Shown: positions 1-64,000 of the stretch, piece after piece
Numbering within the stretch: position 1 is the first letter of the stretch
Layout: each line of letters starts with the position of its first letter
NCBI GenBank assembly: GCA_048940925.1
Contig: JBHLOC010000001.1
Location: forward strand, 128,001-192,000
Length of the DNA: 64,000 nt
Direction: 5' to 3'
DNA from: Promethearchaeota archaeon
GTDB lineage: Archaea > Asgardarchaeota > Lokiarchaeia > Sigyniarchaeales > SOKP01
The notes under the pieces: model-generated
Database searches by the model: none
Told to the model about the DNA's origin: nothing
Seen by the model: the letters and a program-made list of their open reading frames with translations, nothing else
Made by a program: the position numbers and the translations under genes

Positions 1-362
1 TCAGAGAAGTGATCTTCTATAAGATAGGCAGAATCAATACCTCTAATATCTGTATTAGGACCTCCATAGATTTCATGACCTGCTTTATCTAAGAAAATGG
101 CAGCCATCCTTTGTCCACATGAAGATATTCCAAGTAATCTTTCTAATTTTCCCCTTTTTAATACTTCTTTAATACCGCTATTAATTTTTTTCCATATACT
201 AGTCATATCAAATGATTTTGCAAATCCATCGATATCTTCATTAATTATTTCATAAGGATGAAATGAAGAGTTTTCTAATTCTAAATTTTCTGTAACCAAT
301 CCTACTTTTATATTGTTGGAAGATATATCAATTGTTAGGATTTTATTATCAGAATTCTCCAT
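1..362 (-). CDS. FGGY-family carbohydrate kinase, N-terminal part (runs off the window)
   Basis: Manual translation from ATG at 362: MENSDNKILTIDISSNNIKVGLV...GISSCGQRMAAIFLDKAG...TDIRG; FGGY_N-like motifs. Confidence 0.75.
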   Translation of the reverse strand, partial: MENSDNKILTIDISSNNIKVGLVTENLELENSSFHPYEIINEDIDGFAKSFDMTSIWKKINSGIKEVLKRGKLERLLGISSCGQRMAAIFLDKAGHEIYGGPNTDIRGIDSAYLIEDHFS

Positions 363-472
363 TTAATAGCTCTTCCTTATCTTCTCTTTACTCTATTTAT
401 CTAAATTAAATGATAAAATATTTTTTTAAAGATTATTAACTTCCTTTTCTTAAGAATAAGATTATGCTATTT

Positions 473-1102
473 TCATAAATATTTCCTAACTACTTCTCCT
501 CTTGGTGTCTTCTCTTCAAATAATATTGCTTGAAAAGAATAAATTCGAGTGTCTTTTTTTCTCCAAGCGTCTGGCGGTAACCAAGCTTTTGAGCATGTAT
601 GTGAAAGAAATGTTTCTACATCCCATTTTCTGTCATGATCAACAGGTACTTGGGGAAGAAGTAAACCTCTTCTCATTCCTCTCTCAGCTATAAGTCCATC
701 TCTCCCAATTACAATTTTATTAAGATACTCATTGGTATTTTCCACTTCAATTAATTTTGGTGGTGTTAATATCGATAATTCAATTACAATATTATCCATT
801 TCTTCTAGTGATACAGAGGGGAATCGAGGATCTTCTATTGCTGAGCTTATGGATACTCTATGTATAACTTCATACAAAGAATATATAGGTTCAATATATC
901 CAATACAACCTCTTAGAGGATTGCCAGTAACATTATTTTTATTTAAAGTGACAAATGCACCATATTTACCTTGAAATTTTTGTTTTATTTCTTCAGGTAT
1001 CGGAATTTTTCTATTGTTTTCAAGAAAGAATTCAATATTTTTTCGAGCAAAATCAATTAATAATTGACCGTCTTCTAAACTAAATTCATCACTTTCAATC
1101 AT
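473..1102 (-). CDS. AMMECR1/AmmeMemoRadiSam protein A family
   Basis: GAFVTL, LRGCIG, DPRF, GRDGL, GLLLPQV motifs. Confidence 0.93.
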   Translation of the reverse strand: MIESDEFSLEDGQLLIDFARKNIEFFLENNRKIPIPEEIKQKFQGKYGAFVTLNKNNVTGNPLRGCIGYIEPIYSLYEVIHRVSISSAIEDPRFPSVSLEEMDNIVIELSILTPPKLIEVENTNEYLNKIVIGRDGLIAERGMRRGLLLPQVPVDHDRKWDVETFLSHTCSKAWLPPDAWRKKDTRIYSFQAILFEEKTPRGEVVRKYL

Positions 1103-1162
1103 AATATAATTCTTATCTTACAGTTTTGTTATATATAATTATTTAGTCTTAGCATATATACT

Positions 1163-2557
1163 TTATAATTTTCTATATATTATTCGTCCATTTGGGTTAA
1201 TATTATCAGAATTAATTTCAATTCCCTTTAAAAATACTTTCCAAATCTGAACTATCGTTTTAAAATTTTCAAATGGAGAGAATTTTGCTCTCGTATTAAA
1301 TTTGTTAGATTTTATTTTATATTCCGATATTTTATCAACAATTAATAAATCTGCATCGTAACCTTTTTTGATAAATCCCTTGTTTTTTAAATTAAAAATT
1401 TTGGCAGGATTCTCAGATGAGGCTTTAACAAAATTCTCTAATGGAAGTTCGAAATTAAATACTTTATCGAGTAATAATAAGGGATATGTCTCAAAACCGG
1501 GGAAACCTGATGGTGCTTTAAGATATTCTACTGATTTTTCTTCTAATGTATGCGGTGAGTGGTCAGTGCCAATCAATTGTATTTTCCCTTCTTTCAACTC
1601 ATTAAATAAAAATTTAGGATGTTCTTCTGTTCTTAAGGGAGGTAATACTTTTCCATAATTATCATTTGTTAAATTAAGGTTATTTGACAATAGTAGATGA
1701 TGGGGGGTGACTTCAAAAGTTATCCTTAAGTTTTCATTTGAATTTAATGCTCTCTGGATATTTAAATAACTTTCTATACAACTTACATGACAAAAATGAA
1801 CAATTGGATATTTTTTTGTATTTAATTTCTTTATATTAATGATGTTCTCATAGTTTTGAATTATAAACGTAATATAATTTTCCTCAGTATGAACTGGATT
1901 TAATTGCTCATGTAATTCTAATATTGGTTGTTTTTGAGTTTTGAATTTTTCAAGAATATGCTCTCTTTCAGTAATAGAGAGAGGAAATGCAGCATGAATA
2001 AATATAGGGATTTGGTATTTAGAAGAAATTAAGAGGATTTTTTGAATATTAGCATTATCATTCCAATCAATGTCATTTAAAGGACTAAGGGGATAAATCT
2101 TAAATCCTATAACACCTAAATTAATAATTTTTTCGATTTCAGCTTCATCTATGTCTTTAGGGACTCCTGCTATAAATCCAACATCTATATAAATATTTTT
2201 TTTTGCTTTTATAATCCATAATTTTACTTGTTCTTCAGTAATAGCAGGTGGTTTGGTGTTTGGCATATTGAATACTGTTGTTATTCCTGAATTTGCTGCT
2301 GCCAATGTTCCAGTTAAAAATGTTTCTTTTTCTTTTTGGTCCATATCTCTCAAATGAGAATGAATATCAATTATACCTGGTAAGACTAATTTATTTAGAC
2401 AATCAATCTCTTTACCATCTTGGTTTTTTTTAACTAACTCTTTAAATTCTTGTGCGTTAGGCATAAATTTGATTTGATTTATAATACCATCATTGATGAG
2501 AATAGCTCCAATATGAATTAAACCCTTAGAATAAACTCTCGCATTTTTTAAAATCAT
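1163..2557 (-). CDS. pyrC: Dihydroorotase (amidohydrolase family)
   Basis: PGIIDIHSHLRD, MPNTKP, EVTPHHL, PPLR, GTDHSPH. Confidence 0.88.
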   Translation of the reverse strand: MILKNARVYSKGLIHIGAILINDGIINQIKFMPNAQEFKELVKKNQDGKEIDCLNKLVLPGIIDIHSHLRDMDQKEKETFLTGTLAAANSGITTVFNMPNTKPPAITEEQVKLWIIKAKKNIYIDVGFIAGVPKDIDEAEIEKIINLGVIGFKIYPLSPLNDIDWNDNANIQKILLISSKYQIPIFIHAAFPLSITEREHILEKFKTQKQPILELHEQLNPVHTEENYITFIIQNYENIINIKKLNTKKYPIVHFCHVSCIESYLNIQRALNSNENLRITFEVTPHHLLLSNNLNLTNDNYGKVLPPLRTEEHPKFLFNELKEGKIQLIGTDHSPHTLEEKSVEYLKAPSGFPGFETYPLLLLDKVFNFELPLENFVKASSENPAKIFNLKNKGFIKKGYDADLLIVDKISEYKIKSNKFNTRAKFSPFENFKTIVQIWKVFLKGIEINSDNINPNGRIIYRKL

Positions 2558-2566
2558 AGCTATGTT

Positions 2567-3229
2567 TTAATATTTTAGATTTGTTTGTTGGTCCTTATGA
2601 AAATTTAAATACAGAATTATGTTTTCTATTCTTTTCACTTTTGGAATGGATAATCTCCTTATATTTTTTAAGGTTGTGAATAATTCTAAAAATTCTGTAT
2701 TTTCATTTAAAAAATTATAAGTCGAAATTATATAAAAATCATTATCCAAAATGGCGAAGAAGTCCTTATCTAAAGAAATGATATCTAGTTTTTTATTGTT
2801 TTTTTTAAAATTATCTAAAAGAAGATAATACGTTCCCATATTATTGGAAAAAAAAGAATTCATAAACATGATATCATCAGAATATTTTTTTATATATATT
2901 CCAGGAGTTGACTTTTCCCATCTTTCATATTCTGGAGAGTTGATCTGTTTAGCTTTATTTAAGGCCTTACCTAAAAGTAATGCTTGAGATCTTTCATCAG
3001 GACCTAAATATCTTAATTCCTTTCCTTTAAATTTAATTATAATATGTTCTCTTTCAAAATATAAATATAGATTATTATCTTTTCTGATAGAATAAGATAA
3101 ACAGAAGGCTTCTCTAATACATGAACATAATTCGTAAATTAAAATAGGAATAGTTCCTTTATCAATTTCCTTTTTACTAAAGTAGGTAATCTTTTTTATT
3201 AGAAGGAGAAAATTAACCAATTTAATCAA
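2567..3229 (-). CDS. Divergent TrmY-like SPOUT protein (tRNA pseudouridine-54 methyltransferase-like)
   Basis: CIREAFCLSYSIRKD and LRYLGPDERS resemble TrmY/DUF358 motifs; C-terminal half divergent. Confidence 0.55.
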   Translation of the reverse strand: MIKLVNFLLLIKKITYFSKKEIDKGTIPILIYELCSCIREAFCLSYSIRKDNNLYLYFEREHIIIKFKGKELRYLGPDERSQALLLGKALNKAKQINSPEYERWEKSTPGIYIKKYSDDIMFMNSFFSNNMGTYYLLLDNFKKNNKKLDIISLDKDFFAILDNDFYIISTYNFLNENTEFLELFTTLKNIRRLSIPKVKRIENIILYLNFHKDQQTNLKY

Positions 3230-3251
3230 ATAATAGTTTCTAATTATTATT

Positions 3252-4625
3252 CTAAAATTTCCCCAATTTTTTCATAAAGTTTGCTGCCGCTTTTCCCCCA
3301 GGGAATCCCGGCAATCCTGGGACTATTTTCCCTTTTTTCTGCATTTGAAGGAATCTTCGCATAAATTTTTTCATTTGTGAATATTGTTCAAGCATCCGAT
3401 TAATTACTGCATATTCTGTCCCACTTCCAATAGCAATTCTTCTTTTTCGTGTTTTTTTAATGATTTTGGGGTTGATCTTCTCATCATGTGTCATCGAGTC
3501 TAGCACTATTCGCCATTTTTCTAGATTTCTCTCAGCATCTTCCTTTAAAACATCAGGGATATTACCACCCCCCATCATAGATAAAATCTGTTCGAATTTA
3601 CCAACTTTCTTTATGTTCTTAAGTTGTACATATAAATCTTCGAGAGTAAATTTCCCCATTATCATCCTTCTGACAGTTTCATCATCTGGAACGAGTTCTG
3701 CTTCTTGTACTTTTTGAACTAAACTTTCTATATCAGGTATACCAAGTAAAGTGCCTACAAATTTAGAGGATTCAAATTCTTCGAAATTTTCTATTTTTTC
3801 TCCTGTCCCTATAAAACGGATACCCACATTTGCTGCTGCGCAAGCCGATAAGGCACCACCACCTTTTGCAGTTCCATCTAATTTAGTGACGATGATTGAA
3901 CCTAAATTAGTAGTCTGAGCAAAAGCTTCTGCTTGTTTAAATGCTTGTTGACCTAAAGTGCCATCTATTACTAAAATGATTTCATTAGGTTTTAATTTTT
4001 CTTCAAGAATTGACATTTCTTTCATTAATTCTTTTTCTTCTTTATGTCTACCTGCAGTATCTGCGATAATTAGGTCATTTCCATCGTTTATTGCTCTTTT
4101 TGTTTCTTGAATAGCTATTTTAATAGCATTTTTTTCATTAGGATTACCATAACACTTTATTCCCACTTGCTCTGATAATTGAACAAGCTGTTCATAAGCT
4201 CCAGGACGCCAAGTATCAGTAGTTAGAGTAGCAACATTAAATCCTTTACTTCTATAAAATTTAGCTAATTTCGCAACTGTAGTTGTCTTACCTGAACCTT
4301 GAATGCCTACAAGTAGAATTACGTTCTTCTTACCTGGTTTAATACGTATAGGAGCTGGCTTCCCTCCTAAAAGTTTGATTAATTCATCATGTACTAATTT
4401 TATTACAAAATCTTTCCTTCTTGCTTTTTGAAGTTTTGTATTTGTGGCATCCTTTCTAATATTTTCTGTCATCTGGAAAACTAATTCCACTTTCACATCC
4501 GAACTAAGTAAACTTCGTTGTAAATCCTGAATAAGTACATTTATTGCATCCTTATCTACAATTGGAAGGCGTCTAATTTTTCGAATTGCATTATCCAAAG
4601 ATCTACCAAGTTGTGATAAAACCAT
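3252..4625 (-). CDS. srp54: Signal recognition particle protein SRP54
   Basis: GIQGSGKTTT, DTAGRH, TKLDGTAKGGG, M-domain RIAIGSGT. Confidence 0.97.
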   Translation of the reverse strand: MVLSQLGRSLDNAIRKIRRLPIVDKDAINVLIQDLQRSLLSSDVKVELVFQMTENIRKDATNTKLQKARRKDFVIKLVHDELIKLLGGKPAPIRIKPGKKNVILLVGIQGSGKTTTVAKLAKFYRSKGFNVATLTTDTWRPGAYEQLVQLSEQVGIKCYGNPNEKNAIKIAIQETKRAINDGNDLIIADTAGRHKEEKELMKEMSILEEKLKPNEIILVIDGTLGQQAFKQAEAFAQTTNLGSIIVTKLDGTAKGGGALSACAAANVGIRFIGTGEKIENFEEFESSKFVGTLLGIPDIESLVQKVQEAELVPDDETVRRMIMGKFTLEDLYVQLKNIKKVGKFEQILSMMGGGNIPDVLKEDAERNLEKWRIVLDSMTHDEKINPKIIKKTRKRRIAIGSGTEYAVINRMLEQYSQMKKFMRRFLQMQKKGKIVPGLPGFPGGKAAANFMKKLGKF

Positions 4626-4777
4626 TAAATTCCAGCTTAAGATGTAGTTAAAATATTTGAGATTATACTCAAAAACTAAAATTTTTTTTTAAATAAATAT
4701 ATTATATAATAAATTAAAAGAAATGTCAAAATTAAAAATATTTGGATAAAAATTGATAAACTAAGGTGGAAAAATAG

Positions 4778-5206
4778 GTGTCTATAAGAAGAACAGAGAT
4801 ACAAAAGTTGAAATCAGGGCAATATATTATGGTTGATGAAGAACCCTGCATTATTAAAAGTACTGAGCGTTCTAAGAGTGGAAAACATGGTCATGCGAAA
4901 GTAAGAGTTGTTTGTGTTGGTATGTTTGATAATAATAAAAGATCATTAACATTTCCTAGTGGTTCGATGGTAGAAATACCTGAAATTATCAAAGGAAATG
5001 CTCAAATTAATTTTATAGAAGATGCTTCGATCAATATAATGGATCTAGAATCTTATGAATCAATTGATGTTGATTGGCCCGCTGATGAGACACTAATGAG
5101 GAAATTAAAAGATCTTCAAACAAATCCTGATAAAATTTCAGCTACTCAAGTAGAATATTGGCAATTAGCTGGTAAAACACTTATTAATAGAGTTTTTACA
5201 AATTAG
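4778..5206 (+). CDS. eif5a: Translation factor aIF5A/eIF5A
   Basis: Hypusine loop SKSGKHGHAK. Confidence 0.96.
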   Translation: MSIRRTEIQKLKSGQYIMVDEEPCIIKSTERSKSGKHGHAKVRVVCVGMFDNNKRSLTFPSGSMVEIPEIIKGNAQINFIEDASINIMDLESYESIDVDWPADETLMRKLKDLQTNPDKISATQVEYWQLAGKTLINRVFTN

Positions 5207-5326
5207 GCACATATAAATTATATTACGGTTTCATAAGTCATTAAATTTATTTTTTAAACAATTATTTATTTTTGTTATAACTAATATTTAATTAGTTAGG
5301 ATCTTATTAAAGAATGGCATAAAACC

Positions 5327-6223
5327 ATGGAAAAAAAACCTATTGCTATAGCTTGCAGATTAGATTCTGAAAGAGCAATTAAAGTAGCAAAGAGAATATT
5401 TGAATTTTTAATTCAAAAAGGGGAAGTAGTTTATTTAGAAACGAGAATCGCTCCTAAAATATTCCCCCATAATGCTATGGATTTAGCAGAAATGACCACG
5501 GAGAATATTAAATTTATTGTTATAATAGGTGGTGATGGATCAATATTAAGAGTTGCAAGTGGCTTATCTCAAAAAGACCCACCGCCTATTTTGGGAGTTA
5601 ATGTTGGTTCGATAGGTTTTTTAGACGAATCTAATGAAAGAACTATATTTAGAGATTTAAAAGCCGCTTTAAATGGTGAATATGAGTGTGAAATATGCTC
5701 GAAAATTACAGCTTATATCCTAAAAAACTCTGAAGAAGTAAAACTTAGTAATGCATTGAATGAAGTATTAATTGTATCCTCTAAAAGCTCTAAGGTTTTG
5801 CAAGTCTCAATTATAATTAACGGTACCTTTTTAAATCGATCCTATTTAGATGGGATCATAATTTCTACTTCTACTGGCTCCACAGCCTATAATTTAAGTG
5901 CCGGAGGAGCAATAGTCAATCCAAATTTAGATATAATGCAAATAACTCCTTTAAATAGTTTTGCTAGATCCGGATTAAAACCAATAATAGTCCCAATAGA
6001 CTCTGAAATAGAGATCCAGCTTTTAAGACCACGTTTAAATGCTAAAATTGTCATAGATGGTCAAAGGACTTTTAAAAAAATTCCTCCTAATACTAAAATT
6101 AAAATCCGTAAATCAAACTCTCAAACAAAATTCATTCGATTTAATAGAAGTTATTATTCTCGTTTGAGGAAGAAAATTATAGGAACCTTGAGAGTACCTC
6201 TTGATGATTCACCTGAAGAATGA
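5327..6223 (+). CDS. nadK: NAD kinase
   Basis: GGDG, NE, DGIIISTSTGSTAYNLSAGG motifs. Confidence 0.95.
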   Translation: MEKKPIAIACRLDSERAIKVAKRIFEFLIQKGEVVYLETRIAPKIFPHNAMDLAEMTTENIKFIVIIGGDGSILRVASGLSQKDPPPILGVNVGSIGFLDESNERTIFRDLKAALNGEYECEICSKITAYILKNSEEVKLSNALNEVLIVSSKSSKVLQVSIIINGTFLNRSYLDGIIISTSTGSTAYNLSAGGAIVNPNLDIMQITPLNSFARSGLKPIIVPIDSEIEIQLLRPRLNAKIVIDGQRTFKKIPPNTKIKIRKSNSQTKFIRFNRSYYSRLRKKIIGTLRVPLDDSPEE

Positions 6224-6227
6224 TAAT

Positions 6228-6773
6228 ATGAAAGATGAATATTTAATAGCTGTTTTTGATACAAACATATTCCTTACGGGAATTGATTTTAATATATTCA
6301 AAAACATAATATATACTACTCCAAGTGTAATTGAAGAAGTAGAAGCTAGTAAATACATGGAAAAAAATAGAAGTATCTTAAATAGGATTTATGCTGCAAT
6401 TGAAAGTAAAAAATTACGTATAAAAACTCCTGATCTTAAATTTGTGCAAGATGTAAATAAAAAATCCAAAATAACAGGTGATTTAAATGCATTATCTAAA
6501 GTTGATAAAGAACTAATAGCCTTAACATTGGAGTTAATTGAGAATTATCCTCAACAAGTTAAGCTTTATACTAATGATTATTCAATTGAGAATGTATGTT
6601 CTGGATTTGAAATACCCTTTTCATCATTATATAAAGAAGGTATTGAGAAAAAGATAATATGGGAAGTTTTTTGTCCGAATTGTAGAACCATTTACAAAGC
6701 TGAAGATTTTAAAAAAGTTTGTGAAAATTGTGGTCTTAAACTAAAAAGACGTCCAAAAAATAAAATCATGTAA
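6228..6773 (+). CDS. nob1: Nob1 rRNA-processing endonuclease (PIN + Zn ribbon)
   Basis: VFDTN, LSKVD, TNDYSIEN, CPNC...CENCG; start placed at ATG 6228 after the nadK stop. Confidence 0.9.
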   Translation: MKDEYLIAVFDTNIFLTGIDFNIFKNIIYTTPSVIEEVEASKYMEKNRSILNRIYAAIESKKLRIKTPDLKFVQDVNKKSKITGDLNALSKVDKELIALTLELIENYPQQVKLYTNDYSIENVCSGFEIPFSSLYKEGIEKKIIWEVFCPNCRTIYKAEDFKKVCENCGLKLKRRPKNKIM

Positions 6774-6842
6774 TAGTGGAAGTTATATAAGTTGTATGAT
6801 ATAATATAATGGCTAAAGCAAAAAAAGGATATGTAAGAGAAA

Positions 6843-7898
6843 ATGGGTGTAAAAATCGGAGAACTAGTAAAGGAAGTTAAAAGAACCATCACATTTGAAA
6901 ATCTTTTTAAAAAAAATATAGCAATTGATGCATTTAATACGATTTATCAATTTTTAGCAATAATTCGCCAAAGAGATGGTACTCCATTGAAGGATTATCA
7001 AGGAAATATAACTTCTCACCTATCTGGTTTGTTCTATAGGAATATAAACTTCTTGGAGCATCACATTAAACCTATTTATGTATTTGATGGTGAACCTTCA
7101 GAATTAAAACTAGAAACAATAAGAGAACGGAAAAAAATTAAAGAAGATGCTACTAAAAAAATGATTGAAGCTCAAGATGCTGAAGATTTTGCCCAAGCTA
7201 AAAAATTTGCCCAATTTACTTCAAAATTAGATGCTGGAATGATTGAAGAGAGTAAGAAATTGATAAAACATATGGGAATTCCAATAGTACAAGCAAGCTC
7301 TGAAGGAGAAGCTCAGGCAGCTTACATGGTTGATCGAGGGGATGCTTGGGCATGTGCTTCTCAAGATTATGATACTTTATTATTTGGTGGTAAACGTTTA
7401 GTTCGTAATTTTGCCATTAGCAGGAGTAAAAAAGTAAAAGAAACTACTGTTACTTTAGATATTGAATATGTCTCGTTAGCCAAATTTCTGAAAAACCTTG
7501 ATATCACTCGAGAACAATTAATAGAGATGGGAGTGTTAATAGGTACAGATTTCTTCTCTGGTGTTAAAGGTATTGGTCAAAAAATAGCTTTAGATCTAAT
7601 AAAGAAACATGGCTCTATAGAAAATATTATGAAGAGTGAGGTTAAAGTTGGAGGGAAGGTGATTTCTTTAGATTTGGAGATAGTTGAAAGTATTAAAAAT
7701 ATCTTTCTACATCCTGATATTAGTAAGGATTATCATATAACAAAATCTAAAGGAATTGACTTAGAAAAAATAGAAGAATTATTAATAGAACAACACAATT
7801 TCTCAAAGCAGAGGGTAGAAAATGCTTTAGAAAGATTGAGGAAATTAAAAGATAGTAAAGTTCAAGTTTCATTGGATAATTATTTCAAAAGAAATTGA
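6843..7898 (+). CDS. fen: Flap endonuclease 1
   Basis: MGV start, YQFLAIIRQRDG, EGEAQAA, SQDYD, GTDF, C-terminal PIP box QVSLDNYF. Confidence 0.97.
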   Translation: MGVKIGELVKEVKRTITFENLFKKNIAIDAFNTIYQFLAIIRQRDGTPLKDYQGNITSHLSGLFYRNINFLEHHIKPIYVFDGEPSELKLETIRERKKIKEDATKKMIEAQDAEDFAQAKKFAQFTSKLDAGMIEESKKLIKHMGIPIVQASSEGEAQAAYMVDRGDAWACASQDYDTLLFGGKRLVRNFAISRSKKVKETTVTLDIEYVSLAKFLKNLDITREQLIEMGVLIGTDFFSGVKGIGQKIALDLIKKHGSIENIMKSEVKVGGKVISLDLEIVESIKNIFLHPDISKDYHITKSKGIDLEKIEELLIEQHNFSKQRVENALERLRKLKDSKVQVSLDNYFKRN

Positions 7899-7987
7899 AC
7901 TAGTATTAAAGAAAAAAAGCAAAAATTTTTACAAAATTAATTTTTTTAAATATTAAATAATGATAATTTGCAAATTACAGAATTAAT

Positions 7988-10231
7988 ATGTCAGTGAAGG
8001 ACAATAAAGATAAAGATTTTGATGATCAAGGCGACACTAATATCTCTAATGTAACCCTACGTGTTCAAAAAGCGAAGAAAAGAGATATTGGGCGAAATAT
8101 TATTCGAATTGATCCAAATACTATGGAAAAGTTAAATATTCAAACTGGTGACGTTATTGAAGTTATCGGTAAGAAACAAAGTGCTGGAATCGCTTGGCCA
8201 AGTTATCCTCAAGATAACGGTTTAGGGATAGTACGTGTAGATTCCAGATTGCAAAAAAATACTGGAACGCGGATTGATGATACCCTTGAAATTCGTAAAG
8301 TTAAAGCAGAAGTAGCTCAGAATGTTGTTCTCGCACCATCAAGTGTAAAAATACGAAATAATCCAAGATTTGAAAGTTTTGTTAAAAGAAAACTAAATAA
8401 TTATCCTATTACTGTTGATGATTATATTTTTATTTCTATAGGTATCAGTAGAGAAATTACTTTCAAAGTTATTAATGTGAGACCTAATGGAGTTTGTATT
8501 ATAAAACAAGAGACTGTGCTTAATATTAGTGATAAGGTTACTGAGGATATCGAAACAGGAGCAGATTATATAACTTATGAAGATGTTGGAGGATTAGATA
8601 GAGAAATTCAAAGAGTGAGGGAGATGGTCGAATTACCATTACGTCATCCATCTTTATTTAAACGTTTAGGTATTGATCCTCCAAAAGGTGTTCTATTAAG
8701 AGGGCCTCCTGGTTGTGGAAAAACATTATTGGCAAGAGCTGTAGCAAATGAAAGTGAAGCTCATTTTATTTCGATTAATGGGCCAGAAGTTATGAGTAAA
8801 TTTTATGGAGAATCCGAAAAAAAATTACGTAAGCTTTTTGTGGAGGCAGATGAAAAAAGCCCATCAATTATTTTCATAGATGAAATAGATGCAATTGCAC
8901 CAAAGAGAGAAACTGTTACAGGAGAAGTCGAACGTAGAGTTGTAGCTCAATTGTTAGCATTAATGGATGGGTTACATGGGAGAGGAAAAGTTATTGTTAT
9001 TGGTGCTACCAATCGACCAAACAGTTTAGATCCCGCTTTAAGAAGGCCTGGAAGGTTTGATCGTGAAATTGAGATAAAGGTTCCAAATGAGAAAGGAAGA
9101 TTAGAAATTTTTCAGATACATACTCGAAATATGCCACTTGATAAAAAAATATCCTTAAAGGAATACGCACAAATAACTCATGGATTTGTAGGAGCTGATA
9201 TTTCTGCTGTATGCCGAGAAGCTGCAATGTCTGCATTACGAAGATATTTGCCTAAAATAGATTTAGAGTCAGAAATTATTGATCCAGAATTACTTGAGCA
9301 AATTGAAGTGAATAAAAACGATTTTAACGAAGCATTAAAAGAAGTTTTACCTTCTGGAATAAGAGAAGTGTTTGTAGAAGTACCAAATGTGAAATGGGAT
9401 CAAGTAGGGGGATTAGATGAATTAAAACAGAAATTGATCGAAGCGGTAGAATGGCCATTATCTCATCCAACAATATTTAGTCGAATGGGAATAAGCCCTC
9501 CCAAAGGAATTTTGCTTTATGGACCTCCAGGATGCGGTAAAACTTTATTAGCAAGAGCAGTAGCAACTGAAAGTAAAGCTAATTTTATTTCAATAAAAGG
9601 ACCAGAACTTCTATCAAAGTGGGTAGGAGAAAGTGAAAAGGCAATAAGAGAAGTATTTCGTAAAGCCAAAATGGCAGCTCCTTGTATCATCTTTTTTGAT
9701 GAATTTGATTCAATAGCTCCAAGCAGAGGTCGTCATACTACAGATTCTGGAGTATCTGAAAAAGTACTTTCTCAATTCTTAACAGAGTTGGATGGATTAG
9801 AAATAAACAAGGATATTGTAGTAATTGCTGCAACAAATCGTCCCGATATTTTGGATCCAGCTTTAATACGACCCGGGAGGATTGATAGAATATTATTAGT
9901 TCCATCTCCCGATGAAAAAGGAAGATTAGAGATATTAAAAATATTTACAAAAAATATGCCTTTAGCTAATAATCTAAAATTAGAATCGTTGAAGGAGTTA
10001 ATAGAGGGCTTTTCTGGAGCAGATATTGAAACGCTATGTCGTGAAGCTGCTATGATTGCATTACGAGAGAATATTAGAGCTAGAAAAGTATCATTGGATC
10101 ACTTTAAAGAAGCTAGAGAACTAGTGTATCCTACTTTAAGCACAGAAATAATTAATTGGTATGAAAAATTTGGTGAAAAACTTAAAATTAGGAGAATAGA
10201 AGAATCAAAGGAAGATAGGTTGTTTGTATGA
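7988..10231 (+). CDS. cdc48: Cdc48/VCP AAA+ ATPase
   Basis: N-domain plus two AAA modules with GPPGCGKT. Confidence 0.97.
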
Positions 10232-10317
10232 AATCCAAAAGATTATTTAGAAATTAAAAATTTTATAGTTTAGTTAATCATTCTCTAATCCTTAATTGTC
10301 ATATTTGGTGAAGAAAT

Positions 10318-10590
10318 ATAGAATCCCATCGCTGGAATAAAAAACCCATAGTTAATTCAATAATCGATATACTTATTAAAAATAAGGGAGAAATTCTGGA
10401 TAAAAGACTTGAAGAACTATTAAAAAAGGAATTTCCTTTTGTTAACTCCTTGATTTTAGAAGAGATATTTATGAAATTAGAGAGTATGAATATTATTAAC
10501 GTTTTTCGAGTCTCAAAAAATAAGAATATGGTTGTTCTAAAAAAAAATAACCAATCCATCAGAAATGATGTGATAACTGATCTAACTTAA
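10318..10590 (+). CDS. Small winged-helix-like protein downstream of cdc48 (90 aa, apparent ATA start; absent from ORF track)
   Basis: Open frame IESHRWNKKPIVNSIIDILIKNKGEILD...LESMNIINVFRVSKNKNMVVL; GGTGA SD-like motif just upstream of ATA 10318; in-frame TGA three codons upstream. Confidence 0.7.
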   Translation: MESHRWNKKPIVNSIIDILIKNKGEILDKRLEELLKKEFPFVNSLILEEIFMKLESMNIINVFRVSKNKNMVVLKKNNQSIRNDVITDLT

Positions 10591-12099
10591 AGTCTTTTTC
10601 TGCCAATCAATACAGACTTGGGCCAAAGAAAGTTCTTCGGTATTTGATCGAAATTTCCTTTCTCTTATATCTATAAATACAGGATAATTTACCACAGCTC
10701 CCATCAATAACATTTCTCCAACACCCAAACTAGATATCATACTAGCATATTCTTTCGTTATAGATTCAGAACTATCCATAAGATGTTTCAAATCATATGG
10801 ATTTTTTATGTTTAAAATCATCTTAGAATTACACTGGGATAGAGCTGTTGTGCTTAATCTTTTTGGTCTTTGACTTATTAAGCATAAACAAGCCATGAAT
10901 TTTCTTCCTTCTCTTGCTACCATTTCAATAATTGGTTTAGAAATAGCCTTAGATTGAGCTGTTTCAGGACAGAATTGGTGTGCCTCTTCGATAATTAACA
11001 AAAATGGTGGAATTTTATTTAATCTCCGTAGGTTAAATAAACGATTACTTATATAATCTAAAATAATTTGTTTTTTTCTAATACTAATTTCTTTTTGGAG
11101 ATTGAAGATGGTTATCTCTTGGTTAGTTATAATCTTATCTAATTCAGGATTTTCTTGACACCCAAATAAAGTTAAGCGCTCCAACTCTGATATCCAGCCT
11201 ATTAAGGCTTGTTTTGTATTTTTATTTCCGTCAGGTTCATTTTCAATTGACTCAATAATATCATTTAAAGTATAATGATTCTTTTTCTCCTTTTTTAATC
11301 TTTTGATATATTTTGTCAATTCCCTTACTTGAACATTTGAGATTAGATCTTGATATTTTTTATATGAATAAGGAGAGATTTTTGGCACAGCTATCTGCAA
11401 ATATGAGACATCATATATCTTAACTTTATTCTTTAATGTCGGTATATTCTGCAGATAAGAATATTCTCCATGAACATCAAATAATATTATAGCGGGTGTT
11501 CCACATTCTTCTTTTCTTGTAAGCAATTCCTCAATAAGAATTGAAGTGAGATAACTTTTTCCACCTCCTGAAATTGAAAGTATTGCAAAATGTTTGTTTA
11601 GCAAACGATTCATATTAATTTTAGCTTCTGCATTAATCACCTTAACTGTCCCTAAATTTAATCCAAATTCCGTGTCAAACCCAATAAATTTATTTAAAAC
11701 ATCTTCATCAACAACATATACCTCTCTCCCAGGACTAGCGGGATAGGTCATTCTTTTAATTTTTTCAAGTTCAATTTTATTTTTATCCTTGAATATTATA
11801 ACGCCCAAGCATTTTACAATAGCTATAGCAAATTCAAAATCATCGCTTGGAAAAAGTCCTTTTAAAATATTAGGATTACTTTTATTATAGGCTTTTATTG
11901 TCAAAGCATCAGTAAAATATTCATTTAGTAGTAGTATTTTTTCAATAATTCCAATCAAATATCCTTCAATAGAGTTTGTGTAAACAAATAAACCTTTTTG
12001 CACGAACGTTCCTTCTTTTCTTCTATTAATAACAAAAGGAAAATGTGATACATCAGGTAATTGTAAGTAATTAAATATAGTTCCTACTTTAGTTGCCAT
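10582..12099 (-). CDS. HerA-like/DUF87 ATPase
   Basis: KHFAILSISGGGKS, DVHGEY, IIEEAH, AREGRKF, SQRP. Confidence 0.9.
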   Translation of the reverse strand: MATKVGTIFNYLQLPDVSHFPFVINRRKEGTFVQKGLFVYTNSIEGYLIGIIEKILLLNEYFTDALTIKAYNKSNPNILKGLFPSDDFEFAIAIVKCLGVIIFKDKNKIELEKIKRMTYPASPGREVYVVDEDVLNKFIGFDTEFGLNLGTVKVINAEAKINMNRLLNKHFAILSISGGGKSYLTSILIEELLTRKEECGTPAIILFDVHGEYSYLQNIPTLKNKVKIYDVSYLQIAVPKISPYSYKKYQDLISNVQVRELTKYIKRLKKEKKNHYTLNDIIESIENEPDGNKNTKQALIGWISELERLTLFGCQENPELDKIITNQEITIFNLQKEISIRKKQIILDYISNRLFNLRRLNKIPPFLLIIEEAHQFCPETAQSKAISKPIIEMVAREGRKFMACLCLISQRPKRLSTTALSQCNSKMILNIKNPYDLKHLMDSSESITKEYASMISSLGVGEMLLMGAVVNYPVFIDIRERKFRSNTEELSLAQVCIDWQKKTLS

Positions 12100-12235
12100 A
12101 AAATTAAATCAGTAAAAAAAATTGATTAAATATCTAATTTGAATTTATTAAACGATAGATTTACATAAAAAAAGAATAAGAGCACAAAATTTCTAATTTA
12201 ATCAAAAAATTCGAAGATATTGTTAAAGTTGCTAA

Positions 12236-12871
12236 TTAATATGTTTTTTTCTGTTCCTCTTGATCAATTTTCTCTATCGCTCCTATTAGCCTCAAGAGTA
12301 AATAATATCCATTCTTCCAGAAATATATAAAGAACAACGAAGTTAAGACTACAATGAAAAGAGAAATGCCGACAAATAATACCCAAGGTCCTGTACTTCC
12401 AAATATTTCTGCCAAAGACGAGGACCCACCTGAAGAAACAGTAACAACATCTTGTACAATTGCAAATATGACTCCTATAATAATTGCAATTAAACTGATT
12501 AGTAAACCTCCTGCAGCAATTTTTACATCAGTACGATTTTTATACTTTTCCTCAAGTTCTCGTTTTTTATATATAAACTTAATTAAAGATCGTGTGGATT
12601 TCTTAAATAATCCAAAGAAGAAAATCAACAAGAAAAATAAACCGGCTAAAAGCCCTGCTATAATGGCTATTTGATATCCTAAACTAAGATTCAAAAATTG
12701 TTCTAATTTACCAGTACGCCCAATAAAAAGGTCTGCAAATGTCCATACAATTCCTCCTAAGCTTACTATACTAGCAATGACAATCAAAATGTAAAAGATT
12801 GATGCTATTAGTTTTTGAATTTTACTATACTCTCTATCTATAATTGAAGAATTATTTTCCATTTTTTTCAC
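12236..12871 (-). CDS. Hypothetical membrane protein (about 4 TM, two-repeat architecture)
   Basis: Four hydrophobic segments in two similar hairpins. Confidence 0.7.
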   Translation of the reverse strand: MKKMENNSSIIDREYSKIQKLIASIFYILIVIASIVSLGGIVWTFADLFIGRTGKLEQFLNLSLGYQIAIIAGLLAGLFFLLIFFFGLFKKSTRSLIKFIYKKRELEEKYKNRTDVKIAAGGLLISLIAIIIGVIFAIVQDVVTVSSGGSSSLAEIFGSTGPWVLFVGISLFIVVLTSLFFIYFWKNGYYLLLRLIGAIEKIDQEEQKKTY

Positions 12872-13041
12872 ATTTAATATTTTTATTGTATTATGTTGAT
12901 TTGTACTATTTCTGTGTTCTTCTCTGTTGTTTTCAGTATTATAAAAGGAATTTTCCTCCCTATAATACCAAGTAATTTTAATTATGGAAAAAATAACATT
13001 TAAAATATATAAAATTGCGTATTATGAGGAAAATTCTAATA

Positions 13042-14577
13042 TTATTCAGATTTTGTATGTAAGATCATATCATCAAATTTCTTATATAAACTTTTATTGT
13101 TCAAACAATTATACATTTCATAAGAGAATTTATAGAATTTCTCATATATTTTGTGACGATCACTGTTAGGAAGCCATTTTTTTTCGATTTTGCATAAACT
13201 TTTAGCAGCTTTTCCGATATCTGAAAAAATTCCTGCTCCTGATGCCGCTAAAATTGCAGCTCCTAATGAAGTTGATTCTTCTACGACATTTCGAACACAT
13301 GTAATTCCTAATACATCAGCATAAATCTGATTCCAAAAATCAGAGCGAGACCCTCCACCAGTTAGCATTAATTCTTTTGGTTCAATTCCCAATTCTTTAA
13401 AAACTTCAAAATTTTTTCTTATTTCATAGGCTACTCCCTCAAATACAGCCCTATATAGATCCTTACGCTCATGACCTAACGCTAAACCAAAAATAGTACC
13501 TTTTGCATGGGGATTCCAATGAGGTGCTCCAGCACCAACAAAATGGGGTATAAGGAGCAATCCATTTGCTCCAATAGGCGATTTTTCTGCTTCAGCGGAG
13601 ATTAAATCATAAGGATCTTGACCCTCTTGAGCAGCAATGCATTCTGCATATCCTAATTGATCTCGAAACCACCTAAGTACAGCTCCTGTTGTAAAAATGC
13701 TAGCCTCTTGTACCCAAGTCCCTGGAACTGCATGACAACTGCATAAGACTCGTAATTCTGGATCAAATTTCGGTTGGGACAGATATGCTAAAATAAAACT
13801 GCCAGTTCCCGTAGTGCACTTTAATTCTCCAGGAGACACAACTCCCACACCTAAGGCTGCAGATTGCTGATCTCCTGCTCCAGTTATAACTAATGTCTTT
13901 TTATCGAATAGAGTTTCCTCAGTTACTATTTCACCTATATCAACTCCGCTTTCTAGAATACCTGGCATTTTATCCAAATCAATTTCCAATTCAGATGCAA
14001 TTTCCTCAGAATATGCTAATTTATTAATATCAAATAACATCGTTCTACTCAAATTACTATGATCACTCACAAATTTTCCCGTTAGTTTATAAAGAATATA
14101 ATCTGATACTAACAAAAATTTATGAGTCTTCTGGTAGATGTCTGGCTTTTTATCTTTGAACCAAAGAATTTTAGGTGCCGAAAAATATGGGTCAATTGTT
14201 AAGCCTGTTGTGTTGTATATTTTATCCACACCTACTTGTTTCTTAATAAAGTCGACTTGCTCCGTAGTTCGACGATCTTGCCAGACGAGCGCATTATACA
14301 GTGGATTTCCTTGATGATCTACAGGTACAATAGTCTCTCGCTGATTAGTAACAGAAAGGCTCACAATCTCTGTCTTATCAATTCCACTCTTTTTAATTGC
14401 TCTTTCTATTGTTATTTTAAGTGAATTCCACCATATATTTGCATCCTGCTCGACATATGACGGTGAAGGATAAAAGCTTTGCCACTCTTGGTAATCACTG
14501 GCAATTATTGTACCAGTTAAATCAAAAATAAATGTCCTACAACCAGTAGTTCCTAAATCTAAAGCAGCAACAAACAT
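13042..14577 (-). CDS. FGGY-family sugar kinase (xylulokinase/glycerol kinase-like)
   Basis: DLGTTG, NQRET, WQDRR, GDQQSA, GGGSRS. Confidence 0.93.
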   Translation of the reverse strand: MFVAALDLGTTGCRTFIFDLTGTIIASDYQEWQSFYPSPSYVEQDANIWWNSLKITIERAIKKSGIDKTEIVSLSVTNQRETIVPVDHQGNPLYNALVWQDRRTTEQVDFIKKQVGVDKIYNTTGLTIDPYFSAPKILWFKDKKPDIYQKTHKFLLVSDYILYKLTGKFVSDHSNLSRTMLFDINKLAYSEEIASELEIDLDKMPGILESGVDIGEIVTEETLFDKKTLVITGAGDQQSAALGVGVVSPGELKCTTGTGSFILAYLSQPKFDPELRVLCSCHAVPGTWVQEASIFTTGAVLRWFRDQLGYAECIAAQEGQDPYDLISAEAEKSPIGANGLLLIPHFVGAGAPHWNPHAKGTIFGLALGHERKDLYRAVFEGVAYEIRKNFEVFKELGIEPKELMLTGGGSRSDFWNQIYADVLGITCVRNVVEESTSLGAAILAASGAGIFSDIGKAAKSLCKIEKKWLPNSDRHKIYEKFYKFSYEMYNCLNNKSLYKKFDDMILHTKSE

Positions 14578-14661
14578 TTCTATTTAATCTCTTAATAATT
14601 GAATTCGATATTAAAATTAAGGTTATAAGTCTTAATAAAGTTCATCGTTCATAATTAAAGA

Positions 14662-15342
14662 TTATTTATTCTTTTTATAGCCACAACGCGGACATACTAA
14701 TTGCCCAAAGCCAACTCTAAAATCTAACCCTGATAGGTCCATTAATAATTCATTACAAATTGGACACCTAGGTTCATAATTGGGAAACCAATTTCCTGAA
14801 ATATTAGGTTGCGTTTTTAACATCTCAATAAATTTAATTCTATCATATTGGTCTTTGCTTAATTGGAAAAGCTGTTGTTCTTGGGCTATAGATTTCCCTT
14901 TAGGAGTAAGTATCATTAAAAATTTTATTTTTGATGGATTATTTAACAAAGTGAGTGTTCTTAGTATTGCTTCTTTACCATGCTCCGAAAATAATTTAGC
15001 TAATTCTGGTGGGGCAATACCAACCAATATTCCTTGCTCTTTTTCTTTTTGAAATAAAAACTGAAACATTCGATTTTGAACATCAAAAGCCCATAAGAAG
15101 TTCCAATTTTGAATATCATAATCATTATTAGAGGGACCCACTATTCTTTTTATGCTCTGAATCCAAGAGTAATGATGATTTTTATTTACATTTGAACTAA
15201 GGTCGTCAAAAAAGATGGGTTCTATAACAGGATACGTTTTAAAAATACTCTTCATTGACATAACTCGTATTTTAGTTAATTCACCTGTTTTAAGATTATC
15301 CCAAGTATCAGTTAATGCGAATATAGTAAAAAAATCAGTCAT
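14662..15342 (-). CDS. Hypothetical protein with C-terminal Zn ribbon
   Basis: CPIC...CPRCG at the C terminus. Confidence 0.7.
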   Translation of the reverse strand: MTDFFTIFALTDTWDNLKTGELTKIRVMSMKSIFKTYPVIEPIFFDDLSSNVNKNHHYSWIQSIKRIVGPSNNDYDIQNWNFLWAFDVQNRMFQFLFQKEKEQGILVGIAPPELAKLFSEHGKEAILRTLTLLNNPSKIKFLMILTPKGKSIAQEQQLFQLSKDQYDRIKFIEMLKTQPNISGNWFPNYEPRCPICNELLMDLSGLDFRVGFGQLVCPRCGYKKNK

Positions 15343-15429
15343 ATAATACCTATAGAGTCAATTAATAAAAAATCTCTTATTATGTATAATTGAAAATATT
15401 TAAAGTCAGCATTAAATATTATATTTGGT

Positions 15430-16581
15430 ATGAATACAATTTGGGATACTAAAGCTGATGCCGTCAATAAAGGAGACAAATTAAGAAATGTTTATCCTAT
15501 ACATGATAAGACTGAAGTGGATGAATTCGGTTTTACGCATTATGTATTCAGTAAGAACTTGTTTAATAATCCCTGGTATAATATCCCTGAAAACGACTTA
15601 GAATTGTTTAAAAAATTTTTGGAGGGAGGATCAAGAGCATATCCTTCCGATGGCAAAATTCCGTGTGATATTGTTGCAGGAGAGGCAAGGAAAATAATTA
15701 ATAGAATAGTTGATATTTCGAAAGAACCTAGTAATGTGTATTATAATGATGCTTGTGAAACACTAAAGGATGGAAAATTTGGGTTAGTTCGTGGAACTCT
15801 GAAATTATATTTAGCAAAATATACGACTAGAGATTGGAGAAGAAAGAGATTCACTGATGATATCGATTTTTGGACTTTTCAAATTCATTTATTAGACCAT
15901 GTATTAAGAAAACTGGGGTGGATTAAGAATAAAGAAACGGGGGAATGGGAGAAGAAAGTGGAATGGACTAATCCCGATACTGGTGAAGTAAGACATGAAG
16001 CACTTTGTGCGGCAAATAATTTGAATCAATTACTCGATTTTGGAGCTGGTAGTTACTTAGAGGGAACAAAGCTAGGAGAGATTTTTAATAAAAAAATAAA
16101 AAGAGGTCACGATGTAGATCTAAGTGATATAATTAATGTAGCCTTGCATAATGATGGTTTATCAGGTAAAAATGTGGAAGAATGGAATGATGCTTGGGTT
16201 TCTTTTGATGCAGCGACTAATACTAGGAGCACTAGAATTACTTCAAACCTAATTAGTCTGTGTAGATATTCATTAGGTATTGCTGATCATTTAGAAAAAG
16301 TTAGTAATGCTATAAGTAAATATCATGAGAGAATCCTTGATATAAATGAGTATCCTGATGAGAGTTTAGAAAAAATATGTAAAATGTCAATTCATTGGAT
16401 GAAATATTTGAAAAAAAATGGTCCTAATGAAACAAGAAATATGATACATGAATTTTTAGTTGAGCAGAAAGATGAAAAGAAACTACATGCCAAGAATCTA
16501 AGGAAATTTACAGATAAAGTTTTAAATTTACTAAATTCAAAATACGAATATCTTAAAGTTAAATTTGAAATTGAATCCTAG
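15430..16581 (+). CDS. Hypothetical protein, possible nucleotidyltransferase fold
   Basis: 383-aa ORF; RFTDDIDF and KIKRGHDVDLSD motifs. Confidence 0.6.
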   Translation: MNTIWDTKADAVNKGDKLRNVYPIHDKTEVDEFGFTHYVFSKNLFNNPWYNIPENDLELFKKFLEGGSRAYPSDGKIPCDIVAGEARKIINRIVDISKEPSNVYYNDACETLKDGKFGLVRGTLKLYLAKYTTRDWRRKRFTDDIDFWTFQIHLLDHVLRKLGWIKNKETGEWEKKVEWTNPDTGEVRHEALCAANNLNQLLDFGAGSYLEGTKLGEIFNKKIKRGHDVDLSDIINVALHNDGLSGKNVEEWNDAWVSFDAATNTRSTRITSNLISLCRYSLGIADHLEKVSNAISKYHERILDINEYPDESLEKICKMSIHWMKYLKKNGPNETRNMIHEFLVEQKDEKKLHAKNLRKFTDKVLNLLNSKYEYLKVKFEIES

Positions 16582-16617
16582 AAACAAAGTATTATTAATT
16601 AAAAAAGAAAAAAAGTT

Positions 16618-17889
16618 CTATTTAGTTGGAATTTCTTGCTTGATCTCACGTAATTCTTCAAGATTGGACTCTTTTATTTTTAAAAACCGAGTTTGAGTAA
16701 CTCCATGAAGTAGCCAAAATCCAATCATAGCAATAAAACACAAAATTCCAGCAAAATACCATACCCAATTAGGACCTATATTATCTAATACTAATCCAGC
16801 GAGATAAACTCCAAATAAATTTGGAATTGCCCAATGGAAACCATAAGCAGCCATATACCGCCCTCGTTTATCTTCTGGTGCAAAACGTGCTGCTGTAGTC
16901 TGTCCAGTAGGCATGGCAATCATTTCACCTATGGTGATAATTACCATAGCAACGAAGAATAAGTATGGTTCAGAGATAAAGCCATACATCCCAAAACCAA
17001 TCATATAAAAGAATGTTCCAAGAGTTATCATTTTTAAAGGATTATACTTTGAAATCCTTCTACTTATCCAGAATTGAAAGCACACCACCATTGCTGCATT
17101 CATACTCAACAATAGAGCATAACCCTGTGCTGGAAACCCATGGAATGTCCATAAGAATACTGATAATGTTGTATTCATTTGCATGTATACTAATACTGTT
17201 AGCGCTGAAACTGAGAGGAATAATACGTATACCCAATCCTTTAATACATCTTTATATCCAATTATAGATTTCATCATTGTTTCTTCTGGTTCATTATCCT
17301 GCTTTTGAGGCTTAGTCTCAGGAATAGTAATAAATACTATAATAGCTGTAATTATACTACTGATAGCATCTGCAATAAATACCAACATGTAGGATTGTTC
17401 TACTAAAAAACCACCAAGTAAAGGTCCAATCGTTGCTGAAAGATTAACAGCCACTCGTAGTATTCCAAATCCTTCTGCTCGTTTTTCAGGGGGAAGTAAG
17501 TCTGCTACCATAGCTTGTCTTGCTGGACCTCCAAAATTACCAAATGTACCTAAAAATGCAGCGATAATGTAGAAGAGAATAAGATCATTAACTAATCCCA
17601 TTATTACACTTCCCATACCACTTATTACTAAACCTATCAGGGCAATTGTTCGACGACCAAATTTATCCGCAAATGCTCCTCCGACAATCCCTCCAATTAT
17701 ATTTCCCGCCGAGAATATTGAAAATAATATTCCAACTTCGGTCATCCCGACGCCAAAATGAATAGTAATATATAACGAGAAAAAAGGAAATAATAAAAAA
17801 CCTCCCAAACGATCAATAAAAGTAGCTAATGTCAATACTTTAAATGTATTAGGAAATTCCCTATATGTTCGTTTAATTTTTGTGAACAT
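16618..17889 (-). CDS. MFS transporter (tandem paralog 1)
   Basis: About 12 TM; motif A GAFADKFGRR. Confidence 0.93.
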   Translation of the reverse strand: MFTKIKRTYREFPNTFKVLTLATFIDRLGGFLLFPFFSLYITIHFGVGMTEVGILFSIFSAGNIIGGIVGGAFADKFGRRTIALIGLVISGMGSVIMGLVNDLILFYIIAAFLGTFGNFGGPARQAMVADLLPPEKRAEGFGILRVAVNLSATIGPLLGGFLVEQSYMLVFIADAISSIITAIIVFITIPETKPQKQDNEPEETMMKSIIGYKDVLKDWVYVLFLSVSALTVLVYMQMNTTLSVFLWTFHGFPAQGYALLLSMNAAMVVCFQFWISRRISKYNPLKMITLGTFFYMIGFGMYGFISEPYLFFVAMVIITIGEMIAMPTGQTTAARFAPEDKRGRYMAAYGFHWAIPNLFGVYLAGLVLDNIGPNWVWYFAGILCFIAMIGFWLLHGVTQTRFLKIKESNLEELREIKQEIPTK

Positions 17890-17967
17890 GATTAGATGCT
17901 TTAATTGAGAGTTAATTATAATTTAATATTACTATAAAATTACTTTAATGAGTCTAAAATGTTAATG

Positions 17968-18005
17968 ATATTTATAGTTATGAATGTTGAAATACATTTG
18001 AACCT
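17968..18005 (-). promoter_or_regulatory. Conserved promoter block upstream of MFS paralog 1
   Basis: 30/38 identical to 19538-19575; contains TATAAATA on the minus strand. Confidence 0.6.
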
Positions 18006-18061
18006 ATTTTTAATTTTTCCTAATAAAGTAATTTTAGTAACTTTAATTTTTAAGAAATTCT

Positions 18062-18083
18062 TCGTGAAAGATGCGTTTCACGA
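18062..18083. terminator. Inverted repeat between the MFS paralogs
   Basis: TCGTGAAA-gatgcg-TTTCACGA, 8-bp perfect stem. Confidence 0.4.
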
Positions 18084-18150
18084 TCATGGATGAATTGTTT
18101 TATTCTAAAATTATGTATTAATTAACGATGAGAAAAAAAAGTAAAAGTTC

Positions 18151-19419
18151 TTATTCGATAGAAGGAATAGCCATTTCGACCAATTCTTCTTTGAAAGGTT
18201 CTTTTTCTTTCGAAAACCGATCTTTAGTAATCCAAAAAAGTAACCAAAACCCAATAATTGAAATCAGAGATAGAAATCCAGCGAAATACCATACCCAGTT
18301 TGGTCCAATATACTCCATAACTATTCCTGCAACTAAAACTCCAAACAGATTTGGAATCATCCACTGAAAAGCATACATAGCCATATACCTTCCGCGTTTA
18401 TCTTCTGAAGCAAATGTTGCTGCGACACTTTGACCAAGAGGGAATACAATACATTCACCTACTGTGATAATGCCCATAGCAACAAAAAACAGATATGGCT
18501 CAGAAATAAAACCATACATCCCAAAACCAATCATAAGAAAAATCGTTCCAAAAGCCATCATTTTCATCGGACTATATTTTGAAATCTTCCTAGTTATCCA
18601 GAATTGAAAAATCACTACTATTAGCGCATTCATACTTAGCAATAGGGCAAATCCTTGTACGGGGAACCCATGAACATCTCTTAAGAATACTGAAAGTGTA
18701 CTATTCATTTGCATATACACTAAAACCGTTATAGCTGACACTATAATAAATATCATAAATTTCCAGTCCTTTATTACTTCTTTATATCCTATTAGGGTTT
18801 TCATGACCGTTTCTTTTGAGGTGTCATCCTGAGTTTGAGGCTTGGTCTCTGGAATAACAATGAACACAATAATAGCTGTAATAATACTGCTTACTGCATC
18901 TGAAATAAATAATAAAAAATAGGATCTGGTTGCTATAAATCCACCTAAAAGAGGACCAATCACGGCTGAGAGATTAAAAGCTACTCGTAGGATTCCAAAT
19001 CCTTCGGTTTGTTTTTCTTTTGGAAGTAAATCCGCCACCATTGCTTGTCGTGCAGGACCTCCAAAATTGCCTATCAAACCTAGAAATGCTGCAAGTAGAT
19101 AAAAAGTATTTAAATTATTAGCTAATCCCATTAAGATACTTCCTATCCCGCTTACAATTAAACCAATTAATACCATTGCACGACGCCCATATTTATCAGC
19201 TAAGGCTCCTCCAATTATACCACCACATATATTTCCCATAGAGAAGATTGAAAATAGGTATCCTACTTCAATCATTCCTACACCAAAACGTTCAGTTATA
19301 TACAATGCATAAAAAGGATATAATAAGAAGCTTCCTAACATATCAATGAAAGTAGCAAGAGTTAGCACCTTAAATGTCGTAGGATATTCATTATATACCT
19401 TTTTAATTTTACTGAACAT
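18151..19419 (-). CDS. MFS transporter (tandem paralog 2)
   Basis: Highly similar to 16618..17889; GALADKYGRR. Confidence 0.93.
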   Translation of the reverse strand: MFSKIKKVYNEYPTTFKVLTLATFIDMLGSFLLYPFYALYITERFGVGMIEVGYLFSIFSMGNICGGIIGGALADKYGRRAMVLIGLIVSGIGSILMGLANNLNTFYLLAAFLGLIGNFGGPARQAMVADLLPKEKQTEGFGILRVAFNLSAVIGPLLGGFIATRSYFLLFISDAVSSIITAIIVFIVIPETKPQTQDDTSKETVMKTLIGYKEVIKDWKFMIFIIVSAITVLVYMQMNSTLSVFLRDVHGFPVQGFALLLSMNALIVVIFQFWITRKISKYSPMKMMAFGTIFLMIGFGMYGFISEPYLFFVAMGIITVGECIVFPLGQSVAATFASEDKRGRYMAMYAFQWMIPNLFGVLVAGIVMEYIGPNWVWYFAGFLSLISIIGFWLLFWITKDRFSKEKEPFKEELVEMAIPSIE

Positions 19420-19537
19420 AGTTAAGTCATCTGTTTAATAATTCAAGATCGTAAAACATAGAATGTTATTTTTAAAACATTTTCCAAAATATTAACAATA
19501 AAATCTACTATATGGTGGGTAAAATAAGTAAATTTGA

Positions 19538-19575
19538 ATATTTATAGTTTAAAAAGTTGAACTTCATAGGAACCT
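19538..19575 (-). promoter_or_regulatory. Conserved promoter block upstream of MFS paralog 2
   Basis: Copy of 17968-18005. Confidence 0.6.
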
Positions 19576-19674
19576 TTGAACTATAAAAAAAGAAAGAATA
19601 ATAAAATTAAAACAAATTAGTATTTTTATTAAATTTATGATGAATTAATCCTTTAATAAACTAAAAAGTGAATT

Positions 19675-20925
19675 TTGAAAATGTATGATTATTTGTTAAC
19701 CCAGGAAAATCAAACTTTTAGAGAAGAAGTTCGCGAGTTTGTAAAAAATTCAGTTCCACCTTCTTTGTTGAAGAAAATGGATAAAGATGAGATTCAGTAT
19801 CCCTCAGATTGGTTGAAAGCTTTAGCGAAACAAAATCTAATTGGGATTAGATTCCCCAAAGAATATGGCGGTAGAGGTTTGAATTGGGAAAGTGAAATCA
19901 TTGCTCAAGAAGAAATAGGAGTATTAGGGAGCTCCCTTGCATGCTTGTTTTCATTACCAAGTATTTGTGGAGAAGCTCTAAACATGTTTGGCACAGAAAA
20001 CCAAAAGCAGAAATACCTTAAACCTATGTGTGAAGGAAAGAAATTTACGGCTGAAGCTTTAACAGAACCAAGAGGAGGATCAGATTTCTTTGGAGCAACG
20101 TGTACAGCAACTAAAGATGGAAATTATTATATTTTAAATGGAGAAAAACGATTTGTTGTTGGTGCGGAAGGTGCTGATTTCTTCTTAGTTTATGCTAAGA
20201 CTAATTTAGATCCTAAAGCAGATCCTCATAAAGCTTTAAGCTTATTTATAGTCGATAGAACAGAAGGTGTTAATACAGAATATTTATATAATTTACTTGG
20301 TACTAGAGGTGGTGGGGCCGGGAGAATTAGATTTGTTGATGTTAAAGTTCCAAAAGAAAATGTAGTTCTTGAGGAAGGTGCTGGTGGAAAAATCTTTTAT
20401 CAAATGATGGTTCCTGAGCGATTAACTACTGCATCAGGTTTTATAGGGCTTGCTCGTGCTTGTTTACGAATAGCGACAAAATATAGTACAAAAAGAAAAG
20501 CATTTGGACAACCGATCAGAAATTTTCAAGGAGTTAGCTTTTTAATAACTGATAGTATCACACTTTTAGACGCAGTAAGAGCTATTGTTTATAATACTGC
20601 TAGAAGTATCGATGCAGGAGCTCCAGCTGCGCTTCAAAGGCGATTAGTATCTGAATCAAAGAGGTTTTCAACGAAATCGTGTTGGAAAATAATAAATAAT
20701 TCGATGCAAGTTTTGGGAGGTATTGGTTATACAACAGTTTATCCAATAGAAAGATTACTCCGCGATGCCAGAATAGGTGAAATTTGGACGGGAACAACGG
20801 AAATAATGAATTTAATAATCCAACATGAGTATTATAAGGAAATTGTAAGTGATAAATGGCTTGGTCGTGATGTAGAAAGAGATGGTATTGATGCTAACCA
20901 TGAAGAAGAAAAACATTATGGTTAA
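19675..20925 (+). CDS. Acyl-CoA dehydrogenase
   Basis: ALTEPRGGSD, LNGEKRF, RKAFGQPI, QVLGGIGY, RDARIGEIWTGT. Confidence 0.95.
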   Translation: MKMYDYLLTQENQTFREEVREFVKNSVPPSLLKKMDKDEIQYPSDWLKALAKQNLIGIRFPKEYGGRGLNWESEIIAQEEIGVLGSSLACLFSLPSICGEALNMFGTENQKQKYLKPMCEGKKFTAEALTEPRGGSDFFGATCTATKDGNYYILNGEKRFVVGAEGADFFLVYAKTNLDPKADPHKALSLFIVDRTEGVNTEYLYNLLGTRGGGAGRIRFVDVKVPKENVVLEEGAGGKIFYQMMVPERLTTASGFIGLARACLRIATKYSTKRKAFGQPIRNFQGVSFLITDSITLLDAVRAIVYNTARSIDAGAPAALQRRLVSESKRFSTKSCWKIINNSMQVLGGIGYTTVYPIERLLRDARIGEIWTGTTEIMNLIIQHEYYKEIVSDKWLGRDVERDGIDANHEEEKHYG

Positions 20926-21003
20926 ATTGTCATAATGAAATTAAAGAAAAAATTTTTTTATTAAAATTTTATTTAGAACATATTCACCATAAAGAGAGTC
21001 CTA

Positions 21004-22224
21004 ATGAATAGAGATATTATAACCACTTTAAATCTTTCGGTTGTCACGTTTCTTGTATTATTAGGATTGAGTATTATCGCTCCAATATTACCTTATTATG
21101 CCGAGTCTTTTAATGTGAATTACACACTAGTTGGACTTGTTGTGGCGGCATTTGGGATAGCTCGTATGTTTATTGATTTACCTGCAGGATTTTTGGCTCA
21201 AAGATATAAAAAAAAGAGCTTAATGCTTTTTGGATTGATACTTGTATCCTTTTCCTCAATCATGGCAGGACTAGCCCAAAATTATTGGATCTTACTAATT
21301 GCTCGGTTTATTGAAGGATTTGGTTCTGCAATTTATGTAACAACTGCTACTATATTTATTGCATTGGTAGCTAGCCCAGAGAGACGAGGATTTTTAATGA
21401 GTATTTATTCCGGATTTTTATTATTAGGAGCAATTTTTGGACCGAGTTTTGGTGGTTTTATAGCGAATTCTTATGGTATTAATGTCCCATTTTTTGTCTA
21501 CGCTATTATATCTGCTAGTGGGATTATCCCAACTCTCATTTTACCTAATGTAAATAATTCGAATGATGATGGAAATATCAAGATACAGGAACTTTATCAA
21601 CAAGCATGGTATAGTTTAAAAGATCCAAAATTTATACCAGTACTTCCATCAATTTTTTCATTGTTCTTTATACGAACGGGAGTGAGAAGTACACTTGTAC
21701 CTCTTTTTTCCGAAAATGATCTTGGTTTAAATGAATTCCATATTGGCATACTACTAACTTTAGCGGGTATTGCAACCGCTATTACAATGGTACTTATAGG
21801 TTTAGTTTCAGATAAAATAGGACGCCGTACACCATTACTACTATCTCTTATTATTTCTGCTCCAATAACTCTATGGCTTGCTTTTACAACAAATTTTATT
21901 TATATTTCATTAGTTATGTTTATTTATGGAGCTATAATTGGATTATCGGGTCCAATTGCAGCTTACGTTACAGATATTGCTCCTAAAGATAAGCTTGAGA
22001 TTTATATGGGAGTGTATAGGACGATTGGAGACATAGGTTTCGTAATTGGACCATTGTTAATGGGATTTGTCGTAGATCTTACTATGTTTACTACTATGAG
22101 GGGAGGATCTCTTATAGAAGTGGTAGGATGGCCACCTTTCGCGGTAGCCGCTTGTATAATGCTTTTAACAGGATTAATTCTTCTTAAAGCACCTGATCTT
22201 AGGCAGAAGGATTTAATTACTTAA
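21004..22224 (+). CDS. MFS transporter
   Basis: About 12 TM; SDKIGRR. Confidence 0.9.
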   Translation: MNRDIITTLNLSVVTFLVLLGLSIIAPILPYYAESFNVNYTLVGLVVAAFGIARMFIDLPAGFLAQRYKKKSLMLFGLILVSFSSIMAGLAQNYWILLIARFIEGFGSAIYVTTATIFIALVASPERRGFLMSIYSGFLLLGAIFGPSFGGFIANSYGINVPFFVYAIISASGIIPTLILPNVNNSNDDGNIKIQELYQQAWYSLKDPKFIPVLPSIFSLFFIRTGVRSTLVPLFSENDLGLNEFHIGILLTLAGIATAITMVLIGLVSDKIGRRTPLLLSLIISAPITLWLAFTTNFIYISLVMFIYGAIIGLSGPIAAYVTDIAPKDKLEIYMGVYRTIGDIGFVIGPLLMGFVVDLTMFTTMRGGSLIEVVGWPPFAVAACIMLLTGLILLKAPDLRQKDLIT

Positions 22225-22444
22225 TTTTTTTCTTTCATCATAAAATATTCTTATGATTCATATTTGAATCCGAGGGCAAATGATCCAAAATTTTCTCTTA
22301 CCTTTTTTTCGCTTTGTTTATATAATCTTATTTCCAGCTCAATATACACTATTTTATAGCTTTTAAAATTAATCTTTAATTTCGGTAAATTTTTGGTAGG
22401 AAATCACGTTTTATGCAATATATTTCGATTTTGATTTGATAACT

Positions 22445-22653
22445 AGCGAATATTTACTAATAAATCCAATCCATTTTAAATTTTAATAGAAGACATTAGG
22501 ATAAGTGAAAATTAGACTAACCCAAGGGAAATAAGGGATTTAATAACCCAATATGAACATTATAAGGAATTTTAAAGGAAGAAATGGTAAGGACAAGATA
22601 TTCAAAATGAAGCTATCGATAGTGAGGCAAAAATAGAAAAACATTACGGATAA
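22445..22653 (+). pseudogene. Degraded 3' remnant of an acyl-CoA dehydrogenase paralog
   Basis: IRISEN*TNPREIRDLITQYEHYKEF*RKKW*GQDIQNEAIDSEAKIEKHYG* aligns to the C terminus of 19675..20925 (ARIGEIWTGTTEIMNLIIQHEYYKEIVSDKWLGRDVERDGIDANHEEEKHYG); left boundary approximate. Confidence 0.8.
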
Positions 22654-22711
22654 AGAATAATTGATATATAAAATAAAAAAAAGGTATAAAGGATTTTTTG
22701 GCTAATATTTA

Positions 22712-23959
22712 TTATTTGAACGAAGATATTATTCCTAAGTTTGAATCTAATAAATTTCCTAAACAAAAATAAATATTGCTTTTACTATCAATAAAAAATG
22801 AACCGACGGTTCCTACTTCCATTGGGTCTCCTGTTGTAAAACTTCTTGAAATTTGTGTATCTGTGTAAATTTTGAATAATTCCTCAATATCTATATTTCC
22901 ATCTTGACAATAATTAAGACATAATTCAGAAACTCTATAATATCGTTCTAAATATTTCAAAGGATAAATCATAAACGTTCTGAATGACTCATTTTCGTAG
23001 ATGTTTGCATCAAAAGTATAGCTTCCTCTTTTAATTCTCTCCAACGAATATGAATTAGGAATTGCTTCTATTGCTAACATAGTTCTTCTATTTCTTATAA
23101 TATAATTCCATCCTAATGTAAAGTTATTAGAAATAATAATGTCTTTTGCTTGTTTAACAAATTTAGTGTTTTCTAATGCATTTCTGTATATAATTGAGAG
23201 AGGGACACCTGAACATCCATAATTAAAGACTTCAATTAAATTTACAGAAATAGAAAGTCCCCATTTATTTATTCCACCCATAGCCAACATACTACCCATT
23301 CTAAATGAGAAAACTTTTTTGTTATTCATCTTCGTATAAACCCACGATACCGTAGGCATCATTAAGAGAGTAAGGTCAATTGTTTGTCCAAAAATTGTTT
23401 TCTTATTAGTATGAGATCCTATTGCAGTACAACCTCCCGCAATTAATGATGATTGTGGATAACCTGAAAGTGTTGGGATAATTTTTCCGTAGTAAATATC
23501 CCAAAAACAATTTTGGACTAGGACATCAATAAAATCAATTGAAATTTCGTAAATTTCACCCATAAATGGAATATTTACAACATCTATAGCATCAGCTATT
23601 CCATGCATTTCATATAGATATTCTTCAGGTATATATGGGAGATAATCCATTGTATAATACAACGCTAGATCATATGAAAGTCCTATTTCCTGAGCTTGGA
23701 GTATTATCATAAGTTTCATCCAAGCGATATGAAAAGCCAGGTTTTTACCTTCTAAAAATCCAAGGGTATAATAATTATCTGCTTCCACATATAAATAAGG
23801 TTGATTATTAGAAAATCTCCATTCAGCATAATTACTTTCAATATCATCTTTTGTACAGGCGTTAGCAAACGTTACAAATTCTGAACAAAAAGTTATTCCC
23901 AGAATGAATAGTAATAGAACTGATTTTTTTTTTGATTGCATTATTCTTATACCTAACAA
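22712..23959 (-). CDS. Secreted Ntn-hydrolase, peptidase C45-like
   Basis: N-terminal signal peptide; GG|CTA autocleavage Cys; GQTIDL; GINKWGL. Confidence 0.75.
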   Translation of the reverse strand: MLGIRIMQSKKKSVLLLFILGITFCSEFVTFANACTKDDIESNYAEWRFSNNQPYLYVEADNYYTLGFLEGKNLAFHIAWMKLMIILQAQEIGLSYDLALYYTMDYLPYIPEEYLYEMHGIADAIDVVNIPFMGEIYEISIDFIDVLVQNCFWDIYYGKIIPTLSGYPQSSLIAGGCTAIGSHTNKKTIFGQTIDLTLLMMPTVSWVYTKMNNKKVFSFRMGSMLAMGGINKWGLSISVNLIEVFNYGCSGVPLSIIYRNALENTKFVKQAKDIIISNNFTLGWNYIIRNRRTMLAIEAIPNSYSLERIKRGSYTFDANIYENESFRTFMIYPLKYLERYYRVSELCLNYCQDGNIDIEELFKIYTDTQISRSFTTGDPMEVGTVGSFFIDSKSNIYFCLGNLLDSNLGIISSFK

Positions 23960-24044
23960 AATGATTTGTAATAATATTTCTTAATTAAGAGATTTAAATC
24001 CCATGTATTCTCTTCTTATCAATTAAGAATAACTTATAAAAGAT

Positions 24045-24305
24045 TTATTTTAAAGCCTTCACTTTGAAATAATCAATAGTAATAGTATGCTTTGTCTCAA
24101 TAATATCTCCAATTATCAACACTTTTTGATTTAAAAAATTATGCAATACAGGATCTTTTTCCCACATATGGGTCTTTTTTCTTACAAGGACTTCTGTCCA
24201 TCTGCTTTTGTAATCATCCAATGGTGTAATGAAATATTCGGGTCCTTCCGATCTTGTACCCTTTCCTTTTATCACGGCATAAAGAGTTCCTCTAATCTCA
24301 TTCAT
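24045..24305 (-). CDS. Hypothetical protein
   Basis: 86-aa ORF with normal composition (GTRSEGPEY). Confidence 0.7.
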   Translation of the reverse strand: MNEIRGTLYAVIKGKGTRSEGPEYFITPLDDYKSRWTEVLVRKKTHMWEKDPVLHNFLNQKVLIIGDIIETKHTITIDYFKVKALK

Positions 24306-24404
24306 GGTTTAAATAATTATTTTATATATGTATTAATGATAATATAACAGAAAGTTTAAGGAAAATAACTAACCTCAACATTCTATGTAATTAATTATTA
24401 TGTT

Positions 24405-25559
24405 TTATTTTTGTTTAGATAAATAGCGGATTTTTACTAAAAGATCTCTTAATTCCATTTTATCATTCTCTGGAGTTAAATATTTCTTTTTAACTCCTTC
24501 TGATAGTGGAACTGTTTTAATTTTATTTCCTTGTAAAGATACCATATTCCCAAATTTACCTTCCAATACTAGTTTCATCGCTGCTAAGCCAAATCTTAAA
24601 CCAAGTATTCTATCGAAAGAGTTGGGATGTCCAGCACGCATGGTATGTCCAAGAACTACACTACGACATTCGAAATCGATATCATTTTTTTTAAATTCTT
24701 CTTTTAAGTCATCTCTTAAATTTAATTCCTCAACAATTATTTGAGATATTCCTAATTTAGCTAATAATGGATTCCCAAATACATCTTTAGGTAATTTATC
24801 AATTGTATCTTTCGATATTGTCTTAAAATCTCGATTTAAAGACTCAAAGCTTGGATAAGCGCCTTCTGATGTAGCAATTATATGATACTTATAACCCGCT
24901 TTAACTCTTTTTTTCAAAATCTCTATTACATCTCTGTCTAAATCAAAAGGAGTTTCAGGAATTAAAACTATATCAGCACCAGCTGAAATTCCACTATACA
25001 TTGTTAGAAAACCAGCATCTCTTCCCATAATCTCTACTATAAACACTCTTTGATGAGAATGTGCTGTAGTTGTTAAATTATCAAGTGTATCTGAGGCTAA
25101 TTGAACAGCACTCCAAAAACCAAATGTATAATGCGTTCCTGCCAGGTCATTATCTATAGTTTTTGGGACACCAACTACATTAGCTTTAGTAAATTTATAC
25201 ATAGAATCTGCGACTCCTAGAGTATCATCCCCTCCAATAACTATTAGGGCTTCAATTCCTAATTTTTCATATTGCTTGGTTAATTCTTTTGCCTTTTCTT
25301 CCTTTGAACTTACTCCCTTAAATGGGTTAGTCCTACTAGTATATAGGATAGTTCCACCGACTGTATGTAAGTCATCATGTTGTGCTATATCAAGTGGAAT
25401 TGTTTGATTTTCTATAAATCCTTTCCAACCTTTTAATATTCCAACACAATCAATCTCTGCATCATAAGCTTTAAGCATTATCCCATATATAACTGAATTC
25501 AAACCTGGACAATCTCCCCCTCCTGTTAAAATTCCAACTTTTTTTATTCGATTTACCAT
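24405..25559 (-). CDS. PfkA-family 6-phosphofructokinase, probably PPi-dependent
   Basis: TGGGDCPG, GGDD, PKTIDND, MGR; the GGDD+PKT pair is the PPi-type signature. Confidence 0.9.
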   Translation of the reverse strand: MVNRIKKVGILTGGGDCPGLNSVIYGIMLKAYDAEIDCVGILKGWKGFIENQTIPLDIAQHDDLHTVGGTILYTSRTNPFKGVSSKEEKAKELTKQYEKLGIEALIVIGGDDTLGVADSMYKFTKANVVGVPKTIDNDLAGTHYTFGFWSAVQLASDTLDNLTTTAHSHQRVFIVEIMGRDAGFLTMYSGISAGADIVLIPETPFDLDRDVIEILKKRVKAGYKYHIIATSEGAYPSFESLNRDFKTISKDTIDKLPKDVFGNPLLAKLGISQIIVEELNLRDDLKEEFKKNDIDFECRSVVLGHTMRAGHPNSFDRILGLRFGLAAMKLVLEGKFGNMVSLQGNKIKTVPLSEGVKKKYLTPENDKMELRDLLVKIRYLSKQK

Positions 25560-25639
25560 ATTAATTTACACTTTAAATCTCATGAAGTAATAACAAGTTA
25601 TTTTATAATTAAGAATCATAATTATTTTATATTTTATAT

Positions 25640-26209
25640 TTAATCTATTTTCGTTTCCTTAATTTTCTCAAATCTATATTTTGACTCTTCCCAGGGAATG
25701 ATATAACTTCCTCCTTGGGTGTCTGTTATTTTTAAACTAAATTTAAATTTACCATCAATAGCTAGCTTTAAATTACGAATTAGATCGTCAATTTCACTCT
25801 TTTCTGGATCATTTTCTTCAAGATTATTTCTATAAATTAAAAGCGCATTTTCAAATCGGAGTAATATACCTTCTACATTTGTATAATAAAAATCTGCTCT
25901 CGGACCAGGTTGGACTGTTAATTCTAATTCTGGAATTTCTAATTTACCCATTGGTGAACGATAGACTTTAGATTTAAGATCATCTTCATTTGTTATTTGT
26001 AAAGTCATAATCCCTGGTTTCATGTTTGTTGTTAGAGGGATAATATCATTTTTATGAAAATTACAAGCGTTACATTCAAATTTTAATATAAGCATTTTAT
26101 CCCCATCTGGAAGTTTATAAATACTCTTTATAATATCTATGGTTCCATCTTTACATGAAGGACATTTATAAGAATAAATTACTTCACTAATTCTGTTATC
26201 ATTAGACAT
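25640..26209 (-). CDS. ZPR1 zinc-finger protein
   Basis: CPSC...CNAC, IPELEL, TNVEG, D..GGS. Confidence 0.92.
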   Translation of the reverse strand: MSNDNRISEVIYSYKCPSCKDGTIDIIKSIYKLPDGDKMLILKFECNACNFHKNDIIPLTTNMKPGIMTLQITNEDDLKSKVYRSPMGKLEIPELELTVQPGPRADFYYTNVEGILLRFENALLIYRNNLEENDPEKSEIDDLIRNLKLAIDGKFKFSLKITDTQGGSYIIPWEESKYRFEKIKETKID

Positions 26210-26441
26210 ATAAATATTTCCTATTTTTTTTAAACAAAATAAATATAGAATTATTGTATTATTTCTTAAAATTGGTCTGAAATAATATTTCCTTGAAAAT
26301 AAATTAATTATTATAACAATTATTAATATAAATTCTATATTACTGTTTCATATTGCAGTTAAATAAGTAAAATCAATAGAACTTTTATTCATTGTGCCTT
26401 TATTGGACATATTGCATTCAATACAAATTAAGTATAGATAG

Positions 26442-27029
26442 TTGAATAAATTGTCAGACAACCAAAAGATTGTAGAAATAGCTATGCATTGTAGGGGGGG
26501 TCAAACCTGTATTACAGCAAGCCAATTATTGGCGGAAATGGCATTTGAAGAGGGATTCCAAGACACAATAGCTATCCCTATAATAGGAGCTGAACGAAGA
26601 GGTGCTCCAATACAGGCTTTTACGAAAATTTCTAAGAGTAAGGCTATTAAAACATATGATAGTGTAATTGATCCAGATTATATATTTATATTTGATAAGT
26701 CTTTATTAGAAATACCCCAGATAAAGGCTACAATAAAGGAGGGTGTAAATTTATTAATTAATAGTGCAGATCCAATTGATTCAAGTGATTTCCCGAATAA
26801 TTTGAAGATCTTTAATGTAGATGCTACTGGTATTTGTATTAAACATGATTTTATGCATGCAAGTGGGCCAATTTTGAATATTCCGATGTTAGGAGCCTTT
26901 GGTAAGATAACAGGGTATTATAACCTTAAAACAATGGAAAAAGTCATTAAAAAAGAATTTGGAGAAAATAGATTAGAAAAAAATATGAGCGTAGCAAGAG
27001 ACGCTTATGAATCTGTAAGAGAGATGTAG
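26442..27029 (+). CDS. porC: Pyruvate/2-oxoacid:ferredoxin oxidoreductase gamma subunit
   Basis: RGGQ, GAERRGAP, N.PMLGA. Confidence 0.9.
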   Translation: MNKLSDNQKIVEIAMHCRGGQTCITASQLLAEMAFEEGFQDTIAIPIIGAERRGAPIQAFTKISKSKAIKTYDSVIDPDYIFIFDKSLLEIPQIKATIKEGVNLLINSADPIDSSDFPNNLKIFNVDATGICIKHDFMHASGPILNIPMLGAFGKITGYYNLKTMEKVIKKEFGENRLEKNMSVARDAYESVREM

Positions 27030-27031
27030 TT

Positions 27032-27379
27032 ATGTCTGAATCAGAAAAATGGAAAAAAATTAATAAATCTGTTAAAGAACGTCCTAAAGTTCAAGAATAC
27101 AAGAATTGGAAAGAATTACCGCCTATTCCAATTTCATTACCTATTGATGGAAATATTGGTGAAACAGGTGATTGGAGAACTTTTAGACCAATTATTAAAG
27201 AAGGATGTAATAAATGTGGTATATGTTGGATGTATTGTCCAGAAGGTGTAATCCAAAGGAAAGAAAATGGAGAATTTGAGATTGATTTATTATATTGTAA
27301 AGGTTGTGGTATATGTGCTAAGGAATGTCCAACAAATAATATAGAAATGGTTAGAGAGAGTGATATAAAAGATGGTTGA
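27032..27379 (+). CDS. porD: 2-oxoacid:ferredoxin oxidoreductase delta subunit
   Basis: TGDWRTFRP; two 4Fe-4S motifs. Confidence 0.92.
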   Translation: MSESEKWKKINKSVKERPKVQEYKNWKELPPIPISLPIDGNIGETGDWRTFRPIIKEGCNKCGICWMYCPEGVIQRKENGEFEIDLLYCKGCGICAKECPTNNIEMVRESDIKDG

Positions 27380-28628
27380 AATTCAGGAAAATTTTATACA
27401 AAAGAGAGAAACTATCATAATAAAAGGAAATGTAGCAGCTGCATATGCTGCAAAATCAGCACGAGTTCAGGTCATTAGTGCATATCCAATAACTCCACAA
27501 ACTACAGTAGTTGAAAAACTTTCTGAATTTGTGGATAATGGAGAAATGCCTGGCACAGAATATATAAAAATGGAATCTGAACATAGCGTTTTTGCTGCTG
27601 TAGTTGGTGCTAGTAAAGCAGGAACTCGAACTTTTACTGCTACCTCAGGTCAAGGTATTTTTTATGCTCATGAAATGATTCACTGGGCTGCAGGAGCAAG
27701 ATTACCAATAATAGTTGCTATAGCATCTCGAGGTCCTGCCCCTCCCTGGAATATTTGGGCTGATTTCACTGATGTGATAAGTCAACGTGATACTGGATGG
27801 ATGAATTGTTTTTGCGCAGAACATCAAGAAATATATGACGAAATTTTAATGTCATATAAACTATGTGAAGATCCTAATATTCTTCTACCTAAGTTTGTAT
27901 CTTATGGAGGCTTTATTCTTTCCCATACCTCAAAACCAGTGATTCTCGAAGATCAAGATCTTGTAGATAAATTTTTGCCACCATTACCAAGTGAGGAAGG
28001 TTGGCCACATATCTGGATGGATCCAAAGAGACCAATGATGTTTGGTAATCTTATCATGCCTTCAAGTTTTTATTATGAATTTAGATTAAAAATTCATGAC
28101 GCATTGATACGAGCAAAAGAAAAAATTAAAAAGGTTGCTAAAGAATTTGAGAAAACTTTTGGGAGGAGTTATGGTAATGGATTAATTCAACAACATGAAA
28201 TGGATGATGCGGATGTAGGGGTAATTATTTATGGAGATTTAGCTTTACAAATGGAACAAGCAATAGATGATTTAAGAGAAGAAGGATATAAAGTTGGAAT
28301 GGTAAAATTAAGACATTTCAGACCCTTTCCAACAGAAGATATTATTGAAGTTGCAAAAAAAGTAAAGCTTCTTGGAGTAATTGATAGGGCAACTGCATTT
28401 GGTAGTCAGACTGGAGGTCCTGTAAGTTGTGAAGTTAAAGGAGTATTGCACGAAACCAAGGGAACAGCAACTGTATTACCGATTATTAATGGTTTAGGGG
28501 GTAGGGAAGTTTCACTTGAACAACAAAAAAATCAAATTATAAATTTGGTAAAATATGCTGAAACTGGAGAACTTCCAAAAGATGTGATTCATGGAACTCT
28601 CTGGGATGGTTTATTGGAGGTTGAATAA
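27372..28628 (+). CDS. porA: 2-oxoacid:ferredoxin oxidoreductase alpha subunit
   Basis: AYPITPQT, ESEHS, RPFP, GLGGR. Confidence 0.93.
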   Translation: MVEIQENFIQKRETIIIKGNVAAAYAAKSARVQVISAYPITPQTTVVEKLSEFVDNGEMPGTEYIKMESEHSVFAAVVGASKAGTRTFTATSGQGIFYAHEMIHWAAGARLPIIVAIASRGPAPPWNIWADFTDVISQRDTGWMNCFCAEHQEIYDEILMSYKLCEDPNILLPKFVSYGGFILSHTSKPVILEDQDLVDKFLPPLPSEEGWPHIWMDPKRPMMFGNLIMPSSFYYEFRLKIHDALIRAKEKIKKVAKEFEKTFGRSYGNGLIQQHEMDDADVGVIIYGDLALQMEQAIDDLREEGYKVGMVKLRHFRPFPTEDIIEVAKKVKLLGVIDRATAFGSQTGGPVSCEVKGVLHETKGTATVLPIINGLGGREVSLEQQKNQIINLVKYAETGELPKDVIHGTLWDGLLEVE

Positions 28629-28632
28629 AGAA

Positions 28633-29574
28633 ATGGTAAAATTAAAAGAAGCTATAGAATCTTACCAGGAAGAATATTTTCTTCCAGGGAATTCTTGTTG
28701 TGCAGGATGCGGTTTGGAAATAGCTCTCCGATGGGCAATGAAGGCGCTGGGACCTAATACTGCTCTTATAACTCCAGCTTCTTGCTTAAATGTCGTAGTA
28801 GGATTATGGCCTAAGACAGCACCAAATTTTCCATTTACAAATATGGCTTTTGCAGCGGGTGCGGCTGCCGCAACCGGTATGTCTGCTGCTTTTAAAGCAA
28901 AAGCATATAGATTTCCTGGTAAAGGTTGGGATGAGATGACGACAATTACATTCGCAGGAGATGGTGGTACTGCTGATATTGGAATTCAAGGTTTAAGTGG
29001 AGCAGCAGAAAGAAATTCTGATCAAATTTATGTGTGTTATGACAATGAAGCATATATGAATACAGGAATTCAAAGATCTTCAAGTACACCACATGGAGCA
29101 TGGACAAGTACAACCACTAAGGGGAAAGATCGCTTTAAGAAGAATCTCCCTGCAATTATGGTCGCTCACGATATGCCTTATGTAGCAACTTGTTCTATTA
29201 GTGAGCCACTTGATTTATTTGATAAATTCAAAAAAGCTAAATCGATTAAAGGTTGTAGATATATCCATATTATGGCTCCTTGTTGTACAGGATGGGGATT
29301 TAATTCTGAAGATACAATAGAAATAGCTCGATTAGCTGTGAAAACAGGATCATGGATTTTATATGAAGTAGAAAATGGAATAATGACATTGTCAAAAGCG
29401 AGTAAATCATTAAAAAACCCTTCTAAAAGAACTCCACTAATAGATTATCTTTCAAAACAGAAAAGATTTGCAAATATTTCAGAAAAAGATTTAATTGAAC
29501 TTCAAGAATATCTGGATCATACATGGAAACGCCTTGAAGCTGATTTAAGTTGTCAAGAACAATATCCAAAATAG
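28633..29574 (+). CDS. porB: 2-oxoacid:ferredoxin oxidoreductase beta subunit
   Basis: CAGCG, GDGG, YDNEAYMNTGIQRS; start placed at ATG 28633 after the porA stop. Confidence 0.93.
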   Translation: MVKLKEAIESYQEEYFLPGNSCCAGCGLEIALRWAMKALGPNTALITPASCLNVVVGLWPKTAPNFPFTNMAFAAGAAAATGMSAAFKAKAYRFPGKGWDEMTTITFAGDGGTADIGIQGLSGAAERNSDQIYVCYDNEAYMNTGIQRSSSTPHGAWTSTTTKGKDRFKKNLPAIMVAHDMPYVATCSISEPLDLFDKFKKAKSIKGCRYIHIMAPCCTGWGFNSEDTIEIARLAVKTGSWILYEVENGIMTLSKASKSLKNPSKRTPLIDYLSKQKRFANISEKDLIELQEYLDHTWKRLEADLSCQEQYPK

Positions 29575-29931
29575 TTTACAAATCCATTCATACTGTACTT
29601 TTTATGGTTAATATTTCCAGTTCAAAATTAACTTGTTTTCATAAATATTCCTAAAGAGAAAGAGAAAAAGGAGAATTAAATATAGAATAATTAAAAAAAA
29701 TATTATCTCTTAAAAATTTGAAATTTAGTTGGATAAAATTTTGCTTATAAAAAGGTATTAAGTTCCCAATAAAATAGTTACGAAGATATAAAAATTGATA
29801 AAACAACATTATAAACACGAGTAAGTATAAAAATTTGTATTATTTTTCTAATAAATACATTTAATTTTTAAATGAAAAAATAACGAAAAAAAATCTTATT
29901 TTATAATAAGCAAAAAAAAAAATTTTTATTC

Positions 29932-30591
29932 ATGGGATTTTTAGTTAAACTGGCAGGAAAACAATTAAAAGATATTAAAACTTATTTACAAATTGCTGTT
30001 GATTTTATAATTCAAGGAAAAGTAATTAGTTTCCCCACTGACAGTGTGTATGGAATAGGAGGGGATCCTCAAAATTTAGATTTAATAAACAGAATCTATA
30101 ATATTAAATTTCGTGAGAGATCAAAGGCATTATTACTTTTGGTTTCAGACTTCGATGAAGCTATAAAAATTGCTGAATTCAATAATACAGCGAAAAAACT
30201 GGCGAATCATTATTGGCCAGGGCAATTAACCTTAATACTAAAAAAAAAAGACCCATGTATTATTCCTCCAGAAGTAACTGCCTTTCAAAACACGATAGGC
30301 CTACGAGTTCCTGAAAATGAAATAATTTTGCATATATTAAAACTTTTAAAAACAAAAGGACATTTTGGAGGGATTATAGGTACTTCAGCTAATTATGCCG
30401 GAGAACCACCATCTATAAGTGGAGAAGAAGTAACAAAAAAGATATTAAGTCCCATAGATTTAATTATTGATAGTGGAAAATCAAAATCAAGACTTCCAAC
30501 TACGATCGTTGATTGCACTTCTGATGCAATTAAGTTTTTACGAATTGGAAAGATTTCAGAAGAAGAGATTATCGATTTTTTATCAAAGTGA
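29932..30591 (+). CDS. tsaC: Threonylcarbamoyl-AMP synthase Sua5/TsaC
   Basis: FPTDSVYG, WPGQLT, GLRVP, TSAN, TTIVD. Confidence 0.93.
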   Translation: MGFLVKLAGKQLKDIKTYLQIAVDFIIQGKVISFPTDSVYGIGGDPQNLDLINRIYNIKFRERSKALLLLVSDFDEAIKIAEFNNTAKKLANHYWPGQLTLILKKKDPCIIPPEVTAFQNTIGLRVPENEIILHILKLLKTKGHFGGIIGTSANYAGEPPSISGEEVTKKILSPIDLIIDSGKSKSRLPTTIVDCTSDAIKFLRIGKISEEEIIDFLSK

Positions 30592-30605
30592 AAAAGAGGG
30601 CATAA

Positions 30606-31121
30606 ATGAAGAATTTTAATCTACTAATCTCAACTTCTCGATATAATGAAACAAACGCAAAATCAGAATTGTGGTTTATTTTATTAATATGCGGGGATAA
30701 TTATCCAATAATATCAAGATTAACTCATTCAGGTTTAATAGCAGCATTAACTAATTTTAATGCTAAAAATATTATAAGAAAAATAAAAAAAATAAAAGAA
30801 AATGATCCTAATTTTTTCCAATTTATTCTTAAAGTAGTGCCTATTGATTTTGTATGCGAAAGTAATACTAAATTTATAGTTAAGCTAATACAGGAAAATT
30901 ATAAAGATTTCATTAAAGATGAAGAAACATATAAGATAGTATTAAAACGGAGGAAACACGAGAAAATAGAAAGAAATCATCTTATTGAGCAAATAGCTGG
31001 GAAATTAAGTAATAAAGTAGTGCTTGAAAATCCTGATAAAATTATTAGAATAGAAATATTAGGAAATTTTAGTGGTATCTCTTTTATTGAAAAGGATGGA
31101 ATTTTTAAGGTAAATAATTAA
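30606..31121 (+). CDS. THUMP domain protein
   Basis: LKVVPID, VVLENPDKIIRIEIL. Confidence 0.85.
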   Translation: MKNFNLLISTSRYNETNAKSELWFILLICGDNYPIISRLTHSGLIAALTNFNAKNIIRKIKKIKENDPNFFQFILKVVPIDFVCESNTKFIVKLIQENYKDFIKDEETYKIVLKRRKHEKIERNHLIEQIAGKLSNKVVLENPDKIIRIEILGNFSGISFIEKDGIFKVNN

Positions 31122-31132
31122 AATACTTATGC

Positions 31133-31837
31133 TTATCTAATTTTTATTTTTTCTATATTCAAAAGAGCCATCTTTTCACATATTAAGTCGTATAAAGCTA
31201 AAGCTGTTGAACCTAAATCAATATTTGTGTTTTTTTTTTCACCTAATTTAATTCCATAAGAGTTTAGAATAGAAAAAAATTGTTTATCAGAAATATCATA
31301 AAATTCTTTGATTGCAATTAGCTTTTCATGAGACAATGAGTTTACCGCAAGGTCAATTTCTTTTACTTTAAGTAGACTTATTATTTCAGAATTTATTTTT
31401 TCAATATTATTAGATTGTGAAATAATACAAAATAATAAATCTCCCTTTCTCAAATCCTTAATATTTATCCCAAAAGTCTCAATTCCTTTAATAATTTGAC
31501 GATTTGCTGATAAATATAATAAAATTTCAATATTTTTTTTATTTGAAATATTAGTATTATAATAGAAAGCCTTTTGCATATAATAACAGGCTGTGAAAAG
31601 ATGATTCTCATTTAAAAGATACTCATTTTTAACAAATTGGATTATTGAACCTTTATAAGTATTTTGGAGTGATTGTGTTAGTTCAAATAGATGGTATAAG
31701 GCATCTTCTTCATTATCTATTCTAAAAAATGTTAAGAATTGACTCAAATTGAAATTAATTTGATTAATTCCTACAAAATAGCTTAAATTGATTTCTTTGA
31801 TGTTAAATCTCTTTGTTATCACACTGGTAGTCTCCAA
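31133..31837 (-). CDS. cgi121: KEOPS subunit Cgi121-like
   Basis: EILLYLSANRQI...GI; EKMALL. Confidence 0.8.
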   Translation of the reverse strand: METTSVITKRFNIKEINLSYFVGINQINFNLSQFLTFFRIDNEEDALYHLFELTQSLQNTYKGSIIQFVKNEYLLNENHLFTACYYMQKAFYYNTNISNKKNIEILLYLSANRQIIKGIETFGINIKDLRKGDLLFCIISQSNNIEKINSEIISLLKVKEIDLAVNSLSHEKLIAIKEFYDISDKQFFSILNSYGIKLGEKKNTNIDLGSTALALYDLICEKMALLNIEKIKIR

Positions 31838-32586
31838 TTTAAAAATTCAGGTAAATTGGCGAAATACACTTTGAATAAAATTAAAAATATTAAAAATAAT
31901 AACAAGTATATTGTAAATAACCAATCTCTAAGTGAATAATTAATAGAATAATAATAGGAACGTTGTTTTTCGCTACCAAATGCTCTGGATTCGAGTGCTT
32001 CTGCTACATTAAAAGCTCTTTTAATCGAACAGATTATTAGCGGAATTAATAAAGGAAAAAGGTTTTTAATTTGCTTAATTATACCTTTTTTTTGCATCTC
32101 ATAGCCTCTACTTTGCTGGGCATCAATAATATTTTGGGCTTCTAATGCTATTGTAGGTACAAATCGAAAAGCTAATGAAAAAGCAAAAGCAAACTCATAA
32201 CGAATTTTCATTGAAATCAAAGAAAGTGCTAAATCATTAGGATCTACAGTTAGGAAAAATATTGAAAAGGCAGAAACCATAATACATATGCGTATTGCCA
32301 TTGCTACTGCGAAAGATAAGGATAAAAACAGAGTATTTAAAATAATTATAAAAAGAATTAAAAATGATAAACCACGTATGCTTTTAATCCATTCCTTAAA
32401 CAATTTTCCAATTAATACTATAGGAATTAAACTCAATAAGATAAAAAGTAATGGAATAATTTTATTGAATAACAATGCACTGATAGTATATATAATTGCT
32501 AATATTAATTTAGTTCTGGGATCAACTTTATGAAGAAAAGACTGTTTTTTCATAAATTTAAATGCATTAAGGAATTCTAAGGACAA
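31819..32586 (-). CDS. ecfT: ECF transporter T component
   Basis: DPRTK, RFVP, QSRG, ESRAF. Confidence 0.92.
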   Translation of the reverse strand: MSLEFLNAFKFMKKQSFLHKVDPRTKLILAIIYTISALLFNKIIPLLFILLSLIPIVLIGKLFKEWIKSIRGLSFLILFIIILNTLFLSLSFAVAMAIRICIMVSAFSIFFLTVDPNDLALSLISMKIRYEFAFAFSLAFRFVPTIALEAQNIIDAQQSRGYEMQKKGIIKQIKNLFPLLIPLIICSIKRAFNVAEALESRAFGSEKQRSYYYSINYSLRDWLFTIYLLLFLIFLILFKVYFANLPEFLNWRLPV

Positions 32587-32601
32587 TTGTTTTTAGTCAC
32601 C

Positions 32602-33465
32602 CTAAATTGTTATAGATTTCTCTTTTATAAATTTCTTTAAATAATCAATAATTTCATTCTCTGAAATCTCATTTTTCATATCTTGAGTAATTATTTGTTG
32701 TAAAGCTCTATAAAATTGATGTATTTGGGGTAAAATTAATGACGCTTTCTCAACAAGAAATTCACTACTTAGTAATTTTTTCGTGTGTCCATCAGCGATA
32801 ATTTCCCCTTCGGCCATTAATATTGTTCTTGGTATATATTTAAAAGCAAACTCAATATTATGAGTTATAATTATTATTGTTTTTCCTTCTTTCCTTTCAT
32901 TATTGATTAAATTAATAAAAAACTCAATTTCTTTAGCATCTTGACCAAGAGTTGGTTCATCAAATATTAAGATACTCGGATCTCGGCATATTATTGATGC
33001 TATTGCCAATTTTTTTGATTCTCCTCCTGATAAATTTAGGGGCGATCTTTCTCGATATTTCTCAAGATCAAAGTTTTTTAAAACCTCATTTACTTTTGCT
33101 TCGATTTCATCTTTACTGAGGTTTAGGCTTTTCAAAGAAAATCTAATTTCTTCTTCTACTGAATTTGCAAAAAGTTGATGGTAAGGATTTTGAAAAATAA
33201 TGCCTACATTTTTAGATAGTGTTGCAATACTACTTGAATTAATATTCTTATTATCAATATAGATATTTCCTCGTTTTGGTCTTATTAATCCATTCAAGGT
33301 ACGAATGAGAGTAGTCTTACCCGCTCCATTTTTTCCCATTATTGCTAATGATTCCCCTCTTCTAATATTTATATTAATTTTTTTTAAAGCTTTAGTACCA
33401 TCAGGATAAGCATAGGATAAATCTTTAATAATAATTAAGGGTAAGCTTTCTAACACTTTATTCAC
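32602..33465 (-). CDS. ecfA2: ECF transporter ATPase
   Basis: GKNGAGKT, FQNP, LSGGE, DEPT. Confidence 0.92.
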   Translation of the reverse strand: MNKVLESLPLIIIKDLSYAYPDGTKALKKININIRRGESLAIMGKNGAGKTTLIRTLNGLIRPKRGNIYIDNKNINSSSIATLSKNVGIIFQNPYHQLFANSVEEEIRFSLKSLNLSKDEIEAKVNEVLKNFDLEKYRERSPLNLSGGESKKLAIASIICRDPSILIFDEPTLGQDAKEIEFFINLINNERKEGKTIIIITHNIEFAFKYIPRTILMAEGEIIADGHTKKLLSSEFLVEKASLILPQIHQFYRALQQIITQDMKNEISENEIIDYLKKFIKEKSITI

Positions 33466-34306
33466 CCGATGTTATTTGTTTTAAAGAGTTTATTGCATCT
33501 GGAATAGAGGCAGGTATTTTCCCCATGAATATGCCATCTATTTTTAATTTGTTAAATATGCTATAAATGATAGGTTTATTCAAATTAAGACTTTTAAAAT
33601 TTATTCCGTTGAGAACTTTATCACGAATATTATACTCAATTACATGGCCTCCTTTCATTAAAATCATATGATCTGTAAAAGGGAGAATTAAATCTAATCG
33701 ATGTTCACTAATTAAAATTGTTATCTTTTTTTCTAACTTTATTTCAGTTAATAAATTAATAATTTTTTTTGCCATATAAGGGTCTAATAAAGCTGTAGGT
33801 TCATCCAATATTAGTAATTTAGGTTCTAATACTAAGATTGATGCTATCGCAACACGTTGTTGTTCACCTCCGCTCAATTCGAAGGGTGCTTTATCCATAA
33901 TATTTTCAATTTCGGTTAAAGATGCACTTTCTTTTATTCTTCGAGAAATTTCATTAGGTTGTATTCCTAAATTTTCTAATCCAAATGCTATTTCATGTTC
34001 TACATTCATGGCAATTAATTGATTTTCCGGATTCTGAAATACAATACCAACATCTGTTGATATATTTGCTATTGAAGTTTTAGATGTGTCTTTACCATTA
34101 ATTTTAACTTTGCCTTTATAAAAACCAGAATAAAATTGTGGGATCAAACCATTCATGCATCTAATTAATGTTGTTTTGCCTGATCCTGTTTCTCCGCAAA
34201 GTAGTATAAATTTATTATCTTCTATTTTTAAATTAATATTATTTAAAGCATAATCTTCATTTCCTTTATACCGGAAAAAAAAGTTTTCGAATTTTATTAA
34301 ATCCAT
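33458..34306 (-). CDS. ecfA1: ECF transporter ATPase
   Basis: GETGSGKT, FQNPENQ, LSGGEQQR. Confidence 0.92.
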   Translation of the reverse strand: MDLIKFENFFFRYKGNEDYALNNINLKIEDNKFILLCGETGSGKTTLIRCMNGLIPQFYSGFYKGKVKINGKDTSKTSIANISTDVGIVFQNPENQLIAMNVEHEIAFGLENLGIQPNEISRRIKESASLTEIENIMDKAPFELSGGEQQRVAIASILVLEPKLLILDEPTALLDPYMAKKIINLLTEIKLEKKITILISEHRLDLILPFTDHMILMKGGHVIEYNIRDKVLNGINFKSLNLNKPIIYSIFNKLKIDGIFMGKIPASIPDAINSLKQITSGE

Positions 34307-34357
34307 GTTTAATTATTTCTAGTAATACGCTACTGCTTTATTATAATCTTTAATTAT

Positions 34358-35371
34358 TTAAAACTTAGGTGATAAAAATTCCCTTATTTTTTTAATAATT
34401 TTTTCAAGGATTATATCGAATTCAGCATTACAAGATATGTGAGCTGCTCCATCGTGTCCACCACCCTCGCAGTTATCAGATATCTCTCTTAAGATTTGTC
34501 CTAAATGAATTCCAGTTTGCAAACAGACTACTTTTTTAGCTCTAGCATTAATCCTAAATCCTGTATTATTCTTTGAGTAGACTAAACTTATATCAACTCC
34601 GCAAGTTATTAACATAGATGCCACACTTGCTCCAAAACTACTAACATTACTAATTCCAATTAAATAGTTACTTTCACGTATTAATTTTACACGTTGTAAG
34701 CCTTTTATTTTAGCAATTTTTTCTGAAATGTCGATATCTTCTTTAAGTAATATCTGAATTTCTCGAATATCTATATCTTCATCTAAGAGTTCACTTACAT
34801 TATTAATAGTTTCATTGGCTCCATATTTAAAAAATCCAGAATCAGTTAAAATTGCTGCAATAATTAAAAATTTATAAGGGAGAGTTAGGTCTTGCTGATA
34901 AGATTTAAATAGTGTCAGTATAATTTCTACTGTGGAAGTAAAATTATCAAATATTAAATTAAATGATTCTAAATTTTGAGTATCAAGTTTTAGGTTTGGA
35001 TAATGATGGTCTATAAAAATATAGGGAATTTCAAGCGGGATACTATTTAAATCGTTTTTAAATTTTACATGATTAACATTATTTGTGTCTAATATAAGAC
35101 AGATATCGAAATTAGAAAAACTTAAAGGAACTTCATTTTTAAAAGTAAATTTAGGGAATTTTTCACAAAATTTTTTTTTGAAATTTTTAGTTGATTTTAG
35201 TAGTTCTGGAAGATAAACTGAAGTATTTATATTTTTATTATACTGAGTTAGGAAAAATTTTAAAGCAAAACAAGAAACAAATCCATCAATATCTACTAGA
35301 TCATGGGTTGTAATTAAAATTCTTTTATTCTTTAAAAAAGATAATAAATTTTTAATTTTAGTTTTTAACAT
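34358..35371 (-). CDS. DHH-family phosphoesterase
   Basis: DID, DT, IDHH, TDSG, GGGH. Confidence 0.9.
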   Translation of the reverse strand: MLKTKIKNLLSFLKNKRILITTHDLVDIDGFVSCFALKFFLTQYNKNINTSVYLPELLKSTKNFKKKFCEKFPKFTFKNEVPLSFSNFDICLILDTNNVNHVKFKNDLNSIPLEIPYIFIDHHYPNLKLDTQNLESFNLIFDNFTSTVEIILTLFKSYQQDLTLPYKFLIIAAILTDSGFFKYGANETINNVSELLDEDIDIREIQILLKEDIDISEKIAKIKGLQRVKLIRESNYLIGISNVSSFGASVASMLITCGVDISLVYSKNNTGFRINARAKKVVCLQTGIHLGQILREISDNCEGGGHDGAAHISCNAEFDIILEKIIKKIREFLSPKF

Positions 35372-35379
35372 AAACCTGA

Positions 35380-35742
35380 TTATAGATTCTTATTTTGTAA
35401 ATCAGCTTGTATCGAATTTCGCAATGTAGTAATTTGATTTTCTACTCTCGTTTTCTTTTGGTCTAAAGTTTTTAATCGCATTTCTAACGTCACTTTTAAA
35501 CTCTTTTTTTCATCCAATAATTTGTTCTTTTCACTTTTAACAAGTATTCCTCCAATACTCTTATAAACTGTATTGTCTGGATTTATTTTTTCTAACTCAT
35601 CTATAGCTAATTCTGTTTCTCTAAGTGTAGATTCCAATTGTAATTTTTGAGTCGTTATAAATTCATATGTTTGCTGAAGATTTTGGAGATTTAATATTTT
35701 CTTTTTCTGCTCCTCGTCTAAATCGTCTAGATTTATTGTCAT
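35380..35742 (-). CDS. pfdB: Prefoldin beta subunit
   Basis: Coiled coils flanking VYKSIGGILV. Confidence 0.93.
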   Translation of the reverse strand: MTINLDDLDEEQKKKILNLQNLQQTYEFITTQKLQLESTLRETELAIDELEKINPDNTVYKSIGGILVKSEKNKLLDEKKSLKVTLEMRLKTLDQKKTRVENQITTLRNSIQADLQNKNL

Positions 35743-35801
35743 GATTACCTTCCTTTACTTTTCTATATTTTATTTTATGTATTAAATAATAAATCTTTTT
35801 C

Positions 35802-36074
35802 CTATGTTTTTTTTGTTATTTGCAATGTATTTTCAATTATTTTCCCAAAATTAATAATTTCATTTATAGAAGCTCTAAATGCCGTAATATCTTTACTTTC
35901 GATCTTAAAAAATATAGAATTATTATTTTTTTTTTCGATTAAAAGATTTGAACGTTTGGTTTGTAATTTCTTAATTTCTGGGATGAATGAGTTATATGAT
36001 ATATCTCTATTTGAGGGATTATTAAATATTAGTTCTATTGTTGATTTTATAAAAAATAAGATTTTTTGATTCAT
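35802..36074 (-). CDS. pcc1: KEOPS subunit Pcc1
   Basis: SKDITAFRASIN; position between rpl37ae and pfdB. Confidence 0.85.
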   Translation of the reverse strand: MNQKILFFIKSTIELIFNNPSNRDISYNSFIPEIKKLQTKRSNLLIEKKNNNSIFFKIESKDITAFRASINEIINFGKIIENTLQITKKT

Positions 36075-36076
36075 TA

Positions 36077-36361
36077 TTATTCATTAATGTCTGATTCTCT
36101 TTGTTTACGTTTTGCAACTCTAAAAGATTCTGCTCCACGAGCAGTTTCTTTAAAGTAAGCACCACCAGTAAATCGTGCGTTACATTTTCTACAATACCAA
36201 ATACCACTTGATACCCGATGAACAGATCCATTAGTTTCACAATTAGGACATTTAATTTTTCCCTTCATTTTTTCTAAAATTAATCGAGTTCTCTTACGTA
36301 ATGTACTTCCATAACGTGCACCATATGTGCCAGTAACTCCTACTTTCTTAGTTTTACCCAT
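36077..36361 (-). CDS. rpl37ae: 50S ribosomal protein L37Ae (eL43)
   Basis: GARYGSTLRK, CPNC, GIWYCRKC, FTGGAY; start placed at ATG 36361. Confidence 0.96.
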   Translation of the reverse strand: MGKTKKVGVTGTYGARYGSTLRKRTRLILEKMKGKIKCPNCETNGSVHRVSSGIWYCRKCNARFTGGAYFKETARGAESFRVAKRKQRESDINE

Positions 36362-36444
36362 TTTAATCAAAAAAAGTAATGAATTTATTAATGTTTTATA
36401 AAAACCTATTATAAACTATAAATTTTTCTAAATTAGAAAACAAT

Positions 36445-36739
36445 ATGAGTTTTTCTTTTAACTGATTTAAGAGCCAAATAAGAGAATTTTTAAATTCCTT
36501 TAAGGAATATTACTATTGTTGATCAAAAATTTAGAAAAGATGGTGTTCTTCTAATAAGCTCAGAATTATCTATAATTGATGATATAGGTGATAATCATTC
36601 ATTAATAGCTAAAGTAGAACTAGTCATTCCTGTTCCTTTTACAATTAAGGAAGGAAATCGATCAACTTTGTTTTAATCAATAGGACATATTGAATTGGAC
36701 GGAAATAAAGATGATTCTGGAGTATTTGGAATCTCTTAG
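36445..36739 (+). pseudogene. Probable degraded gene fragment inserted antisense within the exosome operon
   Basis: Protein-like frame ...TIVDQKFRKDGVLLISSELSIIDDIGDNHSLIAKVELVIPVPFTIKEGNRSTLF*SIGHIELDGNKDDSGVFGIS* with stops and no usable start. Confidence 0.45.
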
Positions 36740-36832
36740 AAGAATTAAAGACTAATATTTCTACTAAATTATGATTTTTACTGGATTTATAAAATCAAAA
36801 TAAAAAAAGTTAAAAAAACAATTCAATAAAAT

Positions 36833-37660
36833 TTATTCTGTTTTACTTAAATATTGGAAAAAATCTAGATTATTTCTTAATTTCTTACCTATATCAATTG
36901 ATTGTTTTCCAAGCATTTTGATTTCTTCTATTGAAAATGTAGCAGCCCCACTTTTTTGAATAGATGTAATTTTATCTTTTGTGACAGATATTGATATCTT
37001 ACCATCACTAACTAATTCTTCAGCTAAGTTAGGGTCCAAAAATATAATATCATCTATTTTACCATAAGTTAATACTAATGGTAATTCTTTAACTATTGTT
37101 TCTCCTGTTATATACTTTCCTGTCCATTCAAGTCCATCTCCTCCAATTTTACCTTCAGGAATATGAGCAGAAATTAAAGTTGTTAAAGCACTCACACCTC
37201 CGGCATCAATTAAGTTTCCGTCATAATTAATTACATACATATCAACAAACAATATATATACTGCTTCATTTTCTTTTATACAAAGCTTTTTAGTTTGAAC
37301 ACAGTCTGCATGACGAATTCCACGATCTACCACTCTTGCTAATTCAATTGATTGTTCATCTGGAGGACCTCTTTCAAATAAAGGAGAAGCTACAGGAAGT
37401 AATTCAGCCATGATGGTACAAACACCCTCATTTGGTAGATCTGGGAATGGTTCACCGATCTCATATTTCAATCCTGTAATAATCCTAGTATCTCCTAATG
37501 AAACATCTGCAGAACCTTCTGCAGATGAAATGATATCACTTTTTATATTAAATTCACGATGTTCCCAAATATCTCTTCCATCTATTCTTTCTCCTTTTTT
37601 CAAATTAGAGGTTATATAGTCTTTTTCAATCTTGGAGATTATCCTTTTAACATCCATCAT
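36833..37660 (-). CDS. rrp42: Exosome complex component Rrp42
   Basis: RIDGR, AEGSA, ELARVVDRGIR, DGNLID. Confidence 0.95.
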   Translation of the reverse strand: MMDVKRIISKIEKDYITSNLKKGERIDGRDIWEHREFNIKSDIISSAEGSADVSLGDTRIITGLKYEIGEPFPDLPNEGVCTIMAELLPVASPLFERGPPDEQSIELARVVDRGIRHADCVQTKKLCIKENEAVYILFVDMYVINYDGNLIDAGGVSALTTLISAHIPEGKIGGDGLEWTGKYITGETIVKELPLVLTYGKIDDIIFLDPNLAEELVSDGKISISVTKDKITSIQKSGAATFSIEEIKMLGKQSIDIGKKLRNNLDFFQYLSKTE

Positions 37661-37683
37661 TTTTATTTATCACCTTCCTTAGA

Positions 37684-38448
37684 TTATTCCTCTGTTTCTT
37701 TACTTACATCTTCTTTTAAATTAATATATTTACTTTTTAAAGCATTCAATTGCATTTGATGTATTTGTTTTAATGATTCTGTAGCTAATTCCATAAATTC
37801 ATTCATCTCCTCTAAATCCATATCGCCATCAAACTGGAGCAGTGAAATTTCTTCGTTATACCAAGTTATAGCACATGGTAAATCTGCTTCTCCCGCTTTA
37901 TCTTCAATTCCAGAAAGATCAACTACTATTTTTCCATCAATCTTTCCTACAGCTACTGCAGATACTAAACTTTTCATTGGAACTCCAGCATCAGCTAATG
38001 CTAAAGCTGCAACTGTCGTGCTAGCACATCTAGTTCCGCCATCAGCATCCATTACTTCAATAAAAACCTCAAAACTCGTACCAGGATATAACTCAAGAAA
38101 TAAAACAGGTTCAAGGCAATCTGCCACTATCATTGATATTTCTTTTTCCCGACGTCCAGGAGCAGGTCTTTTTCTATCGAAAACAGAAAATGTAGCCATC
38201 CTATAAAACACTCTTAAAACACCGCGATCAGGCTTAGCTAAATGATGAGGGTGAACCTCCCTTGGTCCATAAACAGCTGCAAAAATCTTATTATTACCCC
38301 ATTCTAGAAAAGCTGACCCATCCGCATTTTTTATAACTCCCACTTCCATTTTTATAGGCCTTAACTCATGTATATCACGACCATCTAAGCGTTTTCCATC
38401 TTCACGAAATAATTTTTCTGGATACTCATCTTTAATGATTAATGGCAT
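37684..38448 (-). CDS. rrp41: Exosome complex component Rrp41
   Basis: RLDGR, ADGSA, YGPRE, ADGGTR, EDKAGEAD. Confidence 0.96.
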   Translation of the reverse strand: MPLIIKDEYPEKLFREDGKRLDGRDIHELRPIKMEVGVIKNADGSAFLEWGNNKIFAAVYGPREVHPHHLAKPDRGVLRVFYRMATFSVFDRKRPAPGRREKEISMIVADCLEPVLFLELYPGTSFEVFIEVMDADGGTRCASTTVAALALADAGVPMKSLVSAVAVGKIDGKIVVDLSGIEDKAGEADLPCAITWYNEEISLLQFDGDMDLEEMNEFMELATESLKQIHQMQLNALKSKYINLKEDVSKETEE

Positions 38449-39228
38449 TTATGCTATACCTCTATTCTTTTTTTCATTGGTAATGAATTCATGCATCCGA
38501 TCAGTTAAACCTACGGTATGTGCCTCAGAAGCTATCTTTTTAATTGATTCTATAAGTAATCGTTCATGAGCAATATCATCACCTTTTAACCAAATTCTTC
38601 CATTTTGAGTAACAAAGATATTACAGTTGGTTAAGTTTTTTAGCATTTTTATCATAGAACCATTTCGCCCGATTACTCTTGGTATTTTTGGAGGATCTAT
38701 AGAAATTACAATTCCACCAATTTTTTTTCCAAGATATTTTCCTACCGTAGTTAATTCAGGTTTATTTAAACGATCAGCTGAAAGAATTTTTACAACAAGA
38801 ATATCCCCGATATCAAATTTCTCAATAGTTGCTTGTTCTTGGGAATAACTAGATCCTCTAAATCCTTTTATCTTTCCTCTCTTAATTGTGTTTTTTGGTT
38901 TTAATGTCCCAAAATCTTTAGCATTTATATCACATTTATACTTTACGGGATTCTTGTCTACGATTAATGCTATCACCTTATCTCCCGGTTTCGGAGTATA
39001 AAACCCTCTTAAAGGAATCACATTTATATAGTTTTTTGTGATTTGTTTTAATCCAATATTAAGTGATACTATTTTAGTTTTATCTTTATTGTATATCGTA
39101 CCCCTTCCAGGTAAGAAATTTTTTACATCACCAGTTATAACCTCTCCAGGAATAACTAGATCTCTTGTGGATTCTTCTTCTTCAAAATCTTCGAACTCCT
39201 CAGTCTCATTTTCGTCTTCTTCTTCCAT
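38449..39228 (-). CDS. rrp4: Exosome complex component Rrp4
   Basis: VIPGE, S1 domain, KH PRVIGRNGSM, QNGRIW. Confidence 0.95.
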   Translation of the reverse strand: MEEEDENETEEFEDFEEEESTRDLVIPGEVITGDVKNFLPGRGTIYNKDKTKIVSLNIGLKQITKNYINVIPLRGFYTPKPGDKVIALIVDKNPVKYKCDINAKDFGTLKPKNTIKRGKIKGFRGSSYSQEQATIEKFDIGDILVVKILSADRLNKPELTTVGKYLGKKIGGIVISIDPPKIPRVIGRNGSMIKMLKNLTNCNIFVTQNGRIWLKGDDIAHERLLIESIKKIASEAHTVGLTDRMHEFITNEKKNRGIA

Positions 39229-39319
39229 TTTAGATATTCACTTCTTTTTTTAAAACTATTTTTTTCTCCTATTAGCTAAAAAACAATATAAATGAGAATT
39301 TAATTAAAAAACTATTAGC

Positions 39320-40123
39320 CTAGGATTTTAACAGTTTTGTTTGAACCCTGCCGTGAGTCAATTTATTCAATTTATCAATTAATTCTAGTTGCAGTCCTGC
39401 TGGTAAACTTACAACTGAAACCCATGAACCATCAGATTGCCACTCTTCTTTCTTAATTTGTGAATATTGAGCAACAATATTATAACCCTTTGCTGTAAAC
39501 ACTGAAGGAATTTTAACTGCCATTTCTACTTGCTCCATTCGAATAGGAATAATCGCTCGTATATTTTTAACTATATCATCAACTTGTTCTTCTGCACTTT
39601 TCATTAAATCAATTTTAACATTTGCTTCCTCAATTGCTTTTTCTATTCTCTGGTACGGATGAGGTTTTTTATTCTGAGGATTTATGGCATTTTTACTAAT
39701 AATTGTTATAATTTGTTTTAATTTCTTATTTTTCTCTTCTTCTCTTTGTGCTTTTGTCCATTGTATATCTCCTTCAAGTAAAATATATGCAGCAATTCTC
39801 ACACCGTCAGTAGTTTCAAATATAGCTTCCATGTCACCATCAGTCGCCTTTTTACCTCTCCTTAAATCTTCAAATACCATAAAGCTTTCAAAAATTAGCT
39901 CAAGATCTATCTTATTATTATGAATAATTTCATCAATCGAAAGTCTTGATTTTTCCTTACCATTTTTCAAACGTTTGTTGATCTCATCTCGAATTAACTT
40001 TTTTGCATCCCAAGCTTTCTCTGGATCCATTAACATCTCGAAAATTCTTCCTGATTTTTCAATCCGTCCTATTATAAAATCACCTAAATCAATTCTGGCT
40101 CTGTCAGTCGGTCTGTCACTCAT
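39320..40123 (-). CDS. Ribosome maturation protein SBDS/Sdo1
   Basis: INPQNKKPHP, IRAIIPI, EEWQSDGS. Confidence 0.94.
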   Translation of the reverse strand: MSDRPTDRARIDLGDFIIGRIEKSGRIFEMLMDPEKAWDAKKLIRDEINKRLKNGKEKSRLSIDEIIHNNKIDLELIFESFMVFEDLRRGKKATDGDMEAIFETTDGVRIAAYILLEGDIQWTKAQREEEKNKKLKQIITIISKNAINPQNKKPHPYQRIEKAIEEANVKIDLMKSAEEQVDDIVKNIRAIIPIRMEQVEMAVKIPSVFTAKGYNIVAQYSQIKKEEWQSDGSWVSVVSLPAGLQLELIDKLNKLTHGRVQTKLLKS

Positions 40124-40255
40124 AATATCACTTCTTTATTTTATGAATTGGATTCCCTTGACTTCTATCCTTCCTAATTTTTTGTCTTTGCGTTAATTGA
40201 TAAATATAAAGGGCTGAAACCTTGATAGTTTATAATTTATATTAGTTTAGGGTGA

Positions 40256-40975
40256 TTATATTTTACCTAACAATTCTTCTTTCTCTTCTAAACTTAAAAG
40301 CTTAAAAGTTCTATCTTCTTTCAATATAAAAGCAACATCACATGTATCTTTATTTAAGTTGTCACCCATCAACTCTTTTAACACTTTTAATGGTAATAAT
40401 TTCAAATCTTCATCACTCATATCCTCACTATAATGTTCTTCAAGGTACGCCCTTGCTTCAGTTGCATTGGAGCCAATTGCGAAGGCAAGATAACCCCACA
40501 TAGCTCCACTGGGATCTGTAAGATATAAAGAAGGCTTACCATTAGCATCAATTCCAGCAATTAAGAAGCTTACACCAAACGGCCTTACCCCTGCATTCTG
40601 GGTAAATACCTGTTTATATTCGCATATATTTAAGGTACTATCCTTTACTGAAATTTTTTCATCATAATTTAATAAGTTAACTTGTGCTTGAACACGGGCT
40701 CTATCAATCAAAACCCGAGCATCAGCAGTAAGGCCGGCTATTGCGACTCCGATATGATCATCAATTTTAAATATTTTCTCTGAACCAATAGTTTGTTCTT
40801 GAAGTTCAGATGCTTTTTTTTCTACTGCAAAAACAACGGAGTTCTTATTCTTACATACAATTGCCGTTGTACCTCTTCGGACGGCTTCAATAGCATATTC
40901 AACTTGAAATAACCGTCCCTCAGGACTAAATTGGGTTATTGCCATATCGTAGCCCCTTCCAGCTTGTTGGAACAT
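40256..40975 (-). CDS. psmA: Proteasome alpha subunit
   Basis: YDMAITQFSPEGRLFQVEYA, RPFGVS. Confidence 0.97.
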   Translation of the reverse strand: MFQQAGRGYDMAITQFSPEGRLFQVEYAIEAVRRGTTAIVCKNKNSVVFAVEKKASELQEQTIGSEKIFKIDDHIGVAIAGLTADARVLIDRARVQAQVNLLNYDEKISVKDSTLNICEYKQVFTQNAGVRPFGVSFLIAGIDANGKPSLYLTDPSGAMWGYLAFAIGSNATEARAYLEEHYSEDMSDEDLKLLPLKVLKELMGDNLNKDTCDVAFILKEDRTFKLLSLEEKEELLGKI

Positions 40976-41283
40976 TTTTGATAGCCTCCTTAACTTTAAA
41001 TTTTCAACTAATTCTTTTATTTATATTATTTTTTAGTTTTTTTGATATACTTAATTATCTTGTAGTAATAAATACTGAAATAAATATTTTGTTTAAATAA
41101 ATTAAAAAAATAAAAAAAATCAAGTATAAGATATCATTTTGCTAAGAATCTTCTCAAAATTGAGATTTTATTGATGTTTTCCACCGAGTTTTCAAATGAT
41201 GTGTTAATAAGAGTCATCAAATTTTGAATAGAATAAATATTTAAATTTAAAAAAATAGATATCAAAAAATAAAAAATACCTTA

Positions 41284-41303
41284 TAATGTCCCGAGAGACA
41301 TTA
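41284..41303 (-). terminator. Hairpin plus U-tract after micropeptide copy 1
   Basis: TAATGTCTC-TC-GGGACATTA on the minus strand, followed by T runs. Confidence 0.6.
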
Positions 41304-41309
41304 AATACT

Positions 41310-41342
41310 TTATGGCTTTGGACCAGTATCTCCCTTCCACAT
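41310..41342 (-). CDS. Putative 10-aa micropeptide MWKGDTGPKP (copy 1)
   Basis: Paralogous to 45137..45169 with synonymous and conservative changes; TTATATAA 25 nt upstream of ATG; hairpin 6 nt after the stop. Confidence 0.6.
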   Translation of the reverse strand: MWKGDTGPKP

Positions 41343-41443
41343 ATTATTATTTTTTTATTTATGTATTTATATAACACCAAAAATTAGTTGAATTTTTATA
41401 GAATAACATATTGTTTAACAAAATAAGATAAAAATCAATCAAA

Positions 41444-42250
41444 TTGTCTATTCTCTCTCATTACCTATTCCGATTATTTTGGGTGCTTTCGAGATATAAG
41501 TCCTATTTTGAGAACTTATTTAGAGTGCTTCCATTCTTCACTTCACGACCTACTTACCGTTCAATGAAAATGTTTGCAGATGCAATAGAAGATTATTATT
41601 CATATAACTTAAAAAGTTCATTTGTATTTTATAAACATTGTTTACAGAAGAAATATAATGGAATAAAAATAATATATGATTTAGGAATTTATTTTAGAAG
41701 CTGGGATAAACTCGATCGATTAGAGAAAAAAATCATCAATTTATCATATGGAAATATTCTGGATATAGGATCATGCACGGGGTATTATATTCCCTATTTG
41801 ATGAATAAAGGACCAACAACAGGAATAGAACTCTCATCTAAAATTAACAATATAGCGCGAAAAAAAGGTCTTGATAATTGTATTTCAGGTGATTTTTTAA
41901 AATATAAGTTCAATAAGACATTCGACACAATTACTCTCTTTGGAAACGATATTGCGCTTTCAGGTTCCTTATTTAACTTAAAAAAAATATTGAAGAAATT
42001 CAAAAAGTTACTTAACCATGACGGTCAAGTATTATTAATCATAAGCCATATTCGAACATTAAAATATTGGCATGTTATATTTACCCCTAAGTATGAGGGT
42101 CATTTTGGAATTCCTTTTAAATTACTTTTCTTTAATACCCACTTTTTTAATAAATTTGCTGCTAAATACGGTTTTTATTCCAGCATTCTTGGAAAAAGTG
42201 AAATGCTCGGAGACCTTTCATATTTAGTTAGATTAGTTAAATTATCATAA
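41444..42250 (+). CDS. Class I SAM-dependent methyltransferase
   Basis: ILDIGSCTG, GIELS, GDF, FDTITL. Confidence 0.85.
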   Translation: MSILSHYLFRLFWVLSRYKSYFENLFRVLPFFTSRPTYRSMKMFADAIEDYYSYNLKSSFVFYKHCLQKKYNGIKIIYDLGIYFRSWDKLDRLEKKIINLSYGNILDIGSCTGYYIPYLMNKGPTTGIELSSKINNIARKKGLDNCISGDFLKYKFNKTFDTITLFGNDIALSGSLFNLKKILKKFKKLLNHDGQVLLIISHIRTLKYWHVIFTPKYEGHFGIPFKLLFFNTHFFNKFAAKYGFYSSILGKSEMLGDLSYLVRLVKLS

Positions 42251-42303
42251 AATTTTAAATGGAACCATTTTATTTATACAAATTGATTTTAATCTAAACT
42301 TAA

Positions 42304-42675
42304 CTAAGACCATGCTACTTTATTGATAAAAATCGACCATTCTAATAAAATCATACCTTCATCGCTAGTATGAGCAATAAGATAATTTCCATTTTTCGTA
42401 ATAGACCCAACGATATTTCCCTTTCCGCCAGTAATATTTTTAGCTGCTAATTGGATTTCATCATTTTTTAAAATAGCAAATCGATAATTCTGAAACATAA
42501 GAGATGATTCTTTTGTTTTCCATGCACTTAATATGGCTTTAGCTTCTTCATTTGATAAAGGAAATTCACCAGATTTAAAAATAATATCTCCTTCTTTATT
42601 TAAAAGAAAAACTTCCTCAACCCCTTCTTGTCTTTTAAGTGAATCGACAAGACTATCAAATCTTTGTTCTTCTAT
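42304..42675 (-). CDS. Profilin-like protein (123 aa, apparent ATA start; ORF track shows only the last 64 aa)
   Basis: Open frame IEEQRFDSLVDSL...VFLLNKEGDIIFKSGEFPLSNEEAKAILSAW...LMFQNYRFAILKND...KNITGGKGNIVG...YLIAH; GGTGAT SD 5 nt upstream. Confidence 0.7.
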   Translation of the reverse strand: MEEQRFDSLVDSLKRQEGVEEVFLLNKEGDIIFKSGEFPLSNEEAKAILSAWKTKESSLMFQNYRFAILKNDEIQLAAKNITGGKGNIVGSITKNGNYLIAHTSDEGMILLEWSIFINKVAWS

Positions 42676-42850
42676 AATTTATCACCTTACATAAAAAAAC
42701 TGCTTTTAGGTTTATTGAAAGATAAAAATTTTGTAATTTAAATCTTTTTACACTTTAAATTGATTTTGATTAAAATTGAGAAAAATTTTTTACATTATAG
42801 GGATTATGATAATTACATTTTAATTGTTTTTAGCTCATCTTGATCTTCTG

Positions 42851-43645
42851 ATGGTAGAAAAGCTAATATTGTTTGATAAGATTTATAATATATCGAATAA
42901 AGGAAGGAAAGAAGATATTTATTTAAGATATCTTAAATACTTGAAAGAACATGTTAAGGGCTTTTCAGATACTTCAATTAATATTAAAAAATTAAGAAAG
43001 TTTGACAAAAGATTTGAAGTGAGCATTAGTGGTCCGGAAGAGCGTTTTATTTTTAACCTATTAAAAAAAGAGATAGGATCTATCCATGAATTCAAAGATA
43101 TTAAAGTGGGGAAGGAATTCAAAGGATCACTTGTAGATGTGGGAAAAGTTGGATTTGGTCTATTCGTCGATTGTGCTATTCTTAATCCACGTGCTGATGT
43201 GCTTATAAATCTACACACTTTACGCTCCCAATTGTGTGGTGGAAGAGAAAGATCTCTAAAAGAAATCATTGAAGCATATGATTTCATTGATCATTTTCCA
43301 GTATTGGTTAAAATTACTGAGATAGATATTGTAAAAAATAAATTATTAGGAGAATTAGCACCACATACTATAAACTTCTTTCAAAAAATTGTGGAAGAAA
43401 ATATCGAGGGTGTGTTTTTAAGCGGAGAAACTAAAGGACAGTTCAAAAAAGTAATCAATAAAAAAGGACATTTCCGAGATATTATTACTTTTAAACGTTT
43501 TGGTTTTTTAGAAAATTTTGTTTTATTAAAAGAGGGATCTGATGCTCCTGGAATCATTTCTCATATTGGCAATGAACTGGAGAATTGTAAATTAAGCGCT
43601 ATACGTCCTGGAAAAATACGAAGATTAGGTATGAGGATGGAGTAA
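42851..43645 (+). CDS. DUF2110-like conserved archaeal protein
   Basis: LVDVGKVGFGLFVD, GFLE..V.LKEGSDAPGII. Confidence 0.75.
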   Translation: MVEKLILFDKIYNISNKGRKEDIYLRYLKYLKEHVKGFSDTSINIKKLRKFDKRFEVSISGPEERFIFNLLKKEIGSIHEFKDIKVGKEFKGSLVDVGKVGFGLFVDCAILNPRADVLINLHTLRSQLCGGRERSLKEIIEAYDFIDHFPVLVKITEIDIVKNKLLGELAPHTINFFQKIVEENIEGVFLSGETKGQFKKVINKKGHFRDIITFKRFGFLENFVLLKEGSDAPGIISHIGNELENCKLSAIRPGKIRRLGMRME

Positions 43646-43695
43646 ATAATGAATTTTTAAAAAAACTCTAAAAGAAACCAACATTCAAGGAAAAT

Positions 43696-43797
43696 CGGGC
43701 TATGAGGGATTTGAACCCCCGACCTGCCGGTATCCGCTACGAATTTTGTAATAGTCGCTTAAGAGCCGGTTGCGCTACCTGCCTGCGCCAATAGCCC
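43696..43797 (-). tRNA. tRNA-Lys(CTT) with 28-nt intron at 37/38 (43732..43759)
   Basis: Acceptor GGGCTAT/ATAGCCC, T-loop GGTTCAAATCC, anticodon loop CT-CTT-A^A. Confidence 0.9.
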
Positions 43798-43835
43798 TTT
43801 CATATAAATTTATAAAATTGTCAATATATACTTAG

Positions 43836-43945
43836 CGCAGACGGAGGGACTCGAACCCCCGAGCGCTTATGCGCACCGGCTCTCAATGTTATGATCTTCA
43901 TTATAGCACTCAAGGCCGGCGTCTTACCAACTAGGCTACGTCTGC
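43836..43945 (-). tRNA. tRNA-Ser(TGA) with 27-nt anticodon-loop intron (about 43882..43908)
   Basis: Acceptor GCAGACG/CGTCTGC, G73, long variable arm, CCGGC/GCCGG stem; exact junction ambiguous because TTGAG is repeated. Confidence 0.85.
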
Positions 43946-44133
43946 ACAATATATTTGATTTTAAGATTCTTAGCTATTAATTTAGATTATATTAAATATA
44001 ATAAATTTTTTTTTATTCTAAATTTGTTCATAGGGAATAAATTATATCTTTTGAAAGCTAGATTTTATAATAAAATATTAAAATTTTGAAATGTTATATT
44101 GAAATTGTACAATATCAAAAATTTGTCAAACAT

Positions 44134-44216
44134 GCAATCGTCGCTTAGCCTGGTAGAGCGCCGGTCTGCTAAACCGGTGTCCAACGGATTCGTGGGTTCA
44201 AATCCCACCGATTGCG
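44134..44216 (+). tRNA. tRNA-Ser(GCT), no intron
   Basis: GCAATCG/CGATTGC, CCGGT-CTGCTAA-ACCGG, long variable arm. Confidence 0.93.
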
Positions 44217-44225
44217 TTTAGCTAT

Positions 44226-44331
44226 GGGCCAGTGGTCTAGTGGTTATGACGTCTCGCTTACACCGAGAAGGTCGGGAGTTCAATAGGAAAAAATATCTCA
44301 TCTTTTCTTGGAAACCTCTCCTGGCCCACCA
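44226..44331 (+). tRNA. tRNA-Val(TAC) with 30-nt non-canonical T-loop intron at 59/60 (44285..44314); CCA encoded
   Basis: TCTCG-CTTACAC-CGAGA anticodon arm; BHB with UUCA/UGGA helix and AU^A, AA^C bulges. Confidence 0.92.
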
Positions 44332-44495
44332 TTTTATCATTCCCGATATCAATATGGAAAGAAGAAGATAATAATAACAGATTAATAGATTCAGACGTCT
44401 ACAGAAACATATTATTCTCTTACTTTATTGATTTTAATATAATTTCCTATATGATTTTCTTACTAAAATAGGTAAAATATAAATTTTATACTACA

Positions 44496-44993
44496 TTGTC
44501 CTATAATAATATGAGTGGGGTAAAAGATTTCCGTTACTTGATTCCTGAGAGTTTATTTAAGGAAATCACACAAAAAGCTGCAGAAGAATATCCTAATATA
44601 ATTCATGGATGGCTTTTTGCTGATCGTAAGGAGAATTTCGGCATATGTACACAATTTATAATGAATCCAGATTTAAGAAAAACGAAAGTTCATGTAAAGC
44701 CGCGGAGTTGGATGAGATATAAAAAATCGAAAATCTATAATATGCGAAAGTTTAAACAGGAGCTAGGAGTCGACATTGTATGGCAATGGCACTCTCATCC
44801 AACAGGTCAAGAGAAACTTCACGCTATTGACAAGAGAATATTGAAATATTTGTCCAACGGTGTGATGATAATTGTTGTGCCCCCTGTAGAAGAGAAAGAT
44901 CAAAAAGCGCATCTCGTAGGCTGGTATTACGACAAACGGTATACTAAAAAGCCAATCATAGAAAAAATGGTTTTTGAAATAATCTCCGAATAA
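44496..44993 (+). CDS. JAB/MPN (JAMM) domain protein
   Basis: WHSHP-x9-D (HxH-x10-D spacing). Confidence 0.8.
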   Translation: MSYNNMSGVKDFRYLIPESLFKEITQKAAEEYPNIIHGWLFADRKENFGICTQFIMNPDLRKTKVHVKPRSWMRYKKSKIYNMRKFKQELGVDIVWQWHSHPTGQEKLHAIDKRILKYLSNGVMIIVVPPVEEKDQKAHLVGWYYDKRYTKKPIIEKMVFEIISE

Positions 44994-45110
44994 AATAGGT
45001 TCTCTAATTGAAAAATATTTTTTACTTTTATTCTGTTGATGTTTGAGTAATTTCTTATTGAATTATTAATGTTTATTCCAGTTTATTTTAAAAAAAATAA
45101 AATAGGATGC

Positions 45111-45130
45111 TAATGTCTCAAGAGACATTA
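45111..45130 (-). terminator. Hairpin plus U-tract after micropeptide copy 2
   Basis: Perfect TAATGTCTC-aa-GAGACATTA inverted repeat. Confidence 0.6.
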
Positions 45131-45136
45131 TATGAC

Positions 45137-45169
45137 TTATGGTATAGGTCCTCTATCTCCACGAAACAT
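45137..45169 (-). CDS. Putative 10-aa micropeptide MFRGDRGPIP (copy 2)
   Basis: Same length, motif, stop-hairpin spacing and upstream element as 41310..41342. Confidence 0.6.
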   Translation of the reverse strand: MFRGDRGPIP

Positions 45170-45309
45170 AATATATTTTTTTTTCTAATATATTTGTTTA
45201 GCACTAAAAAATTTGATTGAATTTTTAAGCAATTTTATATTGATACACTAAAGAAGATAAAAATAGATAATGTTGTGGTTTATTCTCAAACCACATATTC
45301 CTTATAAAA

Positions 45310-46203
45310 TTAGTTTAAATATTGAAATACAATTTCGAAATCTGAAAAGTCAAATGGTTTTAAGATAAACCCATCTGCTTTAATTTCGACCATTTTCTTT
45401 TCAACTTCGGAACTAGGAATAGCAGTCAATAAATACACAGGTATGGATTTATATGATTTATGATCTTTTATCAATTTGCAGATCTCATAACCAGAAATAT
45501 CTGGAAGAATGATATCCAGTAAGATTAATTTTGGTAATCCACCACGTAATTCTTCTATTCCTTTTGTGCCACTAACTACACCTTTACACTTATAACCTTT
45601 ACTCTCGAAATAGCTTGTAAGCAATTTAATGGTCGCAAGGTCATCTTCAATGAGGAGAATATCGTATTGAGATTCAGTTTCTTCCACTTTAATGTTGTCC
45701 AAAATATTGATAATTTTACTTTCAAGAAGTAAACTTTGGTCAAAGATGTTTTTTATTGTGGATAGTACTTCCTCATCTAAGTCGTCCTTATAATTTTCTA
45801 AAAGAAGTTGGCTAAAGCCTTTAATAGTTGTTAGTGGTTCTTTTAGCGCATGAGAAATAGTTGAGATGGTTTTTTCATCAATTCTACTTAAACCTCCTCC
45901 CAATATATTAGATTTTTGTTCTATGTAATAATCAACACTGTCTCTAATCAATGCAGAGATTGTAGAATAATCATGGGTTTCTTTAAATTTTTGCCATTCA
46001 GATTTGGTTTCGTCTGATACATAGAGAGATATACGCTCTTTATCTCGGTCATAAATTTTTTCACCCTTTAACCATTTTTTAAATCCTTCAGTAATGGTAC
46101 CACGCCATATAGCATATTTGTCAGTCTGTTCCTCGTATTCTTTCATTAAGTTTTTTGCTTTTTTACTTTCCAAATCTAAATTAGCTATTTCCTCATCTGT
46201 CAT
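45310..46203 (-). CDS. Response regulator: RHH-like + HisKA-like + receiver (paralog 1; frame open upstream to ATA 46302)
   Basis: RISLYVSDETK..W....ISALIRDSV; ISHALKEPLTTIKG; LLIEDD, LLDIILPD, KPF. Confidence 0.85.
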   Translation of the reverse strand: MTDEEIANLDLESKKAKNLMKEYEEQTDKYAIWRGTITEGFKKWLKGEKIYDRDKERISLYVSDETKSEWQKFKETHDYSTISALIRDSVDYYIEQKSNILGGGLSRIDEKTISTISHALKEPLTTIKGFSQLLLENYKDDLDEEVLSTIKNIFDQSLLLESKIINILDNIKVEETESQYDILLIEDDLATIKLLTSYFESKGYKCKGVVSGTKGIEELRGGLPKLILLDIILPDISGYEICKLIKDHKSYKSIPVYLLTAIPSSEVEKKMVEIKADGFILKPFDFSDFEIVFQYLN

Positions 46204-46568
46204 ACTCGGTCTATCATCATTATTTTCTATAACTTTTTCAGTTTTATTCTTGTCTTTTTTCTCTTCGTCCGGAATTTCTTCTACATCTCTCTTTTGCTTT
46301 ATTTAGACTATTCAAAATTCTTTCAAATTAAATCTAATACTATTTTTGTATACTCTTGTATAAAATTGAACACTATTAATTGTATTTCTATTTTTTTTTA
46401 TAAAAATAATTATTTGTTTACAATTATTGATAATTTTTTATCAATTAATAAATCTTTTTTATTATAAAGTTAATGTGATATCGTAATTATTTCCAATTCA
46501 ATGCAAAAAGAGCTTTTTAGAGGTAATGAAAAGATGATGATAATACTATTAAAAGAATAAGTTTTTTA

Positions 46569-47495
46569 TTAATTCTTCTCACTTTTTAAAATATCAAAAA
46601 TAACTTCAAAATCAGAAAAATTAAAAGGTTTTAGAATATACCCATTAGCTTTTGTTTCTTCAAGGTTTTTTTCAACTTCAGAACCTGCTATAGCAGTTAA
46701 GAAGTACACAGGAATATTCGACCATTCTTTATCTGATTTTATAGTTTTACAAATATCATAACCACTTAAATCAGGCAAAATTATATCTAATAATATTAAT
46801 TTAGGAATAGCATGGCCTAATTCTTCTAAACCTTTAGATCCGCTAACAATACCCTTACATTTATAGCCTTTACTGTCAAAGTAACTCGTGATTAAGCGAA
46901 TTGTTGCTAGATCATCCTCAACCAATAACACATCATATTCAGACTCTACCTTAATATTATCTAGGATATTGATTATTTTTGTCTCAAGAAGAACACTTTG
47001 TTCGAAAATATTTTTTACGGTGTCTAATATGTGATCATTCAATTTTTCTTTGTAATTTTCAAGAAGTAATTGTGAATATCCTTTTATTGAAGTTAATGGT
47101 TCTTTTAAAGTATGAGAAATATTAGAAATCGTCTGTTTATTTAATTCCTTCAGAGTGTAATTATTTTCCATTGATTTACTTTGGATGAAGGCTTCCACTG
47201 ATTGCCTTATTAATTTAGAAATCGTCAAAGAACCATTATTTTTAGTAAAATTTAGCCATTTAGTTTTAGTATCTTCAGAAACATATAAAGAGATTCGTTC
47301 TTTGTCTCGATGGTATATTTTCTCTCCTTTTTGCCATTTTTTATAACCTTCTGTCACTACGCCTCGCCATACTGAATATCTTCCGGTTTCTTTTTCATAT
47401 TTTTTCATTTCTTCAGATTTTTCAATGGAACTATTATCAATTTTGATTAGTTCTTTATCATCTGAGTCTTCTTCGCTATCCTTTGATTTTTCCAC
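46569..47495 (-). CDS. Response regulator: RHH-like + HisKA-like + receiver (paralog 2)
   Basis: Same architecture: RISLYVSED, ISHTLKEPL, LVEDD, LLDIILPD, KPF. Confidence 0.85.
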   Translation of the reverse strand: MEKSKDSEEDSDDKELIKIDNSSIEKSEEMKKYEKETGRYSVWRGVVTEGYKKWQKGEKIYHRDKERISLYVSEDTKTKWLNFTKNNGSLTISKLIRQSVEAFIQSKSMENNYTLKELNKQTISNISHTLKEPLTSIKGYSQLLLENYKEKLNDHILDTVKNIFEQSVLLETKIINILDNIKVESEYDVLLVEDDLATIRLITSYFDSKGYKCKGIVSGSKGLEELGHAIPKLILLDIILPDLSGYDICKTIKSDKEWSNIPVYFLTAIAGSEVEKNLEETKANGYILKPFNFSDFEVIFDILKSEKN

Positions 47496-48136
47496 AGATT
47501 TTTTTGGAGTAGGTATTTTTTGACCACTAATTTTAGATCTAAATTTTTTGTAAAAAAATAATATAAGTATTACTATTTAACGTTTTTTTATTATACAAAT
47601 TTTGAGGGATGACCATAAGAAAAATATTTTAGTTCAAAAAAGTCGTTTATAACATTATGAAAATACTTTTTGTACACAAAATTATTATGAGGGGAATATA
47701 AAATTTAGTAAAAAATTATTTGTCCCTAATTTTAGACCTTTTTGTAGAGTGATTTTTATTTTAAACTGAATAGTATTTTAATTTCGACAAAAGTAAGATA
47801 CAATTAAGAATTTTTACAACAATTTATATAATGTCTATATTATATGATTTCAATAATGAGTCTTCAATAAATTTTTACAATAAAACTTATAACAAAAAAT
47901 TGTATTTCAAAAAAAACGGATAACAAATTGATTTTATCTAGATGTTTTTTTATACAAAAAGCAACATTTATATATCTGAGTCACCTATTTTGTTATAACG
48001 AAGAGACTTTTTTCACACAAATATCTGATGGTTCAAAAAAAAGATAAATTTGTGTGTAAAAAATTAAGCAAAAATATGGAATTCTTGTATGTAAATCAAG
48101 AATTATAATATAAGATTTGGGATAAGGTAAGGGTTA

Positions 48137-49027
48137 ATGGTTGTAGAAATAACACCTCATACAAGTTTTTGTCCAGAATGCGGGGGAGGCACTCTCTCTA
48201 TTGAACAGAGAGGAGAAACAGTTTGTAAGCAATGTGGCTTGGTTTTAAACGAAAAACAAGTAGATATTTCTCATAGTGGAATAAGAGCGTATTCAAAGCA
48301 AGAAAAAGATAAGAAAGAGAGGACTGGATGTCCTATTTCTATTTTAATGCCTGATATTGGATTAAGTACGATTATTGATCGAACAAAAATTAAGAATCCT
48401 GATTTAAGGAGAGCAGCAAAGTGGAATACGCATTTATCGTGGGAAAAGCGAAATATGCTTATAGCAATTACGGAGTTAAAACGAATTGGAGGCAATTTAA
48501 ATTTTCCTGAACGTGTTAAGAAATCGGCTGTTCGATTATATAAGGAAGTATTTAAAAAGAACCTATTAAGAGGTAGATCTATAAATGGTATGATAGCAGC
48601 TTGTGCATATTATGTGTGTAAACAAGAAAGGGTTCCAATAACACTTCAGGAGATTTTAAATGAAGCTTCTATTAATGATAACATTGTAAAGAAGTGCTAT
48701 AAAATCTTGGTAAGAGAATTAAATTTAAAATCTCAACATATAGATCCTGTTTCCCTAATTCCTCGATATTGTGCTGATTTAGAGTTGAATATAAATATAG
48801 AAAAGGAAGCTATTAAAATATTAAAGAATTTCATTCAAAATACATCTATTTGTGGCAAAGATCCAAAAGGGTTGTGTGCAGGTGCTATATATTTAGTATC
48901 GAAGCTAAAAAACCAAAAAGTAAGTCAAAAAGATATATCACGAGTGATAGGAGTTACAGAGGTGACCTTACGCTCAAGGTATAAGGAATTTTTGCAAAAT
49001 CTCACGTTTAAATTTCAAACCAATTAG
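48137..49027 (+). CDS. tfb: Transcription initiation factor IIB paralog
   Basis: CPEC...CKQCG Zn ribbon, RGRS, GKDPKG, VTEVTLRSRYKE. Confidence 0.95.
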   Translation: MVVEITPHTSFCPECGGGTLSIEQRGETVCKQCGLVLNEKQVDISHSGIRAYSKQEKDKKERTGCPISILMPDIGLSTIIDRTKIKNPDLRRAAKWNTHLSWEKRNMLIAITELKRIGGNLNFPERVKKSAVRLYKEVFKKNLLRGRSINGMIAACAYYVCKQERVPITLQEILNEASINDNIVKKCYKILVRELNLKSQHIDPVSLIPRYCADLELNINIEKEAIKILKNFIQNTSICGKDPKGLCAGAIYLVSKLKNQKVSQKDISRVIGVTEVTLRSRYKEFLQNLTFKFQTN

Positions 49028-49459
49028 GTTTTTTTTCTTTTCCTTTTTTTTTTAAACAAGGTAAAAGGTGGGGGAGACAAATCTCTTAAATTCTATTTCG
49101 AATTATTAATTAAACCCATTAAAAATCTAGAATTCGATAAAAATTCAATTTTTTTGTGGATTATAAATATATACATTCAAAATATTTAATATGTTGCGTG
49201 GAGAACCACCTATACCTTAAATTATGGAATGTTTCTAAAGATATTACAGATTATTTTATTTTTTTGATTAAACTAAACCTTTTTTTTAAATTAATAGATT
49301 TTTATCTAATTGAAAAAATTATTCTTGGTTTCTGCAATAAATGAAAAATTTCCTATTTAAAACTTACTTTTGAAGCAAAATTATGATTTTTTTTGTTTAC
49401 TGTCTTTAAGATAATGCCTTTTATTTATTGAGAATAAGAAAATTTATAATAGGCAATTT

Positions 49460-50188
49460 TTAGTTCTGATGCCCAGTTCTTCTTGCTGCTATTTGCCCAA
49501 CTTTCCTCCCTGGTGGCCGATTTCTATTGGTTGTGGTAGATTTATGAGGAGATTGCTTTGCTCCTCCTCCATATGGATGAGATACAGCATTCATGGCAAC
49601 TCCTCTATTCACAGGCCACTTTTTTGCTTTAGATTTTTTATAATGGAATTTATTTCCTGCTTTAAGGAAAGGTTTATCCGTTCTGCCCCCTCCAGCTACT
49701 ACACCAACAGTAGCTAAGCAAGTTTCATTTATCCACTTAGTTTTTTTAGAACGGAATAAAAGTTCTACTTTATTGCCCGATTTATTCCTAACAATGGCAG
49801 ATACGCCAGATGCTCGAGCAAATTTGCCTCCATCCTGTGGAGTTGCTTCAACATTAAATACTATAGTCCCTAAAGGCATTTTTTTTAATGGTAAAATATT
49901 TCCGACTTTTACTTGTTGACCATATCCAGTTTTAGATTGGATAAATTCTTCACCTTCAAAAATTCCTTCTGGGGGAAGCCAAAGTCGTTTTTCACCATCA
50001 TCATATTGAATTTGAGCTACTGGAGCCCCTCTTCCTGGTGAATGGAGGAGATCTATTACCTTAAATTTTAATAACTTTTCATCTTTTTTGAATGGACGAT
50101 ATTTAATTTGCCCTATGTGACGATGTGAGGGTGATCGAAAAGGTAATGACCCTCTACCTTTCCGTTGAGCAAGAATCCGTTTTCCCAT
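49460..50188 (-). CDS. rpl2: 50S ribosomal protein L2 (uL2)
   Basis: MGKRILAQRKGRG, RGVAMNAVSHPYGGG. Confidence 0.97.
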   Translation of the reverse strand: MGKRILAQRKGRGSLPFRSPSHRHIGQIKYRPFKKDEKLLKFKVIDLLHSPGRGAPVAQIQYDDGEKRLWLPPEGIFEGEEFIQSKTGYGQQVKVGNILPLKKMPLGTIVFNVEATPQDGGKFARASGVSAIVRNKSGNKVELLFRSKKTKWINETCLATVGVVAGGGRTDKPFLKAGNKFHYKKSKAKKWPVNRGVAMNAVSHPYGGGAKQSPHKSTTTNRNRPPGRKVGQIAARRTGHQN

Positions 50189-50316
50189 TTATCTCACATA
50201 AATTTTTAGATACTTATTAAAATTATATTAAACTTAAATTTTTTTTTATTTTCGATAGGATTTAGAATTGGGATAAATTTCTTAATTCTTTAATAAAGTG
50301 CAAAAAAATTATTGAA

Positions 50317-51675
50317 TTAGAGCTTATTATTTTTTAACAAATTATCAATATTATAATTGAATGCAATTGGTATTTCTCTTTCTAGAAATTCACCTGCAAT
50401 ATTTTCTAGTAAAAGAGATTTAATTTCTTCAGGATTATTTGTTTGTCCTAATACCCAACCAAGTTTGACAAGGGCTACTTCAGGCAATAAATTTTTTCCT
50501 GGAATCACGCCTAAATTTTGTAATTCTCTACCAGTTGAATATACATTCATTCCCACAAATCCATGTAATGTTTGTGTAGTCATAAGAAGAGTCATACCTT
50601 CTTGGATAGCTCTTTCAATTGGGTTATAAAGAGTGGTAGGTAAATGTCCTAATCCGGTTCCAGCAAAAACAATTCCCTTATACCCTTTATCAATATAAAA
50701 TTCAACCAATTCACTATCAATTTCAGGATATGAATAGATTAGAGCAATTTTTTTCTCAAAGCTTATCATTGCTTTAGTAACTGATTTTGATCGTTTTCTA
50801 TAATCCTGAGTAAACATTTTGATATTTCTATCTCTTACCATTCCGAGAGGAATACTATTTATAGTTCTAAAAGTATCTCTAACAGAAGAATGCATTTTTC
50901 TTACTAGAGTTCCTCGATGGATTAAACCATATTCATGAGAAGTGGATCCAAGCATTGATACAACCACTTCAGCGATATTAGAACTTGCCACGACTGCAGC
51001 ATTAATTAAATTTAAAGCAGCATCAGATGAGGGTCTATCAGAGCTTCTTTGACTTCCAACCAATACTACAGGGATACTTAGATCCCTTAACATGAAGGAT
51101 AAAGCAGCACTGGTAAAAGACATCGTATCAGTTCCATGCCCTATCATTACCCCATCAATCCCTGAGTTTGCTGCTTCTTCAATTTTCTTAGCTAACTTTT
51201 GCCAGTATTCATGCTTCATGTTTTCTGATAGTATTTCAAAAACCATTTCGCATTCAAGATTACAAATTTCTGCTAATTCGGGAACTGCGCTAAATAATTC
51301 TCCTGGAGTAAAAGAAGGTATTACTGCTCCAGTAGTATAATCTAATCTTGAAGCAACTGTTCCACCTGTACCTAATAGTATGACATTAGGAAGTTTTTTA
51401 TTTTTTGGAAATTCTTTCTCAGGAATTTTATAGGAAACTTCTCTTTTTCCAATTTTTATTATTTCTTTAATTTCAGATACTTTTATACCAATATTGTAAT
51501 TATTGCTTAACTTAAGGTTAATAAAATTAGGTGCGGAATACTCACTTCTAGGCAAAATAATTCCTTCATAATTTGTTTTTGTGGTTTTAATTTGAACTAT
51601 ATCCCAAATTTCTATATTATTCTCTTCTAGAATTTTTTTTCCTTCTAACTTATAACCCCTTAAACTTTTGGTCAA
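50317..51675 (-). CDS. gatD: Glu-tRNA(Gln) amidotransferase subunit D
   Basis: GTGGTVASRLDY, HGTDT, SQRSSDRPSSD, RKMHSS. Confidence 0.96.
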   Translation of the reverse strand: MTKSLRGYKLEGKKILEENNIEIWDIVQIKTTKTNYEGIILPRSEYSAPNFINLKLSNNYNIGIKVSEIKEIIKIGKREVSYKIPEKEFPKNKKLPNVILLGTGGTVASRLDYTTGAVIPSFTPGELFSAVPELAEICNLECEMVFEILSENMKHEYWQKLAKKIEEAANSGIDGVMIGHGTDTMSFTSAALSFMLRDLSIPVVLVGSQRSSDRPSSDAALNLINAAVVASSNIAEVVVSMLGSTSHEYGLIHRGTLVRKMHSSVRDTFRTINSIPLGMVRDRNIKMFTQDYRKRSKSVTKAMISFEKKIALIYSYPEIDSELVEFYIDKGYKGIVFAGTGLGHLPTTLYNPIERAIQEGMTLLMTTQTLHGFVGMNVYSTGRELQNLGVIPGKNLLPEVALVKLGWVLGQTNNPEEIKSLLLENIAGEFLEREIPIAFNYNIDNLLKNNKL

Positions 51676-53595
51676 TTATTTCAACTCCTTTAATTTTTCT
51701 TTAATAGTGCTTTCTAGTTCTTTAGAAACAATAGCCCCATCTATTTTTCCTCTGACTTTTTTCATTACTTCTCCCATTAAGGGTCCTTTCGCTCTCATTT
51801 CTTTTTCTTTTATCATTTTAGTGTTTTTATCTACAATCTCAACTATTATATTTTTTAAATTTTCTAAAGAAATAGTCTCAATTTTTAATTTTTTCCTGAT
51901 CTGATTAATTGAGAGTTCTGGAAATTCTGCTTTAAGGCTCATGACTTGCTCAATTGCTTCTTTACTAATTTGCTTTTTTTTTAGTAGAGCAAAAATTTCA
52001 AGAAAATCATTGTCAGTTATGTTTTCTATAACTTTCCCTTCCCTTCTAAGGGCAGTTGTGGTTTCTAATAAAGTTGTAAAAACTAAAGAGGGATTATCAG
52101 GATAAATTTCAATTAAATCATCGAATAACTGGAGTTTTCCTGTAAAAATAAGATCTTTTATCAATCTATCTTCTGTTTTGTATTTTTTAGAATATTGTTT
52201 TATAGTTACCCAAGGATATTCTGGTAAATCTTTCCTTATTTCGTTAATTTCTTCTTCTGAATTAAATATAGCTTCTGTATCCGTATCAGGATATAATCTT
52301 GCACCCCCGTGAAGTTCTCTTAAGAATTCTGTATTTCCAGATTCAAGGGCCCTTCTTGTTTCAGGAGGAACTCCTTTAAATGTAAACTTCACACGATTAA
52401 TAATAACATTCATCACTTTATCCACTTCTTTCTTAGAACCTAAAACTAAAACAAAACAATCGTCTTCTTTAGATTCAAGTTTTTCTCTGATTTTCTTGAT
52501 ATCTTCATTTGAAAGATCGTAATTATTTAAGTTTTCATCAGAGTGAATTATTCCTTTTAATCCAGATAGAACTTTTACTTTACTACTAACTTCCGTTCCA
52601 AATCTATAATCTTTCATTAATTCTTTTCCAAAAATACCCTTAAATCCACTAAAATTAATTCCAAATAATTTCTTTCCAGATTTAATACCCTTAGATATAA
52701 ATTTAGAATTAGTTTTTGCTAAAACTCCAGATAAGTCTATAAAGTTCTCTTGAACATTATTTTCGTTCAATTTCTTGTTCTCAAGTTCTTCTTTTATTTC
52801 AATGAGTTTTATTTGTCGTGAAATTTCATGATTGATTAAAACGGGAATCCAGCTTAATTTTTGCACACCCTTTATCTCGATTCGCGTTCCTGCTTCAATG
52901 CTTACATTGATATCTTGTCTAATTGACCCAATAACTTTTTTTACTTTTGTTGACCATAATAATAATCCAATTCTTTCTGCGCATTCACGACATTCATAAG
53001 GATCGGTAATATCAGGTTTAGTTGTAACTTCCACTAATGGAATTCCTAAGCGATCTAATCGAAAATAATTTATTTTGTTTTCGGTTTTAATTTTTCGTGC
53101 AGCTTCTTCCTCTAAACTCAATATATCTATTCGGATTTTTTTATCATTTTCTAATATAATGAAACCATCTGTCCCAAGTATCATCGTGCGTTGGAAGCCA
53201 CATGGAACGCTTCCATCTAAGTAATTTTTTCTACAGACATGCATTTCTTCGATAATATTAGCATTAAGGAGCATCGCAATTTGTAGGGCTATTTGTTTGG
53301 CTTCATTACTACAGGAAAAAGGTGGTGTATCATCCAATTCATAAGTACAAACTACATCATTATAGCCTTCATAGGTAATTGCCATTCCTTTCTTGTATTC
53401 AGTAAGCATCGCCTTATCATAAACACCCAGCTCCCCCAAAACAGGACGCATTCTTCGATATATTGTAAAATCTGGAATTCGAGTCCCTTGAAGTTTAGCA
53501 GGACATCTACAGAATAATTTTTTCTCAGTGTCAAACTGTTGGTGAATCTCTAAGCCGCATTTAAGACCCAATTTTTCATAATTAAATTCTTCCAT
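51676..53595 (-). CDS. gatE: Glu-tRNA(Gln) amidotransferase subunit E
   Basis: GLEIHQQ, KLFCRCP, GFQRT, DRLGIPL, IRQDIN, RLYPDTD; start placed at ATG 53595. Confidence 0.96.
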   Translation of the reverse strand: MEEFNYEKLGLKCGLEIHQQFDTEKKLFCRCPAKLQGTRIPDFTIYRRMRPVLGELGVYDKAMLTEYKKGMAITYEGYNDVVCTYELDDTPPFSCSNEAKQIALQIAMLLNANIIEEMHVCRKNYLDGSVPCGFQRTMILGTDGFIILENDKKIRIDILSLEEEAARKIKTENKINYFRLDRLGIPLVEVTTKPDITDPYECRECAERIGLLLWSTKVKKVIGSIRQDINVSIEAGTRIEIKGVQKLSWIPVLINHEISRQIKLIEIKEELENKKLNENNVQENFIDLSGVLAKTNSKFISKGIKSGKKLFGINFSGFKGIFGKELMKDYRFGTEVSSKVKVLSGLKGIIHSDENLNNYDLSNEDIKKIREKLESKEDDCFVLVLGSKKEVDKVMNVIINRVKFTFKGVPPETRRALESGNTEFLRELHGGARLYPDTDTEAIFNSEEEINEIRKDLPEYPWVTIKQYSKKYKTEDRLIKDLIFTGKLQLFDDLIEIYPDNPSLVFTTLLETTTALRREGKVIENITDNDFLEIFALLKKKQISKEAIEQVMSLKAEFPELSINQIRKKLKIETISLENLKNIIVEIVDKNTKMIKEKEMRAKGPLMGEVMKKVRGKIDGAIVSKELESTIKEKLKELK

Positions 53596-53947
53596 TTTTA
53601 ATCGAAAATTACTTTTTAACTGATAATCAAATACAATCACTAGTCAAGTAATAAATCTTATAATTATTTTCAAAAAAGTTTTAGGATATGATAAAAAGGT
53701 TATTCTAAAAAGTAATTTCTGTGTTTAGTTTAGTTTACCAATATTTAATTTAATTATTTTAAACAATTTCAGAATTGTTCCTTCAAAGCAGAGGAGATAG
53801 TTATTGTCTGTTGGGTTATTTTCCTTTTTGATTAAGGTCTATTTGATAATATTTTAAATCATTATTTAAAATATTTGTCAAAAATATACATAATATGCTA
53901 TATAAAAAGCTATAATTAAGATTAATTCTTTTAAATATGAGTAAATC

Positions 53948-55613
53948 TCAATGATTTAGAGTTTTAGAGACATATACACCATCTATTTTATATCCCATTT
54001 CATAGAACCAATCTCTTGCTCCAATACCACTTATTACTACTAGTTTTTTTGCTCCAAATTCTTCAAATGAGGTTTTTTCAGCATTTTCCATTAATAATTT
54101 TCCATATCCTCTATGTTGTATTTGAATAAGTCGCTTGGGTTTCAAGTCTTTTGGAACCATTTCTCCAACTACCTTGATTTCCCTTACGATTAATGTTTTT
54201 CCATCATTTATTTCAGGTCTGTGGGCAAATTCAGAAGGCTTTCTTAAGCGTAAATATCCAATTAAATAATTTTCGATTTTATTCTCATAGGATAAGAATA
54301 TTTCTTTTCCCTGAGAAGCATCATAATCAAAACGATATAGTTTTATTTTATCAAAGGATTTCTCATCAATAAGTTCCTCTTTCTTACTAATCCCATATTC
54401 TCTACATCTAATACATTTGCAAGTTTCATCCCAACTTTTTAGTCTCTCTTGGACTAACTGTCTTAAATTGCTATTTTTACAACCTGCTTTGATTAATGTC
54501 GCAGGTATATCTCTCATTATTCTTTGAATTCTCACATAGGATGGAAGGTTTTTTTTAGCCATTGCAATTAATTCAATTAAGTCTTCATCCGAGTATGGTA
54601 AGTAATTTCCATTTTTCCACCAATTATGCAATTCAGTACCATCTATCACGAGAGTAGGATAAATTTTTAACATATCAGGTCGATAATCTGGATTAGAAAA
54701 TAAGCTATCAAATAATTTTAAATCTTTTTGAATAGTTGAACCGGGTAAATTTGGCATTACATGTGCATTGATTTTTAATCCTGCATCTTTAGCAATCCTT
54801 ATCGATTCAATGCTATCAGCAGTTGTATGCCCTCTTTTCACTAGATCATAGATTTCATTATAGACTGTTTGAATACCAATTTCGACTCGCGTTGTTCCAA
54901 AATTTAACATATTATCTACATGTGTCTCTTTACAATAATCTGGTCTTGTCTCAACGGTAATACCTATAACCCTTCTTTTAGATTTTTCTGCTAATAGCTT
55001 AGCTTCTTCCAAACTGCCTGTTTTTTGTTTTATTATTCCCTCTAATGCCCCTTTAACGAAATGTGTTTGATAATCTGGATCAGTTGATAAGAAAGTCCCA
55101 CCCATTATAATAAGTTCAATCTTTTATGGTGGCAAACAATTAAGCGTATACCATGTCCACTTTATGCCCAATGGCTTCTAAATCTTTTATTCGAGATTGA
55201 ACTTGCTTATAAGGATCATAATTGTTATGGATTGATCTCATCGCCGCTGGTTCTCTTCCTGTATATGATTGGGCAACTTTTTCCCCTGGTTGGGAGTTTA
55301 CTCCAGGACAGTATATACATGTTCCGGGACAAGGAAGAGGTTTAGTCATAATTGCTATTACTGAAACTCCTGAAATTGTTCTTGTTGTTCTTCTCTTCAA
55401 AAATTTATTGATAATCTCTTTTTCTTCATTTGTTGCATGGTGTATAATACTGGCATTTTTTATAACTCGATTATAATTATACTTTTTTCCAATTTGTCCT
55501 TTAAGGTTTGTTATTTTTCTGCGAGAAGTTTTAGGATTTTCTAAAAGATACTCAATTATTTCTCTTGCTATTTTCTTTACTATACTTGAGTTTATATTAT
55601 CTGATTGTTCCAT
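53948..55613 (-). CDS. elp3: tRNA U34 acetyltransferase Elp3, two exons (55155..55613 + 53948..55123), 544 aa after splicing
   Basis: Radical-SAM CPGTCIYC and QSYTGREP in exon 1; MGGTF, ETRPD, KIYPT, QHRGYG, ISGIGAR in exon 2; junction restores GHKVD|KIELIIMGGTF. Confidence 0.93.
55124..55154 (-). other. 31-nt BHB-type intron in elp3 mRNA
   Basis: GUGG/CCAU central helix, bulges AC^A and AA^A, inner stem UGGUAUACG/UGUUUGCCA; insert carries a stop and a frameshift. Confidence 0.85.
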
Positions 55614-56395
55614 TCTTAAATTAATTAATTTGATAGAAAGATTTAAATCTTCATGAAAATTATACTTTTCGATTTATCTTTTAATACAAATCTCAAGCAA
55701 TATGATTTCTATTTCAAAATAAAGGAAGAAAAAATAAGATACACTAAAAGATGGTTTCTATATCAGAAAAAGTACAAGTCAAAAAATTTATCTCCTTAAC
55801 ATCTATTATCAAATTTATCAAGCTTTTCAAAATATTCTAAACTCTAATCTAAACCTTTCATTTGCAATAAATTCTTTAAAGATGTATAATTGTTAATCCC
55901 AAATTTTCCTACAATTCTTTTTATTTTTATAATTAAACCTTGTTTATGCCATACTTGATATTTTTGATGCAAATCTGACCCAAATTCTGAATTAAGGATA
56001 TCAATAAAAAACTCCCGAATAGAAGGATCTCTAAATGTGCTTTATCCCTCAGGTTTATCTAAATATTTGAAGATTTCGTTAACATCTCTATCTATAAGAA
56101 AATATTATGCTAACTTGTAGGTAGTTATCTCAAAATATCCTAAAGTTTCTGAAATTAGTCTATTAAGTGTCATATGAGTTTTGATATCATACTTTTTAAA
56201 AAATTTTTGTAAGAAATTTTTTTGTTCTCTTGTATTTTGTTCAAATCATTAAGAATTGTAGATTCTAAATATTAGATTTAAATTTAAAGTTTCGAAAAAA
56301 TATTTTTTTGAAATTGTTTCATAAATATTTAAATATGGAATGTTACATATAGATTATAGTATGAAAAAATTTAACTTTAAGGTGATATATACAAA

Positions 56396-57922
56396 TTGTC
56401 GGGAGGTTTGAAAAACATTATCGCTACAGTTACAACTACAATTGAAGAAAAAGTTAATTTCAGTCAATTGGCAAGTAAATATTCCGAACTATTATATAAT
56501 CCCGAGAAGTTTCCTGGATTGATCATGCAGATAGAAAAACCGAAAGCAACGGTTGTGTTATTTTCCACTGGAAAAATGGTTATAACAGGACTTCAGCAAA
56601 CCTCAGATGTTGAAAAAGTAATGGAAAAAGTAATTGAGTTTTTTAGAGCTGAGGGAATAGAATTAAAAAATCTGGAAATTTCAATGGAAAGAGTAAAGCC
56701 AAAAAGAATAAAAATATGCCTATTAGGGGAAAAAGGTGTTGGAAAATCTACTTTAATGGACACAGTATTAAAATCTTCAGAGAAAGTTACAACTAAAAAA
56801 CAAAAAGATATTATCGGAGTAGATTTTTTTAATGTAAAAGTTAGAGATATTGATGGTAAGGACGTTATTCTACAATTATGGAATATAATTGACGAAGAAC
56901 GTTTTAAACAAATTCAGCAAAATTATTATGTGGGCGCTGATGGAGGGATTATATTCTATGATATCACAAATAAATCCAGTTTTGAAAATCTTGATAATTA
57001 TGTTTCAGCATTTAGAAAATCAAAAAGAAATCGAAACATCCCTATTATTTTGGTTGGAAATAAATTCGATCTTCGAGAAAATAGAGAAGTCTCGCAAACT
57101 GAAGCTTCCAAGGTAGTGGTTACTCGTAAAATGGTAGGTTATCTTGAATTTTCTGCGCTAGATAGTCAAAATGTAATTAAATTATTTGAATCAATTTGCC
57201 GAATTATAATACGGAAAAAAAACTTAATCTCTATTTCTGAAGCTTTGGAAAATGATCTTAATTTAAGAATTTTGATGAATTTACAAATATTTAAAGAATT
57301 AAGTTTGGTAGAGATCTCGAAAAGAGTTGTTAAAAGTAAAGCCACTATTTCTCGTCATACTCGAAATTTAATTAAGCTAGGTCTAATTGAATCTCATGTT
57401 AAAGAGATAGAACCGCAAACAGGTACGATTAAGCGAAAATATTATACATTAAGTAAAGATTTGAGCTATCATATAGAAAAAAGAGATTTTAATTTTTCTC
57501 AATTGAAATCAAGAATAAAATGGAAGATATTTTCAGAGTTTTATCTAAAAAAACTATATAATTTCAAAACAGTTAATCTCTTATCAAAAAGATTAAATAA
57601 TATGCTAGAAGATTTTAATAATCATATTTTTGGTGGTTTTCCGGCACTCATAAAGCAATATGGAAAATATATTGAAAATTTACCTATAAATTTTCAATTT
57701 TTAAATGAAAAGCAAAATCAAAAAGTTCAGTCTCTATTACTAAAATTTGATTCAAAATTAAGAGATATATTAGCAGATGATGATGGTTCAGAGAAGTCTT
57801 ATTTATTTTTGAATATGACGCTTCCAACAGTGGATTTAATAAATCTCTTTGAAAAACCTGAACTGTTTAACCATATAATTCTAAATCGAGAGATTAAAAA
57901 AGAGAAAAAAGGTTTTGAATAA
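56396..57922 (+). CDS. Fusion protein: single TBP-like repeat + Rab-like small GTPase + ArsR-type winged HTH + C-terminal domain
   Basis: NIIAT...YNPEKFPGLI...LFSTGKMVITG; GEKGVGKS, IGVDF, NKFD, EFSA; LSLVEISKRVVKSKATISRHTRNLIKLGLI. Confidence 0.85.
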   Translation: MSGGLKNIIATVTTTIEEKVNFSQLASKYSELLYNPEKFPGLIMQIEKPKATVVLFSTGKMVITGLQQTSDVEKVMEKVIEFFRAEGIELKNLEISMERVKPKRIKICLLGEKGVGKSTLMDTVLKSSEKVTTKKQKDIIGVDFFNVKVRDIDGKDVILQLWNIIDEERFKQIQQNYYVGADGGIIFYDITNKSSFENLDNYVSAFRKSKRNRNIPIILVGNKFDLRENREVSQTEASKVVVTRKMVGYLEFSALDSQNVIKLFESICRIIIRKKNLISISEALENDLNLRILMNLQIFKELSLVEISKRVVKSKATISRHTRNLIKLGLIESHVKEIEPQTGTIKRKYYTLSKDLSYHIEKRDFNFSQLKSRIKWKIFSEFYLKKLYNFKTVNLLSKRLNNMLEDFNNHIFGGFPALIKQYGKYIENLPINFQFLNEKQNQKVQSLLLKFDSKLRDILADDDGSEKSYLFLNMTLPTVDLINLFEKPELFNHIILNREIKKEKKGFE

Positions 57923-58122
57923 TAATTATAAAGTAATTTTCTTTCTTGCAAAATCTCTTTTATATTTGCCAAATTTCTCTTTACTCAATTATAACTATTT
58001 TACCCCGAAAAGGTTCTTTAAAAATTACCAAAATTTTGAATTTTTTTGTGAAATTTTAAAAGTGCATTTAATAATGAGTTGGGGTGATCTCCAGTGTTGC
58101 ATAATATTATAAAAAACTCAAG

Positions 58123-58467
58123 ATGATTTCAGACTATATAAATAATTATTTAGAAGCGACAGAGAGTCATCTCTTGACATCTGTAGCTATGGGAGAAATA
58201 CCAATGATAGAGATAATTAATGTACTTATGGAAGCACTCGAGAAGAACTTGATACACTATCAGTTTATATCTGAGGACCAATACAAGAAGGTTAAGGCAT
58301 TAAGCCTTGAGTCTCATTCTAAATTAGCTGAGATTCTAAAAAAGGATGAAAATCCTGTGAAGCCTTATTTATTCTTTGATATCTTGCTTAAAATGCTAGG
58401 TGTTGTTAAGATTGGTAATAAAACAAGCGAAGCTATATTAGGGCTTCGACAGACAATAAAGACTTAA
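58123..58467 (+). pseudogene. Stand-alone or remnant copy of the C-terminal domain of the upstream fusion protein
   Basis: IHYQFISEDQYKKV...SKLAEIL..DE...KPYLF aligns with INFQFLNEKQNQKV...SKLRDIL..DD...KSYLF. Confidence 0.55.
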
Positions 58468-58470
58468 AAA

Positions 58471-59316
58471 TTACTCTAATAATATCTTCTTACCAGTAAA
58501 ATCTCTTTTATACTTCCCAAAATCTTGAATTTTTTTGAGAGTTTCCGAATTAAAAATTGGTCCATCTTTACAAACCAGTAAACCTAATGGATCTAGAACG
58601 CATAATCCGCATAATCCGCACCCACACCTCATTATCCTTTCTAGACTTGCATAGAACTCAAGGTGATATTCTTGACATAACTGAAATAATTCAAACAACA
58701 TAATTTCTGGACCACAAGAATAGACAATACTATTAGACTGGTCTTTTTTATTAAATTTTCCAATTATCTCTTTAAAGACATCAGGAATTAATCCCTCTGT
58801 TCCATAACTTCCGTTGTCAGTACAATAATATACTTCAGTTTTAATTTTTTTAAAATAGTCAATATAAATTAATTCATTATCTATCTTAGCACCTTCAATT
58901 ACATAGTGTTTTATTTTATTTTCTGAAAGTTCTTTTGATAAGAATTTTAGAGGAGCCATACCTATCCCTCCACCAACTAAGAAAATATTTTTAGAACTAT
59001 CCGTTGGAATTTTAAAATGATTACCTACAGGCCCCCTTACTCCAATAAAATCTCCAATCTTTAAGTTATACATAGCATTTGTACATTCTCCAACGTTTTT
59101 TATTGTAATTGACCAATTTCCATCATTATCGCATCCAGAGAGGGACATTGGAACTTCATCTATGCCGGGTACCCATACCAAAACAAATTGGCCTGGTTTA
59201 GGAATAATGGAATTTTTATTTTTACTTGATTTCATGTTAAAAACAAGCGTTTTAATATCTTTACATTCATCAATAATATTCTTTATTTTCACTGTTTTAA
59301 TTGTATTTTCAGTCAA
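58471..59316 (-). CDS. pyrK: Dihydroorotate dehydrogenase electron transfer subunit
   Basis: PGQF, RGPVG, GGGIG, CGP, MRCGCGLCGLC, CKDGP. Confidence 0.94.
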   Translation of the reverse strand: MTENTIKTVKIKNIIDECKDIKTLVFNMKSSKNKNSIIPKPGQFVLVWVPGIDEVPMSLSGCDNDGNWSITIKNVGECTNAMYNLKIGDFIGVRGPVGNHFKIPTDSSKNIFLVGGGIGMAPLKFLSKELSENKIKHYVIEGAKIDNELIYIDYFKKIKTEVYYCTDNGSYGTEGLIPDVFKEIIGKFNKKDQSNSIVYSCGPEIMLFELFQLCQEYHLEFYASLERIMRCGCGLCGLCVLDPLGLLVCKDGPIFNSETLKKIQDFGKYKRDFTGKKILLE

Positions 59317-60235
59317 AATCGGGTACCTCCTGAGTTGTAAACTGATGAGAAAATCCTTTTAATTCATTAATAGATTTAAATTTATTTTCTTTTAGATATT
59401 GAGTTATTCCATGATTTATTTCAGTTATAATTTCGGTTGTTTTATATAATGCTGTACCGATTTGCACTGCTGAAGCCCCAGCTAAAAAGAATTCTATTAC
59501 GTCTTGCCATGAATCTATTCCTCCACATCCTATAATTGGGATTTTTAAAACTTTATATAGATCATATACTTTCTTTATAGCTATAGGATGAATAGCTTTT
59601 CCAGAAAGCCCACCACTTCCATGAGATAAAATGGGTCTTTTAGTATTTACATCTATTATCATTGCTGATAAAGTATTTATAGCAACCAGTCCATCAGCGC
59701 CACCTTTCTCAGCTGCTAAGGCGATTTCTACTATATTTGTTACATTGGGATTCAATTTTACAAAAAGTGGGATTAATAATTTTTTTTTTAGAAATTTAAT
59801 GATTTCATAAGTTAATTCTTTATCAATGCCTATAGAAGATACTTCGGCATGTGGACATGAGATATTTATTTCAATTGCATCAGCACCGGCTTTTTCAGCT
59901 TTAATTGCCACATCAAGATATGTCTCATTTGTATCTCCAAAAACACTTACGATTAGAGGAATGTTATTTTTTTTCACTTCTTTTATTTCTGGTATAAAAT
60001 TATCAATACCAGGATTGCCTAGACCTACTGCGTTCAAGAAAGAGCCAGAATAAATTTCAATTATTGATGGATTTTTGTATCCTTTTCGTGGTTTTGGTCC
60101 AATAGATTTTGTAGTTACAGCACCGGCTCCAGCATCGATAACCCTTTTCATCGAAGAGTAAGAAACTCCTAAGATACCAGATGCTAATATAATTGGGGAT
60201 TTTAATTTTAACCCTGAAAGATTAATTTCTAGCAT
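59309..60235 (-). CDS. pyrD: Dihydroorotate dehydrogenase B catalytic subunit
   Basis: ASG, TTKS, NISCPH, INT, GGLSG, GASAVQIGT. Confidence 0.96.
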   Translation of the reverse strand: MLEINLSGLKLKSPIILASGILGVSYSSMKRVIDAGAGAVTTKSIGPKPRKGYKNPSIIEIYSGSFLNAVGLGNPGIDNFIPEIKEVKKNNIPLIVSVFGDTNETYLDVAIKAEKAGADAIEINISCPHAEVSSIGIDKELTYEIIKFLKKKLLIPLFVKLNPNVTNIVEIALAAEKGGADGLVAINTLSAMIIDVNTKRPILSHGSGGLSGKAIHPIAIKKVYDLYKVLKIPIIGCGGIDSWQDVIEFFLAGASAVQIGTALYKTTEIITEINHGITQYLKENKFKSINELKGFSHQFTTQEVPDFD

Positions 60236-60313
60236 TTTTTAAAAGAAAATAATGATTATGATCTTATAAATCATTTTTAATAGAGTTATAATAATTTAGA
60301 ACAGTTCAAAAAA

Positions 60314-61519
60314 ATGAAGTGCTACATCATTGATACTTTGGTCGGTGTATTTGCTCTTGATGAGATAGGAAATACTATAAATTTTATTGATTTTAATAGA
60401 GATAATGAAAGAGTTATAGAATTTTATACAACTTTAGATACAGAACAAATTTTAAATGAATTTAAAGAATTTATTTCAGATTTGAAAAATTCTGGTTTTA
60501 ATATATTTATTTTTGATAATAAGAAAATGGAAAGATTAACTTCTCAGAAGTTAGAAGTATCTACTAAATTAAATTTAACTTCATTGGAATTTAAAAATTA
60601 TAGATTAAATCTAATTGAACAGCTTAAAAAAGTTGGAATAAGTGTATCAAAAGACGAACTCTTGAGTAGATATAAGAAAATTAATGAAGAGTTAATTAAA
60701 AAGAAGGTAAGTGAAGTTGGGGGGCAAAAAGACATAATTATTATTCAAACTAATGAAACATTAGACATTATTAAGAAATCTCTTAGTTTATTCATAGCAC
60801 GACTTAGAGAATGGTATGGATTACATTTCCCAGAATTAACTGATAAAGTTATTGATGATAATATTCTAATCACAAAATTAATCTCAAGTTTAGGGCATAG
60901 AGATAATTATACTATCGATAATCTTAAACAAAACTTTGATTTTAAAGAAAAAAGAATTCAGAATTTACATAGCCAAGCAATTAATTCGATGGGTGCTGAA
61001 ATTGATCTTGAGATTGTCAAGGCTTATGCAAATCAGATACTATCCTTAAATTCTTATATTGAGGAATTAGAGAGTTATTTAGAGGATTTGATGGAAAAAA
61101 CAGCACCTAATCTTAGAGCTATTGTCGGTTCTTTAATAGGAGCTAAACTAATTTCAAAAGCTGGTGGATTAAAAAAGTTAGCTTACATGCCAGCTTCAAG
61201 AATCCAATTATTAGGTGCTGAAAAAGCATTATATCGTTTTTTGAGAACTGGTGAAAAAAGACCTAAGCATGGATTAATATTTCAATGGAATCAAATTAGA
61301 TCAGCTAAACCTTATCACAGGGGAAAAATAGCCCGAATTGTCGCAGGTAAGTTAGGACTTTCTGCTAAAGTTGATTTTTTTTCAGGAGAATTTATTGGGG
61401 ATAGATTGTCACGAGAAATTGAAGAAAAAATAAAGGAAGTTGAAGAAAAATATCCAAATCCTCCCAAAAAGGTAGATAAAGTGAAAAATAAGAAAAAAAG
61501 ATCAAAAAAAAGAAAGTGA
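60314..61519 (+). CDS. nop5: C/D box RNP protein Nop5 (Nop56/58)
   Basis: REWYGLHFPEL, APNL, IQLLGAEKAL, PKHG. Confidence 0.96.
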   Translation: MKCYIIDTLVGVFALDEIGNTINFIDFNRDNERVIEFYTTLDTEQILNEFKEFISDLKNSGFNIFIFDNKKMERLTSQKLEVSTKLNLTSLEFKNYRLNLIEQLKKVGISVSKDELLSRYKKINEELIKKKVSEVGGQKDIIIIQTNETLDIIKKSLSLFIARLREWYGLHFPELTDKVIDDNILITKLISSLGHRDNYTIDNLKQNFDFKEKRIQNLHSQAINSMGAEIDLEIVKAYANQILSLNSYIEELESYLEDLMEKTAPNLRAIVGSLIGAKLISKAGGLKKLAYMPASRIQLLGAEKALYRFLRTGEKRPKHGLIFQWNQIRSAKPYHRGKIARIVAGKLGLSAKVDFFSGEFIGDRLSREIEEKIKEVEEKYPNPPKKVDKVKNKKKRSKKRK

Positions 61520-61536
61520 GGTAAATAAATAGAAAA

Positions 61537-62235
61537 ATGACAAAAACTGAGATTAGAAATCATCCAAAATTTTCTAATGTTTTTATATCCGGCCCTCGAG
61601 AAAAATTAACACTGTATACTAAAAACCTAGATCAAGGTTTTAAGGTTTATGGTGAGAAATTAATAGAATATAAAGGAGAGGAATATAGAGAATGGGATCC
61701 ATTTAGGAGTAAACTAGCAGCTCTAATCTTAGAAAACCCTACTAGAAATTTCTTATCTATTGATTTTAATTGTTTGTATTTGGGTGCATCATCAGGGACA
61801 ACAATCTCCCACCTTTCAGATATCATACCCACAGGAATTATATATGGTGTTGAATTTTCTGAAAGAAGCATCAGACAATTAATTCAGAACACATCAAATA
61901 GAAAGAATATTATTCCAATATTAGGAGATGCTAGAAATCCTGAAAGTTATGCAAAATCAATTTTTACTAAAGTTGATTTAATTTACCAAGATGTTGCTCA
62001 ACCTAATCAAACCGAGATAGCAATTCGTAATTGTAATTATTATTTAAAAGATGGTGGAATATTAATTCTTGCTATAAAATCCCAATCTATAGATAGTATT
62101 CAAAAATCTGAACTTGTTTATGCTAAAGAACAATCTACTCTCAAAAAAGCAGATTATAATCTCATAGAAAGTGTAAATATACATAAATTTGCCGCTAATC
62201 ATATTATATTGATTGCAGAAAAAACATTCACTTAA
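61537..62235 (+). CDS. flpA: Fibrillarin-like rRNA/tRNA 2'-O-methyltransferase
   Basis: VYGE, WDPFRSKLAA, LYLGASSGTT, QDVAQP. Confidence 0.96.
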   Translation: MTKTEIRNHPKFSNVFISGPREKLTLYTKNLDQGFKVYGEKLIEYKGEEYREWDPFRSKLAALILENPTRNFLSIDFNCLYLGASSGTTISHLSDIIPTGIIYGVEFSERSIRQLIQNTSNRKNIIPILGDARNPESYAKSIFTKVDLIYQDVAQPNQTEIAIRNCNYYLKDGGILILAIKSQSIDSIQKSELVYAKEQSTLKKADYNLIESVNIHKFAANHIILIAEKTFT

Positions 62236-62927
62236 AAGAATTCAGTTATTTTTCTATTTGCCACCTCTTCATTTAATATATTTTTAGTTGTATCCCATGA
62301 TTTCCTTGCAATTTGTGGTGCTTTTTTATGTTTTTTTACCCATACTCGAAGAAATTCTATAGTTGTTACATCAGAGGGATATCCCGATCCAAATTCTCCA
62401 TACTTTTTTTTTAATTCGTCTATTGAGGTGTCTCTTTTATTTTTTGCAATTATAGATCCAGCTGAAACTATTGGATAAATATCATCAGCTTTATGTTTCG
62501 AAATTATTCTTTTAGGTTTGTAATTTAGTAATTTTTTGATTGACCGACCAAATCTTTCTTCATTTACATCAGCAGCATCAACATATATGATGTCTGGTTT
62601 TAAAATATTAATAATTTCAGCCATTTTTAATTCTTCAAGTCGATTCATCGTAATATTCTTTTCCTTTCTCTGATCTATCTCTTCAGGATCTACTATGATA
62701 ATTTTATAGGAATAACAATTGTTTTTGATAAGTTTAGATAATTGACTCCTCCTTTTGGTTGATAATTTTTTTGAATCTTTAACCCCAATTTCAGATAAAA
62801 ATTCTAATTTATGATTAGTAAAACAGACGCCACAAATAACCATAGGACCTAAGACAGAGCCTTTTAACATATAATTCGATCTGAATTATTTTCTGCCAGC
62901 CTCGTCTATACCACAAATTACTTCCAA
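62232..62927 (-). CDS. rnhB: Ribonuclease HII, two exons (62893..62927 + 62232..62862), 221 aa after splicing
   Basis: Exon 1 from TTG gives LEVICGIDEAG; junction restores DEAGR|GSVLGPMV; exon 2 has DSKKL, HKAD, VSAGSIIAK, GSGYPSD. Confidence 0.93.
62863..62892 (-). other. 30-nt BHB intron in rnhB mRNA
   Basis: UGGC/GUUA central helix, bulges AG^A and AA^A, inner stem AAAUAAUUC/GAAUUAUAU, outer GAGGC/GGCUC; in-frame UAA inside. Confidence 0.87.
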
Positions 62928-62934
62928 CTTTTCA

Positions 62935-63933
62935 TCAAGATTCTTGTATGAGTTCAATGAATTCTTCCTCATCATCAATTTTTTCTAAATTCTTTATTTT
63001 AACAATATGTATATCATCTTTTTTTATTAAGGCTGGAATTTTTACATGGTTATTGACAATAAATAGAGCTGTTTTATGGAATAACTCATTAAACATCTTT
63101 AAACATCGAAAATTCATTTGATTTATATTTTTCTGCTCCTCAGAGATAGCTGAAAACAGAGGATAAAAGCCCTCTTCAGTTTTTTCAATCGAAGAAAACA
63201 ATGATAATTTAAAGGGTATTGAGCCTTTCTTATACCAATATGCGGACAATCCTATATCGTCTATTATTGAATTTACACGTGATTCAAAATCACTTAACTC
63301 TTTTTCTTCTTGATTTTCAATATCTCTTTGATGAGAATTAATTTTCCATTTAAAGATATTAATCTTTTTGAAAATTTCATTATTATCTAGTATATTTAAT
63401 ATTTTTATGGCAATTTGATCTGAGGGTCGCATACTTTCGTTTTCATAAGCACTTATTGTCCTCTTAGTAACGCCTAGTTTTTCAGATAATTCCTTTCTTG
63501 TTATTAATTGTTTTTCTCTTATTGTTTTCATCAATATACCGTCTAAAAAGACTACACCGCCACCTCTTCTTGCTAAAATATAGGGGTATATATTTTTATT
63601 TAGAATTTTCTCAAAAGTATTTAATGTTATAAAAGGCAAACCTTCTCTTACATATATTGTATTATCCTCTAAGTTTTGGTATCGATTCTTGATGCCAATC
63701 AATAATGGTTTTGATTTTAATATAAATGATAATTGTTTAATATCTCGGATGAGGTCAGGATTTAAATTATCTATATTAGGAAAGACTTTAAGGCTAAAAA
63801 CTTGATCATTCTTTTTTACTAATAAATCAAAACAAAATTTTGTCTTTTTGCTAGCAAAATTTCCTATATTTAAGGTTTCAAAGTTCGCCTTCTTCAGTAA
63901 ATCATCAATCTTCTCTATGACTGTACTTATCAT
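62935..63933 (-). CDS. Archaeal HTH transcriptional regulator (COG1395-like)
   Basis: CFDLL, KVFPNID, ARRGG, Cro/C1 HTH LSEKLGVTKRTISAYE. Confidence 0.85.
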   Translation of the reverse strand: MISTVIEKIDDLLKKANFETLNIGNFASKKTKFCFDLLVKKNDQVFSLKVFPNIDNLNPDLIRDIKQLSFILKSKPLLIGIKNRYQNLEDNTIYVREGLPFITLNTFEKILNKNIYPYILARRGGGVVFLDGILMKTIREKQLITRKELSEKLGVTKRTISAYENESMRPSDQIAIKILNILDNNEIFKKINIFKWKINSHQRDIENQEEKELSDFESRVNSIIDDIGLSAYWYKKGSIPFKLSLFSSIEKTEEGFYPLFSAISEEQKNINQMNFRCLKMFNELFHKTALFIVNNHVKIPALIKKDDIHIVKIKNLEKIDDEEEFIELIQES

Positions 63934-64000
63934 CGATTACTAGTACTTTATTTATATAAAAAAAAATAATTTCTTTTAAGATTATAATATTTTGAAACTT

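What the first reader, a model, noticed from the sequence alone, without database searches (positions are those of the whole stretch)
62863..62892. 30-nt BHB intron splits the catalytic DEAGRG motif of RNase HII
The tracked ORF (MLKGSVLGP...) lacks the essential DEAG acidic residues, which lie just upstream: TTG GAA GTA ATT TGT GGT ATA GAC GAG GCT GGC AG. The pre-mRNA folds as GAGGC-UGGC-AG^A-AAAUAAUUC-AGAUC-GAAUUAUAU-GUUA-AA^A-GGCUC, a 4-bp helix between two 3-nt bulges. Cutting after the second nucleotide of each bulge gives GCU GGC AGA GGC UCU = A-G-R-G-S, the canonical GIDEAGRGSVLGP. Unspliced RNA stops at UAA after 13 codons.
Basis: partly seen in the sequence, partly recalled or inferred. 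Interest (0 to 1): 0.9.

Follow-up and report, generated by a model that had tools for sequence, protein, structure and literature searches.

The report
tRNA-type mini-intron inside RNase HII gene
The only RNase HII gene of this Asgard archaeon is interrupted in its catalytic motif by a 30-base insert shaped like a tRNA intron, which comparative evidence says is cut out of the mRNA, making it a new example of a very rare archaeal protein-gene intron.

Summary

- **The insert:** On the minus strand, rnhB reads ...ICGIDEAGR / K*FRSNYMLK / GSVLGPMV.... Thirty bases (62863-62892) with an in-frame TAA sit where solved RNase HII proteins have no residues.
- **Conservation:** I read the same insert, always with an in-frame stop, in 51 distinct sequences from related genomes. 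About 77 of 128 genomes of the same family appear to carry it.
- **Not translated:** Insert lengths are 28, 29, 30 or 31 nt in Asgard archaea and 35-47 nt at the same codon in some Thermoplasmatota. Eight of the 51 lengths are not multiples of three.
- **Exact loss:** Close relatives that lack the insert read DEAG-R-G without a break.
- **Structure:** The 4-bp central helix pairs in about 94% of cases, against 24-51% in shifted registers, with many compensatory changes. Bulge 1 is nearly always AGA, and the interior hairpin is kept even where its sequence is unrelated.
- **Enzymes:** The genome encodes two EndA paralogues, consistent with the (alpha-beta)2 form, and RtcB.
- **Context:** purA and rpoN in the same genome carry similar 31-nt inserts.
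- **Earlier notes:** The scan had already noted this rnhB intron on other genomes, unchecked.
- **Literature:** The library searched reports such splicing only for cbf5 and HVO_1309.

The parts
62893..62927 (-). rnhB exon 1: TTG start (62927-62925) through the first two bases of the Arg codon. It encodes M-E-V-I-C-G-I-D-E-A-G-(R), including the catalytic Asp and Glu. The true start is uncertain: in-frame TTG/ATG codons lie upstream as far as 62978 and overlap the end of the upstream HTH gene.
   Evidence: ICGIDEAG is invariant in relatives despite synonymous changes (GAC/GAT, GCT/GCG/GCC/GCA, GGT/GGC/GGG).
62863..62892 (-). 30-nt BHB intron (AAAAUAAUUCAGAUCGAAUUAUAUGUUAAA). Because of a repeated A, the junction could equally lie one base further 3', giving the same protein.
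   Evidence: Exact 10-residue gap against solved RNase HII. Inserts of 28-31 nt at the same site in Asgard relatives and 35-47 nt in Thermoplasmatota. Exact absence in intronless relatives.
62232..62862 (-). rnhB exon 2: third base of the Arg codon, then GSVLGPMV... to the stop codon (62234-62232). It holds the remaining catalytic Asp residues (VDAADV, HKADD) and a C-terminal PIP-like KITEFF.
   Evidence: An intact frame of about 209 codons is kept in all relatives read.
62899..62907 (-). Outer helix h, 5' strand (exon 1, AGACGAGGC). It pairs with 62852-62861.
   Evidence: Present in the minimum-energy fold. 87.5% of cells pair across 36 sequences.
62895..62898 (-). Central 4-bp helix H, 5' strand (UGGC: third base of the Ala codon plus the Gly codon).
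   Evidence: Pairs with 62865-62868. About 94% paired in 51 distinct sequences against 24-51% in shifted registers; 0 of 2000 shuffles reach the observed value. Pair 4 is seen as U-G, C-G, U-A and G-C.
62892..62894 (-). Bulge 1 (A-G^A). The predicted 5' cut lies between 62893 and 62892.
   Evidence: AGA in 47 of 51 distinct sequences; AGU in 3; AAA in 1, which gives Lys after splicing as in intronless Thermoplasmatota.
62869..62891 (-). Inner hairpin h': stems 62883-62891 and 62869-62877, loop 62878-62882. It contains the in-frame TAA (62888-62886) and the non-conserved ATG (62870-62868) that gene callers use as the start.
   Evidence: 90.7% paired, 4 pairs with changes on both sides. A hairpin is kept in genera whose interior sequence is unrelated. 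An in-frame ATG near the 3' end of the insert (within four codons of exon 2) is found in about half of the distinct sequences.
62865..62868 (-). Central helix H, 3' strand (GUUA, in the intron).
62862..62864 (-). Bulge 2 (A-A^A). The predicted 3' cut lies between 62863 and 62862.
   Evidence: AAA in 34 sequences, ACA in 7, AUA in 4, AGA in 2, others once each. The last base is always A or G, so the spliced codon is AGA/AGG (Arg) or AAA (Lys).
62852..62861 (-). Outer helix h, 3' strand (exon 2, GGCUCUGUCU), with one bulged U and one G.G mismatch.

Best explanation
The 30 nt at 62863-62892 (minus strand) are a bulge-helix-bulge (BHB) intron in the pre-mRNA of rnhB, the genome's only RNase HII gene.

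Proposed mechanism:
1. The transcript folds so that exon 1 (the Asp-Glu-Ala codons) pairs with exon 2 (the Gly-Ser-Val codons).
2. The last four exon-1 bases before the AG pair with the four intron bases that precede bulge 2.
3. The interior of the intron forms a hairpin.
4. This displays two 3-nt bulges (AG^A and AA^A) on opposite strands, four base pairs apart.
5. The tRNA-splicing endonuclease EndA, here apparently the broad-specificity (alpha-beta)2 form, cuts after the second base of each bulge.
6. RtcB joins the exons to give GCU GGC AGA GGC UCU, that is GIDEAGRGSVLGP, and an active-site-complete enzyme of about 221 residues.

Unspliced RNA ends at UAA after 13 codons, so it cannot give an enzyme with the catalytic Asp and Glu.

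Shown: the anatomy, its conservation, covariation, exact loss in relatives, and the presence of the enzyme genes. Inferred: that EndA and RtcB are the enzymes acting here, the exact cut positions, and that splicing is efficient.
For: 1. An exact 10-codon insert with a stop lies inside DEAG|RG relative to Pfam RNase_HII and PDB 2dfe/1io2.
2. rnhB is single-copy in the genome.
3. The same insert is present in 23 of 24 sampled species of the genus. Family-wide, about 77 of 128 genomes show a stop inside a full-length match, my hand tally from the table. Exon 2 is an intact frame at 57-85% identity.
4. The 51 distinct inserts all have an in-frame stop (TAA, TAG or TGA, sometimes two). Lengths of 28, 29, 31, 35, 37, 44 and 47 nt (8 sequences) shift the frame, so the insert cannot be translated through.
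5. Intronless alleles show the exact predicted junction. They include L070, nested in an intron-bearing clade, and G100 within the genus.
6. On 36 aligned Asgard sequences, 90.1% of cells pair against 23-44% when partners are slid. Seven pairs have changes on both sides, and 0 of 500 shuffles reach the observed value on every measure.
7. Over all 51 sequences the central helix pairs in about 94% of cells against 24-51% in other registers, with 26 different helix versions such as UGGU/ACCA, UGGG/CCUA, CGGG/CCCG and AGGG/CCCU.
8. Genera with unrelated interior sequence keep a hairpin and the bulges.
9. Thermoplasmatota inserts at the same codon fold into strong structures, z = -2.7 to -5.1. In L097 the minimum-energy fold has a 3-nt bulge, a 4-bp helix and a 4-nt unpaired stretch at bulge 2, close to the canonical motif.
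10. Two EndA paralogues (open frames of 205 and 209 aa on separate contigs) and RtcB are encoded. Asgard EndA is reported as the (alpha-beta)2 type with the L1 loop linked to broad specificity (PMC5829648).
11. purA and rpoN in the same genome carry 31-nt inserts whose removal restores WGDEGKGK and RMIVSHVDLIDELL.
Against: - No RNA evidence was obtained.
- In this genome the central helix is weak (one U-A, two G-U, one C-G). The full BHB conformation is 4 kcal/mol above the minimum-energy fold.
- The outer helix has a G.G mismatch and a bulged U, so the motif is relaxed rather than canonical.
- In 13 of about 204 cells the central helix has a mismatch (for example G.A or G.G at pair 2).
- Sequences from related genomes are not independent, so the shuffle counts overstate significance.
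- The exact cut site cannot be told from a site one base away.
Confidence: 0.9

Rival explanations
1. rnhB is a pseudogene, or the insert is an assembly error, and is never removed.
For: An in-frame stop splits the catalytic motif. The genome is a metagenome-assembled bin with 8% contamination.
Against: The same insert occurs in dozens of independently assembled genomes, including closed chromosomes. Exon 2 shows no other lesion at 57-85% identity. Exon 1 is kept under synonymous change. The insert shows compensatory changes. It is the only RNase HII gene in the genome.
Confidence: 0.02
2. The insert stays in the mRNA and is handled by the ribosome, through stop-codon readthrough, frameshifting or gene-60-like bypassing.
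For: 30 nt is a multiple of three. A hairpin and a nearby stop resemble bypass or recoding signals.
Against: Three different stop codons are used, often two per insert, and 8 insert lengths shift the frame. There are no matched take-off and landing codons that would restore R-G. The conservation pattern is base pairing, not codons. Bypassing does not explain the two 3-nt bulges spaced 4 bp apart.
Confidence: 0.02
3. The gene makes an N-terminally truncated protein from the internal ATG (MLKGSVLGP...), either inactive or complemented by a separate exon-1 peptide.
For: Gene callers predict this ORF.
Against: An in-frame ATG near the 3' end of the insert (within four codons of exon 2) is found in only about half of the distinct sequences. 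For example, the inserts of L016, L019 and L022 contain no ATG at all. The truncated product lacks the catalytic Asp and Glu. Exon 1 would give a peptide of only 13 residues, yet it is invariant.
Confidence: 0.03
4. The insert is removed from the RNA, but not by EndA and RtcB: by another nuclease and ligase, or by self-cleavage.
For: The enzymes were not tested. In this genome the BHB is relaxed.
Against: The conserved features are exactly those that define EndA substrates. The Thermoplasmatota hosts have the alpha'2 form of EndA (two endonuclease domains in one frame of about 350 aa), which is reported to cleave only canonical motifs (PMC5829648). Their inserts form strong exon-exon and central helices, which is what that form would need. 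At 28-47 nt the insert is far too small for a group I or group II intron.
Confidence: 0.03

Closest known systems
cbf5 pre-mRNA intron of Crenarchaeota (Desulfurococcales and Sulfolobales; PMC2738675 and the work it cites)
   Same: A short BHB-type intron inside a protein-coding gene. The motif is relaxed. The hosts have an (alpha-beta)2 EndA. Distribution is patchy, with lineage-specific exact losses, and automatic annotation mis-calls the gene.
   Different: A different gene (RNase HII rather than a pseudouridine synthase) and different phyla (Asgard/Promethearchaeota and Thermoplasmatota). The intron lies 35 nt into the coding region and splits the catalytic DEAG|RG motif. Splicing was shown experimentally for cbf5 but not here.
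Archaeal tRNA and rRNA BHB introns and processing stems cut by EndA and joined by RtcB
   Same: Two 3-nt bulges on opposite strands, a 4-bp central helix, flanking helices, and cuts after the second bulge base. The size is similar to the short introns reported to heavily interrupt Asgard tRNA genes (bioRxiv 10.64898/2026.10.13.758758).
   Different: The exons are coding sequence. The outer helix and half of the central helix must therefore be built from codons of a conserved motif, and only synonymous positions are free to co-vary.
HVO_1309 mRNA of Haloferax volcanii (PMC7714728; discussed in PMC10485636)
   Same: An mRNA cleaved by an archaeal splicing endonuclease, with the spliced form seen in RNA-seq.
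   Different: It is a single case in one species and not within a conserved catalytic motif. Here the intron is conserved across more than 70 genomes.
HAC1/XBP1 unconventional mRNA splicing in eukaryotes (Ire1 plus tRNA ligase or RtcB)
   Same: Spliceosome-independent removal of a short structured intron from an mRNA, followed by ligation with RtcB or a tRNA ligase. Unspliced mRNA gives no functional product. This comparison rests on general knowledge.
   Different: The endonuclease is Ire1, not EndA/TSEN. Its substrate is two stem-loops, not a BHB, and it is stress-regulated. No regulation is known here.

Membership tests
Archaeal BHB intron (EndA substrate) | [quoted passage not shown] | tested here: met
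   Geometry is present at 62862-62898. The central helix pairs in about 94% of cells in 51 distinct sequences against 24-51% in shifted registers, with 26 helix versions. In this genome the helix is weak.
Archaeal BHB intron (EndA substrate) | Flanking helices on both sides (hBHBh') | tested here: met
   The outer exon-exon helix (87.5% paired) and the inner hairpin (90.7% paired) are both in the minimum-energy fold. The outer helix has a G.G mismatch and a bulged U, so the motif is relaxed.
Archaeal BHB intron (EndA substrate) | Cutting within the bulges and joining gives the functional product | tested here: met
   The predicted junction equals the sequence of intronless orthologues, GCN GGN AG|A GGN. 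It restores the DEAGRG motif aligned to PDB structures.
Archaeal BHB intron (EndA substrate) | The host encodes the splicing endonuclease and RtcB ligase | tested here: met
   PF01974 is found twice (102 and 70 bits, on separate contigs) and PF01139 once (556 bits) in the genome.
Archaeal BHB intron (EndA substrate) | Excision observed in RNA (junction reads, circular intron, or in vitro cleavage) | not testable with these tools
No RNA data were available.
RNase HII (Pfam PF01351) | Profile match and the catalytic Asp-Glu-Asp-Asp residues | tested here: met
   150 bits over the full profile. DE of DEAG lies in exon 1. DAAD and KADD in exon 2 align to T. kodakarensis RNase HII. The set is complete only after removal of the insert.
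cbf5-type pre-mRNA intron | Located inside a protein-coding frame, with lineage-specific presence and absence | tested here: met
   Polymorphic within four genera of the family. At least 10 state changes are needed on the protein tree, and at least 5 are forced by well-supported branches.

The most novel reading that the evidence does not exclude
The rnhB intron is one visible member of a genome-wide set of 28-32-nt tRNA-type introns in protein-coding genes of this Asgard family. rnhB, purA and rpoN were checked here. elp3, aIF2-gamma, mvk and others are noted by the scan but were not fully checked by me. If so, EndA and RtcB act as a general mRNA-splicing system in close prokaryotic relatives of eukaryotes.

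The occurrence of an intron at the identical codon and phase in Thermoplasmatota would then mean one of two things. Either the intron, or the gene carrying it, has moved between phyla, or the DEAG|RG coding sequence is a preferred landing site because it is self-complementary.
Probability: 0.6. Interest if true: 0.9.

Novelty: new member of a known kind. Interest (0 to 1): 0.8.

Why it matters
**How rare this is.** In the library searched, endonuclease-dependent splicing of archaeal mRNAs is documented for only two genes, cbf5 and HVO_1309. A 2023 review expected more to be found (PMC10485636).

**What this case adds.** It is a well-conserved example in a core DNA-replication and repair enzyme. 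It occurs in two phyla, one with the (alpha-beta)2 EndA and one with the alpha'2 EndA, and it shows repeated exact losses.

**Practical consequences.**
- Standard gene callers annotate a catalytically dead, truncated RNase HII in dozens of Asgard genomes.
- Completeness and metabolic inferences from such genomes will miss genes interrupted in this way.

**Broader question.** Together with similar inserts in other genes of the same genome, it makes one question directly testable: do Asgard archaea routinely splice mRNAs with the tRNA-splicing machinery? That bears on ideas about intron tolerance before eukaryotes arose.

Tried and rejected
- **Mobile-element idea:** a blastn-short search of the 30-nt intron against the whole genome found only the locus itself and AT-rich chance matches of 15 nt or less. 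It is not a repeated element by sequence.
- **ARAGORN for native tRNA introns:** only 34 tRNAs were found, 22 with 'intron' calls of 9-89 nt. This is too noisy to define the genome's own BHB consensus. It fits the reported heavy interruption of Asgard tRNA genes but was not analysed further.
- **elp3 insert (55124-55154):** removing 31 nt restores GHKVDKIELIIMGGTF, and a GUGG/CCAC helix with an ACA bulge is in the minimum-energy fold. I could not place the 3' bulge canonically, and the fold's z-score is only -0.7. I left it as a note.
- **First exon-2 query:** it had a frame error and was corrected.
- **Register check:** a loose pattern mis-parsed two long Thermoplasmatota introns, so I repeated it. 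still includes one mis-parsed intronless sequence (L126), which is why the totals read 52 and 208 rather than 51 and 204.
- **Literature:** six searches found no report of an rnhB intron or of Asgard mRNA BHB introns. The library does not include most subscription-journal papers.

Full report
**1. What is in the sequence**

The gene lies on the minus strand. From TTG at 62927 the frame reads M-E-V-I-C-G-I-D-E-A-G-R-K-stop (TAA at 62888-62886). The same frame then continues F-R-S-N-Y-M-L-K-G-S-V-L-G-P-M-V... to a stop at 62234-62232. The ORF list gives only the 212-aa frame that starts at the ATG at 62870 (MLKGSVLGP...), which lacks the Asp and Glu of the RNase HII active site.

Read through with X at the stop, the protein matches Pfam RNase_HII over the whole profile (150 bits). 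It aligns to Thermococcus kodakarensis RNase HII (2dfe, 1io2) with a gap of exactly ten residues between ...DEAG and RGPVIGPMV. The neighbours are archaeal: Nop5 and fibrillarin converge on rnhB, and an HTH-domain gene lies upstream.

**2. Structure in this genome**

The 61-nt region folds with z = -2.7. The outer exon-exon helix (AGACGAGGC with GGCUCUGUCU) and the inner hairpin are both in the minimum-energy structure. The full bulge-helix-bulge (BHB) conformation scores -10.3 kcal/mol against -14.3 for the minimum. On this sequence alone the motif is plausible but relaxed, so the case rests on comparison with relatives.

**3. Relatives**

- A six-frame search of 40 related genomes found the gene in 39. 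In 23 of 24 species of the same genus the match contains one or two stops. In the other families of the order it contains none.
- Reading the DNA shows the insert at the same place in all of them, always with a stop. The other families read GIDEAGRGPV or GLDEAGRGPV without a break.
- A scan of one genome per species named the organisms as Promethearchaeota (Asgard) metagenome bins. It added further intron-bearing loci and many intronless ones at 63-73% identity.
- Across the whole family (135 genomes, 13 genera), about 77 of 128 matches carry stops and are about 30 nt longer than the rest. This is my hand tally of the table; I did not read the DNA of every genome.
- Presence is mixed within four genera. 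In the window's own genus it is nearly universal, with one intronless genome, G100.

**4. The insert is not translated**

- Pooling every locus read gives 51 distinct intron-bearing sequences.
- All of them have an in-frame stop: TAA, TAG or TGA, and sometimes two.
- Lengths are 28, 29 (twice), 30 (42 times) and 31 nt in Asgard, and 35, 37, 44, 45 and 47 nt in Thermoplasmatota.
- Eight lengths are not multiples of three, so exon 2 is out of frame unless the insert is removed.
- An in-frame ATG near the 3' end of the insert (within four codons of exon 2) is present in only about half of the sequences.
- Exon 1 (ICGIDEAG) is invariant at the protein level while its third codon positions vary.
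- Exon 2 is an intact frame of about 209 codons everywhere.
- rnhB is single-copy in the genome.

**5. Exact loss**

Intronless alleles read GCN GGN AG-A GGN, which is the predicted junction. A quick maximum-likelihood tree of 85 exon-2 proteins was built.

- A clade of 57 Asgard sequences has support 97. It holds 37 sequences with the intron and 20 without.
- The earliest branch of that clade (L076) carries the intron.
- An intronless sequence (L070) is nested inside an intron-bearing group.
- At least 10 changes of state are needed overall, and at least 5 are forced by well-supported branches.
- The tree is unrooted and was built in quick mode, so the order of gains and losses is not settled.

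**6. Covariation**

Seven pairs show changes on both sides, and no shuffle in 500 reaches the observed value on any measure (one search gives the same picture for 23 sequences).

I then anchored the central helix on the splice sites and measured it over all sequences, including the length variants and the Thermoplasmatota.

- It pairs in about 94% of cells, against 24-51% in six other registers. No shuffle in 2000 reaches the observed value.
- There are 26 versions of the helix, among them UGGU/ACCA, UGGG/CCUA, UGGG/CCCA, CGGG/CCCG, AGGG/CCCU, AGGG/CCUU, CGGU/GCUG and GGGU/GCCC.
- The exon side of this helix is the third base of the Ala codon plus the Gly codon. The intron partner therefore tracks synonymous changes in the exon.
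- Bulge 1 is AGA in 47 of 51 sequences.
- Bulge 2 always ends in A or G, so the spliced codon is Arg. In L076 it is Lys, which is what intronless Thermoplasmatota have at that position.
- Four genera have interiors unrelated in sequence to the window's intron, yet they keep a hairpin.

These sequences are related to each other, so the shuffle counts are not probabilities. The slid-register controls and the number of independent helix versions carry the argument.

**7. The same site in another phylum**

Five Thermoplasmatota bins carry inserts of 35-47 nt at the identical codon and phase. Their folds have z from -2.7 to -5.1 and an exon-exon helix of about ten pairs. In L097 the minimum-energy structure has a 3-nt bulge, a 4-bp helix (GGGU/GCCC) and a 4-nt unpaired stretch at bulge 2, close to the canonical motif.

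In four of the five genomes EndA appears as two endonuclease domains in one frame of about 350 aa, the alpha'2 form. It was not found in the fifth. That form is reported to cut only canonical motifs, and the (alpha-beta)2 form to accept relaxed ones (PMC5829648). This fits the stronger helices in Thermoplasmatota and the weaker ones in Asgard. I could not decide whether the shared site reflects common descent, transfer or parallel gain.

**8. Machinery and context**

- The genome has two separate EndA paralogues (205-aa and 209-aa frames) and one RtcB, about 28 kb beyond the window's end.
- Asgard EndA is described as (alpha-beta)2 with the L1 loop (PMC5829648). A 2026 preprint finds two paralogues in 44 of 60 Asgard genomes and very heavily interrupted tRNA genes (10.64898/2026.10.13.758758).
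- Earlier unchecked notes of this scan list similar inserts in other genes of this genome, and the same rnhB insert in other genomes.
- I checked two of those leads by reading the DNA. Removing 31 nt from purA restores WGDEGKGK, with a GGGG/CCCC helix. Removing 31 nt from rpoN restores RMIVSHVDLIDELL.
- The intron has no other copy in the genome.

**9. Comparison with what is known**

In the library searched, archaeal mRNA splicing by the tRNA endonuclease is documented for cbf5 in Crenarchaeota, including lineage-specific loss (PMC2738675), and for HVO_1309 in Haloferax (PMC7714728, PMC10485636). No paper mentioning an rnhB intron or Asgard mRNA BHB introns was found.

The rnhB intron meets every sequence-level criterion of a BHB intron. 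It behaves like the cbf5 case in distribution and in being mis-annotated. It differs in host gene, in phyla, and in splitting an active-site motif 35 nt into the coding region.

**10. Verdict**

This is a real feature and almost certainly a BHB intron removed from the rnhB mRNA (confidence 0.9). The missing piece is direct RNA evidence, which could not be obtained here. It is a new member of a known but very small class, and probably one of many in this lineage.

Noticed in passing
L087, L090, L097, L102, L107 (Thermoplasmatota bins), just upstream of the exon-2 match: Inserts of 47, 37, 45, 35 and 44 nt sit at exactly the same codon and phase of rnhB as the Asgard intron. They have bulges AGA and AAA/AGA, central helix GGGU/GCCU or GCCC, and a ~10-bp exon-exon helix. 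Intronless relatives are interspersed with them on the tree.
   Followed up: partly
window 55124-55154 (minus strand): elp3 is split by 31 nt. Removal restores GHKVDKIELIIMGGTF. A GUGG/CCAC helix with a 3-nt ACA bulge is in the minimum-energy fold, but I could not place the 3' bulge canonically and the fold z-score is only -0.7.
   Followed up: partly
L114 (G000 C41, about 44580-44640) and L115 (G000 C26, about 36790-36825): purA and rpoN of the same genome each carry a 31-nt frameshifting insert with stops. Removal restores WGDEGKGK and RMIVSHVDLIDELL respectively.
   Followed up: partly
L126 (G100, same genus): This is the one intronless rnhB in the genus. It uses CGT for the Arg codon and GAT GAA GCA GGA upstream, unlike all intron-bearing relatives (AGA; GAC GAG GCT GGT). 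Either the outer and central helix constraints were released after loss, or the allele was replaced.
   Followed up: no
tree: rnhB of the window's family is about as distant from that of other families of its own order (49-51% identity) as from Thermoplasmatota rnhB (44-52%). This raises the possibility of transfer of the gene, perhaps with its intron.
   Followed up: no
whole genome (G000): ARAGORN finds only 34 tRNA genes, 22 of them with intron calls, and just one tRNA in the 64-kb window. This suggests many tRNA genes are interrupted at positions standard tools miss.
   Followed up: no
window 62935-62978: The rnhB reading frame is open upstream of TTG 62927 and overlaps the last 44 nt of the upstream HTH-domain gene (62935-63933). 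The real start of exon 1 is undetermined. Intronless relatives show the same overlap.
   Followed up: no
window 62235-62261 (minus strand): The C-terminus ...NRKITEFF looks like a PCNA-interacting (PIP-like) tail. That would be expected for a functional archaeal RNase HII.
   Followed up: no
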